A DNA stretch of 64,000 nt from NCBI GenBank assembly GCA_963795855.1, contig CAWCIZ010000002.1, positions 160,001 to 224,000 on the forward strand. The letters are read 5' to 3'. This document shows, in pieces, positions 1 through 64,000 of this stretch (position 1 is the first letter of the stretch; every line of letters begins with the position of its first letter). The notes beneath the pieces were generated by a model, which was not told the DNA's origin, searched no databases, and saw only the letters and a list, made by a program, of their open reading frames with translations. This DNA is from Vulcanimicrobiota bacterium. Lineage in GTDB: Bacteria; Vulcanimicrobiota; Vulcanimicrobiia; Vulcanimicrobiales; Vulcanimicrobiaceae. Made by a program: the position numbers and the translations under genes.

Positions 1-742
1 GAGTCCGAACGTAAAGCCGAGCGGCGGGCTGCCCGCGAACAAATCGCTTTCTCGCGCCTGCAGCACGTATTTGCCGTACGTGTCGCACGTAGCCATGATG
101 TCGCGATGGAAGTGCATCGCCGCTTTGGGCTTCCCGGTAGTGCCCGACGTAAAGGCGATGACGGCCACGTCCTGTGCGGACGTCTGCACGTTATCGAACG
201 AATCGGGTTTTTCACGCATACGGCTTTCGAGATCGCCGCTGTTAAAGTGCAGCGCTTGAAATTCGCCGCTGCCTTCGACTGCGCTCTGCAACTCTTCGCA
301 CAGGCGCGCATCGCACAGCGCGTGCCGGATCTGCGCTTCGCAACGATCTTGCGCAACTCGTTCGCGCGGTAAAGCGGCATCGTCGTGACCGCGATGGCGC
401 CGCATTTCATGACCGCAAACCAGCAGGCGGCCAGCATCGGCGTGTTCGGCGCACGCAGCAGCACCCGATTTCCGGGAACGACGCCGAGATCTTCGGTGAG
501 CACGCGCGCGATACGATTGGTCGCCGAATGGAGATCGCCGTACGTCCATGTGACGCCCGGCGCAAGATGATGCACCGCCGATCCGCATATCCTTCCGCGA
601 TGTGGCGATCGAGGAGGAGCGAAGCGCAATTCATCCGCTCCGGGTACTGCAATTCCGGCAGGGTGAAGAGCAACTCCGGCCACCGATCGCGCGGCGGCAG
701 GCGATCCGCGGCAAACGTATCGACGTGCGCGCCGGCAGCCAT
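1..742 (-). CDS. Aromatic acid (2-aminobenzoate/benzoate)-CoA ligase, AMP-binding family; 5' part only, frameshifted, runs off window
   Basis: N-terminus [24 protein letters not shown]...YPERMNCA...LLD is typical of benzoate/anthranilate-CoA ligases; the AMP-binding motif [12 protein letters not shown] can be read on the minus strand near 125-160. Confidence 0.85.
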
Positions 743-743
743 G

Positions 744-1876
744 TCAGCGTTCCTCCAATAGCGAGCGTGCTATCACGATTTGCTGAATCTCGCTCGCACC
801 CTCGTAAATGCGCAGCGCGCGCACGTCGCGGTAAATCCGTTCGACCACCTCGCCGCGCGTCACGCCGCGCCCCCCGAATAACTGCACTGCGGCGTCCGCG
901 ATGCGCGAGGCCGTTTCCGTGGCGAACCATTTGGCCATCGCCGCCTCGCGCGTGACACGCTCGGCACCGCAATCTTTCGTATACGCCGCGCGGTACACCA
1001 ATAAAGCACTCGCGTCGATCTCGGTCGCCATCTGCGCGATCTTCGCCTGCGTCAATTGCAGCGCCGAAAGCGGCGCGCCGAAAAGTTTCCGTTCGCGCAC
1101 GTGCGCAACGCTCTCGTCGAGCGCGCGCCGCGCAAAGCCCACAGCCGCGGCGCCTACCGTCGCACGAAAGACGTCGAGCGTCGCCATCGCGATCTTGAAG
1201 CCGTTGCCCTCCTCGCCGATCCGGTTCTGGGCGGGAATTCGGCACCGCTCGAAGCGCAGCGTGCCGAGCGGATGCGGGGAAAGCGTTTCGATGCGCTGGG
1301 ACACGGAGAGGCCGGCGGAATCTGCCGGTCACGATGAACGCGGTCAGTCCTTTCGCTCCCGTGTCGGCGGTGCGCGCGAAGACGATGTACGTGTCCGCGA
1401 TTCCCGCGTTGCTGATCCACGTCTTTTCACCATCGACGACGTACCCGTCGCCGTCGCTCACCGCGCCGCGTTGCGATTGCGGCAACGTCGGAGCCGGCCT
1501 CACGTTCGGAGAGCGCAAAAGCCGCGACCGCGCTGCCCGACGCGATATCGCCGGCAGATGCGCTTACGCTGCTCCGGCGTACCAAACAGCGTAACGGAGC
1601 GCTGCCCAGTCCTTGCATGGCGAATGCGAAGTCGGCAAGTCCGTCGTGATATGCGAGCAGTTCGCGCGCGATGCACAGCGTTCGCACGTCCAGATCGAGG
1701 CACGCTTGCAAGAAATTAGACGCCGCAAGATCGCGAACCCAGGTCTTTACCGCCGTGTCCGCGTCGCCGGATTCGCAGTCTGCAGAACGCTGCGCCGGCC
1801 ACACGCGCATGCGCGCTGCGAACTCCGAGTGGCGCGCGTCGAAAAACGGCCATTGCAGAAACGCCGGATCGCGCAT
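744..1876 (-). CDS. Acyl-CoA dehydrogenase (frameshifted)
   Basis: Pieces [12 protein letters not shown]...[37 protein letters not shown], ...[13 protein letters not shown] across three frames. Confidence 0.9.
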
Positions 1877-1877
1877 G

Positions 1878-2673
1878 CTAGTCTCCGGCGAACGCCGGCT
1901 TTTCTCCGGCGACGAACGCTTCGTACGCTCGGCGGAAGTCCTGCGTTTGCATGCACTCGCGCTTGCTCGCGCGCTTCGGCGTCTATCGCCAGCGTCGAGC
2001 GGCATGTTCCATTCCTCGTGCAGCATGCGCTTCGTCACCGCATGCGCGGCGGTCGGGCCTTCGGCAAGCGACTTCGCGCCAACTCACGCGCCGCGGAGAG
2101 CACGCGTTCCGGTTCGTGCAATGGCATTATAGAATCCCCACGCGAGCGCTTCCTGCGCGTCCATCGCCCGACCCGTGTAGAGCAATTCCGACGCGCCGGC
2201 CATGGCCGACGATTCGCGGCAGCATCGCGCACGCGCCCATATCGCATCCCGCCAGGCCGACGCGCACGAACAGAAAAGCGACGCTGCTGCGCGCGGTGCC
2301 GAAGCGCAGGTCCGATGCCATTGCCAAAATCGCGCCGGCGCCCGCGCACACGCCGTCGATAGCCGCAACGATCGGCTGCGGACAAGCCCGCATCGCTTTG
2401 ACGAGATCGCCGGTCATTTGCGTAAATTCGAGCAGTTGTTCGCGGATTCGCTGCGTGAGCGGACCGATGATGTCGCGCACATCTCCGCCCGAGCAAAAAT
2501 TTTCTCCTTCACCGGTCAAGCACGACGGCTTTGATGTTCGTATCATCTTCGAGCGCGCGAAAGTAATCGCGCAATTCGGCATACGACTCAAACGTCAGCG
2601 GATTCTTTCGCTCGGGCCGGTCGAGCATGATCGTCACGACGCTGCCTCGGGTGTCATAGCGAACGTACGGCAT
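1878..2673 (-). CDS. Enoyl-CoA hydratase/crotonase family protein (frameshifted)
   Basis: MPYVRY...[58 protein letters not shown] upstream. Confidence 0.9.
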
Positions 2674-2684
2674 ACTGTCCTTCC

Positions 2685-3106
2685 TTATCGAATGCGAAAC
2701 GGCAGATCTTCTTCGGCTGTGTGCCCTGCGGCGTTGCGTGCGATGACGCGCAAGCGGTACGCTCGTATGAAAATCGGCGGCACGTCGAACACGCGCGAGC
2801 GCAAAATGGAAATCGCCGAATGAACGGCGCGGAACGTTTATCGAAAACAGGTTCGTTCGCACTTCGACGCTTGCGACGTTCGTCGTCGTGACGATCGTTC
2901 CCGACCACGTTTGCCCGCGGCGTATATCGTCGCCGGAAAACCGCATGGCGACGATACGCGGCGGAGCCGTCCGCGGGCGCGACCGGCGGCGCCGGAAGAG
3001 CGCGACCGCGCGCGAAAACGAAACGTTCTCCGGAACCGGCACGGCACGCGCCGCGCACCCCGTGAAGCAGCGAACGCCGAAAGCGCAGCAGCGGCTCGCC
3101 GAACAT
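2685..3106 (-). CDS. Hypothetical exported/lipoprotein with beta-rich domain (frameshifted; start uncertain)
   Basis: Protein-like pieces PPRIVAMRFSGDDIRRGQTWSGTIVTTTNVASVEVR and ...AYRLRVIARNAAG...EEDLPFRIR*. Confidence 0.55.
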
Positions 3107-3186
3107 CGCGAGCTGACTGGTCGCCAAGCTGCGGAGCTTTTCCTGCCCTCAAAGGCGGCCGATGTACGGGCTCGTAACGCTGCACC

Positions 3187-4205
3187 ATGTCGGCTCCGGT
3201 CGCAGCGCAGCAAATCGCTCGATCTGTGGATCGCCATTTGCACGCTCTGGATTTCGTGCGGGTTCTTCCTGGATGCTTGGGCGCACGGGCACGTGCCCAT
3301 GGAAACCTTTTTTACGCCGTATCACGCGCTTGTTCTATAGCGGCATGGTCGCGCTCGGTTGTCGTGCTCGCGGCGTTCGTATCCGGCACGGCGGATTTCC
3401 GCGGCGTACCGGTATCCGCTGCTCGGTATTCCCATTTTCATCCTGGCCGGCCTCGGCGATCTCGTCTTGGCATCATTTCTTGGGCGTCGAAGAAGGCGTG
3501 GATGCGCTGCTCAGTCCGACGCACAGGCACTTGGCCTGGGCATCTTCTTCATTTCGAGCGCGCCGATACTTTCCGCGCTGCGCGCGCGCGAACACACTGA
3601 CCACGCTTGGCGATCAACTTCCGCTGATATTTGCGCTTGCAACGTGGATCGAACTGGTGCACTTCGGGACGGCATATGCCTTCGATCCCGGTGCCGGACG
3701 CACTGAATGCGCCGCCGCCGATCGGATCCGTTCACGCCCGACTACCTTACCGCGATTTCGATCGGTTATTACAAATCGGCATGGGCGTGCTCGTCGTGCT
3801 TTTTCAAAGCGCCCTCATGGCCGGGTTTGCGCTCTTCGCCGGGACCCGTTTTCCGCTGCGTCCCGGTGCGCTGACGCTGCATGTATCTGCTGGGCAATTT
3901 TGCCGCGGCCGCCGCATTCACGAATGATACGCCGCTGCTCTGACGGTGCTTGCGATGAGCGGCGCGGCCGGAATAGCGGGCGACGCATCGTTGCGCGGCT
4001 TGCGCCCGACGCCGGAACGCGCGCTGCGTACCGCGTTCTCGGCGCTGCGGTACCCGTTGTCATATTTTGCGACGTATTTCATCGTGACCGGCGTCTGCGG
4101 AGCGCGTGTGGTGGGATTGGAACGTGCTGCTGGGCGCGATGATCTGGGCGGGCGTCATCGGCTTCGGTCTGACGCTGCTTTCAGCCGCGCACGCAGACCG
4201 CCTGA
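3187..4205 (+). CDS. Conserved multi-pass membrane protein (frameshifted)
   Basis: Hydrophobic segments with GFFLDAWAHGH...ETFFTPYH...YSG and WHHFLGVE.GVDALLSPTH motifs over several frames. Confidence 0.7.
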
Positions 4206-5738
4206 TGCGGGGCGTTTGACCGCACTCCGCGTTGCCGCGCATCTGGCGACGAGATTGGCGATACGGCTATTTTCGCGACGAATTGTATTTCATCGCTTGC
4301 TCGAAGCATTTGGCCTGGGGCTACGTCGATCAACCGCCGCTCGTCGCATTCGCCGCATGGCTTTCGGCGCCGTTCGGCTACGAATCTGTTGCGCTGCGCG
4401 CGTTGCCCGCGCGCGGCCGCGGCGCTGACCGTCTGGCTCGCGGTTCGCATCGCGCGCGATCTGGGCGGCGGCCGATTTGCGCAAGTGCTTGCTGCGGCTC
4501 GCCACGCTGCTGCTGCCCGCGTATCTGCTTCTCGGCAACACGCTGACGACGACCTCGTTCGAACCGCTTTCTTGGACGCTTGTTGCCTATGCGCTGATTC
4601 GGCTGGTGCGAACGGGGGATACGCGCTATTGGCTGGCGGCCGGCGCGGCGTTCGCCTTCGGCATGTACGGAAAGTATTCGATGCTGCTGCTCGGCGGCGG
4701 CGTTCCCGATCGGATTGGCGTTCACCGAAAGAGCGGCGTTTCTTGGCCAGCTTGGTTCGGCGCCGGCGTGCTGTGCGGCTTGGCGCTCATCGCTCCGAAT
4801 CTCGCCTGGCAAACGTCGCACGCGTGGCCGTTCGTGCAGGTGGTCCTAGGCGACTTCGCTCACCGCCACGCGTTCAATACCGGACTGCAACTCGAGTATA
4901 CGAAACTTGGCGCAAAACGCGCGCGGCCTTCATCCTCGAGCAATCGATGTACACCAATCCCGTTTGCCGTCCCGTTTTGGCTCGCCGGGCTTGGCTGCGT
5001 TCGTCCTTCATCTGCGCCTGCGTGACTTGCGCTTCATCGCCATCGCGTATGTCGTGCTCTTGTTGCTCGGCATTTTGTTCGAAGCGAAGGGCTATTACAT
5101 CATCGGCATCTACGCAGTGCTTCTTGCGTGCGGAAGCGTTTGCGCTGGAGCGCGCGCTCGTCGCCGCGCGCGTTCGATCGCGCGACGGTAACGGCCGTAT
5201 TCCTGATAGTCACGCTGCCGTTCGTTCCGTTTTCGCTTCCGGTGCTGCCGCATCGATGCGTTCATCGCGTATGCGCGTGCTCTGCACCTCACCGGGCAAA
5301 ACGGCACGCCGGCGCACGTCATCCAGCCCGTCTTCGCCGAGGAATTCGGCTGGGACGAACTGGCCAGGCACGTCGCATCCGCCTACTAATTCGCTGCCCG
5401 CGCGACTCCGCAAGCACACGGGGATATTCGCAGACACCTACGCCGATGCGGGAGCACTCGGGTTGTACGGTCCGCGGTACGGCTTGCCGCCGGTCATCAG
5501 CGCGCAAAACACGTATTATCTTTGGGGCACGCGCGGGTACGACGGCCGCTCGCTCATCGTCGTCGGTGCGACGCAAGCCGGTCTCATGCGCACGCTCTAC
5601 AGAAAGATGACGCTGCTCGCCACGTACGGCAACGCGTACAAATGGATCGTCGAAGGGCCGACGCCGATTTATCTCTGCACGGATCCCGTTGCTCCGCTCC
5701 CGCGGCTTTGGCCGCGGCTGAAGTGGTACGGCGCATGA
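4205..5738 (+). CDS. GT-C fold membrane glycosyltransferase (ArnT/PMT-like; frameshifted)
   Basis: YGYFRDELYFIACSKHLAWGYVDQPPL motif; many TM helices; C-terminal AGALGLYGPRYGLPPVISAQNTYYLWG. Confidence 0.85.
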
Positions 5739-5767
5739 GCCGTGCCGTTCGCGGGTAGACCAGGCAC

Positions 5768-6094
5768 ATGCCCAAAGACAGCGGGACCGAAAAAGCGCAG
5801 ACTTTCGCGGAGCATTTGAACGAGAGTTTTCCCGGCGCCGGAACCAGATGGAGCGGGCCGCCGCAGCAGCCCGCGCGTTACGTGTTCGATATGCCGGGGT
5901 TCAACAAGCAAATCGTTATTCAAGAGCGCGTCTTCGATCTCTGGGGAGGCAGCAAACCTGCGCTTCAAAAGGCGCTCGACCATCACAACGTCGACGATCG
6001 GATCGCCGGCTGCCCGGCAGGAAGCGCGCTGCACGTCGTTCCCGGCAACGGAGAAAAGCCGGAGTTCGAAACCCGAACGCTTTCACAGTATTAA
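5768..6094 (+). CDS. Hypothetical protein, 108 aa
   Basis: Clean ORF with protein-like composition filling the gap. Confidence 0.65.
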   Translation: MPKDSGTEKAQTFAEHLNESFPGAGTRWSGPPQQPARYVFDMPGFNKQIVIQERVFDLWGGSKPALQKALDHHNVDDRIAGCPAGSALHVVPGNGEKPEFETRTLSQY

Positions 6095-7087
6095 GTGAAC
6101 GTCGCCGAATTCGTGCTCGTAGTAGGCCAGCGCCGCCGCTTGTTCGTACGCCTGCGCCAGGAGTTCGCGGTCCAAAAACGCCTGCAAGATCCATAGGTGC
6201 GTCGCATCCGCATCGTGAAATCCGGTCAGTAACCCGTCCACCGTGCGCGGCGTATGGTCGCGGTCGATCACGAGATCGGTCCAACCCCGCCGACGCAACG
6301 ACTTCGCCGTCGCGAACGGCGCTTTCGAGTGCGCGCAGCGCGGTACTTCCCGACGGCAATCACGCGGCGCGCTTGGCCGCGCCAGGTTTACGGCGCGCGC
6401 GGCCTGCGCGGAGACCGCAAACCGTTCAGTCGCCGGAAGCTCCGGCGTTTCGAAACTGGCGACGCCGCAGTGCAGCGTCACCGAGGCGATGCTTACGCCC
6501 GTTTGCGCAAGCGCGTCCACGACGCGCGCCGTAAAAGGCCGAGAGGCGGAAGGCATTTCGGAAGAGCCCGGCGTTCGCGCAAACATCGTCTGGTAGTCGG
6601 CGATCGGAAAACGTTCGCGAACGTACGCGTACCGAATCGGTTCGCCGAACTGCTGCAGATAGGCATCCATCGGGAACGGAGCTGAAACCAGACGTACCAC
6701 AGCCGTGGGTGCTCGGGTTCGACGGGCGCGATGAATGCGGCGGACGCATCTCCGGGTAAGCGCACCTCCTCGCCGCCGAACACGCGCCCGCGCGGTTCGG
6801 CAGTCCACAAACGCGTATCGATCTTCGTGCCGACGTGGAGCATCAGCGCCTCGCCGTTCGCGCGCCGAGCGTGAAGCGCCGCCGGCAGCGTGGCTGAATC
6901 GTTCACGACGAGCAAATCGCCGCGTTTCAAGTGCGACGGCAACTCGTCAAAACGCGCATGCGCGTGCGTTCGTTTCGCGCGTTCGGTTACGAGCATGCGT
7001 ACCTCGTCGCGCGGCGACGCCTCGACGCTCCGGCGGCGCCGTTGCCGCACGCAGCCCCGGCGTCTGCGAAACGGCCGAGGCAATCAT
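6083..7087 (-). CDS. QueA-like S-adenosylmethionine:tRNA ribosyltransferase-isomerase family protein (frameshifted)
   Basis: GDLLVVNDSATLPA, YQTMFARTPGSSEMPSASRPFT, VTLHCGV, LLTGFH, HEFGDVHLIL; ATG overlaps the SDR stop (ATGA). Confidence 0.85.
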
Positions 7088-7809
7088 GCCGGCACCATTC
7101 CCGCGAGTTTCACGCGTTCGTACGGCGCCTTCATCGCCCCGACGGCCTGCAGCAGCGCGCGGGCAGACTCGGCGGGTTCGCGCAACTCCGCCGGATCGGC
7201 GTCGGGAACCGCGTCGCGGTGCATCTGCGTATTCATGTCGCCGGGATCCGCTACGAGCACGCGAATCTGCGCGTCGTCCAACTCGGCCGCGAACACGCGC
7301 GAGACGTGCTCGAGCGCGGCTTTGCTCGCACCGTAACCGCCCCACGTCGGATACGCTTCCACCGCCGCGTCCGAGGTGACATTCACAATGGTTTTCGTGC
7401 CGCCGCTCCGGCGCATGAACTGCGCCGCGTGCTGCATCAGGTGAATCGGCGCAAAGACGTTCGTGCCGAAGAGATCTTCGAACGCTTGCTGTGCCAGCGC
7501 GTCTATACGCGGCAGAGGCAGCGTACCGAGCGTCGAGGCGTTGTTCACGAGCAGATCCAAACGGCCGAGTTCGCGCGCGGCCGCCACGAGCGCGTGCACG
7601 TGATCTTTGTCCGTCACGTCGCCCGAAATGGCGATCACCTCGCCGTACTTGCGCAATTCTGCCGCGGCCGCTTCCAGGGCGCCGGCGTTTCGGCCGTCGA
7701 CGATCGTGCGCACCCCGCGGATCGCGAGTTCTCGGGCCACCGCGTAGCCGAGCCCGCGCGAGCCGCCGGTAACGATGGCCACGTGGCCCGCTTCAAACCA
7801 GTTCTTCAT
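7084..7809 (-). CDS. Short-chain dehydrogenase/reductase
   Basis: TGGSRGLG, NNAS, YGASK motifs. Confidence 0.93.
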   Translation of the reverse strand: MKNWFEAGHVAIVTGGSRGLGYAVARELAIRGVRTIVDGRNAGALEAAAAELRKYGEVIAISGDVTDKDHVHALVAAARELGRLDLLVNNASTLGTLPLPRIDALAQQAFEDLFGTNVFAPIHLMQHAAQFMRRSGGTKTIVNVTSDAAVEAYPTWGGYGASKAALEHVSRVFAAELDDAQIRVLVADPGDMNTQMHRDAVPDADPAELREPAESARALLQAVGAMKAPYERVKLAGMVPA

Positions 7810-7815
7810 GGTGCA

Positions 7816-7846
7816 ACCCTACAACCTCAAGTATAGTTGAGGTCAA
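7816..7846 (-). promoter_or_regulatory. SoxR box within a MerR-type 19-bp-spacer promoter for the SDR/QueA-like operon
   Basis: Inverted repeat ACCTCAA-GTATAG-TTGAGGT (7824-7843); on minus strand TTGACC-19 nt-TAGGGT, then 6 nt to the SDR ATG. Confidence 0.9.
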
Positions 7847-7850
7847 TACC

Positions 7851-8289
7851 ATGCACGAAACGCTCACGGTTGGGGAACTCGCCGCGCGCAGCGGCGTCGC
7901 GATTTCGACCATCCGCTTCTATGAGGCCAAAGGCTTGATACAAAGCGTCCGCAACACCGGCAATCAGCGCCGATTTTCACGCGCCGAACTGCGCCGCGTC
8001 GCGGTCATCAAGGTCGCGCAGCGCGCCGGAATCTCGTTGGCCGAAATTCGCGAAACGCTCTGCACGCTGCCCACGAACCGGCCGATTTCCGCGGACGATT
8101 GGGCGGATTTGTCGGCAGCGCTGGAAAGCGGCACTGGATAGTCGCATACGCAGATTGACCGCGCTGCGCGATCAGCTCGGCGATTGCATCGGCTGCGGAT
8201 GTCTCTCGCTCGACAGCTGCCCGCTTCGCAACCCGATGGACTTCCTCTCCGAAGAGGGGCCCGGGCCGCGCCTGATCGCAACCGATTAA
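7851..8289 (+). CDS. soxR: Redox-sensitive transcriptional activator SoxR (one frameshift near 8120)
   Basis: Mer[25 protein letters not shown]...GNQRRF; after the shift the [2Fe-2S] motif [17 protein letters not shown]. Confidence 0.93.
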
Positions 8290-10010
8290 GCGGCGCGGTC
8301 CTCCGAGCAGAGGACCGGGAGCGTCACGGTCACGTGCGTACCGAGCCCGGCGAGCCGTTCGACCTGCACGTCGGAAGCCAACGCGGAAACCAAAAACAAG
8401 CCGCGTCCGCCCTCAGACCAAATGCTCGGCGGCAGCGCCGGTTCGTACCGGAAACCCGGTCCGCGATCGATGACGTGCAGCACCAGTTCGTCGCCGCGCC
8501 GTTCGAGCGAGACACTCAGCGGGCCGGGCGCGTGACGCACCGCGTTTCCCACGAGTTCCGCGAAAATCAGGCCGCAGTTCGCCAATTCTTCCTCGCTCGG
8601 TGCGCAAAGCGTCGTAATGTTTCGGAAATATTCCTCACGCATCGCATACGCAGCTCGCGCATCCGCCGCTTGGAACTGCCAGCGCACCTCGGGCTCGCCG
8701 AAGCGGACGACCAAGATCGCGATATCGTCGCGAGGCGCCTGATTTGCGATGGCGCGTTCGATGAACTCGGCGGCATTCGTCGCGTGCGCGACCGCGTCCG
8801 AACTGACGACGCGTTCGAGCAACTCGTCGCCGGAAATGACGTCGCGCGTGATTTCGATGAGCCCGTCGGTATACAGCACCAGCATGCTTTTATCGGGACA
8901 ATGCACGGTATGCGTTTGGAACGCCGCCTCTGGAAACGCGCCAAGCGGAGCCGACGGGTTTTCGAGCCGGCGCACCATTTGCCCATTCAAGCGCAAGAAC
9001 GGCGGCGCGTGGCCCGCAGACACGTAGCGCAGCGCGCGCGACTTCGGATCCAAGATGCCGACGAACGCGCTCGCGAGTTTTTCTCCGGCCTCGGCGAGCA
9101 GAACGCGATTGCAGAGGTCGACGATCCTTTTCGGATCGCGCGCGTCCAAGGCGGCCACTCGAATCGCCTGCCGCATCAGCACCATCAGACGCGCCGCTTC
9201 GATGCCTTTACCGGTTACGTCGCCGATCGTGATAACGATCTCGCCACGCTGGTTTTCGAAGGCATCGTACCAGTCGCCGCCCACGTCGGCTTCCGTCGAT
9301 CCGGGACGGTAGTGCGCGGTGATCTCGATGTCGCGGTGCGCGGGGAAACGCTCGGGAAGGAAAGATCGCTGCAGCGTTTCCGCGACGTACTGCTCGCGGT
9401 GAAATTGCTTGGCATTGGCGACCGCAAGCCCGGCCCTGCGTCCCACCTCCAATGCGAAAAGCAGGTCGGCTTGATCGAATTCATTGTGGTCGCCGGTCCG
9501 AACGAACGTGAGCGCACCGAAAAGATGCTTTTGCGCCACGACCGGAACGACGATCTTCGAGCGGTAGCCGAACCGCCGCATGTACTGCTCGTGTTGACGG
9601 GAAGCCGCGTGCCGGCGAATGACCTCATCGTCGATATGCGGCAAGAAAAACGGTTCCCCGGTGCGCGTGACTTGAACGACGGGGTGGACGCCGAACTCTT
9701 CCACGTACAAAATCGTAGAAACGCTGGCGAGCGCCTCCTCCTTGCTCGGGTCGCGGTGGGCAGATGCGGTAACGAAAAGTCGATCCGACCGTTCGTCGAT
9801 CAGGTCGAAAAGGCAAATGTCGGCGAACGTTTCGACGGCGAGGCGCGCGACGTTATTCAGTGTGGCTGTAACGTCGAGCGACTGGTGAAACATTTCGCCG
9901 GCACGAACGAGTAAATTGAGCCGCTCTTCGTTGCGGCGCTCAATCGCAATGTCCAACCAACGCTCCCGAGTCTCCCGAGTGTCCCTATTCCCGGATTCCG
10001 CCGGAACCAT
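8286..10010 (-). CDS. GAF + SpoIIE/PP2C phosphatase + HATPase (RsbU/RsbW-like fusion)
   Basis: [28 protein letters not shown], then [10 protein letters not shown] and DRGPGF...GRGL. Confidence 0.9.
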
Positions 10011-10022
10011 GCTCGGGCCGGC

Positions 10023-10745
10023 TCAAGCGGGCGGCAGGATTACCTCCCGGCCATTCTCGCCCGATTCGCAGAGCGCGATTGCTGCAGCCGCAATCTCGTT
10101 GAGCGTCGCGAGACGCCGCCCCGGATTGCTTTGTGCGAGCTGGAGCCGCGCCTGCTCGGCATCGAGGCCCGCGCGGCGGACGATATTCGCGACCGCCTGC
10201 TCCATCATATCGGTCTCGGTGTATCCGGGGCAGATCGCGTTTACCGTCACGCCGGTGCCCTCGACTTCCGCAGACAACGCGCGTGTGAATCCGATCACGC
10301 CGTGCTTGCTGGCGGTGTACGCGGCGATGTACGGCGCTCCATAGAGACCCGCGATGCTCGCTAGATTGACGATGCGCCCGAACTTTGCCGCGAGCAGTTC
10401 GTCGATAACGGCTCGCGAGCACAAATACGTTCCGGTGAGATTCGTTCCGACGATGCGATCCCACATCGCCTTGTCCGTGCGCTTGAGCGGCGCCCCTTCC
10501 GCGATGCCGGAGTTGTTCACGAGAATCGCGACGGGGCCGTTCGCCTGCCGGCACTGCGCGAACGCTTGATTCACCGCTGTTTCGTCAGACACGTCGCCTG
10601 CGACGCGAAAAAAATCGTCGCCGGTATCCGGCGCCGTCCGGCTCACAATGCTCACGTTCGCACCCGCGGCTTTCAAAGCGCGCGCGATCGCAAGGCCGAT
10701 GCCGCGTCCTCCGCCCGTAACGACGGCGTGTTTGCCCGCAATCAT
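10023..10745 (-). CDS. SDR oxidoreductase of the aromatic-CoA cluster
   Basis: TGGGRGIG, NNSG, YTASKHG. Confidence 0.92.
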   Translation of the reverse strand: MIAGKHAVVTGGGRGIGLAIARALKAAGANVSIVSRTAPDTGDDFFRVAGDVSDETAVNQAFAQCRQANGPVAILVNNSGIAEGAPLKRTDKAMWDRIVGTNLTGTYLCSRAVIDELLAAKFGRIVNLASIAGLYGAPYIAAYTASKHGVIGFTRALSAEVEGTGVTVNAICPGYTETDMMEQAVANIVRRAGLDAEQARLQLAQSNPGRRLATLNEIAAAAIALCESGENGREVILPPA

Positions 10746-10770
10746 GCGTGCACCTCGGTTGCCGCCGGTT

Positions 10771-13038
10771 TCATATGTGGGCCGTCACTTCCGCCGCGCG
10801 AGCGAGATTCCGTTCGAGTTGCGATTTGCCCGGCAAATACTGCACCGGCCATTCCATCGCCGTGTAACCGAGCTGCGCCGCGGCGTGCAGCGTCCAACAT
10901 GGATCTGCGAGGTGCGGCCGGCCGAGCGCGCACAGATCCGCGCGCCCCGCCGCGATGATTCCGTTCACATGATCGGGTTCGAAGATATTGCCCACCGCCA
11001 TCGTCGCGATGCCGATTTCGTTGCGGATGCGATCGGCGTACGGCGTCTGATACATCCGTCCGTATATGGGTTTTGCCTCGCGCGATGTTTGCCCGGTGGA
11101 AACGTCGATGAGATCCGCACCGGCGTTCTTGAACGCACGAGCGACTTCGACGGCGTCTTCCGCCGTTATGCCGCCGTCGACCCAATCCGTCGCGGAGATG
11201 CGCACGGACATCGGACGCTCTTGCGGCCATGCTTCGCGCATCGCGCGAAAGACCTCGAGCGGATACCGCAGCCGGTTTTCCAGCGTCCCGCCGTACTGGT
11301 CCGTTCGTGCGTTCTGCAGCGGCGTGATGAAGCTCGAGAGCAGATAGCCGTGGGCGCAATGCAGTTCGATCATGTCGAAGCCGGCGTCGATACCCATCTT
11401 CACCGCGCGCACGAATTCGTGGCGCACGCGTTCCATGTCGGCGCGCGTCATCTCCGCGGGCGTTTGATTCTGCGGTCCGTACGGCAAAGCGGAGGGCCCG
11501 ATGACGGGCCAATTTCCGTCGAGGAGCGGCTCGTCCATGCCCTCCCACATCAGTTTCGTCGAACCTTTCGGCCCGCTGTGCCCGAGTTGGAGGCACATCC
11601 TCGCGGCACTCCATTCGTGCACGAAATCGACGATGCGTTTCCAAGCGGCTGCGTGTTCGGGTTTGTACATGCCGGTGCAGCCGGGCGTGATACGGCCTTC
11701 GGCGCTTACGCACGTCATCTCGGTATAAACGAGACCCGCACCGCCCAGTGCGCGGCTGCCCAAATGCACGAGGTGAAATTCGCCGGGCGTACCGTCGACC
11801 GCGCTGTACATGTCCATGGGCGAGACGACAACGCGGTTGCGCACCTCGAGGTGACGCAAACGAAACGGCGTGAACATCGGCGGGACTGGTTCGCTTCCCC
11901 GCGCGAGCCAACGTTCGATTCGCTCGACATAGGCTTTATCGCGCAGACGCAGATTCTCGTGACTGATCCGCTGACTGCGAGTAAGCAGACTGTAAGCAAA
12001 CTGCTCCGGGGGCAGTTTCGCGTAGCGGGCGACGTTTTCGAACCATTCCGTACTGTTGCGCGCCGCGTTTTGCAGGCGCAGCACTTCGACGCGCCGCTCG
12101 CTTTCGTACCTAGCAAGCGCCCCCTGGCGTTGGGGCTCTTCGCTCAATGCTCGCTGCAGAGCGATCGCGTCCTCCATCGCGAGTTTCGTGCCGGAACCGA
12201 CGGAGAAATGGGCCGAGTGCGCCGCATCACCCAGCAGCACGACGTTCCCGTACGTCCAGTTCGCGTTGCTCACGCGCGTAAAGTTCAGCCAGTCGCGGCC
12301 TTGCAGGTGCGCTGAGTTCGCCATGAGCTTGTGACCGCGCAGGTACGGACGAAAAAGTTGTTCGCAGAAGGCAATCGTTTCTTGGGTTCCGGCCCGGTCC
12401 AGGCCGTGCGCGAGCCACGTTTCCTCGCGGCATTCGACGATCCACGTGCTGGTATGCTCGTCAAAACGGTAGGCGTGAACCGTGAACCATCCGTGCGGCG
12501 TTTCCTCGAAAACGAACGTGAACGCGTCGAGAGGCAACGTCGTGCCGAGCCAAACGAAGCGGCATTTGCGCGTGTCGAGATTCGGCTGGAATTCGGATTC
12601 GTACAGCTTTCGGATGCGGCTGTTGATGCCATCCGACGCGACGATGAGGTCGGCGTCAGGGTAAGCGTCGACGCCGGCTACCTCACGTTCGAACTCCAGT
12701 TCCACGCCGAGTTCTTCTGCGCGCCGCTGCAGAATATTGAGCAGCCGCTTGCGCGCGATTCCCGAGAACCCGTGTCCGCCGGATCGCATGACGTGCCCTT
12801 TGAAGTGAATCTCGATGTCGTCCCAGTGCGCGAAACTCTCCACGATCTCGTCGTGCGTTTTGGCGTCGGCCGCGCGGAGATTTTCGAGCGTCGCGTCGGA
12901 AAACACGACGCCCCAGCCGAACGTGTCATAGGGGCGGTTACGCTCGACGACGCGGATGCGGTTAGCGGGATCCGCCTTTTTCATCAGCAATCCGAAGTAC
13001 AGTCCGGCGGGTCCGCCGCCGATGCACACGACGTTCAC
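10771..13038 (-). CDS. Bifunctional salicylyl-CoA 5-hydroxylase / anthraniloyl-CoA monooxygenase-reductase (AbmA/SdgC-like)
   Basis: FAD monooxygenase ([35 protein letters not shown]) fused to an OYE-like domain ([20 protein letters not shown]). Confidence 0.93.
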
Positions 13039-13042
13039 GCGG

Positions 13043-13817
13043 TTATATCTCCATGTCGTATTCGAGGATCACCGGCGCATGATCCGAAAAACGTTCGTCC
13101 CGGTAAATCGACGCGGTTCGCACGGCGCCGCGCAAATCCGGCGTCACGAGATGGTAGTCGATACGCCAGCCGTTGTTGCGTTCGAAGGCGGCCTGAAAAT
13201 TCGACCACCAACTGAACTGCTTGGGCTCTTGGTTCACGACCCGAAAGGCGTCGACCCACTGCAAGTCCGAGAGCACGCCGTCCATCCAGGCACGCTCGTG
13301 CGGAAAGAATCCGGAGATCCGGCTGCAACGCACGGGATTATAGACGTCGACGTCTTTGTGCGCGATGTTGAAGTCGCCCGCCACGATGAACGAACGTCCG
13401 CTTTCGCGTAAACGCCGAAGCTCGCCGTAAAAACGCTCCATGAACGCCTCCTTCACGACTTGGCGCACCGGACCCATGGCGCCGGAAGGCATGTAAAACG
13501 ACACGATGCTGAGCGCGCCGTAGTCGAACTGCACCCAGCGCGCCTCGCGATCGTATTCGGGCCACCCCAGACCGCGAACGACCTTGTCCGGCGCGCGCTT
13601 CGCATAGATTGCGACGCCGCTGTAACCTTTTTTCTCCGCATCGACAAAGACGCCGGTGTAGTGCGAAACGCGCGGCAGCCTCGAGCGGCAGCTGATGTTC
13701 CTGCGCCTTCGTTTCCTGCAGGCACACGAAGTCCGCGTCCTGCGCCTGCATCCACGGATAGAACCCTTTGCGCGCCGCGGATCGAATCCCGTTGCAGTTC
13801 AGCGAGACGATCTTCAG
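13043..13817 (-). CDS. xth: Exodeoxyribonuclease III / AP endonuclease (frameshift near 13670; start uncertain)
   Basis: [35 protein letters not shown]. Confidence 0.92.
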
Positions 13818-14476
13818 CGTTTGCGCACCACCATCAGCCCGTCTCCGATGGGGAGAAGCGATGCGTCGACGCGCTCGTCGCGACCGATCTTCTCGTTCAG
13901 CGCGCGCAGTGCCCGCGTGTCCTCGTCCGTGGTTTGCGCGTCCGCCACCCTGCCGCTCCAAAGGACGTTGTCGATCGTGATGAGCGCGTTGGAGCGCAGC
14001 AGCGTGAGGCAGCGTTCGTAGTACGCGTCGTAGCCGGTTTTGTCGGCATCGATATAAGCGAAGTCATAGCGGCCGGCCTCGCCCGCCGCGATCAACTCGT
14101 CGAGCGTGCGCGCTGCGGGCGCGATGCGCAGATCGATCTTCGCTTCGACGCCGGCGCGTTGCCAATACCGCCGCGCGACGGCGGTATAGTCCTCGCTCAC
14201 GTCGCACGCGACGATTCGCCCATCGGCAGGCAGCGCGAGCGCGACGCCGAGCGAGCTGTATCCGGTGAAGACACCGACCTCGATGCAGCGCCGAGCACCG
14301 ACGAGCCGCACCAGCAACTGCAGGAACTGCACCTGATCGGCGCCCGTCTGCATGCCGGCGTGGGGATGCTTTGCGGTTTCCTCGCGCAGCTCGCGCAATA
14401 CCGGAAGATCGCGCAGCGTCGTGTCGACGACGTACTGCTGGACGTTCTCGGGGAGATAAAACGATCGTGCGCTCAT
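13814..14476 (-). CDS. Class I SAM-dependent O-methyltransferase (caffeoyl-CoA OMT-like)
   Basis: IEVGVFTGYS, DFAYIDADK, IDNVLWSG. Confidence 0.92.
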   Translation of the reverse strand: MSARSFYLPENVQQYVVDTTLRDLPVLRELREETAKHPHAGMQTGADQVQFLQLLVRLVGARRCIEVGVFTGYSSLGVALALPADGRIVACDVSEDYTAVARRYWQRAGVEAKIDLRIAPAARTLDELIAAGEAGRYDFAYIDADKTGYDAYYERCLTLLRSNALITIDNVLWSGRVADAQTTDEDTRALRALNEKIGRDERVDASLLPIGDGLMVVRKR

Positions 14477-14491
14477 ACAATGCTTCCCCGC

Positions 14492-16078
14492 CTATCGTGC
14501 TCTGAGCATTTCGCGGGCGCAATTCCAGCCGGGTGCGCCCATCACGCCGCCGCCCGGGTGTGCCGCCGAACCGCACAGATACAAGCCCTTCACCGGCATT
14601 TTGTACCCTGCGAAGCCGGGAACGGGGCGGAACATGAAGAGTTTGTCGAGGTTCATCGCGCCTTGGAAGATGTTCCCGCCGGTCAAACCGAACGTCGCCT
14701 CCAGATCGCGAGGCGTGAGGATCTGCCGATCGATGACCGACTCCTTGAATCCGGGCGCGTAACGCTCGACGATGTCGAAGCACCTGTCGGCAAACGCGTT
14801 TTTCGTCGCATCGTTCCACTCGCCGTTTCTGACCGAATACGGCGCGTATTGCACGAACATCGACATGAGGTGTTTGCCCGGCGGCGCCACGGTCGGATCC
14901 ACGGACGACGGCATCGTGCATTCGACGACCGGCTCCCGCGAGGGCTGTCCGTACTTGGCATCGTCGTACGCCCGCTCGATGAAATCCTGATCGGGGCACA
15001 AATGGACGGTTCCGCGATGCTGCGGGCCGGGTTGGTTTCCGGGGAGCGCGGAGAAGCTCGGCAGACGCTCGAGCGCGACGTTGATTTTCGCCGACGCGCT
15101 CTCGTAACTGATGCGGTTGACCGCAGCGTGAAATGCAGGCGGAACGTCCGCCGCGTCGAGTAATTTGTTGAAGGTAACGTTGCAATCGGCGTTGCTCGCC
15201 ACGACTTTGGCGCGATATTCGTCGCCGTTTTCAAGAGCGACGCCCGTTACGGCGCCTGCGCTGGTTAGAATCTTCGCGACTTCGGCACCCGTGCGAATCT
15301 CGACGCCGAGATCTTTCGCAGCTTTGGCAAGAGCCTGCGTCAACCCGCCCATGCCGCCTTTGACGTACGCCCAAACGCCGCGTTTGCCGTTCGTTTCCCC
15401 CATGACGTGATGGAAAAGCACGTACGCGGTGCCCGGCATAGACGGAGATGCGAACGCACCGATGATCGCATCGGTCGCGAGCGTCGCTTTGAGTTGTTCC
15501 GATTCGAACCAGCGATCCAGAATCGGACGCGCGGCGCCGGTGAGAACTTCGAGCGCCTCGTCGATGCCGCTGCCGAGTTTGTGCGCACTCTTGCCGAGCG
15601 CGGCAAGCTGCAGAAAGTCGCCGATGCCCGGTTTGACGACGTTCGGAGGCGCCTGCACCAGCGTCGGCTCGATCACGGAGGCTACCCGCAACAGCATGTC
15701 TTCGTATTTCGCATAGTTGCGCGCGTCGGCATCGCTGAATTTGGCAATCTCGCGAACGTTCTGCTCGGCGGATCCGCCGAGCATCAGGTAGCGCCCGTCC
15801 GGAAACGGCGAAAACGACGCCGGGTTGCGCTCGATGAGTTCGAAGCCGTACTCCGTGAGTTTGAGGTCCCGAACGATTTCCGGGCGAAAAAGACTATTGA
15901 CGTACGCAGCAGTCGACACTTTGAAACCCGGGAACGTGCGCTCTTCGGTCACGCAAGCGCCGCCGACGATGTACCGGCGCTCGAGCACCAGCACTTTTCG
16001 GCCGGCGCGGGCCAAGTAACATGCGGCAACCAAACCGTTATGGCCCCCGCCGACGATGATGGCGTCGTAGGTGTTCAT
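14492..16078 (-). CDS. Phytoene desaturase-family FAD oxidoreductase (PYROXD2-like)
   Basis: GGGHNGLVAA..LAR.G, GGACVTEE, YLCGSAAHPGGGVMGAPG. Confidence 0.88.
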   Translation of the reverse strand: MNTYDAIIVGGGHNGLVAACYLARAGRKVLVLERRYIVGGACVTEERTFPGFKVSTAAYVNSLFRPEIVRDLKLTEYGFELIERNPASFSPFPDGRYLMLGGSAEQNVREIAKFSDADARNYAKYEDMLLRVASVIEPTLVQAPPNVVKPGIGDFLQLAALGKSAHKLGSGIDEALEVLTGAARPILDRWFESEQLKATLATDAIIGAFASPSMPGTAYVLFHHVMGETNGKRGVWAYVKGGMGGLTQALAKAAKDLGVEIRTGAEVAKILTSAGAVTGVALENGDEYRAKVVASNADCNVTFNKLLDAADVPPAFHAAVNRISYESASAKINVALERLPSFSALPGNQPGPQHRGTVHLCPDQDFIERAYDDAKYGQPSREPVVECTMPSSVDPTVAPPGKHLMSMFVQYAPYSVRNGEWNDATKNAFADRCFDIVERYAPGFKESVIDRQILTPRDLEATFGLTGGNIFQGAMNLDKLFMFRPVPGFAGYKMPVKGLYLCGSAAHPGGGVMGAPGWNCAREMLRAR

Positions 16079-16133
16079 GCGCGGAAAGTACTATTGAATG
16101 ACCCTTAACCCTTTGACCGGTCCGGGGTGACAC

Positions 16134-16313
16134 ATGCTGCGCTTTCTCCTCGCCATCGTCTCGCCCGTCATGCTTACCGTCGCCGTTCCGCTGGCGAACC
16201 GCGTCGAGCCGCGCCTTTTCGGTTTTCCGTTTCTGCTCGTTTGGATATTTCTTTGGGTCGCGGTCACGCCGCTCTGCCTCTACGGAGTCTACAGGTTGGA
16301 GAAACGCGCGTGA
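16134..16313 (+). CDS. Small membrane partner of the symporter (DUF3311/YhjC-like), 59 aa; not in ORF track
   Basis: MLRFLLAIVSPVMLTVAVPLANRVEPRLFGFPFLLVWIFLWVAVTPLCLYGVYRLEKRA*; stop overlaps symporter GTG (GTGA). Confidence 0.85.
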   Translation: MLRFLLAIVSPVMLTVAVPLANRVEPRLFGFPFLLVWIFLWVAVTPLCLYGVYRLEKRA

Positions 16314-17752
16314 GCGGCGCCGTAACGGCGCTGATCATCACGGGCGCGATACTGGTCGGCACGATTACCTTCGCGCTGTACAGCGTACGCCGCATCAAAA
16401 TGGATCCGCAGGAGTATATCGTCGGCGGGCGATCGTTCGGCGCGCTGTTCTTATGGATTCTGCTCGCCGGTGAAGTCTACACGAGTTTCACGTTTCTCGG
16501 CGCGGCGGGATGGGCTTATGGAAAAGGCGCACCCGCGTTCTACATCCTGGCGTACGGCACTATCGGCTACATCATCGGCTACTTCTATCTTCCCGAAGTC
16601 TGGCGAATCGGCAAGGAGCGCGGCCTTCTCACCTCGCCGGATTTTTTTCAGGTGCGGTACGGCAGCAGGCCGCTTACGACGGGCGTCGCGATACTGCAAT
16701 TTCTGCTCATCATCCCGTACGTGACCCTGCAGCTCACCGGGGTTCAAATCGTGCTTTCAATCGCCGGTTACGGTCACTACAACGCGACCATCGCCGTGGG
16801 TGTCGCATTCGCGCTAATCGTCATCTTCACGTTCACCGCGGGCCTGCACGGCGCGGCGTGGGGCAGCATCGTCAAAGACGCGCTCGTGCTCGGAGCAGTC
16901 GTCTTTGCCGGAATCGTCCTTCCGCTGCACTTCTTCGGATCGTTCGGAACGCTCTTCAACCGCGTACTCGCCGCGTCTCCGCATTGGCTGACCCTCGCGC
17001 CGGGGAGCGCTCCTATGGGAGTAAACTGGTACGTCTCGACGGTGCTGCTCACGAGCATCGGTTTCTACATGGGTCCGCATTCGATAGCGGCCGTGTACGC
17101 CGCGCGCAACGGCGATACGATTCGCCGCAACGCAATATTCCTGCCGCTCTACCAGCTCGTGATGCTGCTGGTTTTTCTTGCGGGATTCACGGCGCTCGTG
17201 GTCACGCCGGGCCTAAAGGGCGCGGCGGCGGATCAGTCGTTTCTGCTGGTCGTGCGGCAATACTACCCGGCTTGGGTACTGGGCATCGTCGGCGGCGCCG
17301 GCTGCTTGGCGGCGCTTCTCCCCGCTTCGGCGCAATTGCTCGGCGCATCGAGCGTCTTCGCGCACAACGTGCTGGGGCACGCGCGCTGGACTCGGCTATT
17401 CGTCGTCATCATCGCGGCCGGTGCGTTCGGGATGTGGCTCTTCTGGAACAAAACGCTGGTGGATTTACTGCTGCTGTACTATAACGGCGTCACGCAATTC
17501 ATGCCGGCCTTTATCTTCGGCATCTATTGGAAGCGCGCAACCGCGCTTTCGATCGGCGCGGGCATCGTCTGCGGAGAAGCCGTTGCGTTTTACCTGTGGC
17601 ATCACAACGTCAGCCTGTGGGGCGTGAATCCCGGATTCTTCGCGCTCCTGATAAACGTGGCAGTGTGCGTCGCGGTAGCGCTGGCGCAAAACCGCGACGA
17701 AACACCGCTTTCCGGCGAACGGACATCCCGTTCACCCGGTACTAATGCCTGA
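16310..17752 (+). CDS. Sodium:solute symporter (YhjB/PutP family)
   Basis: EYIVGGRSFG, GEVYTSFTFLGAAGWAY, many TM helices. Confidence 0.92.
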   Translation: MSGAVTALIITGAILVGTITFALYSVRRIKMDPQEYIVGGRSFGALFLWILLAGEVYTSFTFLGAAGWAYGKGAPAFYILAYGTIGYIIGYFYLPEVWRIGKERGLLTSPDFFQVRYGSRPLTTGVAILQFLLIIPYVTLQLTGVQIVLSIAGYGHYNATIAVGVAFALIVIFTFTAGLHGAAWGSIVKDALVLGAVVFAGIVLPLHFFGSFGTLFNRVLAASPHWLTLAPGSAPMGVNWYVSTVLLTSIGFYMGPHSIAAVYAARNGDTIRRNAIFLPLYQLVMLLVFLAGFTALVVTPGLKGAAADQSFLLVVRQYYPAWVLGIVGGAGCLAALLPASAQLLGASSVFAHNVLGHARWTRLFVVIIAAGAFGMWLFWNKTLVDLLLLYYNGVTQFMPAFIFGIYWKRATALSIGAGIVCGEAVAFYLWHHNVSLWGVNPGFFALLINVAVCVAVALAQNRDETPLSGERTSRSPGTNA

Positions 17753-18884
17753 GTTCGATGACCGTGTTGTTGTTGTCGTCGTTGAAGTAGAGTTTCGCCG
17801 TTGCCGGCGTCGTGCCGGTAGCGACCATGCCGAAGATGGAACCCGCGGCACCTGCGTCGACGTTGCGCACGAAAACGACTTTGCCGGAGGGCGTAATCTC
17901 GACCATTAGATTTTGGCCGTTCGGGTCGAGCGTATTGCCTACGGCAATGTTGCCGCCGGGAAGGATCGCCGAGCTTATAGGTCCGTTGAGCGGCGCACCC
18001 GCATAAATCACGTGCGCGGACGATGCTTGCTTGCCGGTAAAGGTCATGCCGTGCACCGCAATGCCGCCGGCAACGACCTTTGAAATGTCGTCTATCGCAT
18101 ACAGCGCGTTGTTCGTTCCGTCGACGACGTACAAGCGATCGCCGGCGGGCTGATAATTCAATCCGGACGGCCCTAGGATGCTGCCCGGAACGCCGTGATT
18201 GACCGGGAACCCTGTGGCGATGGTTGCGAATTCGAATCGCGGCCCTGGAAACACGTAGACTCGCACGAGACTTCCGTCGCCCGCGTTGCTGACGTAGAAT
18301 GCCGGAACGCTGATGGAATTGACCGGCGGGACGAAGGCTTGCCCGAACGGATGGTGCCACGTGAATTGGCCGAGCGTCGTAAGCAAAGCGCCGTTTGAAC
18401 TGAAGATGGGATTGTCGTTGGCGGAAAACGCGGCCAGCCAGATCGCGCCGTTCGGCGATGCGGCGAGTGCGTCGCATCCGTTCAGCGTAGAGTTGGTCGC
18501 GATGTCGACCGGTTTCGAACCCGGTACGGGATGCAAAGCCAGAACGGACGTGCCCGTTCCTTGTACGTTTTCCTTGTCATTGAAATCGCAGACGATCAAA
18601 TCGCCCGCCGATATCTTGCCCGAACTGATCTTCGCGACGTCGAGTCCGTACGGATTGACGTTGCGGCTGAGGGGATCGACCGCGGAGCCGATGGACTGCT
18701 CGTGCACGAGCATTGCGAGCACGGAACTGGTTCCGGAAGCCGCAAGCGCTTCGGTGTTTCGAGTCTGGAGGCTCTGGGGTGCCGTCCCGGTTTGCGGCAT
18801 CGATCCGGACGAAGAGGAGCATGCCGCGAGTGCCGTCAGCGCCGCCGCTGCGGCTGCTGCGGAAAGGAGTCGCTGGTATACCAT
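17742..18884 (-). CDS. Secreted lipoprotein, probable beta-propeller
   Basis: GGGAGG RBS, signal peptide ending LAAC, NPYGL/GPSGL blade-like motifs. Confidence 0.75.
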   Translation of the reverse strand: MVYQRLLSAAAAAAALTALAACSSSSGSMPQTGTAPQSLQTRNTEALAASGTSSVLAMLVHEQSIGSAVDPLSRNVNPYGLDVAKISSGKISAGDLIVCDFNDKENVQGTGTSVLALHPVPGSKPVDIATNSTLNGCDALAASPNGAIWLAAFSANDNPIFSSNGALLTTLGQFTWHHPFGQAFVPPVNSISVPAFYVSNAGDGSLVRVYVFPGPRFEFATIATGFPVNHGVPGSILGPSGLNYQPAGDRLYVVDGTNNALYAIDDISKVVAGGIAVHGMTFTGKQASSAHVIYAGAPLNGPISSAILPGGNIAVGNTLDPNGQNLMVEITPSGKVVFVRNVDAGAAGSIFGMVATGTTPATAKLYFNDDNNNTVIELRH

Positions 18885-18918
18885 GAAGCCCTCCCATTGA
18901 AGATTTGGGGGATCAGTC

Positions 18919-18950
18919 ACGGTAGCGCGCCTCTATGAAGAATCTCTGAA
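18919..18950 (-). promoter_or_regulatory. Putative OmpR/PhoB-type direct-repeat box and -10
   Basis: TTCAGAGA and TTCATAGA repeated at 11-bp period, 7 nt upstream of TACCGT. Confidence 0.5.
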
Positions 18951-18958
18951 GCGCCGCG

Positions 18959-18990
18959 AAAAGAAAAAGCCGCCCGAGGGGCGGCCTTTT
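18959..18990 (-). terminator. Intrinsic terminator after the zinc-ribbon gene
   Basis: Minus strand GCCGCCC-CTC-GGGCGGC followed by TTTTTCTTTT. Confidence 0.85.
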
Positions 18991-19005
18991 CGAACGAAGC
19001 GCCTT

Positions 19006-19323
19006 CTAGCGGTAGGACGGACGCGACTGGAAGCAGTCGCGGCAGTACACCGGCTTGTCGCCGCGCGGCTGGAACGGCACCTCGGCGACGCCGCCGCACT
19101 GGCTGCACGTGGCCTGGTACATTTCGCGTCGCTGGCCGCCGCCGCCGCCCATTCCGGACCCGCCGCCCGAGCTGTTGCGCATCTGCTTGCGCGCTTGTCG
19201 GCAATCGGGGCAGCGATTCGGTTTGTTCTGAAAACCTTTGCTTGCGTAGAACTGCTGTTCCCCGGCCGTGAACGCGAATTGACGTCCGCAATCCACACAG
19301 TTCAGCATTTCATCAACGTACAC
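19006..19323 (-). CDS. Zinc-ribbon + CxxC-x17-CxxC domain protein (putative nucleic-acid binding)
   Basis: CVDC...FTAGEQQFY.SKGF.NKPNRCPDC, Gly-rich linker, CSQC...VPFQP...PVYCRDC; AAGGAG RBS, GTG start. Confidence 0.92.
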   Translation of the reverse strand: MYVDEMLNCVDCGRQFAFTAGEQQFYASKGFQNKPNRCPDCRQARKQMRNSSGGGSGMGGGGGQRREMYQATCSQCGGVAEVPFQPRGDKPVYCRDCFQSRPSYR

Positions 19324-19428
19324 TAAACGAGACTCCTTGTTACGTGGTTTGTTTGGGCCTGATTCGACTCGCCTAGGTACCTTTGAGAACGGACACTGCG
19401 ACGGACTTCGAACCTGATTTACCCGGCA

Positions 19429-19457
19429 ATCCTACCACGCGGCTTTGGGAAATGCAA
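19429..19457 (-). promoter_or_regulatory. Sigma70-type promoter of the zinc-ribbon gene
   Basis: TTGCAT-17 nt-TAGGAT with extended TG. Confidence 0.75.
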
Positions 19458-19459
19458 TT

Positions 19460-19900
19460 TCAAGTAGTTCGCTTCGAAAAGGTAAACGAGCCGAAAATTT
19501 CTTGAAAGAAATACAACGGTCCAATAAGGAGATAAATGAAATTCTCCAAGAACTTCGGTTTGTTGCCTTCGAAGCGATGCCCGGCGAGTTGGACTATCCA
19601 CCCGAAGACGAAGAGTCCGACACTGAGCTGCCATGGCACGTACATCGCAATGCCGTATAACGCGGCGAATGCAACTGCACTGATGAGGGCGCCGCGTGCG
19701 TCGAGCGCGACGTAGTAGAGTAGGACCGCGATGGCGGTCACGACCGCCGGATCGACAGGACCGATGCGCAGCAACGGACTGGCGTGCAATAGCCCCAGAA
19801 GCCCTAACACGATAAGCGGGATGCCGACGGCGTGCGCGCGGCGATTCCGGACGTCTTGATGATATCCGGCGTAGTCGGCGTAGAGCTGTTCCTTGGTCAT
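19460..19900 (-). CDS. DUF962/Mpo1-like membrane protein
   Basis: YAGYHQD.RNR.AHAVGIP...WIVQLAGH.FEGNKP.F. Confidence 0.88.
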   Translation of the reverse strand: MTKEQLYADYAGYHQDVRNRRAHAVGIPLIVLGLLGLLHASPLLRIGPVDPAVVTAIAVLLYYVALDARGALISAVAFAALYGIAMYVPWQLSVGLFVFGWIVQLAGHRFEGNKPKFLENFIYLLIGPLYFFQEIFGSFTFSKRTT

Positions 19901-19961
19901 GGTAACTGGAGTCCCAAATCGTGTGCCAGGGTATGCTTCGTTTCCGACAAAAGTCCCTGCC

Positions 19962-21137
19962 ATGGCGGTGACCGGGGTTCCCGAAAAACTGGCCGGCGAG
20001 GTCGTCGAACTGCGCCGCGATTTCCATATGCATCCGGAGCTCGGCTTCGAGGAGCATCGCACCGCTGGTATTGCGGCAGACCGTTTGCGAACGCTGGGCT
20101 ACGACGTGCACGAGGGTATTGCCGGAACCGGCGTCGTCGGAGTCATGCGTGGCGCGCTTCCCGGGCGCACGATCATGCTCAGAGCCGATATGGACGCGCT
20201 TCCGATTCTCGAAGAAAACTCGCATCAGTACCGCTCGCGCGTCGACGGCAAAATGCATGCGTGCGGACACGACGGTCACGTAGCGATGCTGCTCGGCGCA
20301 GCCGAACTCATCGCGAACGGAAAAGATCTGTTGCCGGGAACCGTTTGCCTGGTCTTTCAGCCGGCCGAAGAAGGCCACGGCGGCGCCAAAGTGATGGTCG
20401 AGGAAGGCACGATCGAACGGTTCGGCATCGAGCGCGCCTACGGACTGCACCTGAACACGAAACTTCCCGCGGGAACGCTCGGATTTCGCGAGGGACCGTT
20501 TTACGCGTCCAGCGATTCGATCGAGATCGAAGTGCTCGGAAAAGGCGGCCACGGTTCGGCGCCGCACGACGCGGTCGATCCGATTTACACCGCCGCGAAC
20601 TTCATCACGTCGGTGCAGCAGGTGGTCTCGCGCCACGTCGATCCGATAGAGCCGTCGGTCGTGACGATCGGTTCCATACATGGCGGCACCATTCACAACG
20701 TCATTCCGCGCACCGTCCGAATGCTGGGCACGGTTCGCGCGTTTTCGGACGACGTGCGCAGCGCAATGCCGTCACGCATCGAACGCGTGCTCAAGTCCTG
20801 CTGCGACGCAATGGGCGCGTCGTACGAATTCAACTATTTGTGGCGCTATCCGGTGACGGCGAACGATCCCGATCAAACTCGCTATGCGCGTTCGCTTGCC
20901 GAGCGCACGATCCCCGGCGAGCGCGTCGTGACCGCGGACAAACTCATGGGCGCCGAGGACTTCTCATTTTTCGCGCAGCGCGTACCGGCGTGCTTTTACT
21001 CGTTGGGCGCGCGCGGCGGAACTGACACGGCGAATCCTCACCATTCGAGCACGTTCGACATTGACGAGAGCGCGCTCGCGGTCGGCGTCGCGATGATGAC
21101 CGCCCTCGCGTTCGACGCTCCTAAAAACGCGCCCTGA
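19962..21137 (+). CDS. M20D family amidohydrolase
   Basis: HPELGFEE, RADMDALP, MHACGHDGH, FQPAEE, GAEDF. Confidence 0.95.
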   Translation: MAVTGVPEKLAGEVVELRRDFHMHPELGFEEHRTAGIAADRLRTLGYDVHEGIAGTGVVGVMRGALPGRTIMLRADMDALPILEENSHQYRSRVDGKMHACGHDGHVAMLLGAAELIANGKDLLPGTVCLVFQPAEEGHGGAKVMVEEGTIERFGIERAYGLHLNTKLPAGTLGFREGPFYASSDSIEIEVLGKGGHGSAPHDAVDPIYTAANFITSVQQVVSRHVDPIEPSVVTIGSIHGGTIHNVIPRTVRMLGTVRAFSDDVRSAMPSRIERVLKSCCDAMGASYEFNYLWRYPVTANDPDQTRYARSLAERTIPGERVVTADKLMGAEDFSFFAQRVPACFYSLGARGGTDTANPHHSSTFDIDESALAVGVAMMTALAFDAPKNAP

Positions 21138-21145
21138 GCGCGCTG

Positions 21146-21661
21146 ATGAGCGCCATTCCCGACGTCCTTCCGAATCCGAAACTTGCGGATTACTTGGACG
21201 TGATGAGCCGTGCGGTATTTCAGGCCGGTTTGAGTTGGGCTTCGATCGGGCGGCACTGGGACGCCTACCGCGATGCGTTCGACGGTTTCGATCCGCACAA
21301 AGTAGCGTCGTACACGGAAGGCGACGTCGATCGCTTGATGCGCGCGGAGGGCGTCCTGCACAGCCAGCGCAAGATTCGCGCGACGATTGAAAATGCAGCG
21401 GCGATGATCGATCTCGATCGAAAACACGGCGGATTCGCAGAATACCTCCGATCGTACGGCGACTATGCCACGCTCGCGGCAGACTTCAAGAAGCGTTTCA
21501 AGTTCATGGGCGACATGAACGTGTGGTATTTTCTGTTCCGCGTGCACGAGCCGGTGCCACGATTCGAGCATTGGGTGCAAACCATCCCAGGCGACCACCC
21601 GCGGATGAAAGAAATGGTGGAAAAGGCCCGATCCGCGGGTTTGTCGATGGAGTTGAAGTAG
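21146..21661 (+). CDS. DNA-3-methyladenine glycosylase I (Tag)-like protein
   Basis: FQAGLSW...AFDGFDP.KVA...KIRATIENA...FKFMG. Confidence 0.82.
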   Translation: MSAIPDVLPNPKLADYLDVMSRAVFQAGLSWASIGRHWDAYRDAFDGFDPHKVASYTEGDVDRLMRAEGVLHSQRKIRATIENAAAMIDLDRKHGGFAEYLRSYGDYATLAADFKKRFKFMGDMNVWYFLFRVHEPVPRFEHWVQTIPGDHPRMKEMVEKARSAGLSMELK

Positions 21662-21662
21662 C

Positions 21663-23708
21663 GTGCATCTTTTATTGGGATTGCTCTTTTCGCTCAGTCA
21701 AGTGCTGAGCTATCCGTTTCCGAACGCGCTGGTGAGTTCAGCCGACGGTAAAAGTATCGCTTACGTGCTCAACGAGCGCGGCGTTCGCAGCGTATGGTTC
21801 GCGCAGGCGCCTGCGTTCTCACCCCACATGCTGTGGAGTTCCGGTAGCGACGACGGCCAAGAAATTACCAATCTGTCCATCTCCAACGACGGCAAGCATG
21901 TCGTGTACGTTCGAGGCGGCGATCACGACGCAAATTGGCCCGAACGCCCGTGGCCGGATCCCGATCTGCGCGACACCAACGAACCTCACATGCAGGTCGT
22001 TTCGCTCGCGACCGCGGGCGGGCCGCCGAAAGTGCTCGCCGACGGCGACGCGCCGGCCATCGCTCCCGACGGCGCACGCGTTGCGTTCGTGCACGACGGC
22101 GACGGCAAAATTTGGATCGCCCCCATCGACGGCAGCAAGGACGCCGCACAATATTTCTTCGACCGCGGGACCGACGCGGAATTGACGTGGTCGCCCGACG
22201 GCGACGCGCTCGCCTTCACGTCGGATCGAGGCGATCACGCCTTCATCGGCGTGTACCGCAACGAAAAGTCCCCGCTGGTCTTTTTAGCCCCGTCGACCTC
22301 ACGCGATTTCTCTCCCGAGTGGTCGCCTGACGGCCGGCAGATCGCGTTCCTCCGCATCGGCGGCGAAGGCGGACCACCGCAGGATCCGCTCAAGCAATAC
22401 CCTCGACCGTGGTCGATCCTCGTCGCCGATGCATTCGGCGGCGGAGCGCACGAGGCGTGGCACAGCGGTAATTCGCTGCGCGACTCCCTGCCGCAGATCC
22501 ACGGGCCGCAGCTGCGCTGGATCGCCGGCCGGCGGCTCGCGTTCATTTCCGAGCGCACCAACTGGCCGCACCTGTACGCGGTGTCTGCTTCCGGCGGATC
22601 GATGCATTTGCTCACGCCGGGCAATTTCATGATCGAAGACACGGCGCTTTCGCCGGATCGTCGCACGCTCTATTACACCGCGGACACCGGCGGCACGCCG
22701 GGCGACGACGATCGCCGGCACATCTTCCGCGTTTCCGTCGGGTCTGCTCCCGTCGAAGTCACGCACGGAACCAGCAGTGAGTGGTGGCCGGCTGCCACCG
22801 CGGACGGGGTGGCGTACGTGCAAGCCGGATCGCGAGCGCCGATGACGATCGTTCACAACGGCACTACCCTCGACGCAGATCAGATACCGCAAGACTTTCC
22901 GACGCGTTCGATGGTCGTTCCCAAAGAGGTGACGTTCCGCAGCAAAGACGGATGGTTGATTCACGGGCAACTCTTCATGCCGCTCTCGGCTTCCGGCAGC
23001 GCGAAAAAGATTCCGGGCGTGATCTTCGTCCACGGCGGACCGCCGCGCCAGATGCTGCTCACGTGGCATTACTTCGACTACTACAGCTACGGCTACGCCA
23101 CCAATCAGTATCTGGCGAACCACGGCATTGCGGTTTTATCGGTGAATTATCGCCTCGGCATCGGCTACGGTCACGACTTCCACCACCCGCCGCATGCCGG
23201 ACCGGCAGGTGCGGCTGAATATCCGGACGTGGTCGCCGGTGCGCGCTATCTGCAGCGTTTGCCGCAAGTCGATGCGCGCCGCATCGGCATTTGGGGCGGC
23301 TCGTACGGCGGCTACCTTACCGCAATGGGGTTGGCCAAGAACTCCGATATATTCAAAGCCGGCTCCGACATGCACGGCGTGCACGACTGGTCGATGTTTC
23401 CGGAGTGGTTCGGATCGCAAGCCAAGCGCTACGAGCAGCCGGACATGAAACGCTTCCTGCGCACCGCTTGGCTTTCATCGCCGGATGCCTACATCTCCAC
23501 GTGGCGTTCGCCGGTTCTACTTATTCAAGGCGACGACGATCGCAACGTGCACTTCCATCAAATGGTCGATTTGGTCGAGCGCTTGAAACAAACGCGCGTG
23601 CAGTTCGAGCAGATCGTCATTCCCAACGAAATCCACGGCTTTCTTCGCTGGCACTCGTGGCTGCGGGCCGATCAGGCCACGGTCGATTTCCTCAAACGGA
23701 AATTGTAA
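21663..23708 (+). CDS. Secreted S9 prolyl oligopeptidase family peptidase with propeller
   Basis: WSPDG repeats, VHGGP, GGSYGG nucleophile, GDDDRNV, EIHG. Confidence 0.93.
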   Translation: MHLLLGLLFSLSQVLSYPFPNALVSSADGKSIAYVLNERGVRSVWFAQAPAFSPHMLWSSGSDDGQEITNLSISNDGKHVVYVRGGDHDANWPERPWPDPDLRDTNEPHMQVVSLATAGGPPKVLADGDAPAIAPDGARVAFVHDGDGKIWIAPIDGSKDAAQYFFDRGTDAELTWSPDGDALAFTSDRGDHAFIGVYRNEKSPLVFLAPSTSRDFSPEWSPDGRQIAFLRIGGEGGPPQDPLKQYPRPWSILVADAFGGGAHEAWHSGNSLRDSLPQIHGPQLRWIAGRRLAFISERTNWPHLYAVSASGGSMHLLTPGNFMIEDTALSPDRRTLYYTADTGGTPGDDDRRHIFRVSVGSAPVEVTHGTSSEWWPAATADGVAYVQAGSRAPMTIVHNGTTLDADQIPQDFPTRSMVVPKEVTFRSKDGWLIHGQLFMPLSASGSAKKIPGVIFVHGGPPRQMLLTWHYFDYYSYGYATNQYLANHGIAVLSVNYRLGIGYGHDFHHPPHAGPAGAAEYPDVVAGARYLQRLPQVDARRIGIWGGSYGGYLTAMGLAKNSDIFKAGSDMHGVHDWSMFPEWFGSQAKRYEQPDMKRFLRTAWLSSPDAYISTWRSPVLLIQGDDDRNVHFHQMVDLVERLKQTRVQFEQIVIPNEIHGFLRWHSWLRADQATVDFLKRKL

Positions 23709-23733
23709 GAACGCTCCTTTCTCGTTAGAGCGC

Positions 23734-25536
23734 TCAGTGAGCTGCGGCGTAGCGGTAGCGCCGCAGCCACGCGCAGAAATCCTGTTCGACGAGCGGACTC
23801 GATATCTCGAAGCCTTGCAGCGCGTCCACGCCGCTTGCCACCAGCCACTGGTGTTCGGCAAACGTTTCGACTGCTTCTCCGATCACCGTGCACGAGAGTT
23901 GATGCGCCTGATCGATGAGCAGCCCGAGCCAATCGCTGCCTTCTTCCCGACCGGAGGCCACCTTCACGAAATCGGGCCGCATCTCGGTGAGCGCACGCAG
24001 CGGCAGCCGTCCGCATCCGAATTGCGAGAGACCGACGCGCACGCCGCGCGCGCGGCATGCGGAAACGAACTGCAGATACCGGTACGGCTCCGCCGCGACT
24101 TGCTCTTCGGAGAATTCCAGAGCGATGTGCGTCCCGTCTTGCGGCAGCGCATCGATGAGCGCCTCGTTCGGCTCCGACACGTTGATGTGGTACGTCACGT
24201 CGCCCGCATGCCGCAGTTCCGCGGCTTTCTCTACCACGGCATTCACGATTGCCGATTCGAGGCGGACGAGGATGCCCTGTTCGCGTGCCGCGCTGAGAAA
24301 CTGCGCGGGTGAGCGCATGCCTTGCGGGTGAAGCCAGCGAGGCAGCACTTCCGCCGCTATCGGCCGTCCGCCGCGCGCCGAGACGATTGGCTGGTAACAC
24401 AAGACGAACTGTGAGTTGAACGTCGACGAGTCGATCGTGAACGGACGTTCGACGGTTATCGCGCTCGACGCATTGTACAGCGCAAACGCCGCAGAGCCCT
24501 CGCGTTTCGCCCGGTACATCGCTTGATCGGCGTGGCTGAGAAGGTCGTTCGGCGACGCGCCGTCGCGCGGATAGACGGCGATGCCGACGCTTGCGGACGC
24601 GTTGAGCGTCACGCCTTCAGGCAGGATCACCGGCTCCTCCAATGCGCCGAGGATACGCCGCGCGATGATCGCCAATTCATCGTCATCGCGAAACGACGCA
24701 ACGATGACGCAGAACTCGTCGCCACCGAAGCGGCCGCACATTTCGTGCTTACGCAGGACTGATTGGATGCGGGAGGCGATCTCGCGGAGCGCCGCGTCTC
24801 CCGCCGCATGTCCGTGTTCGTCGTTGAGCTTTTTGAAATTGTTCAAATCGACGTAGAGCACTGCGACGCGCGAATCTTCGCGCTGCGCGGCTGAAATCGC
24901 CAAAGCGAGTTGCTCGAGAACGGCCGCGCGGTTTGGAATGCCGGTCAGCAGATCCGTATCGGCGCGTTGAGCGATGCGGCGCTGATTCTCCAGCGCTTCC
25001 AGCAGCCGAGAAACGAGCGCCGCAAGAAAATTGAGGTACTGAATTTCGTCCTCGCTAATGAATTCGTCGCGAGCGTGCTTCCAGCCAAGTGCGAGAACGC
25101 ACTGTTTGCCTCCGGCGTTGAACGGCCAGTAGAGCACCGAACGCAGACCGAGCGCCGACGCCGCCTGACCGCCGGCGAGATCCTCGCTTACCGTGTCGAA
25201 GATCATGAGCGGCCTGTCGCGCAGCAGCCCGGGCGCGCCGATGCCGTTCTGAATGTGCTCCGCGCCTTCGCCGACGGCGCATAAGCGTACGTACCCGGGA
25301 TCGCCGGTGACTTGTTCGCCGATTTCGCCGTAGTCGAAATTCAACGCAGCAGTTGAGTCGAGTAAAATGCGGCGCGCTTGTTCGGCCGGAGATTCGCCGA
25401 TGACGCCCATCTCGACCACTGCGTGCAATCGAACCATGTGCTGATGCAGCCGGTCGAAACCGGAGAACGACGTTTCGTTGCGTTCGTCTGCGCCATTCGC
25501 TGCGTCGGCCATGTCGTAGAATCGATGCTCCCGCAC
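23734..25536 (-). CDS. GAF-like + GGDEF diguanylate cyclase + degenerate EAL (start may be 25512)
   Basis: TDLLTGIPNR, DLNNFK.LND.HGH, GGDEF; EAL part has EVL but SQFG in place of DDFG. Confidence 0.9.
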   Translation of the reverse strand: MREHRFYDMADAANGADERNETSFSGFDRLHQHMVRLHAVVEMGVIGESPAEQARRILLDSTAALNFDYGEIGEQVTGDPGYVRLCAVGEGAEHIQNGIGAPGLLRDRPLMIFDTVSEDLAGGQAASALGLRSVLYWPFNAGGKQCVLALGWKHARDEFISEDEIQYLNFLAALVSRLLEALENQRRIAQRADTDLLTGIPNRAAVLEQLALAISAAQREDSRVAVLYVDLNNFKKLNDEHGHAAGDAALREIASRIQSVLRKHEMCGRFGGDEFCVIVASFRDDDELAIIARRILGALEEPVILPEGVTLNASASVGIAVYPRDGASPNDLLSHADQAMYRAKREGSAAFALYNASSAITVERPFTIDSSTFNSQFVLCYQPIVSARGGRPIAAEVLPRWLHPQGMRSPAQFLSAAREQGILVRLESAIVNAVVEKAAELRHAGDVTYHINVSEPNEALIDALPQDGTHIALEFSEEQVAAEPYRYLQFVSACRARGVRVGLSQFGCGRLPLRALTEMRPDFVKVASGREEGSDWLGLLIDQAHQLSCTVIGEAVETFAEHQWLVASGVDALQGFEISSPLVEQDFCAWLRRYRYAAAH

Positions 25537-25667
25537 ACTTCATCGCGAGCAAGCGGTAGGCTGCACTGCAGCCGAGCATACACTAGCTACGCTGTAGGTA
25601 CATACCGTATGCGGTGCGCGCGCAAACACATGGGTCTATGGGCCTTAATGACTATTGGTAAGGTAGA

Positions 25668-28600
25668 TTACGGGCCTGACGGCGCTCCCGGCGCGTTCGG
25701 CGGTCTCCGGCGCGTCGGCATGAGCAAATACAGTCCGAGCGACGGCGAGTAATTGAGGCTCGGCGGAGCCGCGCCGTCCCAACCCAGTTTGGTCAAGTCG
25801 GTCTTCGCTGCGGCGGCTACGCGTCCGCAGTTGATAATCGCCGGAACCGCACCGATATCGGCGGCGTCGAGCGAATACCACGTGCCCGCCGTCGAGGCAT
25901 GCGGCGCAATCGTCCAGCCGGGCGCGGCTGCGCCGCGGGAGAAATGCGCTTGAAGCTGCGCGAGCATCTGCTGCGCCACGCCGTGCATGTCTGCGGTGCA
26001 GCTTTGCGACGCGCGCAGGGCAAACGGCGTCTTCGGCGCGGTGCTCGGAAGTTTGTAGACACGGAAACTTTCCGCACCGGCCTGCGGCGGACGGCGTACG
26101 AAGTACAACCCCACGGCCGGCATGTACGTCACGGTCGGTCTAAAGAACATTCCGCCCGTGCCCGGCTGCACGAAAAGATTGCGCTGCTGCGCCGTTTGCT
26201 CGTCGGTAACGTGGAATGTCGTGCAGCCGAACAGCGAACGCATTTGCGTCGCTTGCGTGACCACAATACTGAGCGCATACGTCGATTTCAAGCCGTGATA
26301 CGTTACGGCAACACCCGGAACGTTTGCCGGCTGCATCGTGTCGGGATAGCCCGCAGCGGTTTTTGCGGCCTCGATCTGCGCGGTGTAAGCCTTCAGTCCC
26401 GCAAGAACGGTTTGAGCGGTTTTTTGCGCGTCGGCCGTGCACATGGGCGTGAGGTTGAGGGCCAACGGATCCGCCGGCGGCATTTCCGGCAGCGGCGAAC
26501 CGAATTGACGGAAGCCGCCGCGGCCGCGTCCGGGTTCCCCCGGCTGTCCGCGGGTTGACGAGGACTGTGCGAGCTGTGCATTTTGCCCGAAGCGCGCCGT
26601 GTAGGTAAGTGAAATCTGACGCGGCGCGTTCGGCCGCGCGATCGTCGGGATCGTCAGTCCGTTCGCTGCCGAATAGGGAACCGCGTTTTCGGAACTCGCG
26701 AAGACGCCGCCGTACGCGTTGAAAATATTGCTTGCCGCGAACGTCAGCGTTCCGTGCTGCAGTTGGGTGCTCACGCCGGCATCCACCGTCGTATACGCCG
26801 GCAGGTTCTGCGCATTGTTCGAACCGGTATAACTCGCATCCGCAAGCCACTCCACCGCCGAATGCGGCGCCCGGTAGTCGAGCGTTATGCCGGCGCGATG
26901 CAGCGGCACGTTGGGAAGTTGGTTGCCGGAGATGGTAATCGCATACGGATTCGCGAACCGTGGATCCGCACTGATCGCTTTGGCGACCTGGACGTCGTAG
27001 TACGGCTCGAGCACGAGCGCGCCCAGCGTGAAGTACCCGTTCAGATGCGCGCCCTCGTATACGCGCCGCACGTTGCCGATCGGCGTCGAGAAATAAACGT
27101 TCTGCGCGCCGAATGCGGTCGAGGGCGGCACGCCGCACGTCGAGTCGAAATAGCTTTGCGCGGTGCCGAAATACGCAGGCGGGAAGATGCCCGTGGCCAG
27201 CAGCGCCGTTCCGTTGACTTGCACCGGCAGGACGACGTCGTTCTGAACTTGTCGATACAGCGAGCCGCTGATCAGTCCCCAGTTGCCGCGGTGCGTATAG
27301 CTCAGCCGGGCGGAGTTCGAGGAACTCGCGCCGGGTTCGTCGCCCGGAGCGTTTCCGTACGCAATGTCCCCGTTGCAATCGATGCGCAGCTCGCCCGGAT
27401 CGGTCAGAATGCCCGCGCGTCCGGCGTGCGGAGCGACGCCGCCGATATTATATGAGAACGCGTACGCGTCGCTGGTTGTCGGTTGCCAGTTCGCGCCGAC
27501 GCCGGCGAGCAACGACGAAGGCGCATTGCTCGCGCGGCTGATACCGATGGAGTCGTTCAGACGAAGTTTCGTGTTCGAGCGAATCGAGTCGTTCACCGAG
27601 ATCGCCGCGTAGCTCGCCGTCTGCCCCGGGAACGTGAACGGCTGCGCCTGGGCCACGAGCGGCGTGAAAGTGGACGTGCTGTTCGTGCCGTAAGCGCTGA
27701 CCGAGATCGTGTGGCGCTGCTGCGCGGGCAGCGTTGCGTCGATCGAAATTCCGTTCGTGCTCGTGGCGGTTTGCGTGCCGGTCGGCGCCGCTTCGCCGTC
27801 GATGTACCGGTCCAGCAAATCGCGCGTCGACTTCGAACGCGATCCGAAGACGGCCGCTTGCACCTGCGTATCGCCGATCAACGCATTGTCCGTGAGCGAA
27901 TACAGATCGAAGGCCGTGTCGTACGAGTTGTTCGGCCCGTACCCGCACGGGACGGCTCCCGTATCCTGCGTGCACACCAATTCGGCGCCGTTCACCGAGT
28001 GCATGTAGCTGCCGGTCAGCGTCTGTGACTGCGAGAGCTGGTAGCGCATTTTCACGAGGGAACCGATCTGCTGCCGGTCGCCCTCGTGCGTGTAATCCAA
28101 TCCGCTCGCATCGAGAAACTGCATGCCGTCGAGCAGGCTCGGGCTCATGCGATAGGTGTGCATGACGGCGAGACCGAGTTTACCGATCGATCCCGTTTCC
28201 GAAGCGGAGTAGTCGTTTTTGCCGTTGCTGCCGGCGGACAGGGAGAACGCGCTCTGCCAGCTGAGCGTCGGGTCGAGCGTGCGAAAATTCACCCCTCCCG
28301 CCAGTCCGCCGAGCGTTGGGCCTAAGGAGACGTTCGCTCCGCTGAACAGATCCGAGTTCATCATACGCAAATCGCCCGCCATGCCGGGCGCGTTGAGCGG
28401 AATGCCGTCGAGCGTCATCTGCGTCTGACTCGGATCCTGCCCTTCAAGCGAGACGGTCTGCGTCGCGTCGCTATCGGTGCTCGAGGTCGTGACGGTGACG
28501 CCCGAAAGTTTGCCGAGAGCGTCGGCAAGCGTGTCGGAAAGTTTGCGCTGCGCGCTGTCGTTCGAAATCGCACTGGTCGAAACGGTCGCGCTCGATTTCA

Positions 28601-28967
28601 CCACTTCCGACGCGATCGTCCGCAGTGGGCCGCCTTGCGACTGCGCAAGCTCCACGCTGACCGTTACCGCGCGTCCGTCGATGACTTCGAAGTTCTGCGA
28701 GGTGACGGGGCTGAAGCCGCGCGCAAAAATGCGCGCGCGATAGATGCCGCTCGGAACGTCGGTGAAACGTACTTTGCCGTTGTCGCCTGTAAATTCGCTT
28801 GCGATGACGGGGCCGTCGAGCATGACGCGCGCCAACACGACCGGAATTTTTTTCGAAGCATCCTGAACGACGATGTCGATCTCGCCGGTGTCGGATTGAG
28901 CGAACGCCGGTATGGCGCCGCCGAACAACGCAAGCGACAACAGCAGGCAGAACAAGCGACGGATCAT
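25668..28967 (-). CDS. TonB-dependent receptor-like outer-membrane protein with about 306-aa C-terminal extension
   Basis: GAGGA RBS, signal peptide, carboxypeptidase-regulatory-like N-domain, plug (DALGKLSGV, LDGIPLN, LAGGVNF), barrel end (LPAYTTVDAGV, ASNIFN, PRQISLTYTARF). Confidence 0.85.
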   Translation of the reverse strand: MIRRLFCLLLSLALFGGAIPAFAQSDTGEIDIVVQDASKKIPVVLARVMLDGPVIASEFTGDNGKVRFTDVPSGIYRARIFARGFSPVTSQNFEVIDGRAVTVSVELAQSQGGPLRTIASEVVKSSATVSTSAISNDSAQRKLSDTLADALGKLSGVTVTTSSTDSDATQTVSLEGQDPSQTQMTLDGIPLNAPGMAGDLRMMNSDLFSGANVSLGPTLGGLAGGVNFRTLDPTLSWQSAFSLSAGSNGKNDYSASETGSIGKLGLAVMHTYRMSPSLLDGMQFLDASGLDYTHEGDRQQIGSLVKMRYQLSQSQTLTGSYMHSVNGAELVCTQDTGAVPCGYGPNNSYDTAFDLYSLTDNALIGDTQVQAAVFGSRSKSTRDLLDRYIDGEAAPTGTQTATSTNGISIDATLPAQQRHTISVSAYGTNSTSTFTPLVAQAQPFTFPGQTASYAAISVNDSIRSNTKLRLNDSIGISRASNAPSSLLAGVGANWQPTTSDAYAFSYNIGGVAPHAGRAGILTDPGELRIDCNGDIAYGNAPGDEPGASSSNSARLSYTHRGNWGLISGSLYRQVQNDVVLPVQVNGTALLATGIFPPAYFGTAQSYFDSTCGVPPSTAFGAQNVYFSTPIGNVRRVYEGAHLNGYFTLGALVLEPYYDVQVAKAISADPRFANPYAITISGNQLPNVPLHRAGITLDYRAPHSAVEWLADASYTGSNNAQNLPAYTTVDAGVSTQLQHGTLTFAASNIFNAYGGVFASSENAVPYSAANGLTIPTIARPNAPRQISLTYTARFGQNAQLAQSSSTRGQPGEPGRGRGGFRQFGSPLPEMPPADPLALNLTPMCTADAQKTAQTVLAGLKAYTAQIEAAKTAAGYPDTMQPANVPGVAVTYHGLKSTYALSIVVTQATQMRSLFGCTTFHVTDEQTAQQRNLFVQPGTGGMFFRPTVTYMPAVGLYFVRRPPQAGAESFRVYKLPSTAPKTPFALRASQSCTADMHGVAQQMLAQLQAHFSRGAAAPGWTIAPHASTAGTWYSLDAADIGAVPAIINCGRVAAAAKTDLTKLGWDGAAPPSLNYSPSLGLYLLMPTRRRPPNAPGAPSGP

Positions 28968-28992
28968 CGTTCCTCTATGTAGCACGCACGGG

Positions 28993-29020
28993 TTGGGAAT
29001 GTGCTGAGAAGCTCCCGGAA
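28993..29020 (-). promoter_or_regulatory. Putative MprA/OmpR-type direct repeats upstream of the receptor
   Basis: Minus strand TTCCGGG..TTCTCAG..TTCCCAA at 10-11 bp period. Confidence 0.55.
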
Positions 29021-29038
29021 CGCGCGCGGGATACGGGA

Positions 29039-30466
29039 TTAAAGTTTGATTGAAACGGTCGTGCCGCGGCCCGGTGTGCTATCGATCGCGATCGATCCGC
29101 CCGCGCGGTCCACCGCGCGCTTCGCGATGGCAAGGCCTAAACCGGTGCCGGGAATCTCGCCGCGCACGTCTCCCCGGTAAAAGCGTTCGAAGGCGTGCAG
29201 CCGCTCGGATTCGCTCATGCCCGGCCCCTCGTCGCGCACGCTCAGTACGGTCGTCCCGTTTTGCCGGTACGCATGCAGGTGCAAAGGCGCACCGGGCGCG
29301 TACTTCAGCGCGTTTTCGACGATGTTCCAGAGCGCCTCGCCGATTTCACCGCGGTCGGCATAGATTTCTTTTACGCCGTCGACGCTGTATTCGATCGGGC
29401 GATCGTCGTCCAACCGTTTGGCCGCCTCGCACTGATCCCGCAGCAGCTCCGACACGTCGATGGGAACCGGCTGCGGCTCCGTTTCCGCCTCCATGCGCGC
29501 GAGCCGCATCAGACGATCGATCAGGCCGCGCATATGTTCCTTTTCCATCGCCATCGTTCCGAGGATCTGCCGCGCCACTTTCGGCTCTTCGATCGCGCCG
29601 CGCCGTAGGACGTCGATGTAGCCGGCAATCACCGTGAGCGGCGTACGCAGTTCGTGTCCGGCGTCGGCTACGAATTGCCGCATGCGGGCCTCGGTGGCGC
29701 GCCGCTCGTCCATCGCGGCGGCGACGCTCGCCGCAGCATCGTTGTACGCTTGCGTGAGCGTTGCGATTTCATCTCCCGCGGCGGTAATGAAGCGCCGCTG
29801 CGTGTAGTCGCCGTCGGCCAACGCTTGCAGGGAACCGGTGACCTCGTTCATCGGCGCGAGCGCTTCACGCGCGACGACGCGTCCCACAAACCACGACACC
29901 CCCAGCGCGAAGATGGCGATACCGAGAATGATCCACCAGTACGGAACCAGGTTGGAGAAAATGATCCAGCTCGACGCGTTGAACGTGACGTATCCGCCTT
30001 CGACCGCGATGATGCGCCACCAGTCGTGCGGTGCGGGCGGAAGCGGAACGGCGCGCGGGCGCGGAGGCGGCGCCGCTTCTATCGGCTCGCCGGCGCGCGG
30101 CGCCGGCGCGAGCTTGACTTTTCCGCGCAGCACGCGGTCGAGGATGTCGGGATGCACGCTCGCGTCGCCGCCGAGAAACTTGCCCTTCGCGTCGTAAACC
30201 GCCACGCGCAACCCGATGCCGCTGAGATCGCGCGCGATGCGCGGCGCGGCTTGCGAGAGCGTTTGGCCGTCGGTTTGATAGCGCGCCGCCAGGAAGCGCG
30301 CTTCTTCGTGTTTGGCGATGATGATATCGTTGCTGAAGCCGGCCAATTCGTAGATGAGCGCAACGGAAGATGCGACGACCACGAGCAGCACGGTGACGCC
30401 CAGCAGCACGGTGTACAGCGTTGCGAGACGCGATGCGAGCGAGCGCTTCGGAAGCAGCGTACTCAT
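29039..30466 (-). CDS. Sensor histidine kinase (HAMP, HisKA, HATPase)
   Basis: FVADAGHELRTPL, NIVENALKY, DEGPG, GTGLGL; two TM segments. Confidence 0.95.
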   Translation of the reverse strand: MSTLLPKRSLASRLATLYTVLLGVTVLLVVVASSVALIYELAGFSNDIIIAKHEEARFLAARYQTDGQTLSQAAPRIARDLSGIGLRVAVYDAKGKFLGGDASVHPDILDRVLRGKVKLAPAPRAGEPIEAAPPPRPRAVPLPPAPHDWWRIIAVEGGYVTFNASSWIIFSNLVPYWWIILGIAIFALGVSWFVGRVVAREALAPMNEVTGSLQALADGDYTQRRFITAAGDEIATLTQAYNDAAASVAAAMDERRATEARMRQFVADAGHELRTPLTVIAGYIDVLRRGAIEEPKVARQILGTMAMEKEHMRGLIDRLMRLARMEAETEPQPVPIDVSELLRDQCEAAKRLDDDRPIEYSVDGVKEIYADRGEIGEALWNIVENALKYAPGAPLHLHAYRQNGTTVLSVRDEGPGMSESERLHAFERFYRGDVRGEIPGTGLGLAIAKRAVDRAGGSIAIDSTPGRGTTVSIKL

Positions 30467-31137
30467 TGAGCCAGCCCGTACCCGACGCCGCGAACCGTTC
30501 GAATGAAAGACGTCTGATCCGTGCGATCGATCTTCGCGCGCAAATACGAAATGTACGTCTCGACGATGTTCGGGCCGCCCTCGAAGTCGTGTCCCCAAAC
30601 CAATTCGAGCAAATGATCCTTGCTGAAAACGCGGCGGGGCTCGCGCATGAACACCTCCAGCAAATCGAACTCCCGCTGCGTGAAGTCCAAGCGATCCGAT
30701 CCGCGCCACGCTTCGCGCGTCGTCGGATTCATCGCCACGTCGTGCCAGCGCAAGACGTCTTCTTCAATGAGCTGCGGGCGGCGCAGCTTGGCTTGCAGGC
30801 GAGCGATGAGCTCTTCGAAGACGAAGGGCTTGACGAGGTAGTCGTCTGCGCCGGCTCCAAGGCTCGCGACTTTGTCCGCGGTTTCGCCCTTCGCGGTCAG
30901 CATGAGAATCGGCGCCTGCGAAATCTGCCGCAGACGCGGCAGCAGCGTGATGCCGTCGATCTTCGGCATCATGACGTCGAGCACGATGACCTCGGGCTCC
31001 CAATCGCGCACCAGTTCGAGCGCGGCCTGCCCGTCGGCTGCGGTTCGCACCAAAAAGCCCTCGCGGGTAAGACCGAGTTCGAGCATCTCGCGGACAAAGC
31101 GGTCGTCGTCGACGACCGCAACGCGGGCCGGCTGCAT
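30463..31137 (-). CDS. OmpR-family response regulator (MprA-like)
   Basis: VVDDD, LDVMMP, GADDYLVKPF, NIVETYISYLR, TVRGVGY. Confidence 0.95.
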   Translation of the reverse strand: MQPARVAVVDDDRFVREMLELGLTREGFLVRTAADGQAALELVRDWEPEVIVLDVMMPKIDGITLLPRLRQISQAPILMLTAKGETADKVASLGAGADDYLVKPFVFEELIARLQAKLRRPQLIEEDVLRWHDVAMNPTTREAWRGSDRLDFTQREFDLLEVFMREPRRVFSKDHLLELVWGHDFEGGPNIVETYISYLRAKIDRTDQTSFIRTVRGVGYGLAQ

Positions 31138-31197
31138 GGAGATCATTCTACGGTGGATCCTCGCCTCAAACCCTTGGAGGCGGCTGGGGCGCGTTCC

Positions 31198-31659
31198 TTA
31201 CGCCGCCCAGCGGCGGCAGCGCTGGCCGGCCACGAGCGAGGCCGCCCGGATACTCTCCAAGGGGTGGCAGACCACCGCGATGCCTTGGGCGCCGAGGACG
31301 GCGCAAGTTTGGCTATCGGGAAGCCAGTGCGCGAAGAGGTGCACTTCGGCTGCGTTCGCCCGCTGTGCGAGCGTCGCAAGGACGTCCGCCAGGCTGCACG
31401 TGCGGCGCTCCCGCAGCTTTCCGCTGACTTCGGACCGGAATCGCGCGGCGTTCCAACCCTGGGCTACGACGAGCAGCCGTTGCATCGTCTCGGGACTCGT
31501 GCCTTCGAAATCGACCGCAGCAACTTGTACCCGTTCCGCGAGCGCGCGGTCTACGTCCGCGTGGAGCGTGGCCGGGGTGATGGAGCCCGACTCGCCCGTT
31601 TCGAGAATCGATCCCGCGCCGATGATGTAGTCCATGGAAAAAACATAGGGCGCGAACAT
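31198..31659 (-). CDS. Hypothetical protein
   Basis: Clean ORF in the same directon, protein-like composition. Confidence 0.6.
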   Translation of the reverse strand: MFAPYVFSMDYIIGAGSILETGESGSITPATLHADVDRALAERVQVAAVDFEGTSPETMQRLLVVAQGWNAARFRSEVSGKLRERRTCSLADVLATLAQRANAAEVHLFAHWLPDSQTCAVLGAQGIAVVCHPLESIRAASLVAGQRCRRWAA

Positions 31660-31714
31660 GCCACCTGTATGGCATCTTCACGCCCGGCCCACCCCGGCAG
31701 CACTACTTTGCGCG

Positions 31715-32701
31715 TTAGGCGCTGGAAGCGCGGTGTTCCGCGGGCTGCTTCTGCTTGCGCGTCCCGCTGAAAAGGCTCAACATCGAATCCACCACGACCG
31801 GATCCCACTGGGTTCCGCGTCCGTCCCGAAGAATTTCCAGCGCGCGGCGGGGCGCGATTGCCTTGCGGTACGGACGGTCGCTGATCATTGCGTGGAACGC
31901 GTCGGCCACGGCGACGACTCGCGCTTCGAACGGAATGTTGTCACCCGCGAGCGCGTCGGGATAACCGGCGCCGTCCCAGCGCTCGTGATGCGCGCGAACG
32001 ACGACGGCGCAACGCGCCAGCGTGGGAATCTGGTCGAGAATCCGTTCGCCGGCCGCGCAATGTTCCCGCATGACGTCCCACTCCGCGGAACTCAGCGCGC
32101 CCGGTTTGAAGAGGATGCTGTCCGGCGTCGAGATTTTGCCGATGTCGTGCAGCAGCGCGCACTGCTCGATGAAATCCGTCAGTTCTTTCGAGAGGCCCAT
32201 CGCCGCGCAGAGCCGGCGCGCCCATTCACCGGTGGCCTTGGAGTGACAGCAAGTCTGCGAATCGCGCTCGCCGAGCATCGCGAGCAGTGCCTCCGTCGTT
32301 CCGGAGTGCGCCGACCGCGGTTCGCAGCCGTCACCCCCCAAGGCGGAGAGCGCCGATTGGATTTCGGCCTTCAGCACCTCCAGAAAGGCGAGAAGCCTGC
32401 CGTGATCGATCGGAAATCCGCTGACTTCGCTCGCGATGACGTGCGCGGCAGCGTTTGCCACTTCCATCGTGCGCGAAGCGCCGAGGCGGCGGCCTTCACG
32501 TACGGCCCACGTGGCCAGTCCGACCGGTTTGGAAAGCTGAATCGACAAGCAGAGCCTGTCGAGGATGAGTTCTATCGATGAATCAAGGGCGGGGTCCCCG
32601 AAAAGCGCCGGATCCTGAACGTGCTCGACGACCTGAGGGGTCAGAGCGCGAAGATTACCCGAGATCGCCGATGCCGCCGCCGGCAACGTATGCACGTCCA
32701 T
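31715..32701 (-). CDS. HD-GYP c-di-GMP phosphodiesterase with helical N-terminal domain
   Basis: LLHDIGKI, HHERWDGAGYP, ADAFHAMISDRPYR. Confidence 0.92.
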   Translation of the reverse strand: MDVHTLPAAASAISGNLRALTPQVVEHVQDPALFGDPALDSSIELILDRLCLSIQLSKPVGLATWAVREGRRLGASRTMEVANAAAHVIASEVSGFPIDHGRLLAFLEVLKAEIQSALSALGGDGCEPRSAHSGTTEALLAMLGERDSQTCCHSKATGEWARRLCAAMGLSKELTDFIEQCALLHDIGKISTPDSILFKPGALSSAEWDVMREHCAAGERILDQIPTLARCAVVVRAHHERWDGAGYPDALAGDNIPFEARVVAVADAFHAMISDRPYRKAIAPRRALEILRDGRGTQWDPVVVDSMLSLFSGTRKQKQPAEHRASSA

Positions 32702-32736
32702 GTTTTTTAGCAGCCAGTGCGGGAGAGAAGCGCGGC

Positions 32737-32814
32737 TTACTGAATCGGCGTCGGCGGCGAAACGCAGGCGACGATGACGGCGACGGAAGCGGCAACGACG
32801 AATGCAGTCAGCAT
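32737..32814 (-). CDS. Small hydrophobic peptide, 25 aa (MLTAFVVAASVAVIVACVSPPTPIQ); not in ORF track
   Basis: ATG...TAA ORF, GAGGA RBS 10 nt upstream, TACTTT -10 just above, signal-peptide-like core with lipobox-like IVAC. Confidence 0.6.
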   Translation of the reverse strand: MLTAFVVAASVAVIVACVSPPTPIQ

Positions 32815-32835
32815 GAAAAAAAGTTCCTCGTAGTA

Positions 32836-32900
32836 AAAGTACGGTGGTTACCACGAGCATAGGCCGAATGGGCCAGCCGGTCTCTACCCATCTTTAGTTA
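32836..32900 (-). promoter_or_regulatory. Putative promoter of peptide/HD-GYP unit with NarL/LuxR-type 7-2-7 site
   Basis: -10 TACTTT (32836-32841); palindrome GTGGT-T-ACCAC (32844-32854); TACCCAT-CT-TTAGTTA (32885-32900). Confidence 0.5.
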
Positions 32901-32918
32901 TGCCGTTTCGCTGGCTCG

Positions 32919-35546
32919 CTATCCCAGCAACCCCTGCTTACGCGCAAGGGTAAGCGCCTCATTGCGACCGCTGCACCCGAGCTTTCGGATGACGTTCTTG
33001 ATGTGCACCTGGACGGTGTAGACACTGCGTCCCGTCTCGAGCGCAATGTCCTTGGGGCCCCGTCCTTCCGCGAGGGCGCGCAGCACGGACAGCTCCGACT
33101 TGGTCAGCATCGTAGTGACGACTTCCTCGGCGACTACCCGCCGTTCAACGGCGCCGCCGAGCAGTTTGGCGATGCCGCCATATCCCATCGTCTGTACTAA
33201 TTGAAGCCGCTCGAACACTTCGTCGCGAAGCGCCGGGTTTTTCACCGCGCGCAGCAGCATTGTGACGGCTTCTCGCAATGCCTCGCACACCGGTGCCTCC
33301 CCCGTCACGCGCTGCAAAATGCGCGACGCATTGGTGACGCGTCCCGCCAGCGCCTCGGTGGCCGCGCACAGCAGCCGCGCCAGATCCATGTGACGGCGCG
33401 CGTGCAGGAACGTCGCCGATTCTTCGCACGTGAGGTCGAGCGCTTGCGCGATCAGCGCGAGGCCGCGTTCGCGTTGGCCGTCGACCACGAGCAGCAGTCC
33501 GCAAGCCGCCGACATATACGCCTGGTTCCAAGCGTAGACGATGCGATCGAGGACGCTGAACAGCATGCGGTGCGCGTCGTCGAAACGTCCGTCCCAGGCC
33601 GACATCAACGCGCGCGTGGGAATGACGAGCGCCATTCTCGTGACGTCGGACGTGGCCGTTTCCGCGAATTGACGTTCGAGCGCCAAGAGCCGTTCCGCGT
33701 TGCCGCGCGTCGACTCGACCGTGATCAGCTGCAAGACCGCGGTTTGCAGCGCGAGACGATCGCCCGCTTTGGTCGCGGCGGTCATCGCCTGCTGCGCGTA
33801 CCACGCCGATCGCGTCATGTCGTCTTCGTAAAAGAGCACCAAGTTCGCCAGTGCTCCATATGCGCGCGCCGCCGCACCGTACATCAGGCTGTCCGAAGCG
33901 AGCGTCACCGAACGCGTCAAATACTGCTGAGCGATCGCAGCCGGCATTCCGAGCTGCATCGCCGCTGCGCCGAGGCGGTGCCAAATCTTCACACGCTCGC
34001 CGACCTCGTCGGTTTCACCGGCGAACGCTTCCGCCTCTTCGATGGCGGACTTCGCCGCCGCCTCGCGATTGGCGTTCGCGTATGCGACCGCGAGCAGGCT
34101 GACGATGTCGGCGCGCAGATTTCCCGGCAACTCTTCGCCGAGCAGCGGTTCGAGCAGCGTGACGACGTCGCGGCCCAAATTGATCGAGATCAGCGCGAGC
34201 CGCACGGCCAGCGAGGCGCGCAACTCCGCGTCTTCGCAACGCGCGAGCGCTCTGTTGAGCAGCGATTCGGCGCGATCGTAGCGGCCGGCGTGCGCTTCGC
34301 CCAGGCCGCGCATGCCGAGCACGATCGGATGCGTCGCGCGCAAATCCTGCGGCAGCACGTCGAGCGCCGCATGCACCGCGTCCGCATGCCCCTGTTCCAT
34401 TAGCAGGAACCCCGACGTTTCCAAGATCCGCAGCACGTCGCGGCTTGAAGAGGCTTGCGCGTAGACGTTCAGCGCGTAGGCGAGCTGACCGGCCTTTTCC
34501 AGCGCCGCGCCGGCCGCCCGAGCCGTGCGTTCCGCCGCGAATTCACCCTCGAGTTCGACTTGGTGCTGCAGAAAGTCGCGGAACAAGTCGTGGCAGCGAT
34601 AAATGCCCGGGCGTTCGGGATAGATGAAGGCGACGCGATCGCGCAGCGCTTCGATCAGCGCCTTTGCTTTGGCGTAGCCGGCGACCCGCAGCACTTCCAC
34701 GTCGATCTCCGGCAAATAGCCGATGAAATGCAGCAGATCGCGCTCCTCGTCGTCGAGCGATTGATACACCTGCTCCGCCAGGTAGCGGTACACCATTTCG
34801 CGCGTGTTCGCGGCGATATTTCGCAGGTCGATCGATCGCGTCGAGGTTCGCAGCGCAAAGCTGAGCGCAGTCGGCCAGCCTTCCGTCATCGACAGAATTT
34901 CCGCGAGTTCGTCGTCGTGCACGCCGACGCGGGACGCCTTCGCGGCTTCGCGCGCTTCTTCTATCGTGAAACGCAGATCCTGTTCGTCGATGTTCAGGTC
35001 CATCTCGCCGTACGCCAGCCACGAGCCGACCGGCAGATCGAGCGACGAACGCGACGCGATGATCCAGTTGGACCGGCCTTTGGTGCGATCGATCAGCGAG
35101 ACGAGAAATTTGGAAATTTCCGGGTCGTTTTCGGCGATGTGCAGATCGTCGATCGCGATGACGCCCGTGAACGTTTTGATGTGCGCGTGCATCCACATCG
35201 CGAGATCCAAGCCCGGCGTTTTCGACGAGCGGCTCTTCTCGTATGCTCCGGACACAGTTTTGCGCGCCGCGGGCGCGATGTCGGTCACCGCTTCGGCAAA
35301 GCCGCGAACGAATCCGAGCAGCGTGCCGTTCTCGGCGCGCACGTCGTAGCGCGCGTGCGCCACGCCGCGCAGTGTCTCCAAATAATGACGCAGCGCGACC
35401 GATTTGCCGTAGCCGGCGGGAGCAACTATCAAAACAATCCGCTGCGTTGCAGCGGACGCGATGCGATCCACGATTCTCGGGCGCAGAACCGGAGTGAACG
35501 CTCCACCGGTCTCGATTCTGCCGTCCGCGGCTACCGGGCGGATCAT
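32919..35546 (-). CDS. MalT-like STAND ATPase / helical-repeat / LuxR-HTH transcriptional regulator
   Basis: APAGYGKS P-loop, IDDLH, TEGWP, YLAEQV, long Ala/Leu helical region, LTKSE..VL..LAEG...TV..HIKNV.RKLG. Confidence 0.9.
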   Translation of the reverse strand: MIRPVAADGRIETGGAFTPVLRPRIVDRIASAATQRIVLIVAPAGYGKSVALRHYLETLRGVAHARYDVRAENGTLLGFVRGFAEAVTDIAPAARKTVSGAYEKSRSSKTPGLDLAMWMHAHIKTFTGVIAIDDLHIAENDPEISKFLVSLIDRTKGRSNWIIASRSSLDLPVGSWLAYGEMDLNIDEQDLRFTIEEAREAAKASRVGVHDDELAEILSMTEGWPTALSFALRTSTRSIDLRNIAANTREMVYRYLAEQVYQSLDDEERDLLHFIGYLPEIDVEVLRVAGYAKAKALIEALRDRVAFIYPERPGIYRCHDLFRDFLQHQVELEGEFAAERTARAAGAALEKAGQLAYALNVYAQASSSRDVLRILETSGFLLMEQGHADAVHAALDVLPQDLRATHPIVLGMRGLGEAHAGRYDRAESLLNRALARCEDAELRASLAVRLALISINLGRDVVTLLEPLLGEELPGNLRADIVSLLAVAYANANREAAAKSAIEEAEAFAGETDEVGERVKIWHRLGAAAMQLGMPAAIAQQYLTRSVTLASDSLMYGAAARAYGALANLVLFYEDDMTRSAWYAQQAMTAATKAGDRLALQTAVLQLITVESTRGNAERLLALERQFAETATSDVTRMALVIPTRALMSAWDGRFDDAHRMLFSVLDRIVYAWNQAYMSAACGLLLVVDGQRERGLALIAQALDLTCEESATFLHARRHMDLARLLCAATEALAGRVTNASRILQRVTGEAPVCEALREAVTMLLRAVKNPALRDEVFERLQLVQTMGYGGIAKLLGGAVERRVVAEEVVTTMLTKSELSVLRALAEGRGPKDIALETGRSVYTVQVHIKNVIRKLGCSGRNEALTLARKQGLLG

Positions 35547-35597
35547 TGCGTTAGGGCCTTAGCCTTGTGCGGAGGTCTGTCCTTTTCCACCCCGCCT

Positions 35598-35930
35598 TCA
35601 GGCGTGGAGATCGAGCGGCGGCTGGTACTCTTGCATACCCTCGTAGTAGCCCAACAGGTGCTCCTCGAGCTTGAGCATCGCGAGCTGTTTGTCGAGGCGC
35701 CGGTACTCGTCGCCGTACAAGCGCCGGAAAGCATCGAAGTCGGCTTTCGTTTCCCAGACGTCGACCGTCACGTAGACGTCGGCTTGTTCCTTGTGGCGAA
35801 AGAGTCGCGTTCGCTTGAAGCCGGGATGGCGCGCGAACAGCTTCGCCCATGGACCCGTCGAGCCATATGCGTGCTCGAATGCGCGCACCTGCGCGGGGTG
35901 AACGCGATACCGGTAAAAAATTTCGACCAT
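35598..35930 (-). CDS. ABM (antibiotic biosynthesis monooxygenase)-like small protein
   Basis: YRV.P....AFE.AY...W..LF.RHPGF..TRL...YVTVDVWET. Confidence 0.75.
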   Translation of the reverse strand: MVEIFYRYRVHPAQVRAFEHAYGSTGPWAKLFARHPGFKRTRLFRHKEQADVYVTVDVWETKADFDAFRRLYGDEYRRLDKQLAMLKLEEHLLGYYEGMQEYQPPLDLHA

Positions 35931-36008
35931 CAGCGTATTTGTGCCACCCGTATGTCATTATCGGCAAGTACGCTCGGGGCACGTCGTTCGTAAAGAAAGG
36001 GTGTGTTT

Positions 36009-36317
36009 ATGACCATCGACGCCACTATCGCCAAAATGGAATCGATCTGCGACCGCTTCGAGTCCGCGCTCGCCGATCTCACGCAGCCGCGCGAGAAACG
36101 TCCCAACCCGTACGCCGCGCTCCGGGAACAGTATCCCAACGCGGGAAAACCGTGGCGCGCGCAAGACGACGAAGAGTTGCGCCGGCTCTTCGAAAGCGGC
36201 AATTCCACCGCGGATCTCGCGCTGACCTTTGCGCGCACGCCGAACGGCATTCGAGTGCGGCTCGAGCGGCTCGGCCTGATCGACGCTCAGCGATCGCCCG
36301 CCCCTCCCGCGTCGTAA
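36009..36317 (+). CDS. Small protein with C-terminal HTH/Myb-like motif
   Basis: AAAGG RBS; NAGKPW...DDEELRRLF..G.....LA..FART.NGIR.RL.RLGL. Confidence 0.75.
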   Translation: MTIDATIAKMESICDRFESALADLTQPREKRPNPYAALREQYPNAGKPWRAQDDEELRRLFESGNSTADLALTFARTPNGIRVRLERLGLIDAQRSPAPPAS

Positions 36318-36610
36318 TCCGAACGCTTCTGTGCAACGTCTTCTTTATCGAACACCGGCTGCCAAGTTTGCGCGCCGTCGATCGTTTTCCAGACGCCTCC
36401 GCCCGCCGCACCCGCGTAGTAGAGCGAGCTGTCGGCATCGGTACCGGTTACCGCGCCGACGCGACCACCCGACACCTGCGGTCCGATGTTACGAAAGCGA
36501 AGTTGGTCGAATACGCCCGGTGTGGGTGCCTCTTTTGCGGCATACGCGGCGGACGGTCCGCACGCGAGCAGAGCGACGATAGAAAAAGCGGCAAGCGACG
36601 CATGCCGCAT
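36287..36610 (-). pseudogene. 5' fragment of a secreted sortilin/BNR-repeat glycosyl hydrolase
   Basis: Signal peptide + LRFRNIGP..SGGRV.AV.G......YYAGAAGGGVWKT.DG..TW.PVFD, then ends after about 107 codons. Confidence 0.8.
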
Positions 36611-36614
36611 GGTT

Positions 36615-37202
36615 TTATGGCGCGCCGTCGCTCGCCTTTGCCGATTGCCGTATGAGCCGATCGACGAACTCTGCGATGAAATCGCCTTCCCACGCAAGGC
36701 GCGGCTGCAGCCACGCGCGCTGCGCGGGACAGGTGAGTTCACCCAGTTCGAGCACGAGGCCCGCGTCCTGCGTTTGCACCTGACGGAACCCGTAATAGTC
36801 GCTCAAATTGCGCGTGAAGTTGTCCGGTTTGAATTGAAACGGAAATACCGCGCCGTACATTTTGCGCCAGAGTTCGGCGCCCGCCTTCGATGAATCCACA
36901 TGATAGCCGATGGAAGCGCCGCTCGTGCACGGCTTGTCGATCCCGTCGAAATGGATGAAGATAGCGGTCTTCACCTCAAACTCCCCGTCAAAATCGGCCG
37001 GCTCGCGAGCGACGGAGTACCCCATCTCGCGCAGCTTGCGCGTTGCTTCATCTGCGACGATAGGCGTCCACGCGCGTTCGCCCTGTGCTCCCAAATTACA
37101 GTGGTGCTTCGGAAAGCGCGCGCAGCTTTCCGGACGTCCTTCGTGGCCGGCGGAAATGAGGACGTCGTAGTGAAGTACCGCGGCGAGGAGCACGTGCAGC
37201 AT
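36615..37202 (-). CDS. N-acetylmuramoyl-L-alanine amidase-like (Amidase_3) zinc hydrolase
   Basis: VLISAGH, GE, IFIHFD, LVLELG motif order. Confidence 0.75.
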   Translation of the reverse strand: MLHVLLAAVLHYDVLISAGHEGRPESCARFPKHHCNLGAQGERAWTPIVADEATRKLREMGYSVAREPADFDGEFEVKTAIFIHFDGIDKPCTSGASIGYHVDSSKAGAELWRKMYGAVFPFQFKPDNFTRNLSDYYGFRQVQTQDAGLVLELGELTCPAQRAWLQPRLAWEGDFIAEFVDRLIRQSAKASDGAP

Positions 37203-37212
37203 CGACGCTTAT

Positions 37213-40071
37213 CTACACGGCGCCGACGAGACGTTTGATAGCCTCGGAAGGCTCGCACTGCAGTTCGGCAAGCAGCGTATCGCGGTACTGGCGGTATTGA
37301 CGCATCGCGGCGGCGCGATCGCCGCCGGCCAAGTGCGCGGTAATTGCGATCTGCCGCGCCGCTTCATCGCACGGATCGTACCCGATCATCTCTTCGGCGA
37401 GTTCGAGCGCGCGCCGCGTATTGCCGTGGCTGAGCGCGTCGTTTGCGAGCCGGTGCGCGAGCTCGAGGCGCAGTTCGCTGATTCGGCGTTCCGTCGGCTC
37501 GAACCATTCCCACTGCGTCATGCGCTCCGGCCTGCGCGCGCGCAGTTTCGCGTACACCGTCTCGAGCAGCGTTCGCTCCGAATCCGCGAGCGCGGGGCGC
37601 GCGCGGAGGACGCCGACGAACCGATCGATCTCCCAGAGATCGACCCGAACGTCGTCGTGCAAAGCGTATCCGTCCTTGCCGCGCAGGATCGCTTGGTCGT
37701 TGCCCAGATGTTGGCGCAGCCGATGCAGGCACACCGAGAGCGCGTTACGCGCGGCGTATTCATCGAGTTCGGGCCACAGCAAGTCGGCCAGCCGCGCGCG
37801 CGGAACGGTTTCGCGGCGCAGCGAAAGCGCGACCAGCAGTGCGAGTTCCCGTTCGGAAAGCGAGATCGCGCGTCCGGCGCACCGCACGGTACCATCCGTG
37901 AGTCCAATCTCGAGCAGCGGCACGCGTTCGATGCGCTCGCGCTGCAACCGTCCCATGAACGCGTTGAGCATGCCGGAATGGGATTGCCGCGACGCGATCG
38001 CTTCGACCGCGTTCATAAACGCCGGCGTGCCGCACCGGTGCGCCGCATCGATCGCGCCGCGCATGTGTTCGTCGAAGTGCACGTCGTCAAACGTCGCCAG
38101 GGCGATCAGTGCTAGGGCCTCGATGAACGGCGCGCGATACTGCTGGGACGCCGTGACGGCGGCGCGCGCATGTTTGACGGCTTGTGCGGTCTGCGTCGCC
38201 GACGCCGCCGCCACGATCCGGCCGCACGCGACCCATTTCAGCAAATCGGCATCGGCGGGTTCCTCGGTGCGGCCGCGCGCAACCGCGGCAAAATATGCAA
38301 AACCGCGCACGCCGTTTCGCTGCACCACTTCGTCGAGCTCCGCACCGTAGCGAACGAACGCTACGTCATCGCCGGAAAGCCATGCGCCGAAGGCGCCTTC
38401 GGCAAGATCGAATGCGACGAAGTTGTACAGACCCGATCGCCGCGCGCTCTCCAGCGCGCGATCGATGAACTGCCGCGCGAGCGTGAATTCGCCGCGAATG
38501 CGCGAGACGTCCGCACCAAGCGCAAGCAGCGTTCCGGACGCCATGATGTCCATGCCGCCCACCAGCGGAAGCGCGATCGTGAGATCGCGTTCTGCGCGGT
38601 CCACGCGCCCGATGCGCGCGCGCATGATGCCGAGCAAGTAAAACAAATAACCTTCGAACGCGTTCTTCGGTTCGTCGCCCACGCCGTTCTCTGCCGCGAA
38701 CCGTTCGAGCATCTCCTCCGCTTCCTCGAGCAGCCCGATGTAACTCATAAAGAGCACGCGGAAAACCAGAATATAGTAGCGTTCGAGAAGCGTCACGTCG
38801 GGCGAAAGCGTGCGCCACAGCGACTCCGCTTCGTCGAGCAGTTCTTCCGTGTCGATGCAGAACATGCGCAGCAGTGCAGTCACCGCCCACAAGCGTGGAT
38901 AGCGCTGCACGAGCGTCCGATCGAGTGAAGCGAGGATGCGCGCGTATTGCATGGACGGCGCGTGATCGCGAATCACTTCGTGCTGGCCGAGCGCGTAAGC
39001 CGCGGAGCCTTGATCGCCGCGCGCCAAGTGCAGTTCCGCGGCGCGCTGGTAGCGCTTCTCACTTGCGTGCACTTCCGCCGCGCGCGTGAGCACCTCGCTG
39101 CGCCGGTCGTCGTGATGCTCGACGAGCAGCGATGCGAGCAGCGGATGCATCTGAAACGTGCCGTCTGATGCGCGCGAGACGAAGGGCGACTCCTTCGAAA
39201 AGTCGGCGAGCGCGCGAACCGCGGCATCGTCGGTCATGGCCGCCTGCAGATCTTCCACTTTGGCATTCGGGATGCAAGCGCACACGAAGAGCGCCTGAAC
39301 CAAGCTCGGATCGAGCGAGGCAAGGACCTGGTCGGCGAGATAATCGTGCAGTTCCTCGAACGCGATGTCGTCGAGCGACTCGAGCAGCGTTTCGATGCGG
39401 CCTTCCGTCGCGAATCTTTTTAAAAGGAAGACCGCAATAGGCCAGCCTTGAGACAGTTGCGTGATGCGTCCCAGCATCGCCGGGTCGTCGGCGTTCTCTT
39501 CGAAGAGCGCGGCGATTTCCGAGCGGTTGAACGCGAGATCTTCGGCGCGGAGCGTGAGAATCTCGTGCGGCGGCGCGAAGCGGGTCAAGTGAACGCGCAG
39601 GCTCTCGCGCGAGCAAATGACGATGACGCGGCTTTCCGGCCGCTGCGTCAGAAGGCGCGCAAAAAAATCGCGCGCAGACGGGTTGCGCGCGATGTGCTCG
39701 GCGTTTTCGAAGACGAATGTGGTGTCCGAGACGTCGCTCTTCCAGGCTTCCAGCGCCAGATTGACGCGCTCGGCAACGCTGGTGCCGCCGTCGCCCAGCA
39801 TCAGTTCCCGCTGGGTGAGGGTTTGGGTACGGGACGGGGTCTCGGCCGCGAGCGCGGGGATTAGGCGGCGGGCCAGGTCCAAATCGTCGAGCACCCCGGA
39901 GGCGTCGCAGATGGCCGACCCGGCACGCCCGGCGATGAGTTGGCGAGCCAGCGTCGACTTCCCGAAGCCGGCCGGAGCAATGAGCGCGAGGATCCGCGGC
40001 TGCACCCGGCCGAGCCGGTCGAGCAGCGAATCACGCCGGATCTCATGGAGTCCGCCGGTGACGATGGCCAT
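37213..40071 (-). CDS. MalT-like STAND regulator with C-terminal winged-helix + BTAD domain
   Basis: APAGFGKS, SQGWP, YLADQV; LADLLWPE...ARNALSVCLHRLRQ.LG; DPCDE...AMRQY..YR..L..EL..EPS. Confidence 0.9.
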   Translation of the reverse strand: MAIVTGGLHEIRRDSLLDRLGRVQPRILALIAPAGFGKSTLARQLIAGRAGSAICDASGVLDDLDLARRLIPALAAETPSRTQTLTQRELMLGDGGTSVAERVNLALEAWKSDVSDTTFVFENAEHIARNPSARDFFARLLTQRPESRVIVICSRESLRVHLTRFAPPHEILTLRAEDLAFNRSEIAALFEENADDPAMLGRITQLSQGWPIAVFLLKRFATEGRIETLLESLDDIAFEELHDYLADQVLASLDPSLVQALFVCACIPNAKVEDLQAAMTDDAAVRALADFSKESPFVSRASDGTFQMHPLLASLLVEHHDDRRSEVLTRAAEVHASEKRYQRAAELHLARGDQGSAAYALGQHEVIRDHAPSMQYARILASLDRTLVQRYPRLWAVTALLRMFCIDTEELLDEAESLWRTLSPDVTLLERYYILVFRVLFMSYIGLLEEAEEMLERFAAENGVGDEPKNAFEGYLFYLLGIMRARIGRVDRAERDLTIALPLVGGMDIMASGTLLALGADVSRIRGEFTLARQFIDRALESARRSGLYNFVAFDLAEGAFGAWLSGDDVAFVRYGAELDEVVQRNGVRGFAYFAAVARGRTEEPADADLLKWVACGRIVAAASATQTAQAVKHARAAVTASQQYRAPFIEALALIALATFDDVHFDEHMRGAIDAAHRCGTPAFMNAVEAIASRQSHSGMLNAFMGRLQRERIERVPLLEIGLTDGTVRCAGRAISLSERELALLVALSLRRETVPRARLADLLWPELDEYAARNALSVCLHRLRQHLGNDQAILRGKDGYALHDDVRVDLWEIDRFVGVLRARPALADSERTLLETVYAKLRARRPERMTQWEWFEPTERRISELRLELAHRLANDALSHGNTRRALELAEEMIGYDPCDEAARQIAITAHLAGGDRAAAMRQYRQYRDTLLAELQCEPSEAIKRLVGAV

Positions 40072-40123
40072 TGGCTTCTAGTACGACGTTCCCAACCTTC
40101 CTACTTCTCTCGGAGTGTTGCGG

Positions 40124-40212
40124 TTGTAAGCAGTTTGTAATCCGGGAGAAATGGTTCGTAAGACCTAGGAAAATTCGATCCGGTACTCTTGTCCCATGCC
40201 TCGCCGGGACAA
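40124..40212. promoter_or_regulatory. Divergent regulatory region with direct and inverted repeats
   Basis: TTGTAA at 40124 and 40135 (11-bp period); TTGTCCC-N10-GGGACAA at 40189-40212. Confidence 0.5.
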
Positions 40213-40270
40213 CTTTCTGGAACGGGGCTCAGAGCCGTTACTCCAAACCGCTCTCAAGGGGAGACAAGGG

Positions 40271-40846
40271 ATGTCCCTACTGCAAGAAACTCCGGCGCCC
40301 CGCGTGTTGGTCGTCGGTAAGGACCCGCTTATAACGCGGACGCTGAGCAAGCTGCTCGAACTGGACAATCGCTTGGACGTTTTAGGCGAAGCGCGGTCCT
40401 TACGAGCCGCGCCGCTCGGCGATCTCCGTCCGGACGTGGTCATCTTTGACGCGGATGGGCAGGGCACGGACGCAGCCCGCGCGCGTGAGTTCATCGCGGA
40501 AATTTCACCACATAGCGTCGTCTGCCCGCTCGAGACCCTTCGCAATCTGACGGTGAACGAAGTCCTCGAAACCGTGCGTCGTCTGGCTCCGTCACCATCG
40601 CAGCAGGGTCGTCACCTGCGCGTCATTTCGCCGCCTGACGAGCGAGATGCACTTGCGTCACTTTCCGAGCGCGAGCTGCAAGTCGTGCGTCTCGTTGCCG
40701 AGGGGTTGTCGAACAAGGAAATCAGTTCCCGTTTGACGCTCAGCGACAAAACCGTCAAAAACCACATTTCTCACATCCTTGCCAAGATGGGGTTGACCGC
40801 ACGCACCCAGGTTGCGGTCTACGCGATTCGCGCAGGATTCGTTTAA
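40271..40846 (+). CDS. NarL/LuxR-family regulator with atypical short receiver
   Basis: LSERELQVVRLVAEGLSNKEI...TVKNHISHILAK; receiver has VVGKD in place of the acidic pair. Confidence 0.9.
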   Translation: MSLLQETPAPRVLVVGKDPLITRTLSKLLELDNRLDVLGEARSLRAAPLGDLRPDVVIFDADGQGTDAARAREFIAEISPHSVVCPLETLRNLTVNEVLETVRRLAPSPSQQGRHLRVISPPDERDALASLSERELQVVRLVAEGLSNKEISSRLTLSDKTVKNHISHILAKMGLTARTQVAVYAIRAGFV

Positions 40847-40963
40847 AAAGCGTTCTCTCGAGTGCAGCAGCAAGACGCCCGGCGCCGTGTCGGCACCGGG
40901 CGCTTTGCGTTTTTGCCGCCTTTAGAAGGTTTTACGCATTCCAGCAGAGGGAATTCACCGTTC

Positions 40964-41818
40964 ATGCGTGATGCTCGACCAAACTGGCCGAATGGGATCG
41001 GCCTTTTCTTGATCCACCTCGGCGCAGTCGCCGTGTTCCTGCCGTTTTTCTTTTCTTGGTGGGCCCTGCTTGCGGCGGCGATCATCGCCTACGCCACGGG
41101 CGCTTGGGGTGTCACGCTCTGCTATCATCGCACCCTCTCGCACCGTAGCGTGCGTTTGCGCAAGCCCGTTGAATACGCTACCGCGATTCTCGGCGCGCTG
41201 GCGTTCCAAGGCGATCCCATCTCGTGGGTCGCGACTCATCGCGTGCACCACGCGCACTCCGACCAGCAGGGCGATCCGCACAGCACGCGCCGCGGCTTCA
41301 GCTGGGCGCACTTCTTGTGGCTGTTAAAGGCGAATCCGAACGTCCCGCGTACGCCGGAAGAGTACCGCAAATACTGTCCCGATTTGTGGAACGAACCGTT
41401 CTATCGCGCTCTGCACGGTCTGCATTTACCGATGCAAGTTGGGTTCGCCGCATTGCTTTTTGCGATTGGCGGATGGCCATTCGTCATCTGGGGAGTCTTC
41501 GGACGTTTGGTTTTCGCCTATCACACGACGTGGCTCGTGAACAGCGCGACGCACATGTTCGGCTATCGCACGTACAAAACGACGGATCGCTCGACGAATT
41601 CCTGGTGGGTCGCGCTGCTGTCATTCGGTGAAGGCTGGCACAATAACCACCACGCGTTCCCGTATTCGGCACGGCACGGCATCGCATGGTACGAAATCGA
41701 TCTCACGTGGTGGACGATTCGCCTGCTCTGGTTGCTCAAGTTGGCAGACAAGGTCCGCGTTCCGAGCGAACAGCTGCGCAAGCGCCTTCGAATAGGGACG
41801 CCTCCTCTGTCCGCTTAG
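40964..41818 (+). CDS. Delta-9 acyl-lipid/acyl-CoA desaturase
   Basis: His boxes HRTLSH, HRVHH, HNNHH; GEGWHNNHHAFP. Confidence 0.93.
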   Translation: MRDARPNWPNGIGLFLIHLGAVAVFLPFFFSWWALLAAAIIAYATGAWGVTLCYHRTLSHRSVRLRKPVEYATAILGALAFQGDPISWVATHRVHHAHSDQQGDPHSTRRGFSWAHFLWLLKANPNVPRTPEEYRKYCPDLWNEPFYRALHGLHLPMQVGFAALLFAIGGWPFVIWGVFGRLVFAYHTTWLVNSATHMFGYRTYKTTDRSTNSWWVALLSFGEGWHNNHHAFPYSARHGIAWYEIDLTWWTIRLLWLLKLADKVRVPSEQLRKRLRIGTPPLSA

Positions 41819-41878
41819 CCGGCCCGAGCGCGCTGCGGCGCAGAGGCTGAACCCCCGGGATGTGGGCATAACGTCCGC

Positions 41879-44800
41879 ATGAAGAGCGCGCGGAGCAGGG
41901 GAGCAGTCATCGCGGTGCTCATCGTCGCAGCGGCGGCCTTGCTCTACGCTTTTCGTTTGCCCGTCGCGCAGTTCGGCCTGGCGAAAGGCTTGGGCGCGGC
42001 GACGGGGACGAGCGTTTCCATTGGCCGGCTGAGCATGAGCGCCGGCCATGCAACCGTCAGCGGTGTGCGCATTACGGCGCATCACGGCGAGCAACTCGCG
42101 TTCGTGCCGCGCGTCGACGTGTCGTACAATCTGCACGACTTGCTTCCCGGGAGCACGCACCGCTACGGCCTGCGCGCAATCACTATCTACCACCCGCGCA
42201 TTACCGTCGTGCACAACCCGGACGGATCGTATAATCTGCCGCACATGGCCAAAGGCGGCGCTTCAAACCGCAACGCGGCGCCGATGAACTTCACGATGCG
42301 CGTCGTGGGCGGTTCGCTCGCGGTCATCGACGACGCGCGTCTCGATCCGAAGGCCCGGCGGATCACGATCGCCGGCGTCAACGTGTCCGCCGACGTCAAT
42401 ACGGCTGCGCGCACGCACTATGTCGCAACCATGGCTTACGACGACGGCAGGGCGCGGTACCCAATCGACGGACACGGCACCATCGATGCCGCCACGGGGT
42501 TGAATTATCAGCGTTGGACCGCCGCGCACGTCCCGCTGCCGCAGCTCGTCAATTACGCGCTGAACAATGCGAATCTGCGTCTGCAAGCGGGCTTTCTGGA
42601 CAACGTGGACGCGATCTACTACGGCAAGATCGCGGCGAGCGCGTATCTGCGCGGCGGCCGCGTCACGATGCACGGCGTCGCCGCGCCGATCGAAAACGTG
42701 CACGGCCCGATCGACGTCACGAACGCCGGCTTGACGACGCCGCACATCGACGCGAGCATCGCCGGAGCTCCCGTTCGCGTAAACGGCGCGATCTACGATC
42801 TCACGCATCCGAATTTCCGTCTGGCAGTCCACGCACACGGCGACGCCGCACGGCTCAAGAATCTCACCGCGGCGGCGGCGCGGCTGCCGCTGCGCGGGCC
42901 GATCGATCTCGCGCTCCTGGTCGAAGGCTCAGTGCGCGCTCCGCTTGCTCTGATTCTCACCCACTCGCCGCAGATCGACTACCGCGCAATGCCGCTGCGC
43001 AATCCGAACGGTCTGCTCGCATTCGACGGCAAAACGGCGACGATCGTGAATTTCGGCGTGCAATACGGCGGGTTTACTCTCGGGGCCCGCGGACGCATGG
43101 CATTCGAACGGGAACCGAATGCGCTCGAAGCCGTCGCAACGCTGAACGGTCCGAGCAACGATGTGCCGTACGCATCGGCACTCTTTCCGGGCATGGGCTT
43201 GAGCGGAACGCTGCTCGCGACGGCAGATTCGCTCAAACGCATCGATACGCGCGGCGTGCTTGCCGGCAGCGGCGCCGGCGCCTCGCTTGGGAGCGCGTTC
43301 GCGGTCAGCAGCAACGGCGTGGGGAGCGTCGTGCTGCGCGAAAAACGCTCGTCCAACTCGGACGTCTACGCGAAAATCGCCCTCGACCATCCGCACAACG
43401 TCGTGAACGCACTCGTCCGCGCGCACGATTTCACCGTGCGTCCGGCGGCAAACGGTCAATTGCCGGGGCTGGCGATGAAAGCGCTGCCGTCCGTTTCGGG
43501 AACCCTTAGCGGAGACGTTTTCGCATCGCGCGAGAACAACGCGATCGGGTTGCTCGGAAGCCTCGCTCTGAGCGGGGCGCAGTACGGAAAGATTTCGATC
43601 GTGCGCGCCACCGCGCGTTTCGGCGGCACGCCCGGCAACGTACGGGTCACGACCCTCGCAGCGAACGGAAATTTCGGCAGCGTACGCGCAACGGGCAGTA
43701 TCGCCGGAACCAACCACGTCGCGCTCGAGGGGCGGTACAGCGGCTCGCTTTCGCAGATCTCGCAGATTGCGGGAAACCTTCCGGCGCAAGGCTATGTCGA
43801 CGCTCCGATCGCTCTGGTCTATGACGGCGGCCGATCCGTCGCGCAAGTTCGCGACGCGCGGTTCACGAACGCGAGCGTTCGCGGCGTCGCGCTGGAAGGC
43901 CTGAGCGCAACCATTGGGTTGCGGCGGAGCAAGGCCGTCGACGTTTACGCCGCGCGCGCCAAAATTGCGCGGAGCGGCACTGCGGTAGCCGCCGGCAGCA
44001 TCGGCAACGGTGGACGAGTCGCGTTTTCCGTTTCGGAATTCCCAGTCGCCGGCGGCTACGCGGACGCGGCAGCTACGGCAAGCGGCAATCTTCGCACCCC
44101 GGACGTGAACGGCGCGCTTCTGGTGGCGGGCGCGCATTACGCGTCGTATCCGATCAGCGGCGCATCGGCGTTCGCCTATTCCGGCGGTACGGCGAACGTC
44201 AGCAACGCCATCGTGGATGCGGGGCCGGCTCTGCTCGCCGCGGACGGCACGGTGTGGCCGCACTACGACCTCGATGCGACGGCGGGCGGTCTCGTCTCCT
44301 ACTCTCAGTTTCAAGGCAGCGTCGACGCGCGCGTACACGTGAGCGGCGCCGGCAAGACGCCGATCGTCAGCGGCACGCTGGATGCGCCCGAAGGCAACGT
44401 GCACGGCTTGGCGTTCAGCGACATGCACGCGAACATCTCCGGCAGTCCGAACGACTTGACCGTCAGCAACGGAAGCGTGGTAATCGGATCGACCGCACTG
44501 ACGTTCGATGCCGGATATGCGCCCGGCGACGTGCGCGCAGCCTTGAACGCGCCCCGTGCCGACCTTGCGGATTTCAACGATTACTTCGACACCGGCGATA
44601 CCCTCGCCGGTACCGGGCACCTGGCTTTGAGCATCGCTATGACGCCGTTCACGACGTCGAGCAGCGGCAACGTCGCCCTGCAGAACGTGCGGTTCAAGCG
44701 CTTCGACATCGGACGCACCGTCGCGAATTGGCAAAGCACCGGACGCGAAACCTCGCTCGTCGCATCCGTCGGCGGAGCGCACGGCCTCGCGCATGTTGCG

Positions 44801-46839
44801 GGCACCATAGAACCGGCGAACAAGGCGATGAATCTGAACGCGAGCGTCAGCAATCTCGATCTCGGCAACTGGCTGCCGCTTTTCGGATATACGACGCCCG
44901 TGACCGGATATGTCGACGCAAACGCCACGCTGCGCGGCAGTCTATCCGGATCTGACAATGAACGCGCGCGCGAATCTGCGCGACGGCGTCATCGGCCGCG
45001 TACAAGTGCAGCGCGCGCAATTCTCGGCAGTAGCCGCGAACGGGCGCGGCCGCATTACCCAAGCCGTCGTGCAAATTCCGTACCTTACCGCAACCGGATC
45101 CGGGACGTTCGGTTTGCATAAGACCGATTCTTTGGCAGTCGCGGTGCGAGCCCTCAGCCCCGACGTCGGCAAACTGGTGCAGACGTTCAGCGGTAAACCG
45201 AACGACATGGCGGGCGTTCTGGACACGACGCTCAACGTCAACGGCACCGCCGGAGATCCGCGGGTCGAAGACGCTCTCACGCTCACGCAACTGCGCTACG
45301 CCAAATTGACCGTTCCGCGCGTACAGGCACAGCTGGATGTGAACCGCAAGCGCATAGCGCTTTCTCAAGGCCGCATCGAGCTGCACAAAGGCACGATTAC
45401 GGCAAGCGGCGACGTGCCGATGCACGCAACGTCCGCCGCGCCCGTTTCGCTGGCGCTCGCCGCGAGCGGAGTCGATCTGAGCGATTTCAGCGCCGCGCTG
45501 CCGAAGGGCAGCCGGGTCGCCGGCGCGCTTACCGGCGCGCTGCGCGTGCGCGGCACGATGCAGTCCCCGTTGCTCGAAGGCAGTATGGCCCTGCGCAAAG
45601 GCTATTTCGTGGGGCCGATCGATCAGAATCCGATCAGCGCGATGAACGCGGACATCACCTTTTCGGGAACGCATATCGCGCTCCAAAACGTGAAAGCGAA
45701 TGTGGGCGGCGGCACGCTCGCGATGAACGCGACGGCTTCCGTCCCAACGCTGCGCGACCTGCGCGCGCTGACCTTTGACTCGACGATCGTCGCAAACAAT
45801 GCGCAAGTGAACAGCCCGCAGTACTTCCGCGGAACGTTCGACGCCGACATCCACGCGTACCGCACCGCCGGCAGCATTCCGACGATCGCCGGCAACGTCA
45901 CCGTGCCGAGTGCGCGCGTTCCGCTCACCGCCTTTTGGAATCCGCACGCCCCGAAGAAGCCGAAGTCCGCGCCGATGAACCTGGCTTTCGACTTGATCGC
46001 GCGCGCCGGACGTGACGTGCGCGTTCAAAGCCCGAACGTGGACGTCGGAGCGCAAGGCGCGGTTACCATCACCGGGACGATGGCAAAGCCGGCGCTCAAA
46101 GGCCGAATCGCGTCGACCGGCGGCACCGTCGACTTCTTCCGCAACTTCACGATTCGTCGCGCCAACGTCTCTTTCGATCCGTCCAACGGCATTTGGCCGA
46201 ACATCAACGCCGTCGCGGACACGCAGGTCACCAACCCCGACACGTACATTCAGTTGCAGGTGACCGGTTTGGCGCCAGACCAAATGCAGCTCAACCTGCA
46301 GTCCGATCCGTCATACAACAAGACGCAAATTCTCGCGCTGCTTGCGGGGCTGCAGAATTTCGGAGCGGTGCCCGGACTGGCGACGTCCGGCGGTTCAGGT
46401 ACCGGCGGCTTCACGCTCGGAGGGGCGGTACAAAACCTCGCGATGGGGCAGGCTCAACACGCTGTTCACGCGCGACCTATTCGAACCGCTCGACGTGGGC
46501 TTAGGCAGCGCGCTCGGCCTGCAGAACTTACAGATCTCGGATAGTTTTACCAGCGGATTCGGCGTGAACGCAGTCAAGGCGTTCGGGAAGCACGTGACGG
46601 CGGTTTTCTCCGAGAACCTCGGTGAGCCGCGCGAACAGTCGTTAAGCATCGAAGCGCATCACGGCGAGTCGACCGCATTCAATCTCATGCTCTACAGCGT
46701 TCAGGACCCGCCCCTCACCGGCTTCCTGTCGCAAAACACGAATCCGTTCAAGTTCGATCAACTCAATAGTAACTCGACGATGACCGCGGTCAGCGGTACC
46801 AACGGTCTCTCGCTGCTCTACGAGCATAAATTCCACTGA
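41879..46839 (+). CDS. TamB/AsmA-like translocation and assembly module protein (frameshifts near 44940 and 46450)
   Basis: N-terminal TM anchor, long beta-rich repeats, DUF490-like end (L.LQSDP....QILALL). Confidence 0.82.
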
Positions 46840-48060
46840 TGCGAATCGCTGCAGTTTTTCTGTTGTCCGTCCTGGCCGGATGCGCCGCACAAGCGGCGGC
46901 CCCCACTGCGTCCGTGGATATGAACGCGCTGATAAAAACGCATCCGTTGCACGCCACGCTCGCGCAATACGATCGGCAAATCGGCGCGCTGCGCTCGACG
47001 CTTCACCTGCAAGAGTTTTCGCAACGGCAGCAAGCCTTTACGAACGCGCAGGCGGCGGTGAGCCGGACGCTCGGCGATGCGGCCTCGCGCGCCAGGTCGA
47101 TTGGCGCGCTTCCCACGCCCGACGTGCGGCAGCTCGAGACGAACGCCGGCGCTTCGGCTCCAAGCGACAACCGCGTGCGCGCGGATATGCAGCAAACGTA
47201 CGCTGCGCAGACGGCCCAGATGCACGCCGAAGCGCAGCAAGACATGAGCCGCTACCGCTCGCAACTGTTATCCGAGCAGAACGCAGCCTTTCGCGAACTA
47301 CGTGCGCGGCGTGCAAGCCCGCGTGAACCAAGCCTACGCTTCGCGCCGGCAGACGCTGTACGAGAAGGAATCCACGCTCGCATTGGATTTGGCGAAAGCG
47401 GACGCGATGCGGCGCCTCGCGATCCGAGCCAAGCTGCAGACGCTCGCGCTGGACGGACGCACGCGCCGAGGGCTCCAAGCGCAACTCGCCGCGATCCAGG
47501 CGCGCGAGGATGCAATCGTCGCGCGCCGGCGCCAAGCCGATCGTGCGGTGCTTGCCGCATATCTCCCGCCTTTGGAAGCGCGCGCCGCGTCCGATATACG
47601 TCGAATGCGCACGAATTTGCAGAACCGCACCGCCGCCAATCTCGCCGCACGAGAGCGCGTGCTCGCAGCGCAAAACGCGCCGGCCCCGGCGTTGAATTTG
47701 GGCGCGGTTGCGCAACGCGGGAATGATGCCGGAAACATGCGCGGACGCCTGGACGCACTCTTGCATGCGCAGCCTGCCGATCCCGACGCATTCTTGGCGG
47801 CAAAAAGCGATCTTTCTGCGCAATTCGGATCGGTGGCCGGTGCGGATAACGCCGCGACGCGCAGCACATGGCGGCAAATTGCGGCACTGGAAGCGGAGCG
47901 TTCGAACCTCTACCGCGAGATCGTCTCGCAAATCATGCGCGACGCCGAATCGCTCGCGCGCGCTCGTGGACTAGGCCGCGTGTACGCAGCTCATGCGCCC
48001 GCGGGGAGCGTCGACATCACCGCAGCCGTACGGTCGGACTTTGTAGCATTGGCGAAGTGA
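46839..48060 (+). CDS. Coiled-coil lipoprotein, OmpH/Skp-like (frameshift near 47295)
   Basis: Lipobox LAGC; VDMNALIK.HP start and ..A..RGL..V.......VDIT..V end match OmpH termini. Confidence 0.7.
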
Positions 48061-48259
48061 GCGAGTCGTACAGCGGTTCACGATCCTCGCGGACGTGCTG
48101 CAGCAGTTGCGCGTGCGCTTCGCACGCGTCGACGGCGTACCTGCGATATGCGTGAGCCACTGCCGAGCAACCGCACGGCCAGCGCATGACGTTGCGATGG
48201 TTTTCTTGAGGCGAACACAGAAGCAGTCGTACTTGATACTCGGCAAAATACATAGACAT
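48017..48259 (-). CDS. Small hypothetical Cys/His protein
   Basis: WPCGC...DACEAH; fills the gap divergent from the Crp gene. Confidence 0.5.
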   Translation of the reverse strand: MSMYFAEYQVRLLLCSPQENHRNVMRWPCGCSAVAHAYRRYAVDACEAHAQLLQHVREDREPLYDSLTSPMLQSPTVRLR

Positions 48260-48311
48260 CAGTTCAAGTATGGCGCGCCGAGCCTCGTGCGCGCCGTACA
48301 CTTTTGACGAT

Positions 48312-49001
48312 ATGCAATCGACCAATCGGCTCATAGCATCGCTCAAACCTGCCGAACGGCAACGCTGGGAGCCGTTTTTCGAACGCATGTGCATCGCTCA
48401 GCGTGAAGAACTCTTCGGCCCGGACGATCCGTTCGAACATTTGTGGTTTCCGGAAAGCGGCGTTTGCTCGCAGGTGGTAGAGAGCGCAGACGGGCGATCG
48501 GTCGAAGTCGCAGTTACCGGACGCGAGGGAACCATCGGCCTTCCGGCGATCTTCGGAGCACGCCACGCCGCCACGCGCGCCGTCGCGCAAACCGACATGA
48601 CGGCGCTGCGCATACGCGTAGAGGATCTGCTGGAGCACCTGGACGGCGATCATCCGCTGCTCAAGCATCTCGAACGGTATGCTGCGGTGACACTGAGCGT
48701 GCTCGCGCAGATCGCCGGGTGCAATCGCCTTCACGATACGAAACAGCGGCTCTCCCGGTGGTTGTTGATGGTGCGCGATCGAGCCGGCGCGGACGAGCTG
48801 CCCATGACCCACGAATTTCTCTCGCTAATGGTCGGAACGCGGAGATCCTCGGTCACGCAGGTCGCGCAGAATCTGCAGCGCGATCGCGTCATTCGCTACG
48901 AACGCGGCGTGATTACGTTTATCGACGTGTCCGCACTGGAAGCGCGCAGTCGCGAGTGCTACGTCGTCATCCGCAAACTTTACGGCTTTTTGTCAGCGTG
49001 A
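48312..49001 (+). CDS. Crp/Fnr family transcriptional regulator
   Basis: NRLIASL, FPESG, GREG, QRLSRWLL, MTHEFLS.MVG.RR.SVT. Confidence 0.92.
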   Translation: MQSTNRLIASLKPAERQRWEPFFERMCIAQREELFGPDDPFEHLWFPESGVCSQVVESADGRSVEVAVTGREGTIGLPAIFGARHAATRAVAQTDMTALRIRVEDLLEHLDGDHPLLKHLERYAAVTLSVLAQIAGCNRLHDTKQRLSRWLLMVRDRAGADELPMTHEFLSLMVGTRRSSVTQVAQNLQRDRVIRYERGVITFIDVSALEARSRECYVVIRKLYGFLSA

Positions 49002-50417
49002 CGCGGCCGCCACCGCGGGCGCCTTTCCGGGCGTCAGCGGTGCGATCACCAAGCCGAATACGAGCGTTATGGCAAAGCACACGAGCATTGCGATCCGCAT
49101 ACCGTCGACGAACGCGCGCGCGCCCATCCCCGAGAGAGCAGTCGAGCCGCCTTGGTGGTACACGTGCGGGCCGAGCGCGTGCGCGATACCGGCCGCGAGC
49201 AGCGAGCCGAGCACCGCAATTCCGAAGACCCCGAATAGCGATCGGCTCAGTGCGATAGCGCCGGAGGCAAATCCCTCGTCTTCTAACGTGACCGCGCTCA
49301 TGCCCATCGACGCAGCAGGCGTAAACACAAGGCCCCATCCGATGCCGGCTATGAAGAGACCGGCGGAAACCTGCCATGGCGCCGAACCGGTACCGAGCAG
49401 TGCGAGCCAGGCGATTCCCGCAAGGCTGATCGCGAAACTCAACGTCACAATCGCGCGCTCGCCCAACGCCTTCTCCGCCTGACTGCTGTACTGGTTCGCG
49501 ATAAAAAATGCGACGTTGCTCGGCATGAGATAAAAGCCGGCCTCGATGGCGGTTTGATGCTGCACGTTCTGCAGAAACAGCGTGCAGAGCAGCATGATCC
49601 CGTACCATCCGAAATTAAGGATGCCGATGACGAGCAGCGAAACGTCGAATGGTTTGAGAGCGAAATATTTCAAATGCACCATCGGCTGTTTCACGCGCCG
49701 CTCGACGAAAAGAAATGCGCCGATGCCCAGCACGGACACGAGGAATGCCGTGATGATGATTGGCGACGCCCAACCGTTCGCATTGCCCTCGATGAGTGCA
49801 AAGCTGACGGCAAGGAATGAAAGCACAGCCAGAAACTGGCCGAGGCCGTCGATGCGGCGCGACGGATCGCGTTCGCTTTCAACGACGCTTGGAAACGTCG
49901 CAAGAACGACGAGCCCCATCACGACCGACAAATAAAACACGGACGGCCAGCCGAACCAGTGTACGAGGACGCCTCCGATCACCGGACCGGCCACTGCGCC
50001 CAAGCCCGCAACGGTGGAGAACATCTTTATCGCATCTTCGCTGTCGCCGGCGTTCGGCAGCATCTGCACCAGAATCGCGACCGGCAACGAGAGCAGGGCC
50101 GCGCCGCCCAAGCCTTGCAGACCGCGCGCGACGATGAGGAGCGGTGCGTTCGGCGCGAGAGCGCATCCGAGCGTTGCGAGCACGAAGAGGCAGGTCGTGA
50201 TTATCAAGACGCGCTTGCGTCCGTACAGATCGCCGAGCGTTCCGCATGCAAGCGTAAACCCGCCCTCCATCAGCGGATACATGCTGAGGATCCATTCTTG
50301 ATCCGCCAAACCGGCGTGCAGGCCGCGTTCGATGGACGGAAGCGCCATGTAGATGACGCTGATATTTACGACCGCCATAAAGCCGGCGAGGTACATGCCG
50401 AATTTTGCGATTCTCAC
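48993..50417 (-). CDS. MFS efflux transporter, DHA2/EmrB family
   Basis: GTLGDLYGRKR, ARGLQGLG, GPVIGG, many TM helices. Confidence 0.92.
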   Translation of the reverse strand: MRIAKFGMYLAGFMAVVNISVIYMALPSIERGLHAGLADQEWILSMYPLMEGGFTLACGTLGDLYGRKRVLIITTCLFVLATLGCALAPNAPLLIVARGLQGLGGAALLSLPVAILVQMLPNAGDSEDAIKMFSTVAGLGAVAGPVIGGVLVHWFGWPSVFYLSVVMGLVVLATFPSVVESERDPSRRIDGLGQFLAVLSFLAVSFALIEGNANGWASPIIITAFLVSVLGIGAFLFVERRVKQPMVHLKYFALKPFDVSLLVIGILNFGWYGIMLLCTLFLQNVQHQTAIEAGFYLMPSNVAFFIANQYSSQAEKALGERAIVTLSFAISLAGIAWLALLGTGSAPWQVSAGLFIAGIGWGLVFTPAASMGMSAVTLEDEGFASGAIALSRSLFGVFGIAVLGSLLAAGIAHALGPHVYHQGGSTALSGMGARAFVDGMRIAMLVCFAITLVFGLVIAPLTPGKAPAVAAASR

Positions 50418-50503
50418 AACGCCTCACTTATCCAGTGCAACTATTCCGGCACAACTAAGAAATTCGTTGACAACATTTGCGAGCCATGGTAACGTGCGTG
50501 ACG

Positions 50504-52732
50504 ATGCGATTGCTCGCTGCGCTCGTCCTCGCCGCCGTCTCCATGTTCGCCTCCGTTCCGGCGACCCTGGCGCCGCATCCTTTACCGCTGGACCCGGCAC
50601 TTTCCGATCCGGCTTGGGCGGCGGGCGCGATACCCGTTCCGGACGGGTTTTACGATTTGACGACTCGCCGCCGCGCACCGCATGCGACGTCAGTGTGGAT
50701 GCTCTACGATGCGAAGAATCTCTACGTCGGATTTCGCGCGGAGCAAACCGGCACGCCGATCGTCGCGCAGCAGACCACCAACGACGTCGGATTCGGTTTG
50801 GATGACTTCGTCGGCGTCGGCATCGATACGAGCGGCGCCGGCACCAACGTCTACTATTTCGAAACCACGCCGCGCGGCGTGCGTTACGAACAGGCCAGCG
50901 AAACCAACCGGTACCACCCGACCTGGAGCGCGCGGGCGGCGGTACGCGACGGCTCGTGGAGCGCGGTGCTGATCATCCCTCTCCGCGTGATGCGCATTCA
51001 TGCAGGGTCGCCTCAGACGTGGCGCATCAACTTCATTCGCAACGTCGCCGCTTCGGCGGAACACTACACGTGGGCGTTCAACGGCGCAATGAGTGACGGC
51101 GCGATAGGCCAAGGCTGGCCGAATTTCGTCGACATGCGCTACTGGGCAGCGTTGGGCAACGTCCAGGTCAGCAGCGCGATGCTCACCGCCGCGAAACCGA
51201 AACCGCGCGCGGAATTTTACGCGCTCGATAGCGCAGGGCGCGATCGCAATATTTTTCAGCAGTCCAACGGCACGTTCGCTTCGCAAAACGTACGCGTAAC
51301 CGGCCTCGATCTCACCTATCCCGTTACGCCGACGATCAATTTCGTCGGCACCCTCAACCCGGATTTTTCGAACGTCGAAATCGACCAGCAAACGATCGCG
51401 CCGCAAGAGTTCCGGCGTACGCTCCAGGAATACCGCCCCTTCTTCTCGCAAGGCGCGGGATTCATCAATGCAAACGCGGTGGCCATCGGCCCGGATGTGG
51501 TCTTTTATTCGCCCGGCGTGGGGCCGTTCGATCGCGGCGAAAAAGTGGAAGGAACCTTTGGGCAGCAATCCTTCGGCCTGCTGAATTTCCGCGGATTCGA
51601 CAGCACCACGGGAAACACGTTCGACGATACCGCTTTCGGATACAAGCACGCCCTGCAGAATCGCACGTTCCTGTATTGGGTCGATGGGGTCGAGGCGCAC
51701 CATAGCATTTTCGGCGACGACATGACCAACGAGTTCGGCGTTGCGGGCCGCGATTTAAAGTCCGGTTTCGTGTGGGGCGTCGACAACGCCATGGAGCACG
51801 GATCGTGGGATCCGCTCGGAACTTCCCACAATGTAAACGGTTTCATCGACGTCCATCAGCACAACTATGAATGGAACCTCGACTACCAGGACATCTCGCC
51901 TTTCTACAACCCCATCGACGGCTACACCGCGGCGTCGGACGAACGCGGGCCCTCGCTATATGCGTGGACGGCCGGCGCGACGCCATACGTCAAAAACTAT
52001 CAACTGAACCTTTTTGCCGATCGCTTCACGGACCGCTCGGGCGCGGTTCATCAGGCGGACTTCGATCCGACTTTCAACGCGACGTTCAAAAACGGCTTCT
52101 CGATCAACGGCATCGGCCCGTCAATCGGCGAACTGCGCAGTTACGCCGTCGTGAATCCCGCTGCCGGCGGAACGACATGCAACGACCCGGCGCTTCCGCG
52201 TTCGTACTTTACCGGATACCCGACGTACTATTGCCCGCGCTCGGACACGTACAACCTGATGGCGATTCCCATTGGATACCGCGACGGCACACCGACGCCG
52301 GTCGATGCGGCGGTCGAATTCGGCCGTTTCGGTTACGGATTACTCGGGACGGCGGATAACGGCCCCGACTACGTGCACTTGTACACGATCTCGACGTCGC
52401 GGCCGCTCGGGCGCTTCCTATCGCTCGGTTTGGAATACGACGGCACGTTCGAGCGCGGCGTCGCCAGCGGGCTTTACGACTCGCAGTGGCTGCGCAGAGT
52501 TTCCATCGGCGCGCAATTGGGTCCGGATGAAAACCTGACCATTTCGCTGCGCGCGATTAGCGGAAACGGTGGTTTCGCGCTGCCCGGCACGAATTTCGCG
52601 GCGGCCTATCAGCGCCGCTTCCGCAACGGCGATCAGATATTCGTGAATTTCGGAACGCCGGCCGCGCCGTACACGCTCGATCGGTTCATCATGAAGTACG
52701 TCTTCCGCTTAGGCGGCGAAGAAGGAACGTAG
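50504..52732 (+). CDS. Secreted/outer-membrane protein with CBM9-like N-domain (DUF5916-like)
   Basis: Signal peptide, MLYDAKNLYV, LNPDFSNVEID, EYRPFF.QG. Confidence 0.75.
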   Translation: MRLLAALVLAAVSMFASVPATLAPHPLPLDPALSDPAWAAGAIPVPDGFYDLTTRRRAPHATSVWMLYDAKNLYVGFRAEQTGTPIVAQQTTNDVGFGLDDFVGVGIDTSGAGTNVYYFETTPRGVRYEQASETNRYHPTWSARAAVRDGSWSAVLIIPLRVMRIHAGSPQTWRINFIRNVAASAEHYTWAFNGAMSDGAIGQGWPNFVDMRYWAALGNVQVSSAMLTAAKPKPRAEFYALDSAGRDRNIFQQSNGTFASQNVRVTGLDLTYPVTPTINFVGTLNPDFSNVEIDQQTIAPQEFRRTLQEYRPFFSQGAGFINANAVAIGPDVVFYSPGVGPFDRGEKVEGTFGQQSFGLLNFRGFDSTTGNTFDDTAFGYKHALQNRTFLYWVDGVEAHHSIFGDDMTNEFGVAGRDLKSGFVWGVDNAMEHGSWDPLGTSHNVNGFIDVHQHNYEWNLDYQDISPFYNPIDGYTAASDERGPSLYAWTAGATPYVKNYQLNLFADRFTDRSGAVHQADFDPTFNATFKNGFSINGIGPSIGELRSYAVVNPAAGGTTCNDPALPRSYFTGYPTYYCPRSDTYNLMAIPIGYRDGTPTPVDAAVEFGRFGYGLLGTADNGPDYVHLYTISTSRPLGRFLSLGLEYDGTFERGVASGLYDSQWLRRVSIGAQLGPDENLTISLRAISGNGGFALPGTNFAAAYQRRFRNGDQIFVNFGTPAAPYTLDRFIMKYVFRLGGEEGT

Positions 52733-52749
52733 GCGAAACGCCGCCGCGC

Positions 52750-53224
52750 TCAGCGCGGTTCGAGCAGTCGCGGATCGAGTCCCCACGCTTCAATCGCTAC
52801 GACCTTGCATTTGGCGAAGTCGCGGTGTTGCGGGTTGACGAGCACGTTGTGCTCGCGCGGAATGACCGCGGAAGGCACGCGCAATCCCACGCCGGATGCC
52901 GAGGCCAGCCACCTATCGCCAATGCGCTGCGTGCTGGGTGCCGGCGGAAAGCTGCGCCAGTCGTTCGGGAGCGCGGTCTCATCGAATGGCGTAACGTACC
53001 GATCGTCCAGCTCCGCAACAACGAGAACCGTTTCGTGAAAGAACGCCTCGTTCGTCGCATGCACCAGATACTCGAGAGTCGCAAGCGATTCGCTCTCAGT
53101 CTGCGAACGCGATGCGGCGTCCCGGCGTGTTCCAACGGCTGCCCGCTAGATATGCGCCCTCACCGCTAAATGCGCCGCCCGGCCCTTCGACGAAGGACCG
53201 ACGCGCCAACCGGAACAAGTGCAC
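52750..53224 (-). CDS. RES-domain toxin (putative NAD+ phosphorylase; frameshifted)
   Basis: MHLFRL..., RWNTPG, LATLEYLVH, TQRIGDRW, LRVPSAVIP, NVLVNP.H; starts right after antitoxin stop. Confidence 0.88.
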
Positions 53225-53725
53225 TTATGCAACGCCGCCGTACGCGATACTGTAGAGCGATTGCAGCACCGCTTGCGTGCCGACTTCGGTTTCGAGCATT
53301 TCCAGCGGCGTAACGCCGCCGAGGTAGCGGTTCGCCGCGCGAAGCCACGCCAGCGCCTTTTCGTGCGTGCCGACCAGACGGCCCGCGAGCAGCGTCATTG
53401 ACGCCAAACGCACGACGCGATCGGACGTCGCCAGATTGAGACGCTCGCTGCGTCGCTTCTCTAAAAGATATCGCTGAATCGTGCGCGTCGAATTTGCGGT
53501 GACGCGCGCGATCTCTTCGATGCTGTACCCGCGTTCGCGCAACGCGATAATGGTGGACGCGGGCAAGCCGCGGCGCACCTCGTCACTCAGTTCGCGGGGA
53601 TTCCCGGCCCGCGCCACGCCGCGTGCCTTGAGCAAGGCGCCGATTTCGGACGGAGTCACCGCCGCTTCGACAAGTGTCGTGGCAGGTAATGCCATTTGTC
53701 GTAAGTGTATCACTGCTGCGCTCAT
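53225..53725 (-). CDS. Xre/MbcA/ParS-family antitoxin
   Basis: VRRGLP, RL....SDRVVRLA, A.AWL...N..LGG.TPLEML.TE.G...V...L..I.YG. Confidence 0.92.
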   Translation of the reverse strand: MSAAVIHLRQMALPATTLVEAAVTPSEIGALLKARGVARAGNPRELSDEVRRGLPASTIIALRERGYSIEEIARVTANSTRTIQRYLLEKRRSERLNLATSDRVVRLASMTLLAGRLVGTHEKALAWLRAANRYLGGVTPLEMLETEVGTQAVLQSLYSIAYGGVA

Positions 53726-53744
53726 GTGTCGAGCGTAGCAGGGG

Positions 53745-53768
53745 CCGGTGCCAGGGGCCTGGCACCGG
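53745..53768. repeat. Perfect GC-rich inverted repeat (operator, terminator or REP-like)
   Basis: CCGGTGCCAGG-GG-CCTGGCACCGG. Confidence 0.75.
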
Positions 53769-53781
53769 GCCTCGCCCAGCT

Positions 53782-54807
53782 TCAGGGCATGACGGTGACG
53801 CGCCCTTCCATCAGCGAGTTATCGTGGTAGACGCAGCCGTAGTAGAACTGGCCGGCCTTCGTGAACCGCAATTGGAATTTTTGACCCGGCGCAAACGTGC
53901 CGGAGTTCACGATCTTCGAACCGTCGTAATCCGTTATCCCCGGCGGGGCGACGACATTGACGGCGGGGTCGGGCGGGATGGGGGGCAGATCGCTTTGCCC
54001 CGCGACGTTGAACGTCACGGTGTGCGGTTCGTTGCTGCTTTCATTCACCCACGTAAGCACCGTACCTACCTTGATAGTCATGTTCCCGGAGTTGGAGAGC
54101 AACTTTCCGATGTCGAGGAACCGAAGCACGGTCGAGTCGGCAGGCGGAAAATGCACCAGTCCGGGAGAGATTCCGGCAGCAAGCGTGGTTCCGCCGGGCT
54201 TGAACGGGAACGACGAGATGGAAGCAAATCCGGCGTTCAAATCGTCCCAACGCTCCGTTTGCGCGGCGTTCGCGTAATACGCGGCGGTATGCGGATACGG
54301 TGTGCCGGTTCGCTGCACTACGACCGTCATCACCATGGCCGGCTCGTGGAACAAGCACAAGATGCGATACGTTCCGGGCGTCGGAAAGTTCAGCGTGAAC
54401 ACTTGCCCGCCGGCTAAAATGCCCGAGTTGAGCGCATGCGTTCCGTCGACGGTGCTTCCACCGTACGGATTGACGTCGTTCGGATCGAACGGCGTCGGAA
54501 CTTTCGCGCCGGCCGGGAAGAACGAGACGGTATGCGCATCCCCGCCGGAGCCGCTCGCGACGTGATACGAGACGGTATCGCCCGCGTTAATGGTGATCGC
54601 ATTCGGATAGAAGTCGAGGTCTTGTACGGCGAAGTTGTGATCTGAAGCACCGGTTCCAATACTCCAGTTCGTCGACGCGAAACCGGCCGTTTGCGCGGCT
54701 CGATCCACGCTTGCCGGAACCGAAGGAATCGGCGACGTCGATTGCATGCCGCCACCCGCGCAGGCTGACAATGAAAGGATCCACAAACAGGAAAGGGCCT
54801 TGCGCAT
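53782..54807 (-). CDS. Lipoprotein with two cupredoxin (type 1 copper) domains
   Basis: AAGGAG RBS, lipobox LSAC; HTVSF...CLFHEPAM and HTVTF...CVYHDNSLM. Confidence 0.87.
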   Translation of the reverse strand: MRKALSCLWILSLSACAGGGMQSTSPIPSVPASVDRAAQTAGFASTNWSIGTGASDHNFAVQDLDFYPNAITINAGDTVSYHVASGSGGDAHTVSFFPAGAKVPTPFDPNDVNPYGGSTVDGTHALNSGILAGGQVFTLNFPTPGTYRILCLFHEPAMVMTVVVQRTGTPYPHTAAYYANAAQTERWDDLNAGFASISSFPFKPGGTTLAAGISPGLVHFPPADSTVLRFLDIGKLLSNSGNMTIKVGTVLTWVNESSNEPHTVTFNVAGQSDLPPIPPDPAVNVVAPPGITDYDGSKIVNSGTFAPGQKFQLRFTKAGQFYYGCVYHDNSLMEGRVTVMP

Positions 54808-54908
54808 AAGCGCTCCTTTTGCAAAGCAACGGTAGGACCCATTGTACTGCGGGGAAGCGCTCGGCGTTACAGAGAAGGGCTTCCTCTATCGCCTAACGAG
54901 CGGACGAG

Positions 54909-55875
54909 CTACCGCTGCGGCCCTGGAGCGTCCGGTTCGCTCATGATGTCTTCCTTCGTGACGAACCAGCTCGAGAGATCCGACGGCGGGTGATCCGACG
55001 CGGTGATCGCGTCGAACGTCACGCTGGCGCGTTCGTACCGGTGGTCGCCCACACCGACCGGCGCCGCCGCCGACTCCTCTGCAATGTACAGCGCGCCGTT
55101 CAAGTCGGCGAACGTCACGGTCCACGGAACTGCAGATCCGGTGAAATTGCTCGCGCTTACGAGTTTGCGCGTTTCGTATGTTTGCGTGTCGATCCAGAGT
55201 TCGCGCAAGCGCAGCCGCGGCGAATCGTACGCCGGCTTGAGCAGCAGATGGTAACATTCGTGCCCGCCGACGTTATCGGTTCCGGCCATCGTAACGATGT
55301 ACCGGTGCTGGAATCCGGTCACGACCGCGATCGTTTTCATTCCGCCTTCATTCGCGAGCTGCGCGGCTTTCACGGGCGGCGTCGGGTCGGCGAACTCGCG
55401 CCGAATTTCTTGAACCAGCGCGTCCGGATCGCTTTCTCCTTCGAATGCCGCCGAGCTCATGCCGAACGAATACGTGGGAGAGATCATCGGCACGCCGAGA
55501 TAATCCACCGCTTCGCCGGGGTTGCCGACCTTTTTGTCAAACAGCACTTTGCCCTGACGGCGCGGGAGCAAATGAAATGTAATACCGTTGGGATCGGGCG
55601 GAGCTGCGCGCTCTTCATCGCTTACCGGGTTAACGTAGATTTTTGCGTTTTGCGCGTCGTAAGCAAGATGATAGTGCTTCTCTTTGTCGACGCCGTGTTC
55701 GGTGACTCGAACCGTGACCATGTAGTCTGAGATACGCCGGATAGCGTTGCTGCGCCCACACGTTGCGCGCGCGGCCAAAGATTTGGTACGGGTCGGCATT
55801 CGCGGCGCGACCCGGCATGGTGCTGCTTCCTACAATGCCGACGGCCACGATGGCCGCGACGAGCAACCGCCTCAT
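54909..55875 (-). CDS. Secreted hypothetical protein, LolA/outer-membrane-sorting-like (frameshift near 55735)
   Basis: Signal peptide, ADPYQIF.RAR, CYHLLL.P......LRELWID..TY. Confidence 0.7.
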
Positions 55876-55947
55876 CTATAGCACCTATTCCCGGAAGTAA
55901 GCGTTCCCCCCAGCATGGCCCCAGGATTGTTTGCTACGTTACACACC

Positions 55948-56286
55948 GTGAAGAGCTGCAAGGGGGCGGACGGCGCGCGTATCGTCGTTCTGCGTGGTGA
56001 TTTGGACGTGTTCCGGGCCGATGAGGTTCGCCAGGCTCTCCAGGAGGCCGCCGCAGAGCCTCTGCTCGTGATCGACCTGAGTGAGGCGCGCAGCATTTCC
56101 GCAAGCACGCTAGGCGAGCTCGTTCGCAGCTACAAGCAGCGGCTCAATGCCGGCCTGCAAACCGCCCGCGTGGTGGTTCGGTCGGCGCACGTGCGCAAGA
56201 TCTTCGACATCACCGGCCTTTCGCGGCTTTGGCCGTTCTTCGAGAGCGTCGATGCGGCAAAATGCCATAGTGGTGGCATGAAATAA
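55948..56286 (+). CDS. STAS-domain anti-sigma factor antagonist
   Basis: LRGDLD, VIDLS....ISAS.LG.L, KIFDITGL. Confidence 0.88.
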   Translation: MKSCKGADGARIVVLRGDLDVFRADEVRQALQEAAAEPLLVIDLSEARSISASTLGELVRSYKQRLNAGLQTARVVVRSAHVRKIFDITGLSRLWPFFESVDAAKCHSGGMK

Positions 56287-56301
56287 CGCCACGCTGGCGG
56301 C

Positions 56302-56856
56302 ATGCGCTATGCCGTCATCGACGTGGAAACGACCGGCTTTTGTGCCCGCAACGATCGCGTGGTGGAAGCCGCGTGCGTGCACGTGGATAACGGCGAGATC
56401 GCGGCGACGTGGGCCACGCTCGTCAACCCGGGGCGTTCGATTCCTCAATATGCAACACGCGTTCACGGCATTACCGACGCCGACGTCGCGAACGCCCCGC
56501 CATTCGAGTTCGTTCAGCGCAAACTGTTTGAACGATGCGCGGGCGCGCTCGTCGTTGCGCACAACGCGGCATTCGATTTGAGTTTCCTTCCGATGCTCGC
56601 GACGGTGCCGTCGCTGTGCACGCTTCGCTTGGCTCGAAGACGCTTTCCGAATGCTCCCAATCATAAAAACCAAACGCTGCGCGGATATTTGGCGGTCGAT
56701 GACCTGCTGCGAACGCGGACGCCGTTTCCATATGAGCCGGATTCGGCGCCGCATCGCGCGCTGGCCGATGCGCTCGTTACGGCGGGCATACTTTTGCGCT
56801 GCCTCGAACGGCCGCACGCAGGGCAAACAGGCGGATATGTCCTAAGGACGGCTTAG
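56302..56856 (+). CDS. DEDDh 3'-5' exonuclease (DnaQ-like)
   Basis: IDVETTG, VAHNAAFD, HRALADA. Confidence 0.93.
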   Translation: MRYAVIDVETTGFCARNDRVVEAACVHVDNGEIAATWATLVNPGRSIPQYATRVHGITDADVANAPPFEFVQRKLFERCAGALVVAHNAAFDLSFLPMLATVPSLCTLRLARRRFPNAPNHKNQTLRGYLAVDDLLRTRTPFPYEPDSAPHRALADALVTAGILLRCLERPHAGQTGGYVLRTA

Positions 56857-56881
56857 GTGGGCACTTGCCTCACGGAGGAGG

Positions 56882-57805
56882 ATGCGGGTGAAACGGTTCG
56901 TGCCGGTGCTTTTCGCTGCGAATACGGTACTTTTGTCGGCGTGCGGCGGAGGAGGCGCGAGCGGCAGCCGCATCGGTCCACCGCCGACAGTTGCGCCCAC
57001 CCAAACGCCGGGCGCTATCGGCGCTGAAGGCACGCTCGTGGACGACGCCGGCGGCACTCCACTTGCCGGGCAGAGAGTCCAGCTCGATCCGTGGATCGCG
57101 TATCCGACGCCCGGACCGACGCCTACCCCGATCCTCACCACGACAACCGACGCGGACGGGCATTTCACGGTGAAAGCGCCCAACGGCACGTATTTGTTAG
57201 TCATCGGTCCGGACACAGTGAATACGCCGCCGCCCGGCTGGGCGACGCCGGCCCCAAGCGCGACCGATACGCCGATCCCGGGCGTGTCCGGCTGGTACGC
57301 AACCGTTCACGATCGCCTCGTGCTGAGCGGTCAAACCGTACTCGTTGCGCCGACGATGCCGCCGGAACCGTACTACACGCCGCCTGCAACCGAAACGAGA
57401 GGCGCATATCGGCTTTCCGCACTCGATCCGCTCACGGAAGCGCCGTGCATACTCGCGTACAATCAACAACGCATTGCTTTGGGGCTTCCGGCAGCCGTTG
57501 CCGACGAGTGGAGCGTTGAAAACACTCGCGCGGTTGTCAATGCATCGTATTTAGCTCTGGGCAAGTGGTGGAACGGGCACCGTCAATTTTCTGACTGGCG
57601 GCACAGGCCACGCATATGTACAGCGGTTCGAGCAATTGTGCTAATGGGTTCGACGCGGCGGCTTACGTGTTTGGCGGTATATCACAAGCGCTGAGCCCGC
57701 AAGCTGTTTGGTTTGGTGGCTTTTACTCGCAAGTATGCGAATGGCACGCAAGCCTGGGGCAGTGCGGAGTATCCGATTGACGTAGGGTTCCCAGACGAGA
57801 ATTGA
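56882..57805 (+). CDS. Pro/Thr-rich surface lipoprotein (3' part frameshifted, lower GC)
   Basis: GGAGG RBS, lipobox LSAC, TTTDADGHF prealbumin-like fold; continues in other frames to ...AEYPIDVGFPDEN*. Confidence 0.7.
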
Positions 57806-57807
57806 TC

Positions 57808-59348
57808 CCTAGCCCAATTCCAAGTGGCCGTGAGTAGCGGTAGACCGTTACCTACACGGCGGGAATAGTAAAAGATCCCCAGGACGTTCCAAGTAACAGA
57901 TCTTAGTGCACGTGTTTGCCACGAGGCACGATACGAAACGTACTCCGCTTCTTCCGTTATTTCGACAGGTCCACCGTCTGACACGTACGACAGTGAATGG
58001 GCCAGTTCCTAAAGAAGGGCTATATTGTAACGCCTGCCACGGAGACGCTACCAACTTTCCCTGCCCGGAGTAGCCTTCGACGGCGCCAGCGCTCGAAATC
58101 ACAATATGGCGCATCGTTCGGCCACGCCACGTTGTATTCTGCATGATCCACCAATAACCCAACAGGGCTGAATTACTTGTGCGGCCACGAGTGCTTGTAC
58201 CGCATCACTGCTGGCCGATGAAGGCTAGATTGCAATCTGTTGTTGATTGGCCCCACCCGAGGCGACTTGCGATGCTCTGGGCCCATAGAAGTTGGGCGTC
58301 CATCCTGAAAGAATTACGTTACCTGCGCTGCACGGGTTACCTGCTGGCGCCACTGATCCACGAACGCATTCGGAGCGTTGTATCCCGGTTCGTAGAGTGA
58401 AATCACGCTCGAACTCATGCAGCCGCTGCCGTCCGTAGTTACGGTTGCATCGTAGGGATCGGTGGCATTTGCGAGCGCGCGCGCGAACGTTGCGTCCGCG
58501 TAGGCGATCGCGGTGCCGCACCCTGCAGCGCGAGCTATGCCGCCGCCGAAAAGTGCGTTGACGCGTTCGGCAAGCGTTGGAACCGCACTACTCGACGCAA
58601 GCATCGTACCGGAAACCGGATAGCGTACTGCGGGCGGCCACACGGAAAGCGCGCCGGGCGTCGAGGACGGTGCGGGCGAAGGCGTATAATTCAGCACCAC
58701 GGTAAAGCCGCTCGGAGCGCTTCGCGTTGCCAACTCCAGATCGCGCTTGAGCGTCGGGCCTTCCACGTGAACGTACGTGATGTCGTTCCCGCCCGCGATC
58801 CACGGCATGCTGGGATAGAAATGGACGACGCCGCTCTGTAGTGCGGCTCCCGCGTAGAGCGAAGAGAAAATTGCGGCGGCTGGATCTTGCAACGCCGTGA
58901 TCGGATACGTGTGCGCGTAAAATTTCGTGATGTTCGCGTAGTCGACGTCGCTCGTCACGGCGCCCCCGGGCGCAGCGAAGCGATAGCGGTGCAGCGTGTG
59001 TGCGGTGGCGTCGTAAGAGTAAGCCCAAAAGTATGGCTGCTGCTTACCGTCACGCGTGAAGAAATCCACTTCATGACCGTCTGCGTTCGTTGCGCCGGTC
59101 ACGTCGTTCGGCGGCACGTAGATTGCCCACGCATCGTCTTCCTCGGACGTAAGACTGTCGGTCAATTGCGCCATAGTGCTCTGTTCGAAATCACGTTTCG
59201 CTTGAAAACGGCTTACGAGAAGCGTTTGGGATAGCGCATGAAGCATGAACCATCCGATCAGTACCGCAATGGCAACTGCAAGAACCGTCTCCAATAGCGA
59301 AAACCCACGCGAACATCGCCCCACGCCGCAGGTAGTGCCCGCTTGCAT
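57808..59348 (-). CDS. Large prepilin-type (type IV pilin-like) protein; Cys-containing 3' part frameshifted, end uncertain
   Basis: RG|FSLLETVLAVAIAVL class III signal; protein-like pieces continue past the 58314 stop. Confidence 0.7.
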
Positions 59349-59387
59349 GGGATTCTGAGACGCGCCGTGGGTATATTAGCAGACCCT

Positions 59388-59573
59388 ATGAATACCTCGA
59401 ATTGCAAGACGGAGGGGTGGGCGCCGATGCCGCTTGATCGCGTCGCGTTCAATCTTTGGAACGCAAGCGTTCGCGCGTCGGATATTTTGGTGTTGCGCAC
59501 CGTCGGCCGGGTAATCGAACTTCAACTGCGCGGCGGAAACGGCAATCTGCGCAGTCTCGTTCTGCAATTATAG
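59388..59573 (+). CDS. Small hypothetical protein, 61 aa
   Basis: TATATT upstream; ORF fills gap and ends at the MFS stop. Confidence 0.45.
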   Translation: MNTSNCKTEGWAPMPLDRVAFNLWNASVRASDILVLRTVGRVIELQLRGGNGNLRSLVLQL

Positions 59574-60911
59574 CGGCGCACGAATCGCGCGAACACCTGC
59601 TACCGACACCAGCACCGTCGCGAGCATAACGAGCACGAGCGCGAGTTCGTGCAACGAACCGTCCGCGGCACTGGCGCTGAAGGCAATCGCGATCAGACTC
59701 GACGCCAGCATCGCGCCGACGTAGCCGGCCGTTCGCAGCAAGCCCGACGCAACGCCGATATACGTTTCATGGGCGTGGATCGCAAGCGTCGCTTGTTCCG
59801 AAATCGGATTCATGCCGTTCGGGATTCCGAGCACTGCGCTCGCCGCCAGCACCGCAACTGCAGTCGAGTGCGCATGCAGTTGCAGCAGCAAGACCGTACC
59901 GGCGAGAGCACCGGCACACCCGTAAAACAGCGCAATCCTTGGACGCAGCCGCGCGCCGAATATGGCGCATGCGATAGCCACCAGAGAAGTCGGAAGCATC
60001 AGCAGGCCGGCCTGAGCCGGCGTCGCGCGGTGCGCTTGCTCGAGCCATTGGGGAAAGCCGTAGAATACCGAATAGAAAATCGTATAGATGGCGACATAGC
60101 GCGCGTAAACGGCGAGCAGTGGACGGTTGCGGGCGAGCATTCGCACGTCGATGAACGGCGCCGTGCTGCGCCGCTCGATGAAAAGCCACAGCGCAAAGCA
60201 CGCCACCATTGCACAAACCACGTACCATGATACGTTCCGCGGATGCAAAAGCGTGACGAGCAGGAGCGTCAGGCCGCCTGCAAACGTCACGATGCCGCCA
60301 AAATCCACGTCACGGATCGCTTGGCGCGCGTCGCGGCGCGGTGTCGTTCCGCGCGGCAGCCAAAACGCGCCGAGGAGTCCGGCACACAGCGCAACCGGAA
60401 CGACGACGAGCACGGTCGATCGCCACCCGGCAAACTGCACCAGAAGACCGCCGAGCGTCGGACCGACGACGATGCTGACCTGCCCCGCAATCGTAATCGC
60501 GCTGAGCGCGCTCGGACGAAGACGCCCGCGTTCGTCGGCGGCGAAACGGCGCAGCAGAATCATGGCTGCGGGATACGCAGCCGAGGTTCCGAAGCCCAGC
60601 ACGACGCGCCACGCTATGAGTACGCCGAGCGAAGGAGCTGCGGATCCGCCCACGCCGGCAAGCGTCGTGAGCACAAGTCCCGCGTAGAAGACGGGAATCG
60701 CGCCGTAGATGTCGGCAAGCCGGCCCATGAGCGGCTGGCCAACCGACGTTGCCAAGTACAAAGCAGCGATCAGCCACGCCGTTTGGGCGGCACTCGCATG
60801 AAACGCATCACCGATCGGCACGAGCGCCGTGGCAATGATCGAAGAATTGATCGGATTGAGCGTCAAGCCGAGCAGGAGCGGCGTGAGGTTCCGAGCACTC
60901 AGAGCCTGCAA
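59568..60911 (-). CDS. MFS transporter
   Basis: LNPINSSIIATAL, GRLADIYG, GPTLGG. Confidence 0.9.
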   Translation of the reverse strand: MQALSARNLTPLLLGLTLNPINSSIIATALVPIGDAFHASAAQTAWLIAALYLATSVGQPLMGRLADIYGAIPVFYAGLVLTTLAGVGGSAAPSLGVLIAWRVVLGFGTSAAYPAAMILLRRFAADERGRLRPSALSAITIAGQVSIVVGPTLGGLLVQFAGWRSTVLVVVPVALCAGLLGAFWLPRGTTPRRDARQAIRDVDFGGIVTFAGGLTLLLVTLLHPRNVSWYVVCAMVACFALWLFIERRSTAPFIDVRMLARNRPLLAVYARYVAIYTIFYSVFYGFPQWLEQAHRATPAQAGLLMLPTSLVAIACAIFGARLRPRIALFYGCAGALAGTVLLLQLHAHSTAVAVLAASAVLGIPNGMNPISEQATLAIHAHETYIGVASGLLRTAGYVGAMLASSLIAIAFSASAADGSLHELALVLVMLATVLVSVAGVRAIRAPL

Positions 60912-60915
60912 TTCC

Positions 60916-62747
60916 TTACGTCCGCGCCAAACGTTCGAGTTCTTCGAGCAGCCGCTCCCATTCAACGACGGCGCATGCGCTCGATTCCTCCAACCGGCGC
61001 GCTTCTTCTTGCAATGCCTTCACCCGCTCGCGATCGCCGTACGTGGTGGGGTCGGCGAAGAGTGACTCGATCTGGGCGCGACGCGCGTCGATGCGCGCGA
61101 TTTCACGTTCGATACGCGTAACATTCGTTTCGAGGTTCGAACGGTGCTTGAGCGGCGTGAGCTTCGAAGATTTCGCTTTCGGCTCGCGATCTTGCCGCTC
61201 GCGCTCGCGCGCGGGACGTTCGCGATCGCGCTGCGCTGTCTCATACGCTTCGTAGCCGCCGTCGAGCAGCCCCCAATCGCCGCGCTCGATCCAGAGCACG
61301 CGATCGCAGAGGCGGCCGAGCAAATAGCGGTCGTGCGAAACGACGACGATCGCGCCTTCATACTCGACGAGCACGCGATCTCGAGCGCTTCGCGGCTGTC
61401 GATGTCCAAATCGTTCGTCGGCTCGTCAAGCAGCAGCACGTCGGCGCTGCGCGCCATCAAGCGCTGCGAGCATGATGCGCCGGCGTTCGCCGCCTGAAAA
61501 TGCGGCGACCGGTTTGTCCGCCGCATCGCCGCTGATGCGCATGCGCCCGAGCAGCGCGCGCGCATCCTTCGGGCGTTATCGGCGCGGTGTCGATCACGGC
61601 ATCGACGGCGCTTCGCGTAACATCCAGTTGATCGTGCGTATTCTGTGCGAAGTAGGCGGCGCGCGATGCGGGATTGTAGCGACCGATGCCGCGCTCGGGA
61701 GCGAGCTCCTCGGCCAAAATGCGCAGCAGCGTCGACTTGCCCGCGCCGTTCGGACCGACGATGCCGAGCCGCTCGCCTTGCTGCACGTCGACGCTCAAGA
61801 CCGGTAAACAGCGGCGGTGCATACGATTTTGACAAACCCTTTGCTTCGAATGCGAACGCGCGGCTGCCGCGGCGCGCAGAATCCAGGCGCACGGCGATCG
61901 GTGCCGGGGCGCGCGGCAGCGGCTCCGGCGGCGCTTTGCTCTTCGACGCGCGAGCTGCTTCTCGCGGCTGCGCACTTGGCTGTAGTCCGACGATGTGTGC
62001 GTTGCGCGTAGACCGGCGATACTCGCGCGGCGTTTGTCGCGCTCGTCGATGTACTGTTCGTACGCGCGGCGCTCCGCTTCCAGACGCGCTTCCCTTTGCC
62101 CCACGTAGGCGCTATATGCGCGGCGTCGCCGGCGCATATATGTGGAAGCGCTCGCGATCGAACTCCCAAATCTGCGTTGCAACGCGATCGAGAAAATAGC
62201 GATCGTGAGAAACGATGATATACGCGCGCTTGTCGGAGGCGATGAACTCCTCGAGCCACCGCACCGTTCGATGTCGAGATGGTTCGTCGGCTCGTCGAGG
62301 ATCAGATAATCGGGGTCGTCAATCAGCAGATGCGCGAGCGCCGCTTTCGCACGCTGTCCGCCGGAGAACTCGCGCAGCGGACGCTCGAAGTTTTCCGGCT
62401 CGAAGCCGAATTCCGCGAGCATGGCGCGCAGCATGCTGCTGCGCAATCCGTACGCTTCGTGATCTGCACGCGCGAGCGCGGCATCCATCAGTTGCTGCCA
62501 GCGTCGCGTGCGTTTCGTCGGCCGCGCTTTGCGCGAGGTAGCCGAGTTTCGCATTGCGCGCGCGAAAGATCTCGCCGCCCTGCGGTGTATCCGCGCCCGC
62601 CAGCAGACGCAGCAGCGTCGACTTGCCTGCTCCGTTCGCGCCGACCAAGCCGACGCGCTGCCGCTCAGCGAGTATGCCGCTTACCTCGCTGAAGATTCGG
62701 CGAGCGCCATAGTGACATTCCAGGCCGGTGAAGCGGAGCAGTTCCAA
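60916..62747 (-). CDS. ABC-F family ATPase (Uup-like; several frameshifts)
   Basis: Two Walker A (GANGAGKS, GPNGAGKS), FSGGQ, LDEPTN twice, SHDRY, C-terminal coiled coil. Confidence 0.9.
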
Positions 62748-62821
62748 GGCGCCTTCCCATACCGGGCGAAACGGTAGTGTTCCTGGCGGAACTTGCGGCG
62801 CGGCAGGCAAACGTTCACGCG

Positions 62822-63283
62822 ATGGTCATTCGCGCGGCGCGACCCGATGAGGCGGCGGCGCTCACCGCTTTGGCAATGCGCTCGAAGCGCTCGTGGGGAT
62901 ACGACGAAGCATTCATGCAGCGTGCCCTGCCGGATATGATCGTGACGCCCGAAGACATCGCTCGCTCGTACTGCCGCATCGCGGAGTTGGATAGCAAGGT
63001 CTGCGGATACGTGCTATCGCTCTCGCTCGACGCGGAGTCGGTGCTGCTGCGCGATTTGTTCGTCGAACCCGAGTACTTCGGCCGCGGTATCGGAACGGCA
63101 CTCTTTCATCGAGCACTGCGGCACGCCCAGGCGCGCGGCGCGCAACGGCTGACATTGGAAGCCGATCCCAACTCCCAGGCGTTTTACGAACGCTTCGGGA
63201 TGCGCTGCGTGGGAAGAGCCGCTTCCATCGCCGGCAACGGGAGAACGCTGCCCATATTGGAAGTTTCGTTGGAACGGTCTTAG
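62822..63283 (+). CDS. GNAT N-acetyltransferase
   Basis: SKRSWGY, LFVEP...GRGIG..L, ADPN...FYE.FG. Confidence 0.92.
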   Translation: MVIRAARPDEAAALTALAMRSKRSWGYDEAFMQRALPDMIVTPEDIARSYCRIAELDSKVCGYVLSLSLDAESVLLRDLFVEPEYFGRGIGTALFHRALRHAQARGAQRLTLEADPNSQAFYERFGMRCVGRAASIAGNGRTLPILEVSLERS

Positions 63284-63390
63284 AAAGCGCCATACGTATG
63301 GCACGACGTCGGCGTACCCTCGGGCTATGAAGCGCTCCGCCCGTCCTCCACAAGGCCCGCCGCACGCATCTCCGAAACAGAGCGTAAGTC

Positions 63391-64000
63391 ATGCAGCGGA
63401 TTGAAGGCGGGTTGATTTTTGCTGCCTCGGATTTGAACAATTTCCTCGAGTGCGCGCATCTCACCGAACTCGACCGCAGCGTCGCGCTCGGGGAGCGATT
63501 GGCGCCCGAGCGGGACGATCCGCAGGTTGATCTCATCGCGAGAAAGGGTGACGAACACGAGCGCCGCTATTTGGGACGGCTGCGCGATTTATACGACGGG
63601 AGCCTAACGGAATTCGCGCGCCCGGACCGCAGCGCCACCGGCTTTGAAGCCGGCGAAGCGGCGACGATTGCCGCTATGGAGCGCGGCGAGCGTATCATTT
63701 ACCAAGCGACCTTTTTCGACGGGCGTTTTCTCGGGCATCCCGATTTTCTGCGCCGCATCGACGTCGCGTGCGAACGTTGGCCTTGGAGATACGAGGTCAT
63801 CGACACCAAGCTCGCGCTGAGCGGCAAACCGTATTTTGTCATTCAACTCTGCAATTACAGCGAGCACTTGGCGCGCATTCAAGGGGCGGAGCCGCAGTAT
63901 GCGTACGTCGTGCTGGGCAACGGCGACGAGCACCGCTACCGGCTGAACGATTACTTCGCATATTACCGGCACTTGAAGCAGCGCTTTTTAGCATATCTCG
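63391..64000 (+). CDS. TM0106-family RecB-like nuclease, 5' part, runs off window; not in ORF track
   Basis: MQRIEGGLIFAASDLNNFLECAH...KGDEHE...IYQATF...GHPDFL...YEVIDTKL...QLCNY. Confidence 0.88.
   Translation, partial: MQRIEGGLIFAASDLNNFLECAHLTELDRSVALGERLAPERDDPQVDLIARKGDEHERRYLGRLRDLYDGSLTEFARPDRSATGFEAGEAATIAAMERGERIIYQATFFDGRFLGHPDFLRRIDVACERWPWRYEVIDTKLALSGKPYFVIQLCNYSEHLARIQGAEPQYAYVVLGNGDEHRYRLNDYFAYYRHLKQRFLAYL

Follow-up and report, generated by a model that had tools for sequence, protein, structure and literature searches.

The question raised by this locus is why a TonB-dependent transporter (TBDT) should continue well past the end of its barrel, and what the additional part does. 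The locus lies in a 64,000-nucleotide stretch of DNA from a Vulcanimicrobiota bacterium (GCA_963795855.1 CAWCIZ010000002.1:160001-224000), all of which was analysed and is called here the window; G000 is the genome to which it belongs. A preliminary description had noted a barrel with a usual end, followed in frame by a long tail made of two related units, and had proposed that the tail is a periplasmic domain serving ligand capture, signalling to the neighbouring kinase or contact with the energiser. The reading frame, strand 22 of an AlphaFold2 model and a search with the tail all bear out the 306 in-frame residues after PRQISLTYTARF, which correspond to 25668-26588 including the stop codon. 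In six other TBDT-like ORFs of G000, the C-terminus is found at the last strand or within about 12 residues of it.

The frame is open on the minus strand for 1,105 codons counted from a GTG (window 25668-28985), and the start codon is likely the ATG at 28967 because homologues begin there and a promoter motif stands just upstream. Domain searches and modelling show the architecture of an Oar-type TBDT, with a signal peptide, a CarboxypepD_reg extension, a plug and a 22-strand barrel (Table 1). The full-length AlphaFold2 model, built from 112 homologues (pLDDT 82.7, pTM 0.67), places the first of the 22 barrel strands at 238-246 and the last at 784-794. With this model Foldseek returned 236 matches at E <= 0.001, and all the matches listed are TBDTs, including Cir (the best, E 4.5e-27), PirA, PfeA and BtuB. 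The Pfam barrel family PF00593 was matched at 27.7 bits against a cut-off of 27, and the barrel loops hold four conserved Cys (C332, C341, C531 and C611). Ahead of the plug, in a stretch with pLDDT <50 (112-127), L115 (111/112 rows) and I118 (112/112) form an L-x-x-I segment which we take to resemble TonB boxes. Elsewhere in G000 there are nine matches to TonB_C, two to ExbB/MotA and one to Omp85. As for the usual barrel end, the predicted barrel stops at F793, but this terminal Phe is not conserved in the family and is found in 42/140 rows only. The Tyr four residues before it is kept in 116/138 rows and the Gly after it in 136/140. Variation of the beta-signal is treated in PMC10629564.

Table 1. 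Features of the transporter locus, with positions counted from the first nucleotide of the window
Feature	Position	Strand	Basis or remark
Whole gene, 1,099-aa Oar-type TBDT with C-terminal tail	25668..28967	-	ATG start; in-frame GTG at 28985
Sec-type signal peptide, residues about 1-24	28896..28967	-	Read from sequence; A23-Q24 almost invariant across 112 rows
CarboxypepD_reg N-terminal extension PF13620, residues 33-107	28647..28871	-	Pfam E 3.8e-8
Putative TonB-box-like segment, residues about 115-125	28593..28625	-	Disordered stretch ahead of plug
Plug domain PF07715, residues 124-217	28317..28598	-	Pfam E 1e-10, above cut-off
22-strand beta-barrel, residues 238-793; last strand about 784-793	26589..28256	-	Pfam, alignment, AlphaFold2, Foldseek
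Gly/Pro/Arg-rich linker, partly disordered, residues 794-825	26493..26588	-	Lowest conservation of all segments (mean identity 44%)
Tail unit 1, residues 826-959; C843, C915	26091..26492	-	Repeat alignment, tail model, deep alignment
Tail unit 2, residues 973-1081; C990, C1047	25725..26051	-	Repeat alignment, tail model, deep alignment
-10-like hexamer	28976..28981	-	11 nt after repeat, about 9 nt before ATG
Conserved 7-4-7 direct repeat, 11-bp period, at -35 position	28993..29010	-	Putative response-regulator site
HAMP-HisKA-HATPase sensor kinase, two membrane segments, ~134-aa periplasmic domain	29039..30466	-	Pfam, locus comparison
OmpR/PhoB-family response regulator	30463..31146	-	4 bp overlap with kinase start
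153-aa ORF upstream of regulator	31198-31659	-	No Pfam or NCBIfam match

The two units of the tail, of about 110-135 amino acids, are related to each other: their alignment scores 100, and 2,000 shuffles gave 30.7 +/- 5.3 with a maximum of 61 (z = 13). The repeat was missed by a BLASTP self-comparison of the protein; a tblastn search with one unit retrieves the other (26% identity, E 5e-5). In a deep alignment of 148 rows, selected from the hits of two tail searches, three of the tail Cys are kept in 148/148 rows and the first in 99%, so that the two Cys of each related unit, already seen in the preliminary description, are near-invariant. The two tail His are only 80-84% conserved, and the positions that never vary hold structural residues (Cys, Gly, Pro and aromatics). 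Within the full-length model the tail is well predicted, with 10-residue blocks of 69-96 pLDDT; residues 800-818 of the linker are disordered (pLDDT <50), and there is no confident packing of the tail on the barrel (pTM 0.67). Modelled alone from 88 rows, the tail reached a pLDDT of 88.8 and a pTM of 0.80. Each unit of that model runs through a helix, a beta-hairpin, a helix, a strand, a helix and a beta-hairpin, and the two units appear rigidly packed. Computation shows the tail to consist of two conserved, mutually homologous alpha/beta domains that fold autonomously and belong to an unnamed family.

The side on which the chain leaves strand 22 was read from the DSSP string and turn pattern of the model. 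Short turns follow the even strands and, with the established topology of TBDTs, the chain would therefore leave on the periplasmic side. From this barrel topology and from the exported stand-alone copies described below, we infer that the tail is periplasmic, as had been proposed. Its location on these two grounds and the invariance of the Cys suggest that each Cys pair forms a disulfide.

No Pfam family matched the tail at E 0.1, and therefore no OmpA, LysM, SPOR, SLH or AMIN domain was detected; no NCBIfam family matched either. Against PDB sequences, a profile of the unit gave 0 matches and a profile of the tail a best E of 0.1, and the domain was rightly called unrecognised. The modelling and fold search that had been suggested gave a confidently folded tail for which Foldseek found 0 matches at E <= 0.001, whether in PDB or in BFVD (best E 0.42). 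OmpA, usher and binding-protein folds are absent among the structural matches listed for the tail by Foldseek and VIA-align. A tandem DUF26 among the Foldseek rows was rejected (TM about 0.1, rmsd 17). The ESM Atlas yielded no usable hit, which speaks neither for absence nor for novelty. Among 48,161 chains compared with the tail by VIA-align, two reached Z >= 5 and none Z >= 8. A type IV pilin ranks first (81 residues aligned at Z 5.6 and rmsd 3.9); most of the top rows are pilins. The pilin heads 4d40, 5v23, 5g2f and 4noa (Z 4.7-5.6) share with unit 1 a long helix on an antiparallel sheet, but the likeness is below the tool's meaningful level (rmsd 3.6-4.7), and unit 1 lacks the hydrophobic pilin N-terminus and has extra inserted helices. 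Since Z is <8, since helices packed on sheets in this way may simply be common, and since the likeness concerns unit 1, with unit 2 barely covered on its own, we describe the modelled domain as weakly pilin-head-like and not as a proven new fold.

Homologues keep the fusion. A search with the tail region, in which 8,000 candidates were scored, found 228 matching proteins of 604-1,924 amino acids; among the 120 of these that are listed, nearly all have about 1,060-1,170 amino acids and carry the plug and extension domains. Named carriers are Baltobacteraceae, Cybelea, Rubrimentiphilum and other Eremiobacterota, and one partial protein bears a truncated Nitrosotal- label, possibly through a binning error. 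An exhaustive tail search gave 176 hits at E <= 0.001; among the 150 listed, the transporter part is complete in 82, the barrel is partial in 27, and a barrel match is lacking in 41. By a crude test, 40 of these 41 have no N-terminal hydrophobic stretch, and they look like fragments. The fusion is still present at tail identities as low as 24%. Sixty-six of 70 genome loci have Eremiobacterota or Vulcanimicrobiota titles, and four are titled 'bacterium' only. Across the phylum, the tail profile matched 215/301 genomes, with 214/243 in the three families of the class and 0/57 in other families, and a unit-only profile matched 107/121 class genomes; the tallies include genomes flagged as unpublished (G036, G235, G239, G246 and G248), on which alone no single claim rests. 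Both matches of the unit profile in G000 are inside the transporter gene. The transporter with its tail is thus found in most genomes of one Eremiobacterota class, usually as a single copy. Compared with the window protein, the units average 59% and 61% identity and the barrel 64%, so that conservation of the tail comes close to that of the barrel, and the tail is kept under selection.

An artefact or recent read-through, in which a lost stop codon fuses two genes, was one of the alternatives named at the outset, the other being a well-characterised family; no such family was found, and the conserved fusion refutes the lost stop. Stand-alone units and tail-less barrels do both occur, as read-through would have it, but the 228 tail matches, the deep hits with a full transporter part (at least 82) or a partial barrel (at least 27) and the persistence of the fusion at low identity leave next to no probability for it.

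Variants of this arrangement were found in 20 loci chosen among weak or multi-copy hits. Eleven of them encode single-unit transporters in which the unit is split by a Gly/Pro-rich insertion, and nine encode divergent two-unit paralogues. The one-unit tails (L107-L111 and L118-L121) have long mid-unit Gly/Pro insertions and a conserved Gly-rich motif of about ten residues at the C-terminus. At L111 a BamA-like Omp85 gene with three POTRA matches (8144-10405, +) begins immediately after the one-unit transporter, and at L112 a thioredoxin-like (Redoxin/AhpC-TSA) gene (9169-9765, +), which may relate to the Cys pairs, directly follows a two-unit paralogue.

Four of the nine divergent loci also contain stand-alone single-unit ORFs, five in total (two in L102, one each in L103, L104 and L114), which come from three genomes of one genus. 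They match a profile built without them at E 2.5e-14 to 6.5e-6. Each precedes a tail-bearing paralogue on the same strand, three of them immediately and two at a distance of 1.3-1.8 kb. Their N-termini are signal-peptide-like, one of them lipoprotein-like, and both Cys are kept; the unit-1 His is replaced in two of the five. Pfam gave nothing at the curated cut-off and no pilin match for any of them, and a prepilin-type (class III) N-terminus was absent by eye. A wider search for stand-alone copies gave 4 hits among 3,704 candidates, and the tail profile gave 49 among proteins of 97-807 amino acids, many of which are named partial or lie on short contigs. In G000 and most genomes, a stand-alone unit was not detected. 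Because of the signal-peptide-like N-termini, the kept Cys and the adjacency to transporters, the unit is, as far as sequence can tell, an exported module tied to these transporters.

A set of 30 loci comprised 26 with units (one from the unpublished G235), three without a tail and one cut by a contig end. The three tail-less siblings stop 6-20 residues past the last strand, lack a unit gene in their vicinity, and have intact ORFs, two of which are 63% identical to each other. The existence of such siblings makes the tail an accessory part. In a FastTree tree of 76 barrel rows with a midpoint root, the one-unit group and the tail-less L130 cluster together (support 100), with two-unit lineages around them, and under that root this placement suggests that units were lost rather than gained. 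A tail-less sister transporter of the same loop-motif family is also seen in G000 (C2:557056-559397, +), in three frameshifted pieces that may reflect an assembly error or a pseudogene.

The adjacent two-component genes, whose conservation the preliminary description had proposed to check, are kept as well: the kinase lies directly upstream of the transporter in 59/65 loci with enough flank, and the regulator is found in 61/70. Other neighbours are also syntenic (the 153-aa ORF in 54/70 loci, a glycosylase-like gene in 51, a MalT-like gene in 48), and the kinase linkage is therefore in part plain gene-order conservation. To the same conserved block belong, at window 31715-35546 (-), an HD-GYP protein (29/70 loci) and the MalT-like AAA/TPR/LuxR regulator (48/70). 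A GAF-GGDEF-EAL gene right after the transporter (window 23734-25536, -) occurs in only 5/70 loci and is therefore a recent neighbour. Further along are a 392-aa lipoprotein-like, secreted beta-rich protein (window 17742-18920, -) and a small protein in which CxxC motifs recur with a Gly-rich spacer, by eye resembling a zinc ribbon (window 19006-19323, -). No binding-protein or ABC gene was recognised in the ORF list around the transporter, in which eight neighbours were domain-scanned.

Between kinase and transporter, the direct repeat with its -10 box was found in 41/71 upstream regions, against a mean of 0.34 and a maximum of 2 in 200 mononucleotide shuffles; the pattern was designed after the sequences had been seen, and close kin inflate the count. 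OmpR/PhoB activator sites usually take the form of such a repeat, with an 11-bp period and located at -35, and therefore regulation by the neighbouring OmpR-type regulator is likely. Gene order and promoter together make it likely that this upstream regulator activates the transporter gene at the direct repeat. The repeat may also resemble the mycobacterial MprA box, for which a literature search gave no confirmation. In most loci the -10 box stands about 9-14 nt ahead of the start codon, and a leaderless or very short-leader mRNA is suggested. A matrix scan of the genome ranked the window site, itself part of the training set, first, and no coherent regulon was found behind the 11 matrix sites inspected. 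Nor was the repeat found before one-unit, divergent or tail-less copies. Given the conserved promoter, transcription can explain the linkage of kinase and transporter, and protein contact is not required.

Our preferred reading, held tentatively at a probability of about 0.42, sees the protein as an importer under inducible control, with a tail that serves in the periplasm as an accessory module for cargo capture or hand-off. The signal, either the imported compound or an envelope cue, would be detected in the periplasm by the kinase, in the manner of PfeS with PfeA, and the OmpR-type regulator would then activate the transporter gene at the direct repeat. TonB would open the plug and cargo would enter the periplasm, where the tethered units would act at the exit in capture or hand-off, a role parallel to that of the separate periplasmic binding protein of other systems; free single-unit proteins would do likewise in trans. 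An accessory transport module fits because selection maintains the tail although some paralogues do without it, others have a single unit, no one regulator always accompanies it, and a free exported protein encoded beside the transporter can consist of the unit alone. Nine loci without a two-component pair, some of them with other regulators alongside, retain the tail, and together with the tail-less siblings this again fits an accessory role in transport. Against the importer reading count the origin of the stand-alone genes in one genus, the synteny, and the promoter repeat missing before the variants. For the tail, the analysis revealed neither a ligand nor a binding pocket, and a binding-protein fold was absent from the matches listed. 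The import direction is also putative, and by analogy the export of a protein by Oar itself (outlined in PMC6434023) counts against it.

Of the other roles considered, the signalling that had been proposed did not stand up well. A ligand would move the tail, and the tail would contact the periplasmic domain of the kinase, as a C-terminal, two-component counterpart of FecA/FpvA. Besides the kinase directly upstream in most loci, this agrees with the related regulator-kinase pair that flanks 6/11 one-unit loci in other gene orders, with regulators that match the window regulator best in 6/6, and with the modelled dimensions, since a flexible linker of about 30 residues and a 270-residue module could reach into the periplasm. 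On the other hand, the kinases of the one-unit loci match another paralogue in G000 best and the window kinase second, and the nine divergent two-unit loci have the pair in 0/9, within the 10-18 kb fetched. Two of the paralogues have other regulatory genes directly upstream, a BlaI gene with a BlaR1-type M56 gene (L113:4287-6028, +) and an ECF sigma gene with an unassigned ORF (L116:4607-6090, +). The paralogous kinase is encoded at G000:C1:278296-280492 (+) in a same-clade regulator-kinase pair, after which come two small secreted-looking ORFs. Across 43 loci, the kinase sensor shows no particular co-divergence with the tail: its partial distance correlation is 0.17 with the tail and 0.54 with the barrel, for pairs that are non-independent and a barrel that is longer. 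Prediction of a complex between tail and sensor domain scored 0.01 with an uncertain partner fold and counts neither way. As the promoter also accounts for the linkage, direct contact is unlikely, and less likely than capture or hand-off. FecA, FpvA and FoxA-type transducers have an extra periplasmic domain (PMC11658791). This domain, STN, is at the N-terminus and contacts an anti-sigma factor; unlike these transducers, the window protein has no STN match, and its neighbours are a kinase and a regulator. In the P. aeruginosa systems PfeR-PfeS-PfeA and PirR-PirS-PirA, a two-component pair controls the TBDT and the imported ligand is sensed in the periplasm, according to PMC8001512. PfeA and PirA, which rank high among the structural matches to the window barrel at an identity of only 12-14%, have no C-terminal domain, unlike the tailed window protein, for which nothing points to a siderophore.

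Folded periplasmic C-terminal domains after a barrel, as in the window protein, are known from fimbrial ushers such as FimD and PapC (CTD1/CTD2), which have a 24-strand barrel with a mid-barrel plug, and from OmpA with its 8-strand barrel. The barrels differ from ours and the tail has no sequence match to these domains (PF00691 included). If the tail were structural, anchoring the transporter in peptidoglycan or a different layer of the envelope, or clustering transporters, it would act as the C-terminal domain of OmpA does in wall tethering (outlined in PMC13067283). The analogous position, the near-core and mostly single-copy gene in the class, the apparently rigid packing of the modelled units and the lipoprotein-like stand-alone copy would suit such a role. 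It becomes slightly less credible than direct signalling when one considers that no wall-binding domain was detected in the tail and that a tether is less expected with free non-lipidated copies or a regulator-dependent promoter. Still less probable is that the tail docks on TonB, the plug or the N-terminal extension, selecting among TonB proteins or gating the plug. Nine TonB_C matches do make the choice of partner a real problem, and topology would put the tail on the same face as the TonB-box-like segment; that conserved segment is already there, however, tail-less siblings have intact ORFs, stand-alone copies are hard to account for on this basis, and the full-length model lacks confident tail-barrel packing. 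Less probable again is a platform for export or assembly, with small unit proteins, or some other protein, passing out through the barrel and the tail units serving as usher-like C-terminal periplasmic domains. The usher layout NTD-barrel-CTD1-CTD2 is paralleled by the order of transporter and tail, stand-alone unit genes are directly upstream of some paralogues, and pilin heads are the best structural neighbours of unit 1. An analogy may be Oar, which shares the N-terminal architecture and on which protein secretion depends, according to PMC6434023. The pilin likeness may, however, be a common arrangement, with a best Foldseek E far above the threshold; the stand-alone proteins have no prepilin-type N-terminus and were not detected in most genomes; and 22 strands with an N-terminal plug are unlike ushers. 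At the same low odds, one could speculate on a TonB-powered channel whose tethered, pilin-head-like domains would receive neighbour-encoded single-unit proteins for surface display or polymerisation. If true, a TBDT-based channel for export or assembly would be an undescribed secretion route.

Whatever the role of the tail, its nearest relatives among known transporters are the Oar-subclass TBDTs, of which Myxococcus xanthus Oar has a PF13620 extension, a plug, a TonB box and a 22-strand barrel (outlined in PMC6434023). The window protein shares with them the PF13620 extension, the plug and the 22-strand barrel, in a SusC-like N-terminal architecture, and its family differs in one or two extra domains after the barrel. 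The same source reports a survey of 34,893 TBDTs, sorted into five architectures by N-terminal domains only, and its available text mentions no C-terminal domain. Our literature search, with most subscription journals outside its coverage, found no paper on this family or on TBDTs with post-barrel domains, and the tail family, real and conserved, is apparently undescribed in print.

TBDTs have been classified by the parts that precede the plug and assumed to end at the barrel. The present family means that the exit side can carry a module of its own, and that TBDT barrels with an internal last strand fold. The variants with two units, one unit, no unit and free units form a natural comparison series, and the candidate promoter with its regulator offers a handle on the inducing signal. 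For the Eremiobacterota, a common and barely cultured soil group, the tailed TBDT is a lineage marker.

Follow-up and report, generated by a model that had tools for sequence, protein, structure and literature searches.

A 25-codon open reading frame lying between a MalT-like STAND-LuxR regulator gene and an HD-GYP gene, in the 64,000-nucleotide stretch of DNA analysed here (the window), is a real, conserved gene, and its product is probably a short exported peptide, sensed by the STAND regulator. The peptide travels with the regulator and not with the HD-GYP gene. We consider it fairly probable that the peptide is an autoinduced pheromone, sensed by the STAND arm and sensor, that switches on a globin-HD-GYP phosphodiesterase. 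Comparable cell-to-cell signals have so far been described mainly in Gram-positive bacteria, with a different receptor. The window genome groups with Ca. Baltobacteraceae (Eremiobacterota). The elements of the locus are as follows.

32919..35546, minus strand: MalT-like STAND-LuxR regulator, 875 aa (Pfam, MalT 8bob match, AF2 model, Foldseek)
32885..32900, minus strand: 7-2-7 palindrome, imperfect in the window (consensus TA[GC]TTAA-nn-TT[AG]A[GC]TA), directly before the -35; putative LuxR HTH site
32879..32884, minus strand: weak -35, GAGACC, from the consensus of homologous promoters
32856..32861, minus strand: conserved -10, TATGCT, which includes the spurious 32860 ATG
32825..32829, minus strand: ribosome-binding site of the peptide gene, GAGGA
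32737..32814, minus strand: peptide precursor gene, 25 aa, with a hydrophobic segment (residues 2-17) and a tail
32740..32763, minus strand: presumed active core VSPPTPIQ, proposed from repeat units of 7-9 residues in homologous precursors
31715..32701, minus strand: predicted HD-GYP phosphodiesterase, 328 aa, whose N-terminal domain (about 5-123) has a non-haem globin fold

Conservation of the Peptide Gene

The ORF MLTAFVVAASVAVIVACVSPPTPIQ (32814-32737, minus strand) starts 104 nt past the regulator stop, and its hydrophobic segment terminates in a lipobox-like IVAC. An earlier note on this DNA had proposed this ORF, its GAGGA ribosome-binding site and an HD-GYP ATG 35 nt past its stop. All three were found: the ORF is present and is conserved in homologous loci, GAGGA lies at 32829-32825 with the ATG 10 nt further, and the HD-GYP ATG is at 32701. 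Taken as a whole that note was right in part; the ORF stands and a functional tail is supported, the -10 that it proposed does not hold, and the HD-GYP gene turned out to be optional.

Peptides were called by a rule that was framed after peptides had been seen (17-50 aa, hydrophobic, no K or R past residue 3, Pro/Gly tail, start 20-160 nt past the regulator stop). A small ORF of this kind is conserved beside homologous regulators, at 62 of 71 HD-GYP-bearing loci with the window counted in; the background was 9/3550 in shuffles and 2/658 at long-ORF ends of the own genome, one of the two being the window ORF itself. The rule also called a peptide at 25 of 70 loci without HD-GYP in the fetched downstream DNA, and at none of the 39 distant metagenomic MalT-like loci that could be evaluated (set L205-L272, the other 29 being incomplete and left out). 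The 87 homologous peptides called in total are 19-45 aa long and hydrophobic, with a Pro/Gly tail. At 11 loci the regulator is intact and promoter and peptide are lost, and a search of 7 such genomes turned up the peptide gene at another site in only 2.

Among 17 peptides of g30, pS was 0.69 and pN 0.22, with pN at 0.12 in the last 7 codons; identity at the three codon positions, a test for coding-type selection, was 0.69/0.89/0.37. Selection was weak in the window's genus (8 peptides, pS 0.53, pN 0.38). The coding-type signal is indirect evidence that the peptide ORF is translated.

Promoter and Start of the HD-GYP Gene

The TATGCT element lies 23 nt behind the palindrome (32900-32885), and this palindrome-promoter passes a strict fixed-spacing filter at 42 of the 87 peptide loci; at further loci the -10 is displaced by 1 nt, and several g30 loci are without the box. 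The position of TATGCT is fixed because the peptide ATG of L171, L173 and L178 starts 6 nt past the -10 (leaderless). TACTTT (32841-32836), previously taken for the -10, was rejected, the conserved element being TATGCT at 32861-32856. A plain sigma-70 consensus scan found no promoter at the locus, as expected since the promoter would be activator-dependent. When the own genome was scanned with a PWM for further members of the regulon, only the window site stood out (34.4, this site being in the training set; the next scored 12.7). The GerE/NarL-type palindrome at the promoter suggests that the regulator drives the peptide unit.

An HD-GYP start at 32860 was rejected since this ATG falls within the conserved -10. 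At 41 of 62 loci, moreover, the HD-GYP frame is interrupted on the way from the peptide start to the HD domain, and at 19 of these by the peptide itself, which is in the same frame and ends in a stop.

The Regulator and the HD-GYP Protein

The regulator has the layout of a MalT-like STAND protein, with a NOD (about 15-332), an arm (about 333-404), a helical-repeat sensor (about 405-805) and a C-terminal LuxR HTH (812-872), boundaries that are our reading of the model and the MalT alignment. Pfam matches are AAA_22 at 34-153 and the GerE HTH at 813-868, with weak TPR matches below the cut-off; the helical-repeat sensor is seen in the AF2 model (pLDDT 93) and has TPR_MalT look-alikes (0.92). Its closest solved relative is E. 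coli MalT (8bob, E 6e-11), and PH0952 and MalT are the top Foldseek matches. Against the MalT equivalog NCBIfam PRK04841 it scored 148 bits, far below the cut-off of 537. The NOD motifs were counted across 114 regulators (Walker A in 114, Walker B in 110, GxP in 113, WHD His in 107); the sensor-1 Arg was found in 114/114 by a loose two-residue pattern, and R166 is near-invariant.

The HD-GYP protein carries HD_5 at 142-303, matches PmGH (4mcw; E 4e-32, Z 23), and has the HD, HHE, GYP and RxYR motifs and the fold of the family. Across 60 homologues HD[IV]GK is kept in 54, HHE[RW] in 58 and GxGYP in 59. The cGAMP-specific V-cGAP3 scores equal to PmGH against it. The N-terminal domain resembles pXO2-61 (Z 12.4, rmsd 3.4 over 122) and the RsbR N-domain (Z 11.6, rmsd 2.9 over 117), with Z scores that are middling for a helical domain, and an atlas search with the globin domain gave leads that were all <0.8. 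In the peptide and phosphodiesterase unit of the earlier note, the enzyme is no core part of the cassette; with the peptide kept at 25/70 loci where the fetched DNA has no HD-GYP, HD-GYP is an optional output.

Repeated Cores and Export

In some precursors a core of about 8 residues occurs in 3-5 synonymously diverged copies. The L169 precursor has three copies of SVVPVGGA, each coded differently, that of L136 has five PFPVSI-like copies and that of L022 three of DAPSPGF. In one genus (g44), three of the six genomes have the genome-specific 8-mer of the peptide a second time, in an unlinked lipoprotein protease (NGAMAMPG in G187, EGAMALPG in G197, GGVAALPG in G171), with 5-6 silent-site differences between the two copies; a second copy was searched for in the other three genomes and not found. 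The repeats and the shared 8-mers support the tail as the functional unit. The label "S8/S53-like" for the protease is tentative because its match to Peptidase_S8 is weak (E 5e-4, below the cut-off) and a sequence search against solved structures gave no match. In a sister family, the three best loci all have the box, a 49-51 aa precursor with a clear lipoprotein signal and a C-terminal core, and HD-GYP; an OppA-like gene is immediately upstream at one of them. The own genome has four STAND paralogues with a candidate precursor near each (clear repeats in two), 26 family-5 solute-binding matches, some of which are split genes, and M50 proteases.

K or R is found in the first five residues of 1/87 short peptides and a strict lipobox in 7/87 (Cys in 33/87), so that it is not certain that the short form is exported by Sec. 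The missing charged n-region in 86/87, the L169 and L164 precursors without a long hydrophobic segment, and the regulators that persist without a peptide would all suit a peptide that is not exported and acts as a membrane-bound or cytoplasmic feedback modulator binding the regulator, possibly an inhibitor tethering the STAND protein to the membrane, as MalT is kept inactive by MalK, MalY and Aes. We regard such a modulator as unlikely, however, as related cores stand behind true lipoprotein signals and in exported-protease tethers, where they would face outward, and tandem core copies suit the release of free peptides better than a 1:1 tether. Somewhat less probable still is self-monitoring in place of a census, in which a core freed by export or protease machinery of the cell itself would inform that cell of the state of its envelope, secretion or proteolysis. 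Cores within protease tethers, a box that the own genome has before a second protease gene and the near-invariant core of g30 across species are in line with it, but in three genera, the window's among them, closely related species have different cores, as would be expected of private signals.

Co-variation of Sensor and Core

Over 49 non-overlapping sister pairs, sensor and core divergence at given NOD divergence were correlated (rho 0.59, p 8e-6), the same test giving 0.15 for the HTH, and 42 of the 45 most class-dependent regulator columns are in the arm or sensor. Once lineage was entered as a fixed effect, the correlation of sensor and core over 44 pairs from 7 lineages was 0.21 (permutation p 0.10), and 0.09 with the HTH controlled as well, while the lineage-controlled HTH-core correlation climbed to 0.41 (p 0.002). 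The signal is therefore mostly between lineages, where it may reflect linkage or rate differences; tail and sensor co-vary over all sister pairs but not significantly within lineages. Co-folding of arm and sensor of the L169 orthologue (60% identical) with its 35-aa three-repeat precursor scored 0.01, a value that, with no controls alongside, speaks neither for nor against binding. The regulator may bind the peptide, with a co-variation that is not robust within lineages.

The HD-GYP globin domain was also correlated with the core (rho 0.39-0.53 in 26 pairs, lineages pooled; 0.39, p 0.046, after controls). Together with co-transcription, this could mean that the peptide targets the globin domain and the regulator answers another ligand, but we judge this very unlikely, given the peptide at loci without HD-GYP in the fetched downstream DNA and the protease-borne cores, which follow regulators without HD-GYP. 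A cis-acting leader peptide, whose prolines would stall the ribosome and so control HD-GYP translation, is most improbable: PP falls in the last nine residues of 63/87 peptides and the window HD-GYP has a weak RBS in front, but the downstream gene varies between loci, as does its frame relative to the peptide (19/16/27 over the three frames), PP-free tails occur, cores recur inside long exported proteins and the gene survives relocation.

Proposed Mechanism

For the autoinduced pheromone, the precursor, the palindrome-promoter, an intact STAND-LuxR and an intact-looking HD-GYP can be read from the sequence; we infer the later steps. The hydrophobic segment would take the precursor into the membrane, the last 7-9 residues would be cleaved outside the cell, and the core would re-enter by oligopeptide ABC transporters and bind the regulator arm and sensor. 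By analogy with MalT, binding would open the NOD and lead to ADP/ATP exchange and oligomerisation, upon which the HTH would bind the palindrome and turn the promoter on. More peptide would be made, giving positive feedback, as would the HD-GYP enzyme, which would lower a cyclic dinucleotide, most likely c-di-GMP, as the signal accumulates.

More tentatively, and with somewhat less than even confidence, the peptides of Baltobacteraceae might form a language of several channels whose readers are STAND ATPases (the Apaf-1/NLR family), with several receptor-peptide pairs per genome. Some receptors would be transcription activators and others, HTH-less, would act directly on a coupled globin-HD-GYP; precursors would be anything from 20-aa minigenes to lipoproteins and self-releasing protease tethers, and those with two cores would wire channels together. 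This would be a convergent counterpart of RRNPP, with an NLR-type switch reading a self-made pheromone.

Relation to Known Systems

Cytoplasmic peptide quorum sensing has been described for Bacillota and for receptors of the RRNPP type. The cassette resembles the RRNPP(A) systems of Bacillota (PlcR-PapR, NprR-NprX, Rap-Phr, Rgg-SHP, AimR-AimP) in its small precursor gene beside a cytoplasmic helical-repeat receptor, its hydrophobic leader and short, species-specific cores, and its effector and non-DNA-binding variants. Intragenic core duplication (PMC11343458) is a further likeness. In PMC10075063, the criteria are a receptor-adjacent propeptide of 10-100 aa with a Sec-type or SHP-like leader, and a receptor that is 250-500 aa long, has no NTPase core and binds the mature peptide with its TPR repeats. 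Size and adjacency agree (25 aa, 19-45 aa in the 87 homologues; 62/71 loci), but the receptor here is an 875-aa STAND ATPase with a NOD and a C-terminal LuxR HTH, and the RRNPP type with which it had been compared does not apply. Other differences are the Eremiobacterota host, the lipoproteins and protease tethers among the precursors, and the HD-GYP enzyme as output. Detection tools, as described in PMC10075063, leave out receptors >500 aa, so a STAND-receptor class would be missed, and our literature search found no published description of a peptide-STAND cassette. If true, the proposal would supply a defined, cheap ligand for a large number of MalT-like STAND regulators that are now orphans. 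It would also provide a bench model for how STAND proteins are activated, in which many cognate and non-cognate pairs occur naturally, and a first entry point to social signalling and to the control of cyclic dinucleotides in a soil phylum that is mostly uncultured.

E. coli MalT and the LAL STAND proteins share the NOD-arm-sensor-LuxR HTH layout and the intact NOD motifs. MalT boxes are direct repeats, whereas the cassette site is a 7-2-7 palindrome; the MalT inducer is maltotriose, in contrast to the self-encoded peptide proposed here, and the 39 evaluable distant MalT-like loci are without the peptide. In MalT the ligand is bound by arm plus sensor (PMC4381067). The HD-GYP protein shares the HD, HHExxDGxGYP and RxYR motifs with PmGH (4mcw), PA4781 and V-cGAP3, and differs from them in its N-terminal non-haem globin-fold domain and in being the putative output of a peptide-STAND promoter.

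The Small Gene Beside the Regulator

The MalT-like STAND-LuxR regulator, the peptide precursor and the HD-GYP phosphodiesterase are arranged as follows:

35546-32919, minus: regulator gene, 875 aa
32900-32885, minus: 7-2-7 palindrome (the box)
32884-32879, minus: weak -35
32861-32856, minus: -10
32814-32737, minus: peptide ORF, 25 codons
32701-31715, minus: HD-GYP gene, 328 aa

The regulator comprises a STAND NOD, a helical arm plus sensor and a LuxR HTH; MalT and PH0952 are the solved proteins closest to it in both sequence and fold. At E 1e-30 it was matched in 145 of 160 Ca. Baltobacteraceae genomes, a tally that takes in a few unpublished genomes used for no other result, in 3/3 of the sister family, and in none of the other families sampled.

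The earlier note had proposed a scan for small hydrophobic ORFs beside homologous regulators; the small gene is real and conserved. We examined 141 regulator loci, the best-scoring among 257 matches, leaving aside six duplicates and a single locus whose genome is unpublished. A rule for short, hydrophobic, Pro/Gly-tailed ORFs, devised only once the first peptides had been seen, called a peptide in 62 of the 71 loci with a downstream HD-GYP and in 25 of the 70 without, against 9/3550 in shuffles and 1/657 at other gene ends of the window's own genome. Seven of the nine misses at HD-GYP loci hold a recognisable variant by eye, one of them frameshifted; L075 and L135 showed none on the same inspection, and distant MalT-like loci gave 0/39 peptide ORFs. 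Selection on the peptide is seen in a dN/dS-type comparison, with pS 0.69 against pN 0.22 in 17 equal-length peptides of genus g30 (pN 0.12 over the last seven codons) and a weaker contrast in eight peptides of the window's genus (0.53 against 0.38).

Promoter and HD-GYP Start

Upstream of the peptide, the palindrome, the weak -35 and a -10 of the form TAnnnT keep a nearly constant spacing from locus to locus; a strict promoter filter accepts 42 of 87 loci, some others are one base off, and the box is missing in several g30 loci. We take this to be the layout of a site at which a GerE/NarL-type HTH acts as class II activator, so that the regulator most likely drives both peptide and phosphodiesterase. 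The TACTTT that the earlier note had named as -10 falls in the leader. An HD-GYP start at 32860, proposed by an ORF finder and considered in that note as reading through the peptide stretch, was rejected: it falls within the -10, and at 41/62 loci the HD-GYP reading frame does not stay open upstream. At L171, L172, L173, L178, L033 and L133 the palindrome overlaps the final codons of the regulator gene, and at the first four the peptide mRNA appears leaderless.

The Tail and Its Repeats

To judge from the sequences, the C-terminal tail is the working part of the peptide. The orthologous locus L169 carries SVVPVGGA three times with different codons in each copy, PFPVSI-like units occur five times in L136, and L022 has DAPSPGF x3 after a signal sequence. 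A paralogous clade includes 18 visually selected regulators with a lipoprotein protease, tentatively S8/S53-like, encoded next after them; between one and six xxxxx[LM]P[GA] units sit in the tether of this protease. At about ten further loci from this more distant set, no such protease gene is adjacent. Precursors of genus g44 contain two cores each, and in 3/6 genomes the first has an identical counterpart, differing at 5-6 silent sites, in an unlinked protease whose gene lies behind those for a sensor and a globin-HD-GYP protein; this common core varies from genome to genome. The sister family's precursor is a lipoprotein of 49-51 aa with a C-terminal core, which suggests that the 25-mer of the window has been shortened.

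Probable Reader of the Peptide

With moderate confidence, we infer as the likeliest mechanism that the precursor would be exported and cleaved, and that the released core would be taken up by the cell and bind the arm plus sensor of the regulator. The NOD would open as in MalT, an opening described in PMC4381067; the box promoter would be activated, giving positive feedback, and c-di-GMP would fall. The gene, its promoter, the selection, the repeats and the shared cores are seen in the sequences, whereas the steps of binding, transport and activity are predicted.

At eleven loci promoter and peptide are gone but the regulator is intact, and in 2/7 genomes of this kind searched the peptide gene lies elsewhere. 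Such regulators may be orphan receptors, or the regulator may have another input. That the peptide is an intracellular modulator we consider unlikely. That it is a self-monitoring signal seems slightly less likely still. A ligand of the phosphodiesterase is improbable, since the peptide still accompanies the regulator where HD-GYP is absent (25/70 loci), and a stalling leader is very improbable. At L191 (genome G135) and L301 (G189) the peptide gene has moved from the regulator to the same other neighbourhood.

Reading by the regulator is consistent with the tails, which track regulator clades in a NOD-only tree. The expected co-variation of tail and sensor appeared in 49 sister pairs (core against sensor divergence, rho 0.59; against HTH, 0.15) and in 38 stand-alone pairs with NOD, HTH and hydrophobic part controlled (rho 0.53), but it is suggestive only, because with lineage as a fixed effect rho falls to 0.21 (p 0.10) and HTH correlates instead (0.41). 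L099 and L101 differ by 3% in NOD, 39% in sensor and 34% in HTH; apparently the 3' half of the regulator was exchanged along with promoter and peptide.

Of 60 homologues, 52-59 preserve the HD-GYP motifs. A cGAMP-specific enzyme scores equal to PmGH against the window's protein, and c-di-GMP is a putative substrate. The N-terminal domain of the protein is modelled with a non-haem globin fold resembling pXO2-61 and RsbR-N (Z ~12).

Relation to Known Systems

The cassette would work like RRNPP signalling, including the duplicated cores, which PMC11343458 describes for RRNPP systems. Unlike the RRNPP receptors, for which PMC10075063 gives 250-500 aa, the regulator here has 875 aa and an NTPase core. 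The passages of PMC9765709 consulted do not mention MalT. The peptide-STAND cassette is real, conserved and so far undescribed in the open-access literature searched; subscription journals and supplements may carry candidate lists. If binding is confirmed, the cassette would add a new class of receptor to a type of signalling already known.

Paralogues and Neighbouring Genes

The window's own genome has three further STAND paralogues, one with HTH and two without, the latter each with an HD-GYP directly 3':

C3:618740-614900 (minus) and C3:614601-614509 (minus): STAND-LuxR paralogue (frameshifted in the assembly), then protease lipoprotein with 3x NTPEALPG and, after it, a second protease lipoprotein with QSSAALPG and its own 7-2-7 box in front
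C1:354.6-354.9 kb (minus) and C1:351.3-354.6 kb (plus): STAND without HTH, its gene overlapping that of a globin-type HD-GYP, and convergent signal-peptide precursor gene with 5x DSVSAVPK
C1:58883-63563, plus: frameshifted STAND without HTH, then HD-GYP and a protease lipoprotein whose tether has one candidate core

We speculate that in the HTH-less paralogues the globin domain is possibly a docking site for the STAND partner.

M50 proteases are present, as are 26 family-5 (OppA-like) solute-binding matches, a large set for a 3 Mb genome. In the window, a short signal-peptide ORF (36287-36646, minus) has no NCBIfam match and resembles a BNR/VPS10-type protein truncated after its start. A TonB-dependent receptor-like protein of 1105 aa (25668-28985, minus), extended at its C-terminus by ~300 aa, might provide a route for uptake. 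A second MalT-like STAND (37213-40071, minus), 1.7 kb upstream, bears Trans_reg_C and BTAD domains, which are AfsR/SARP-like parts but in the opposite order.
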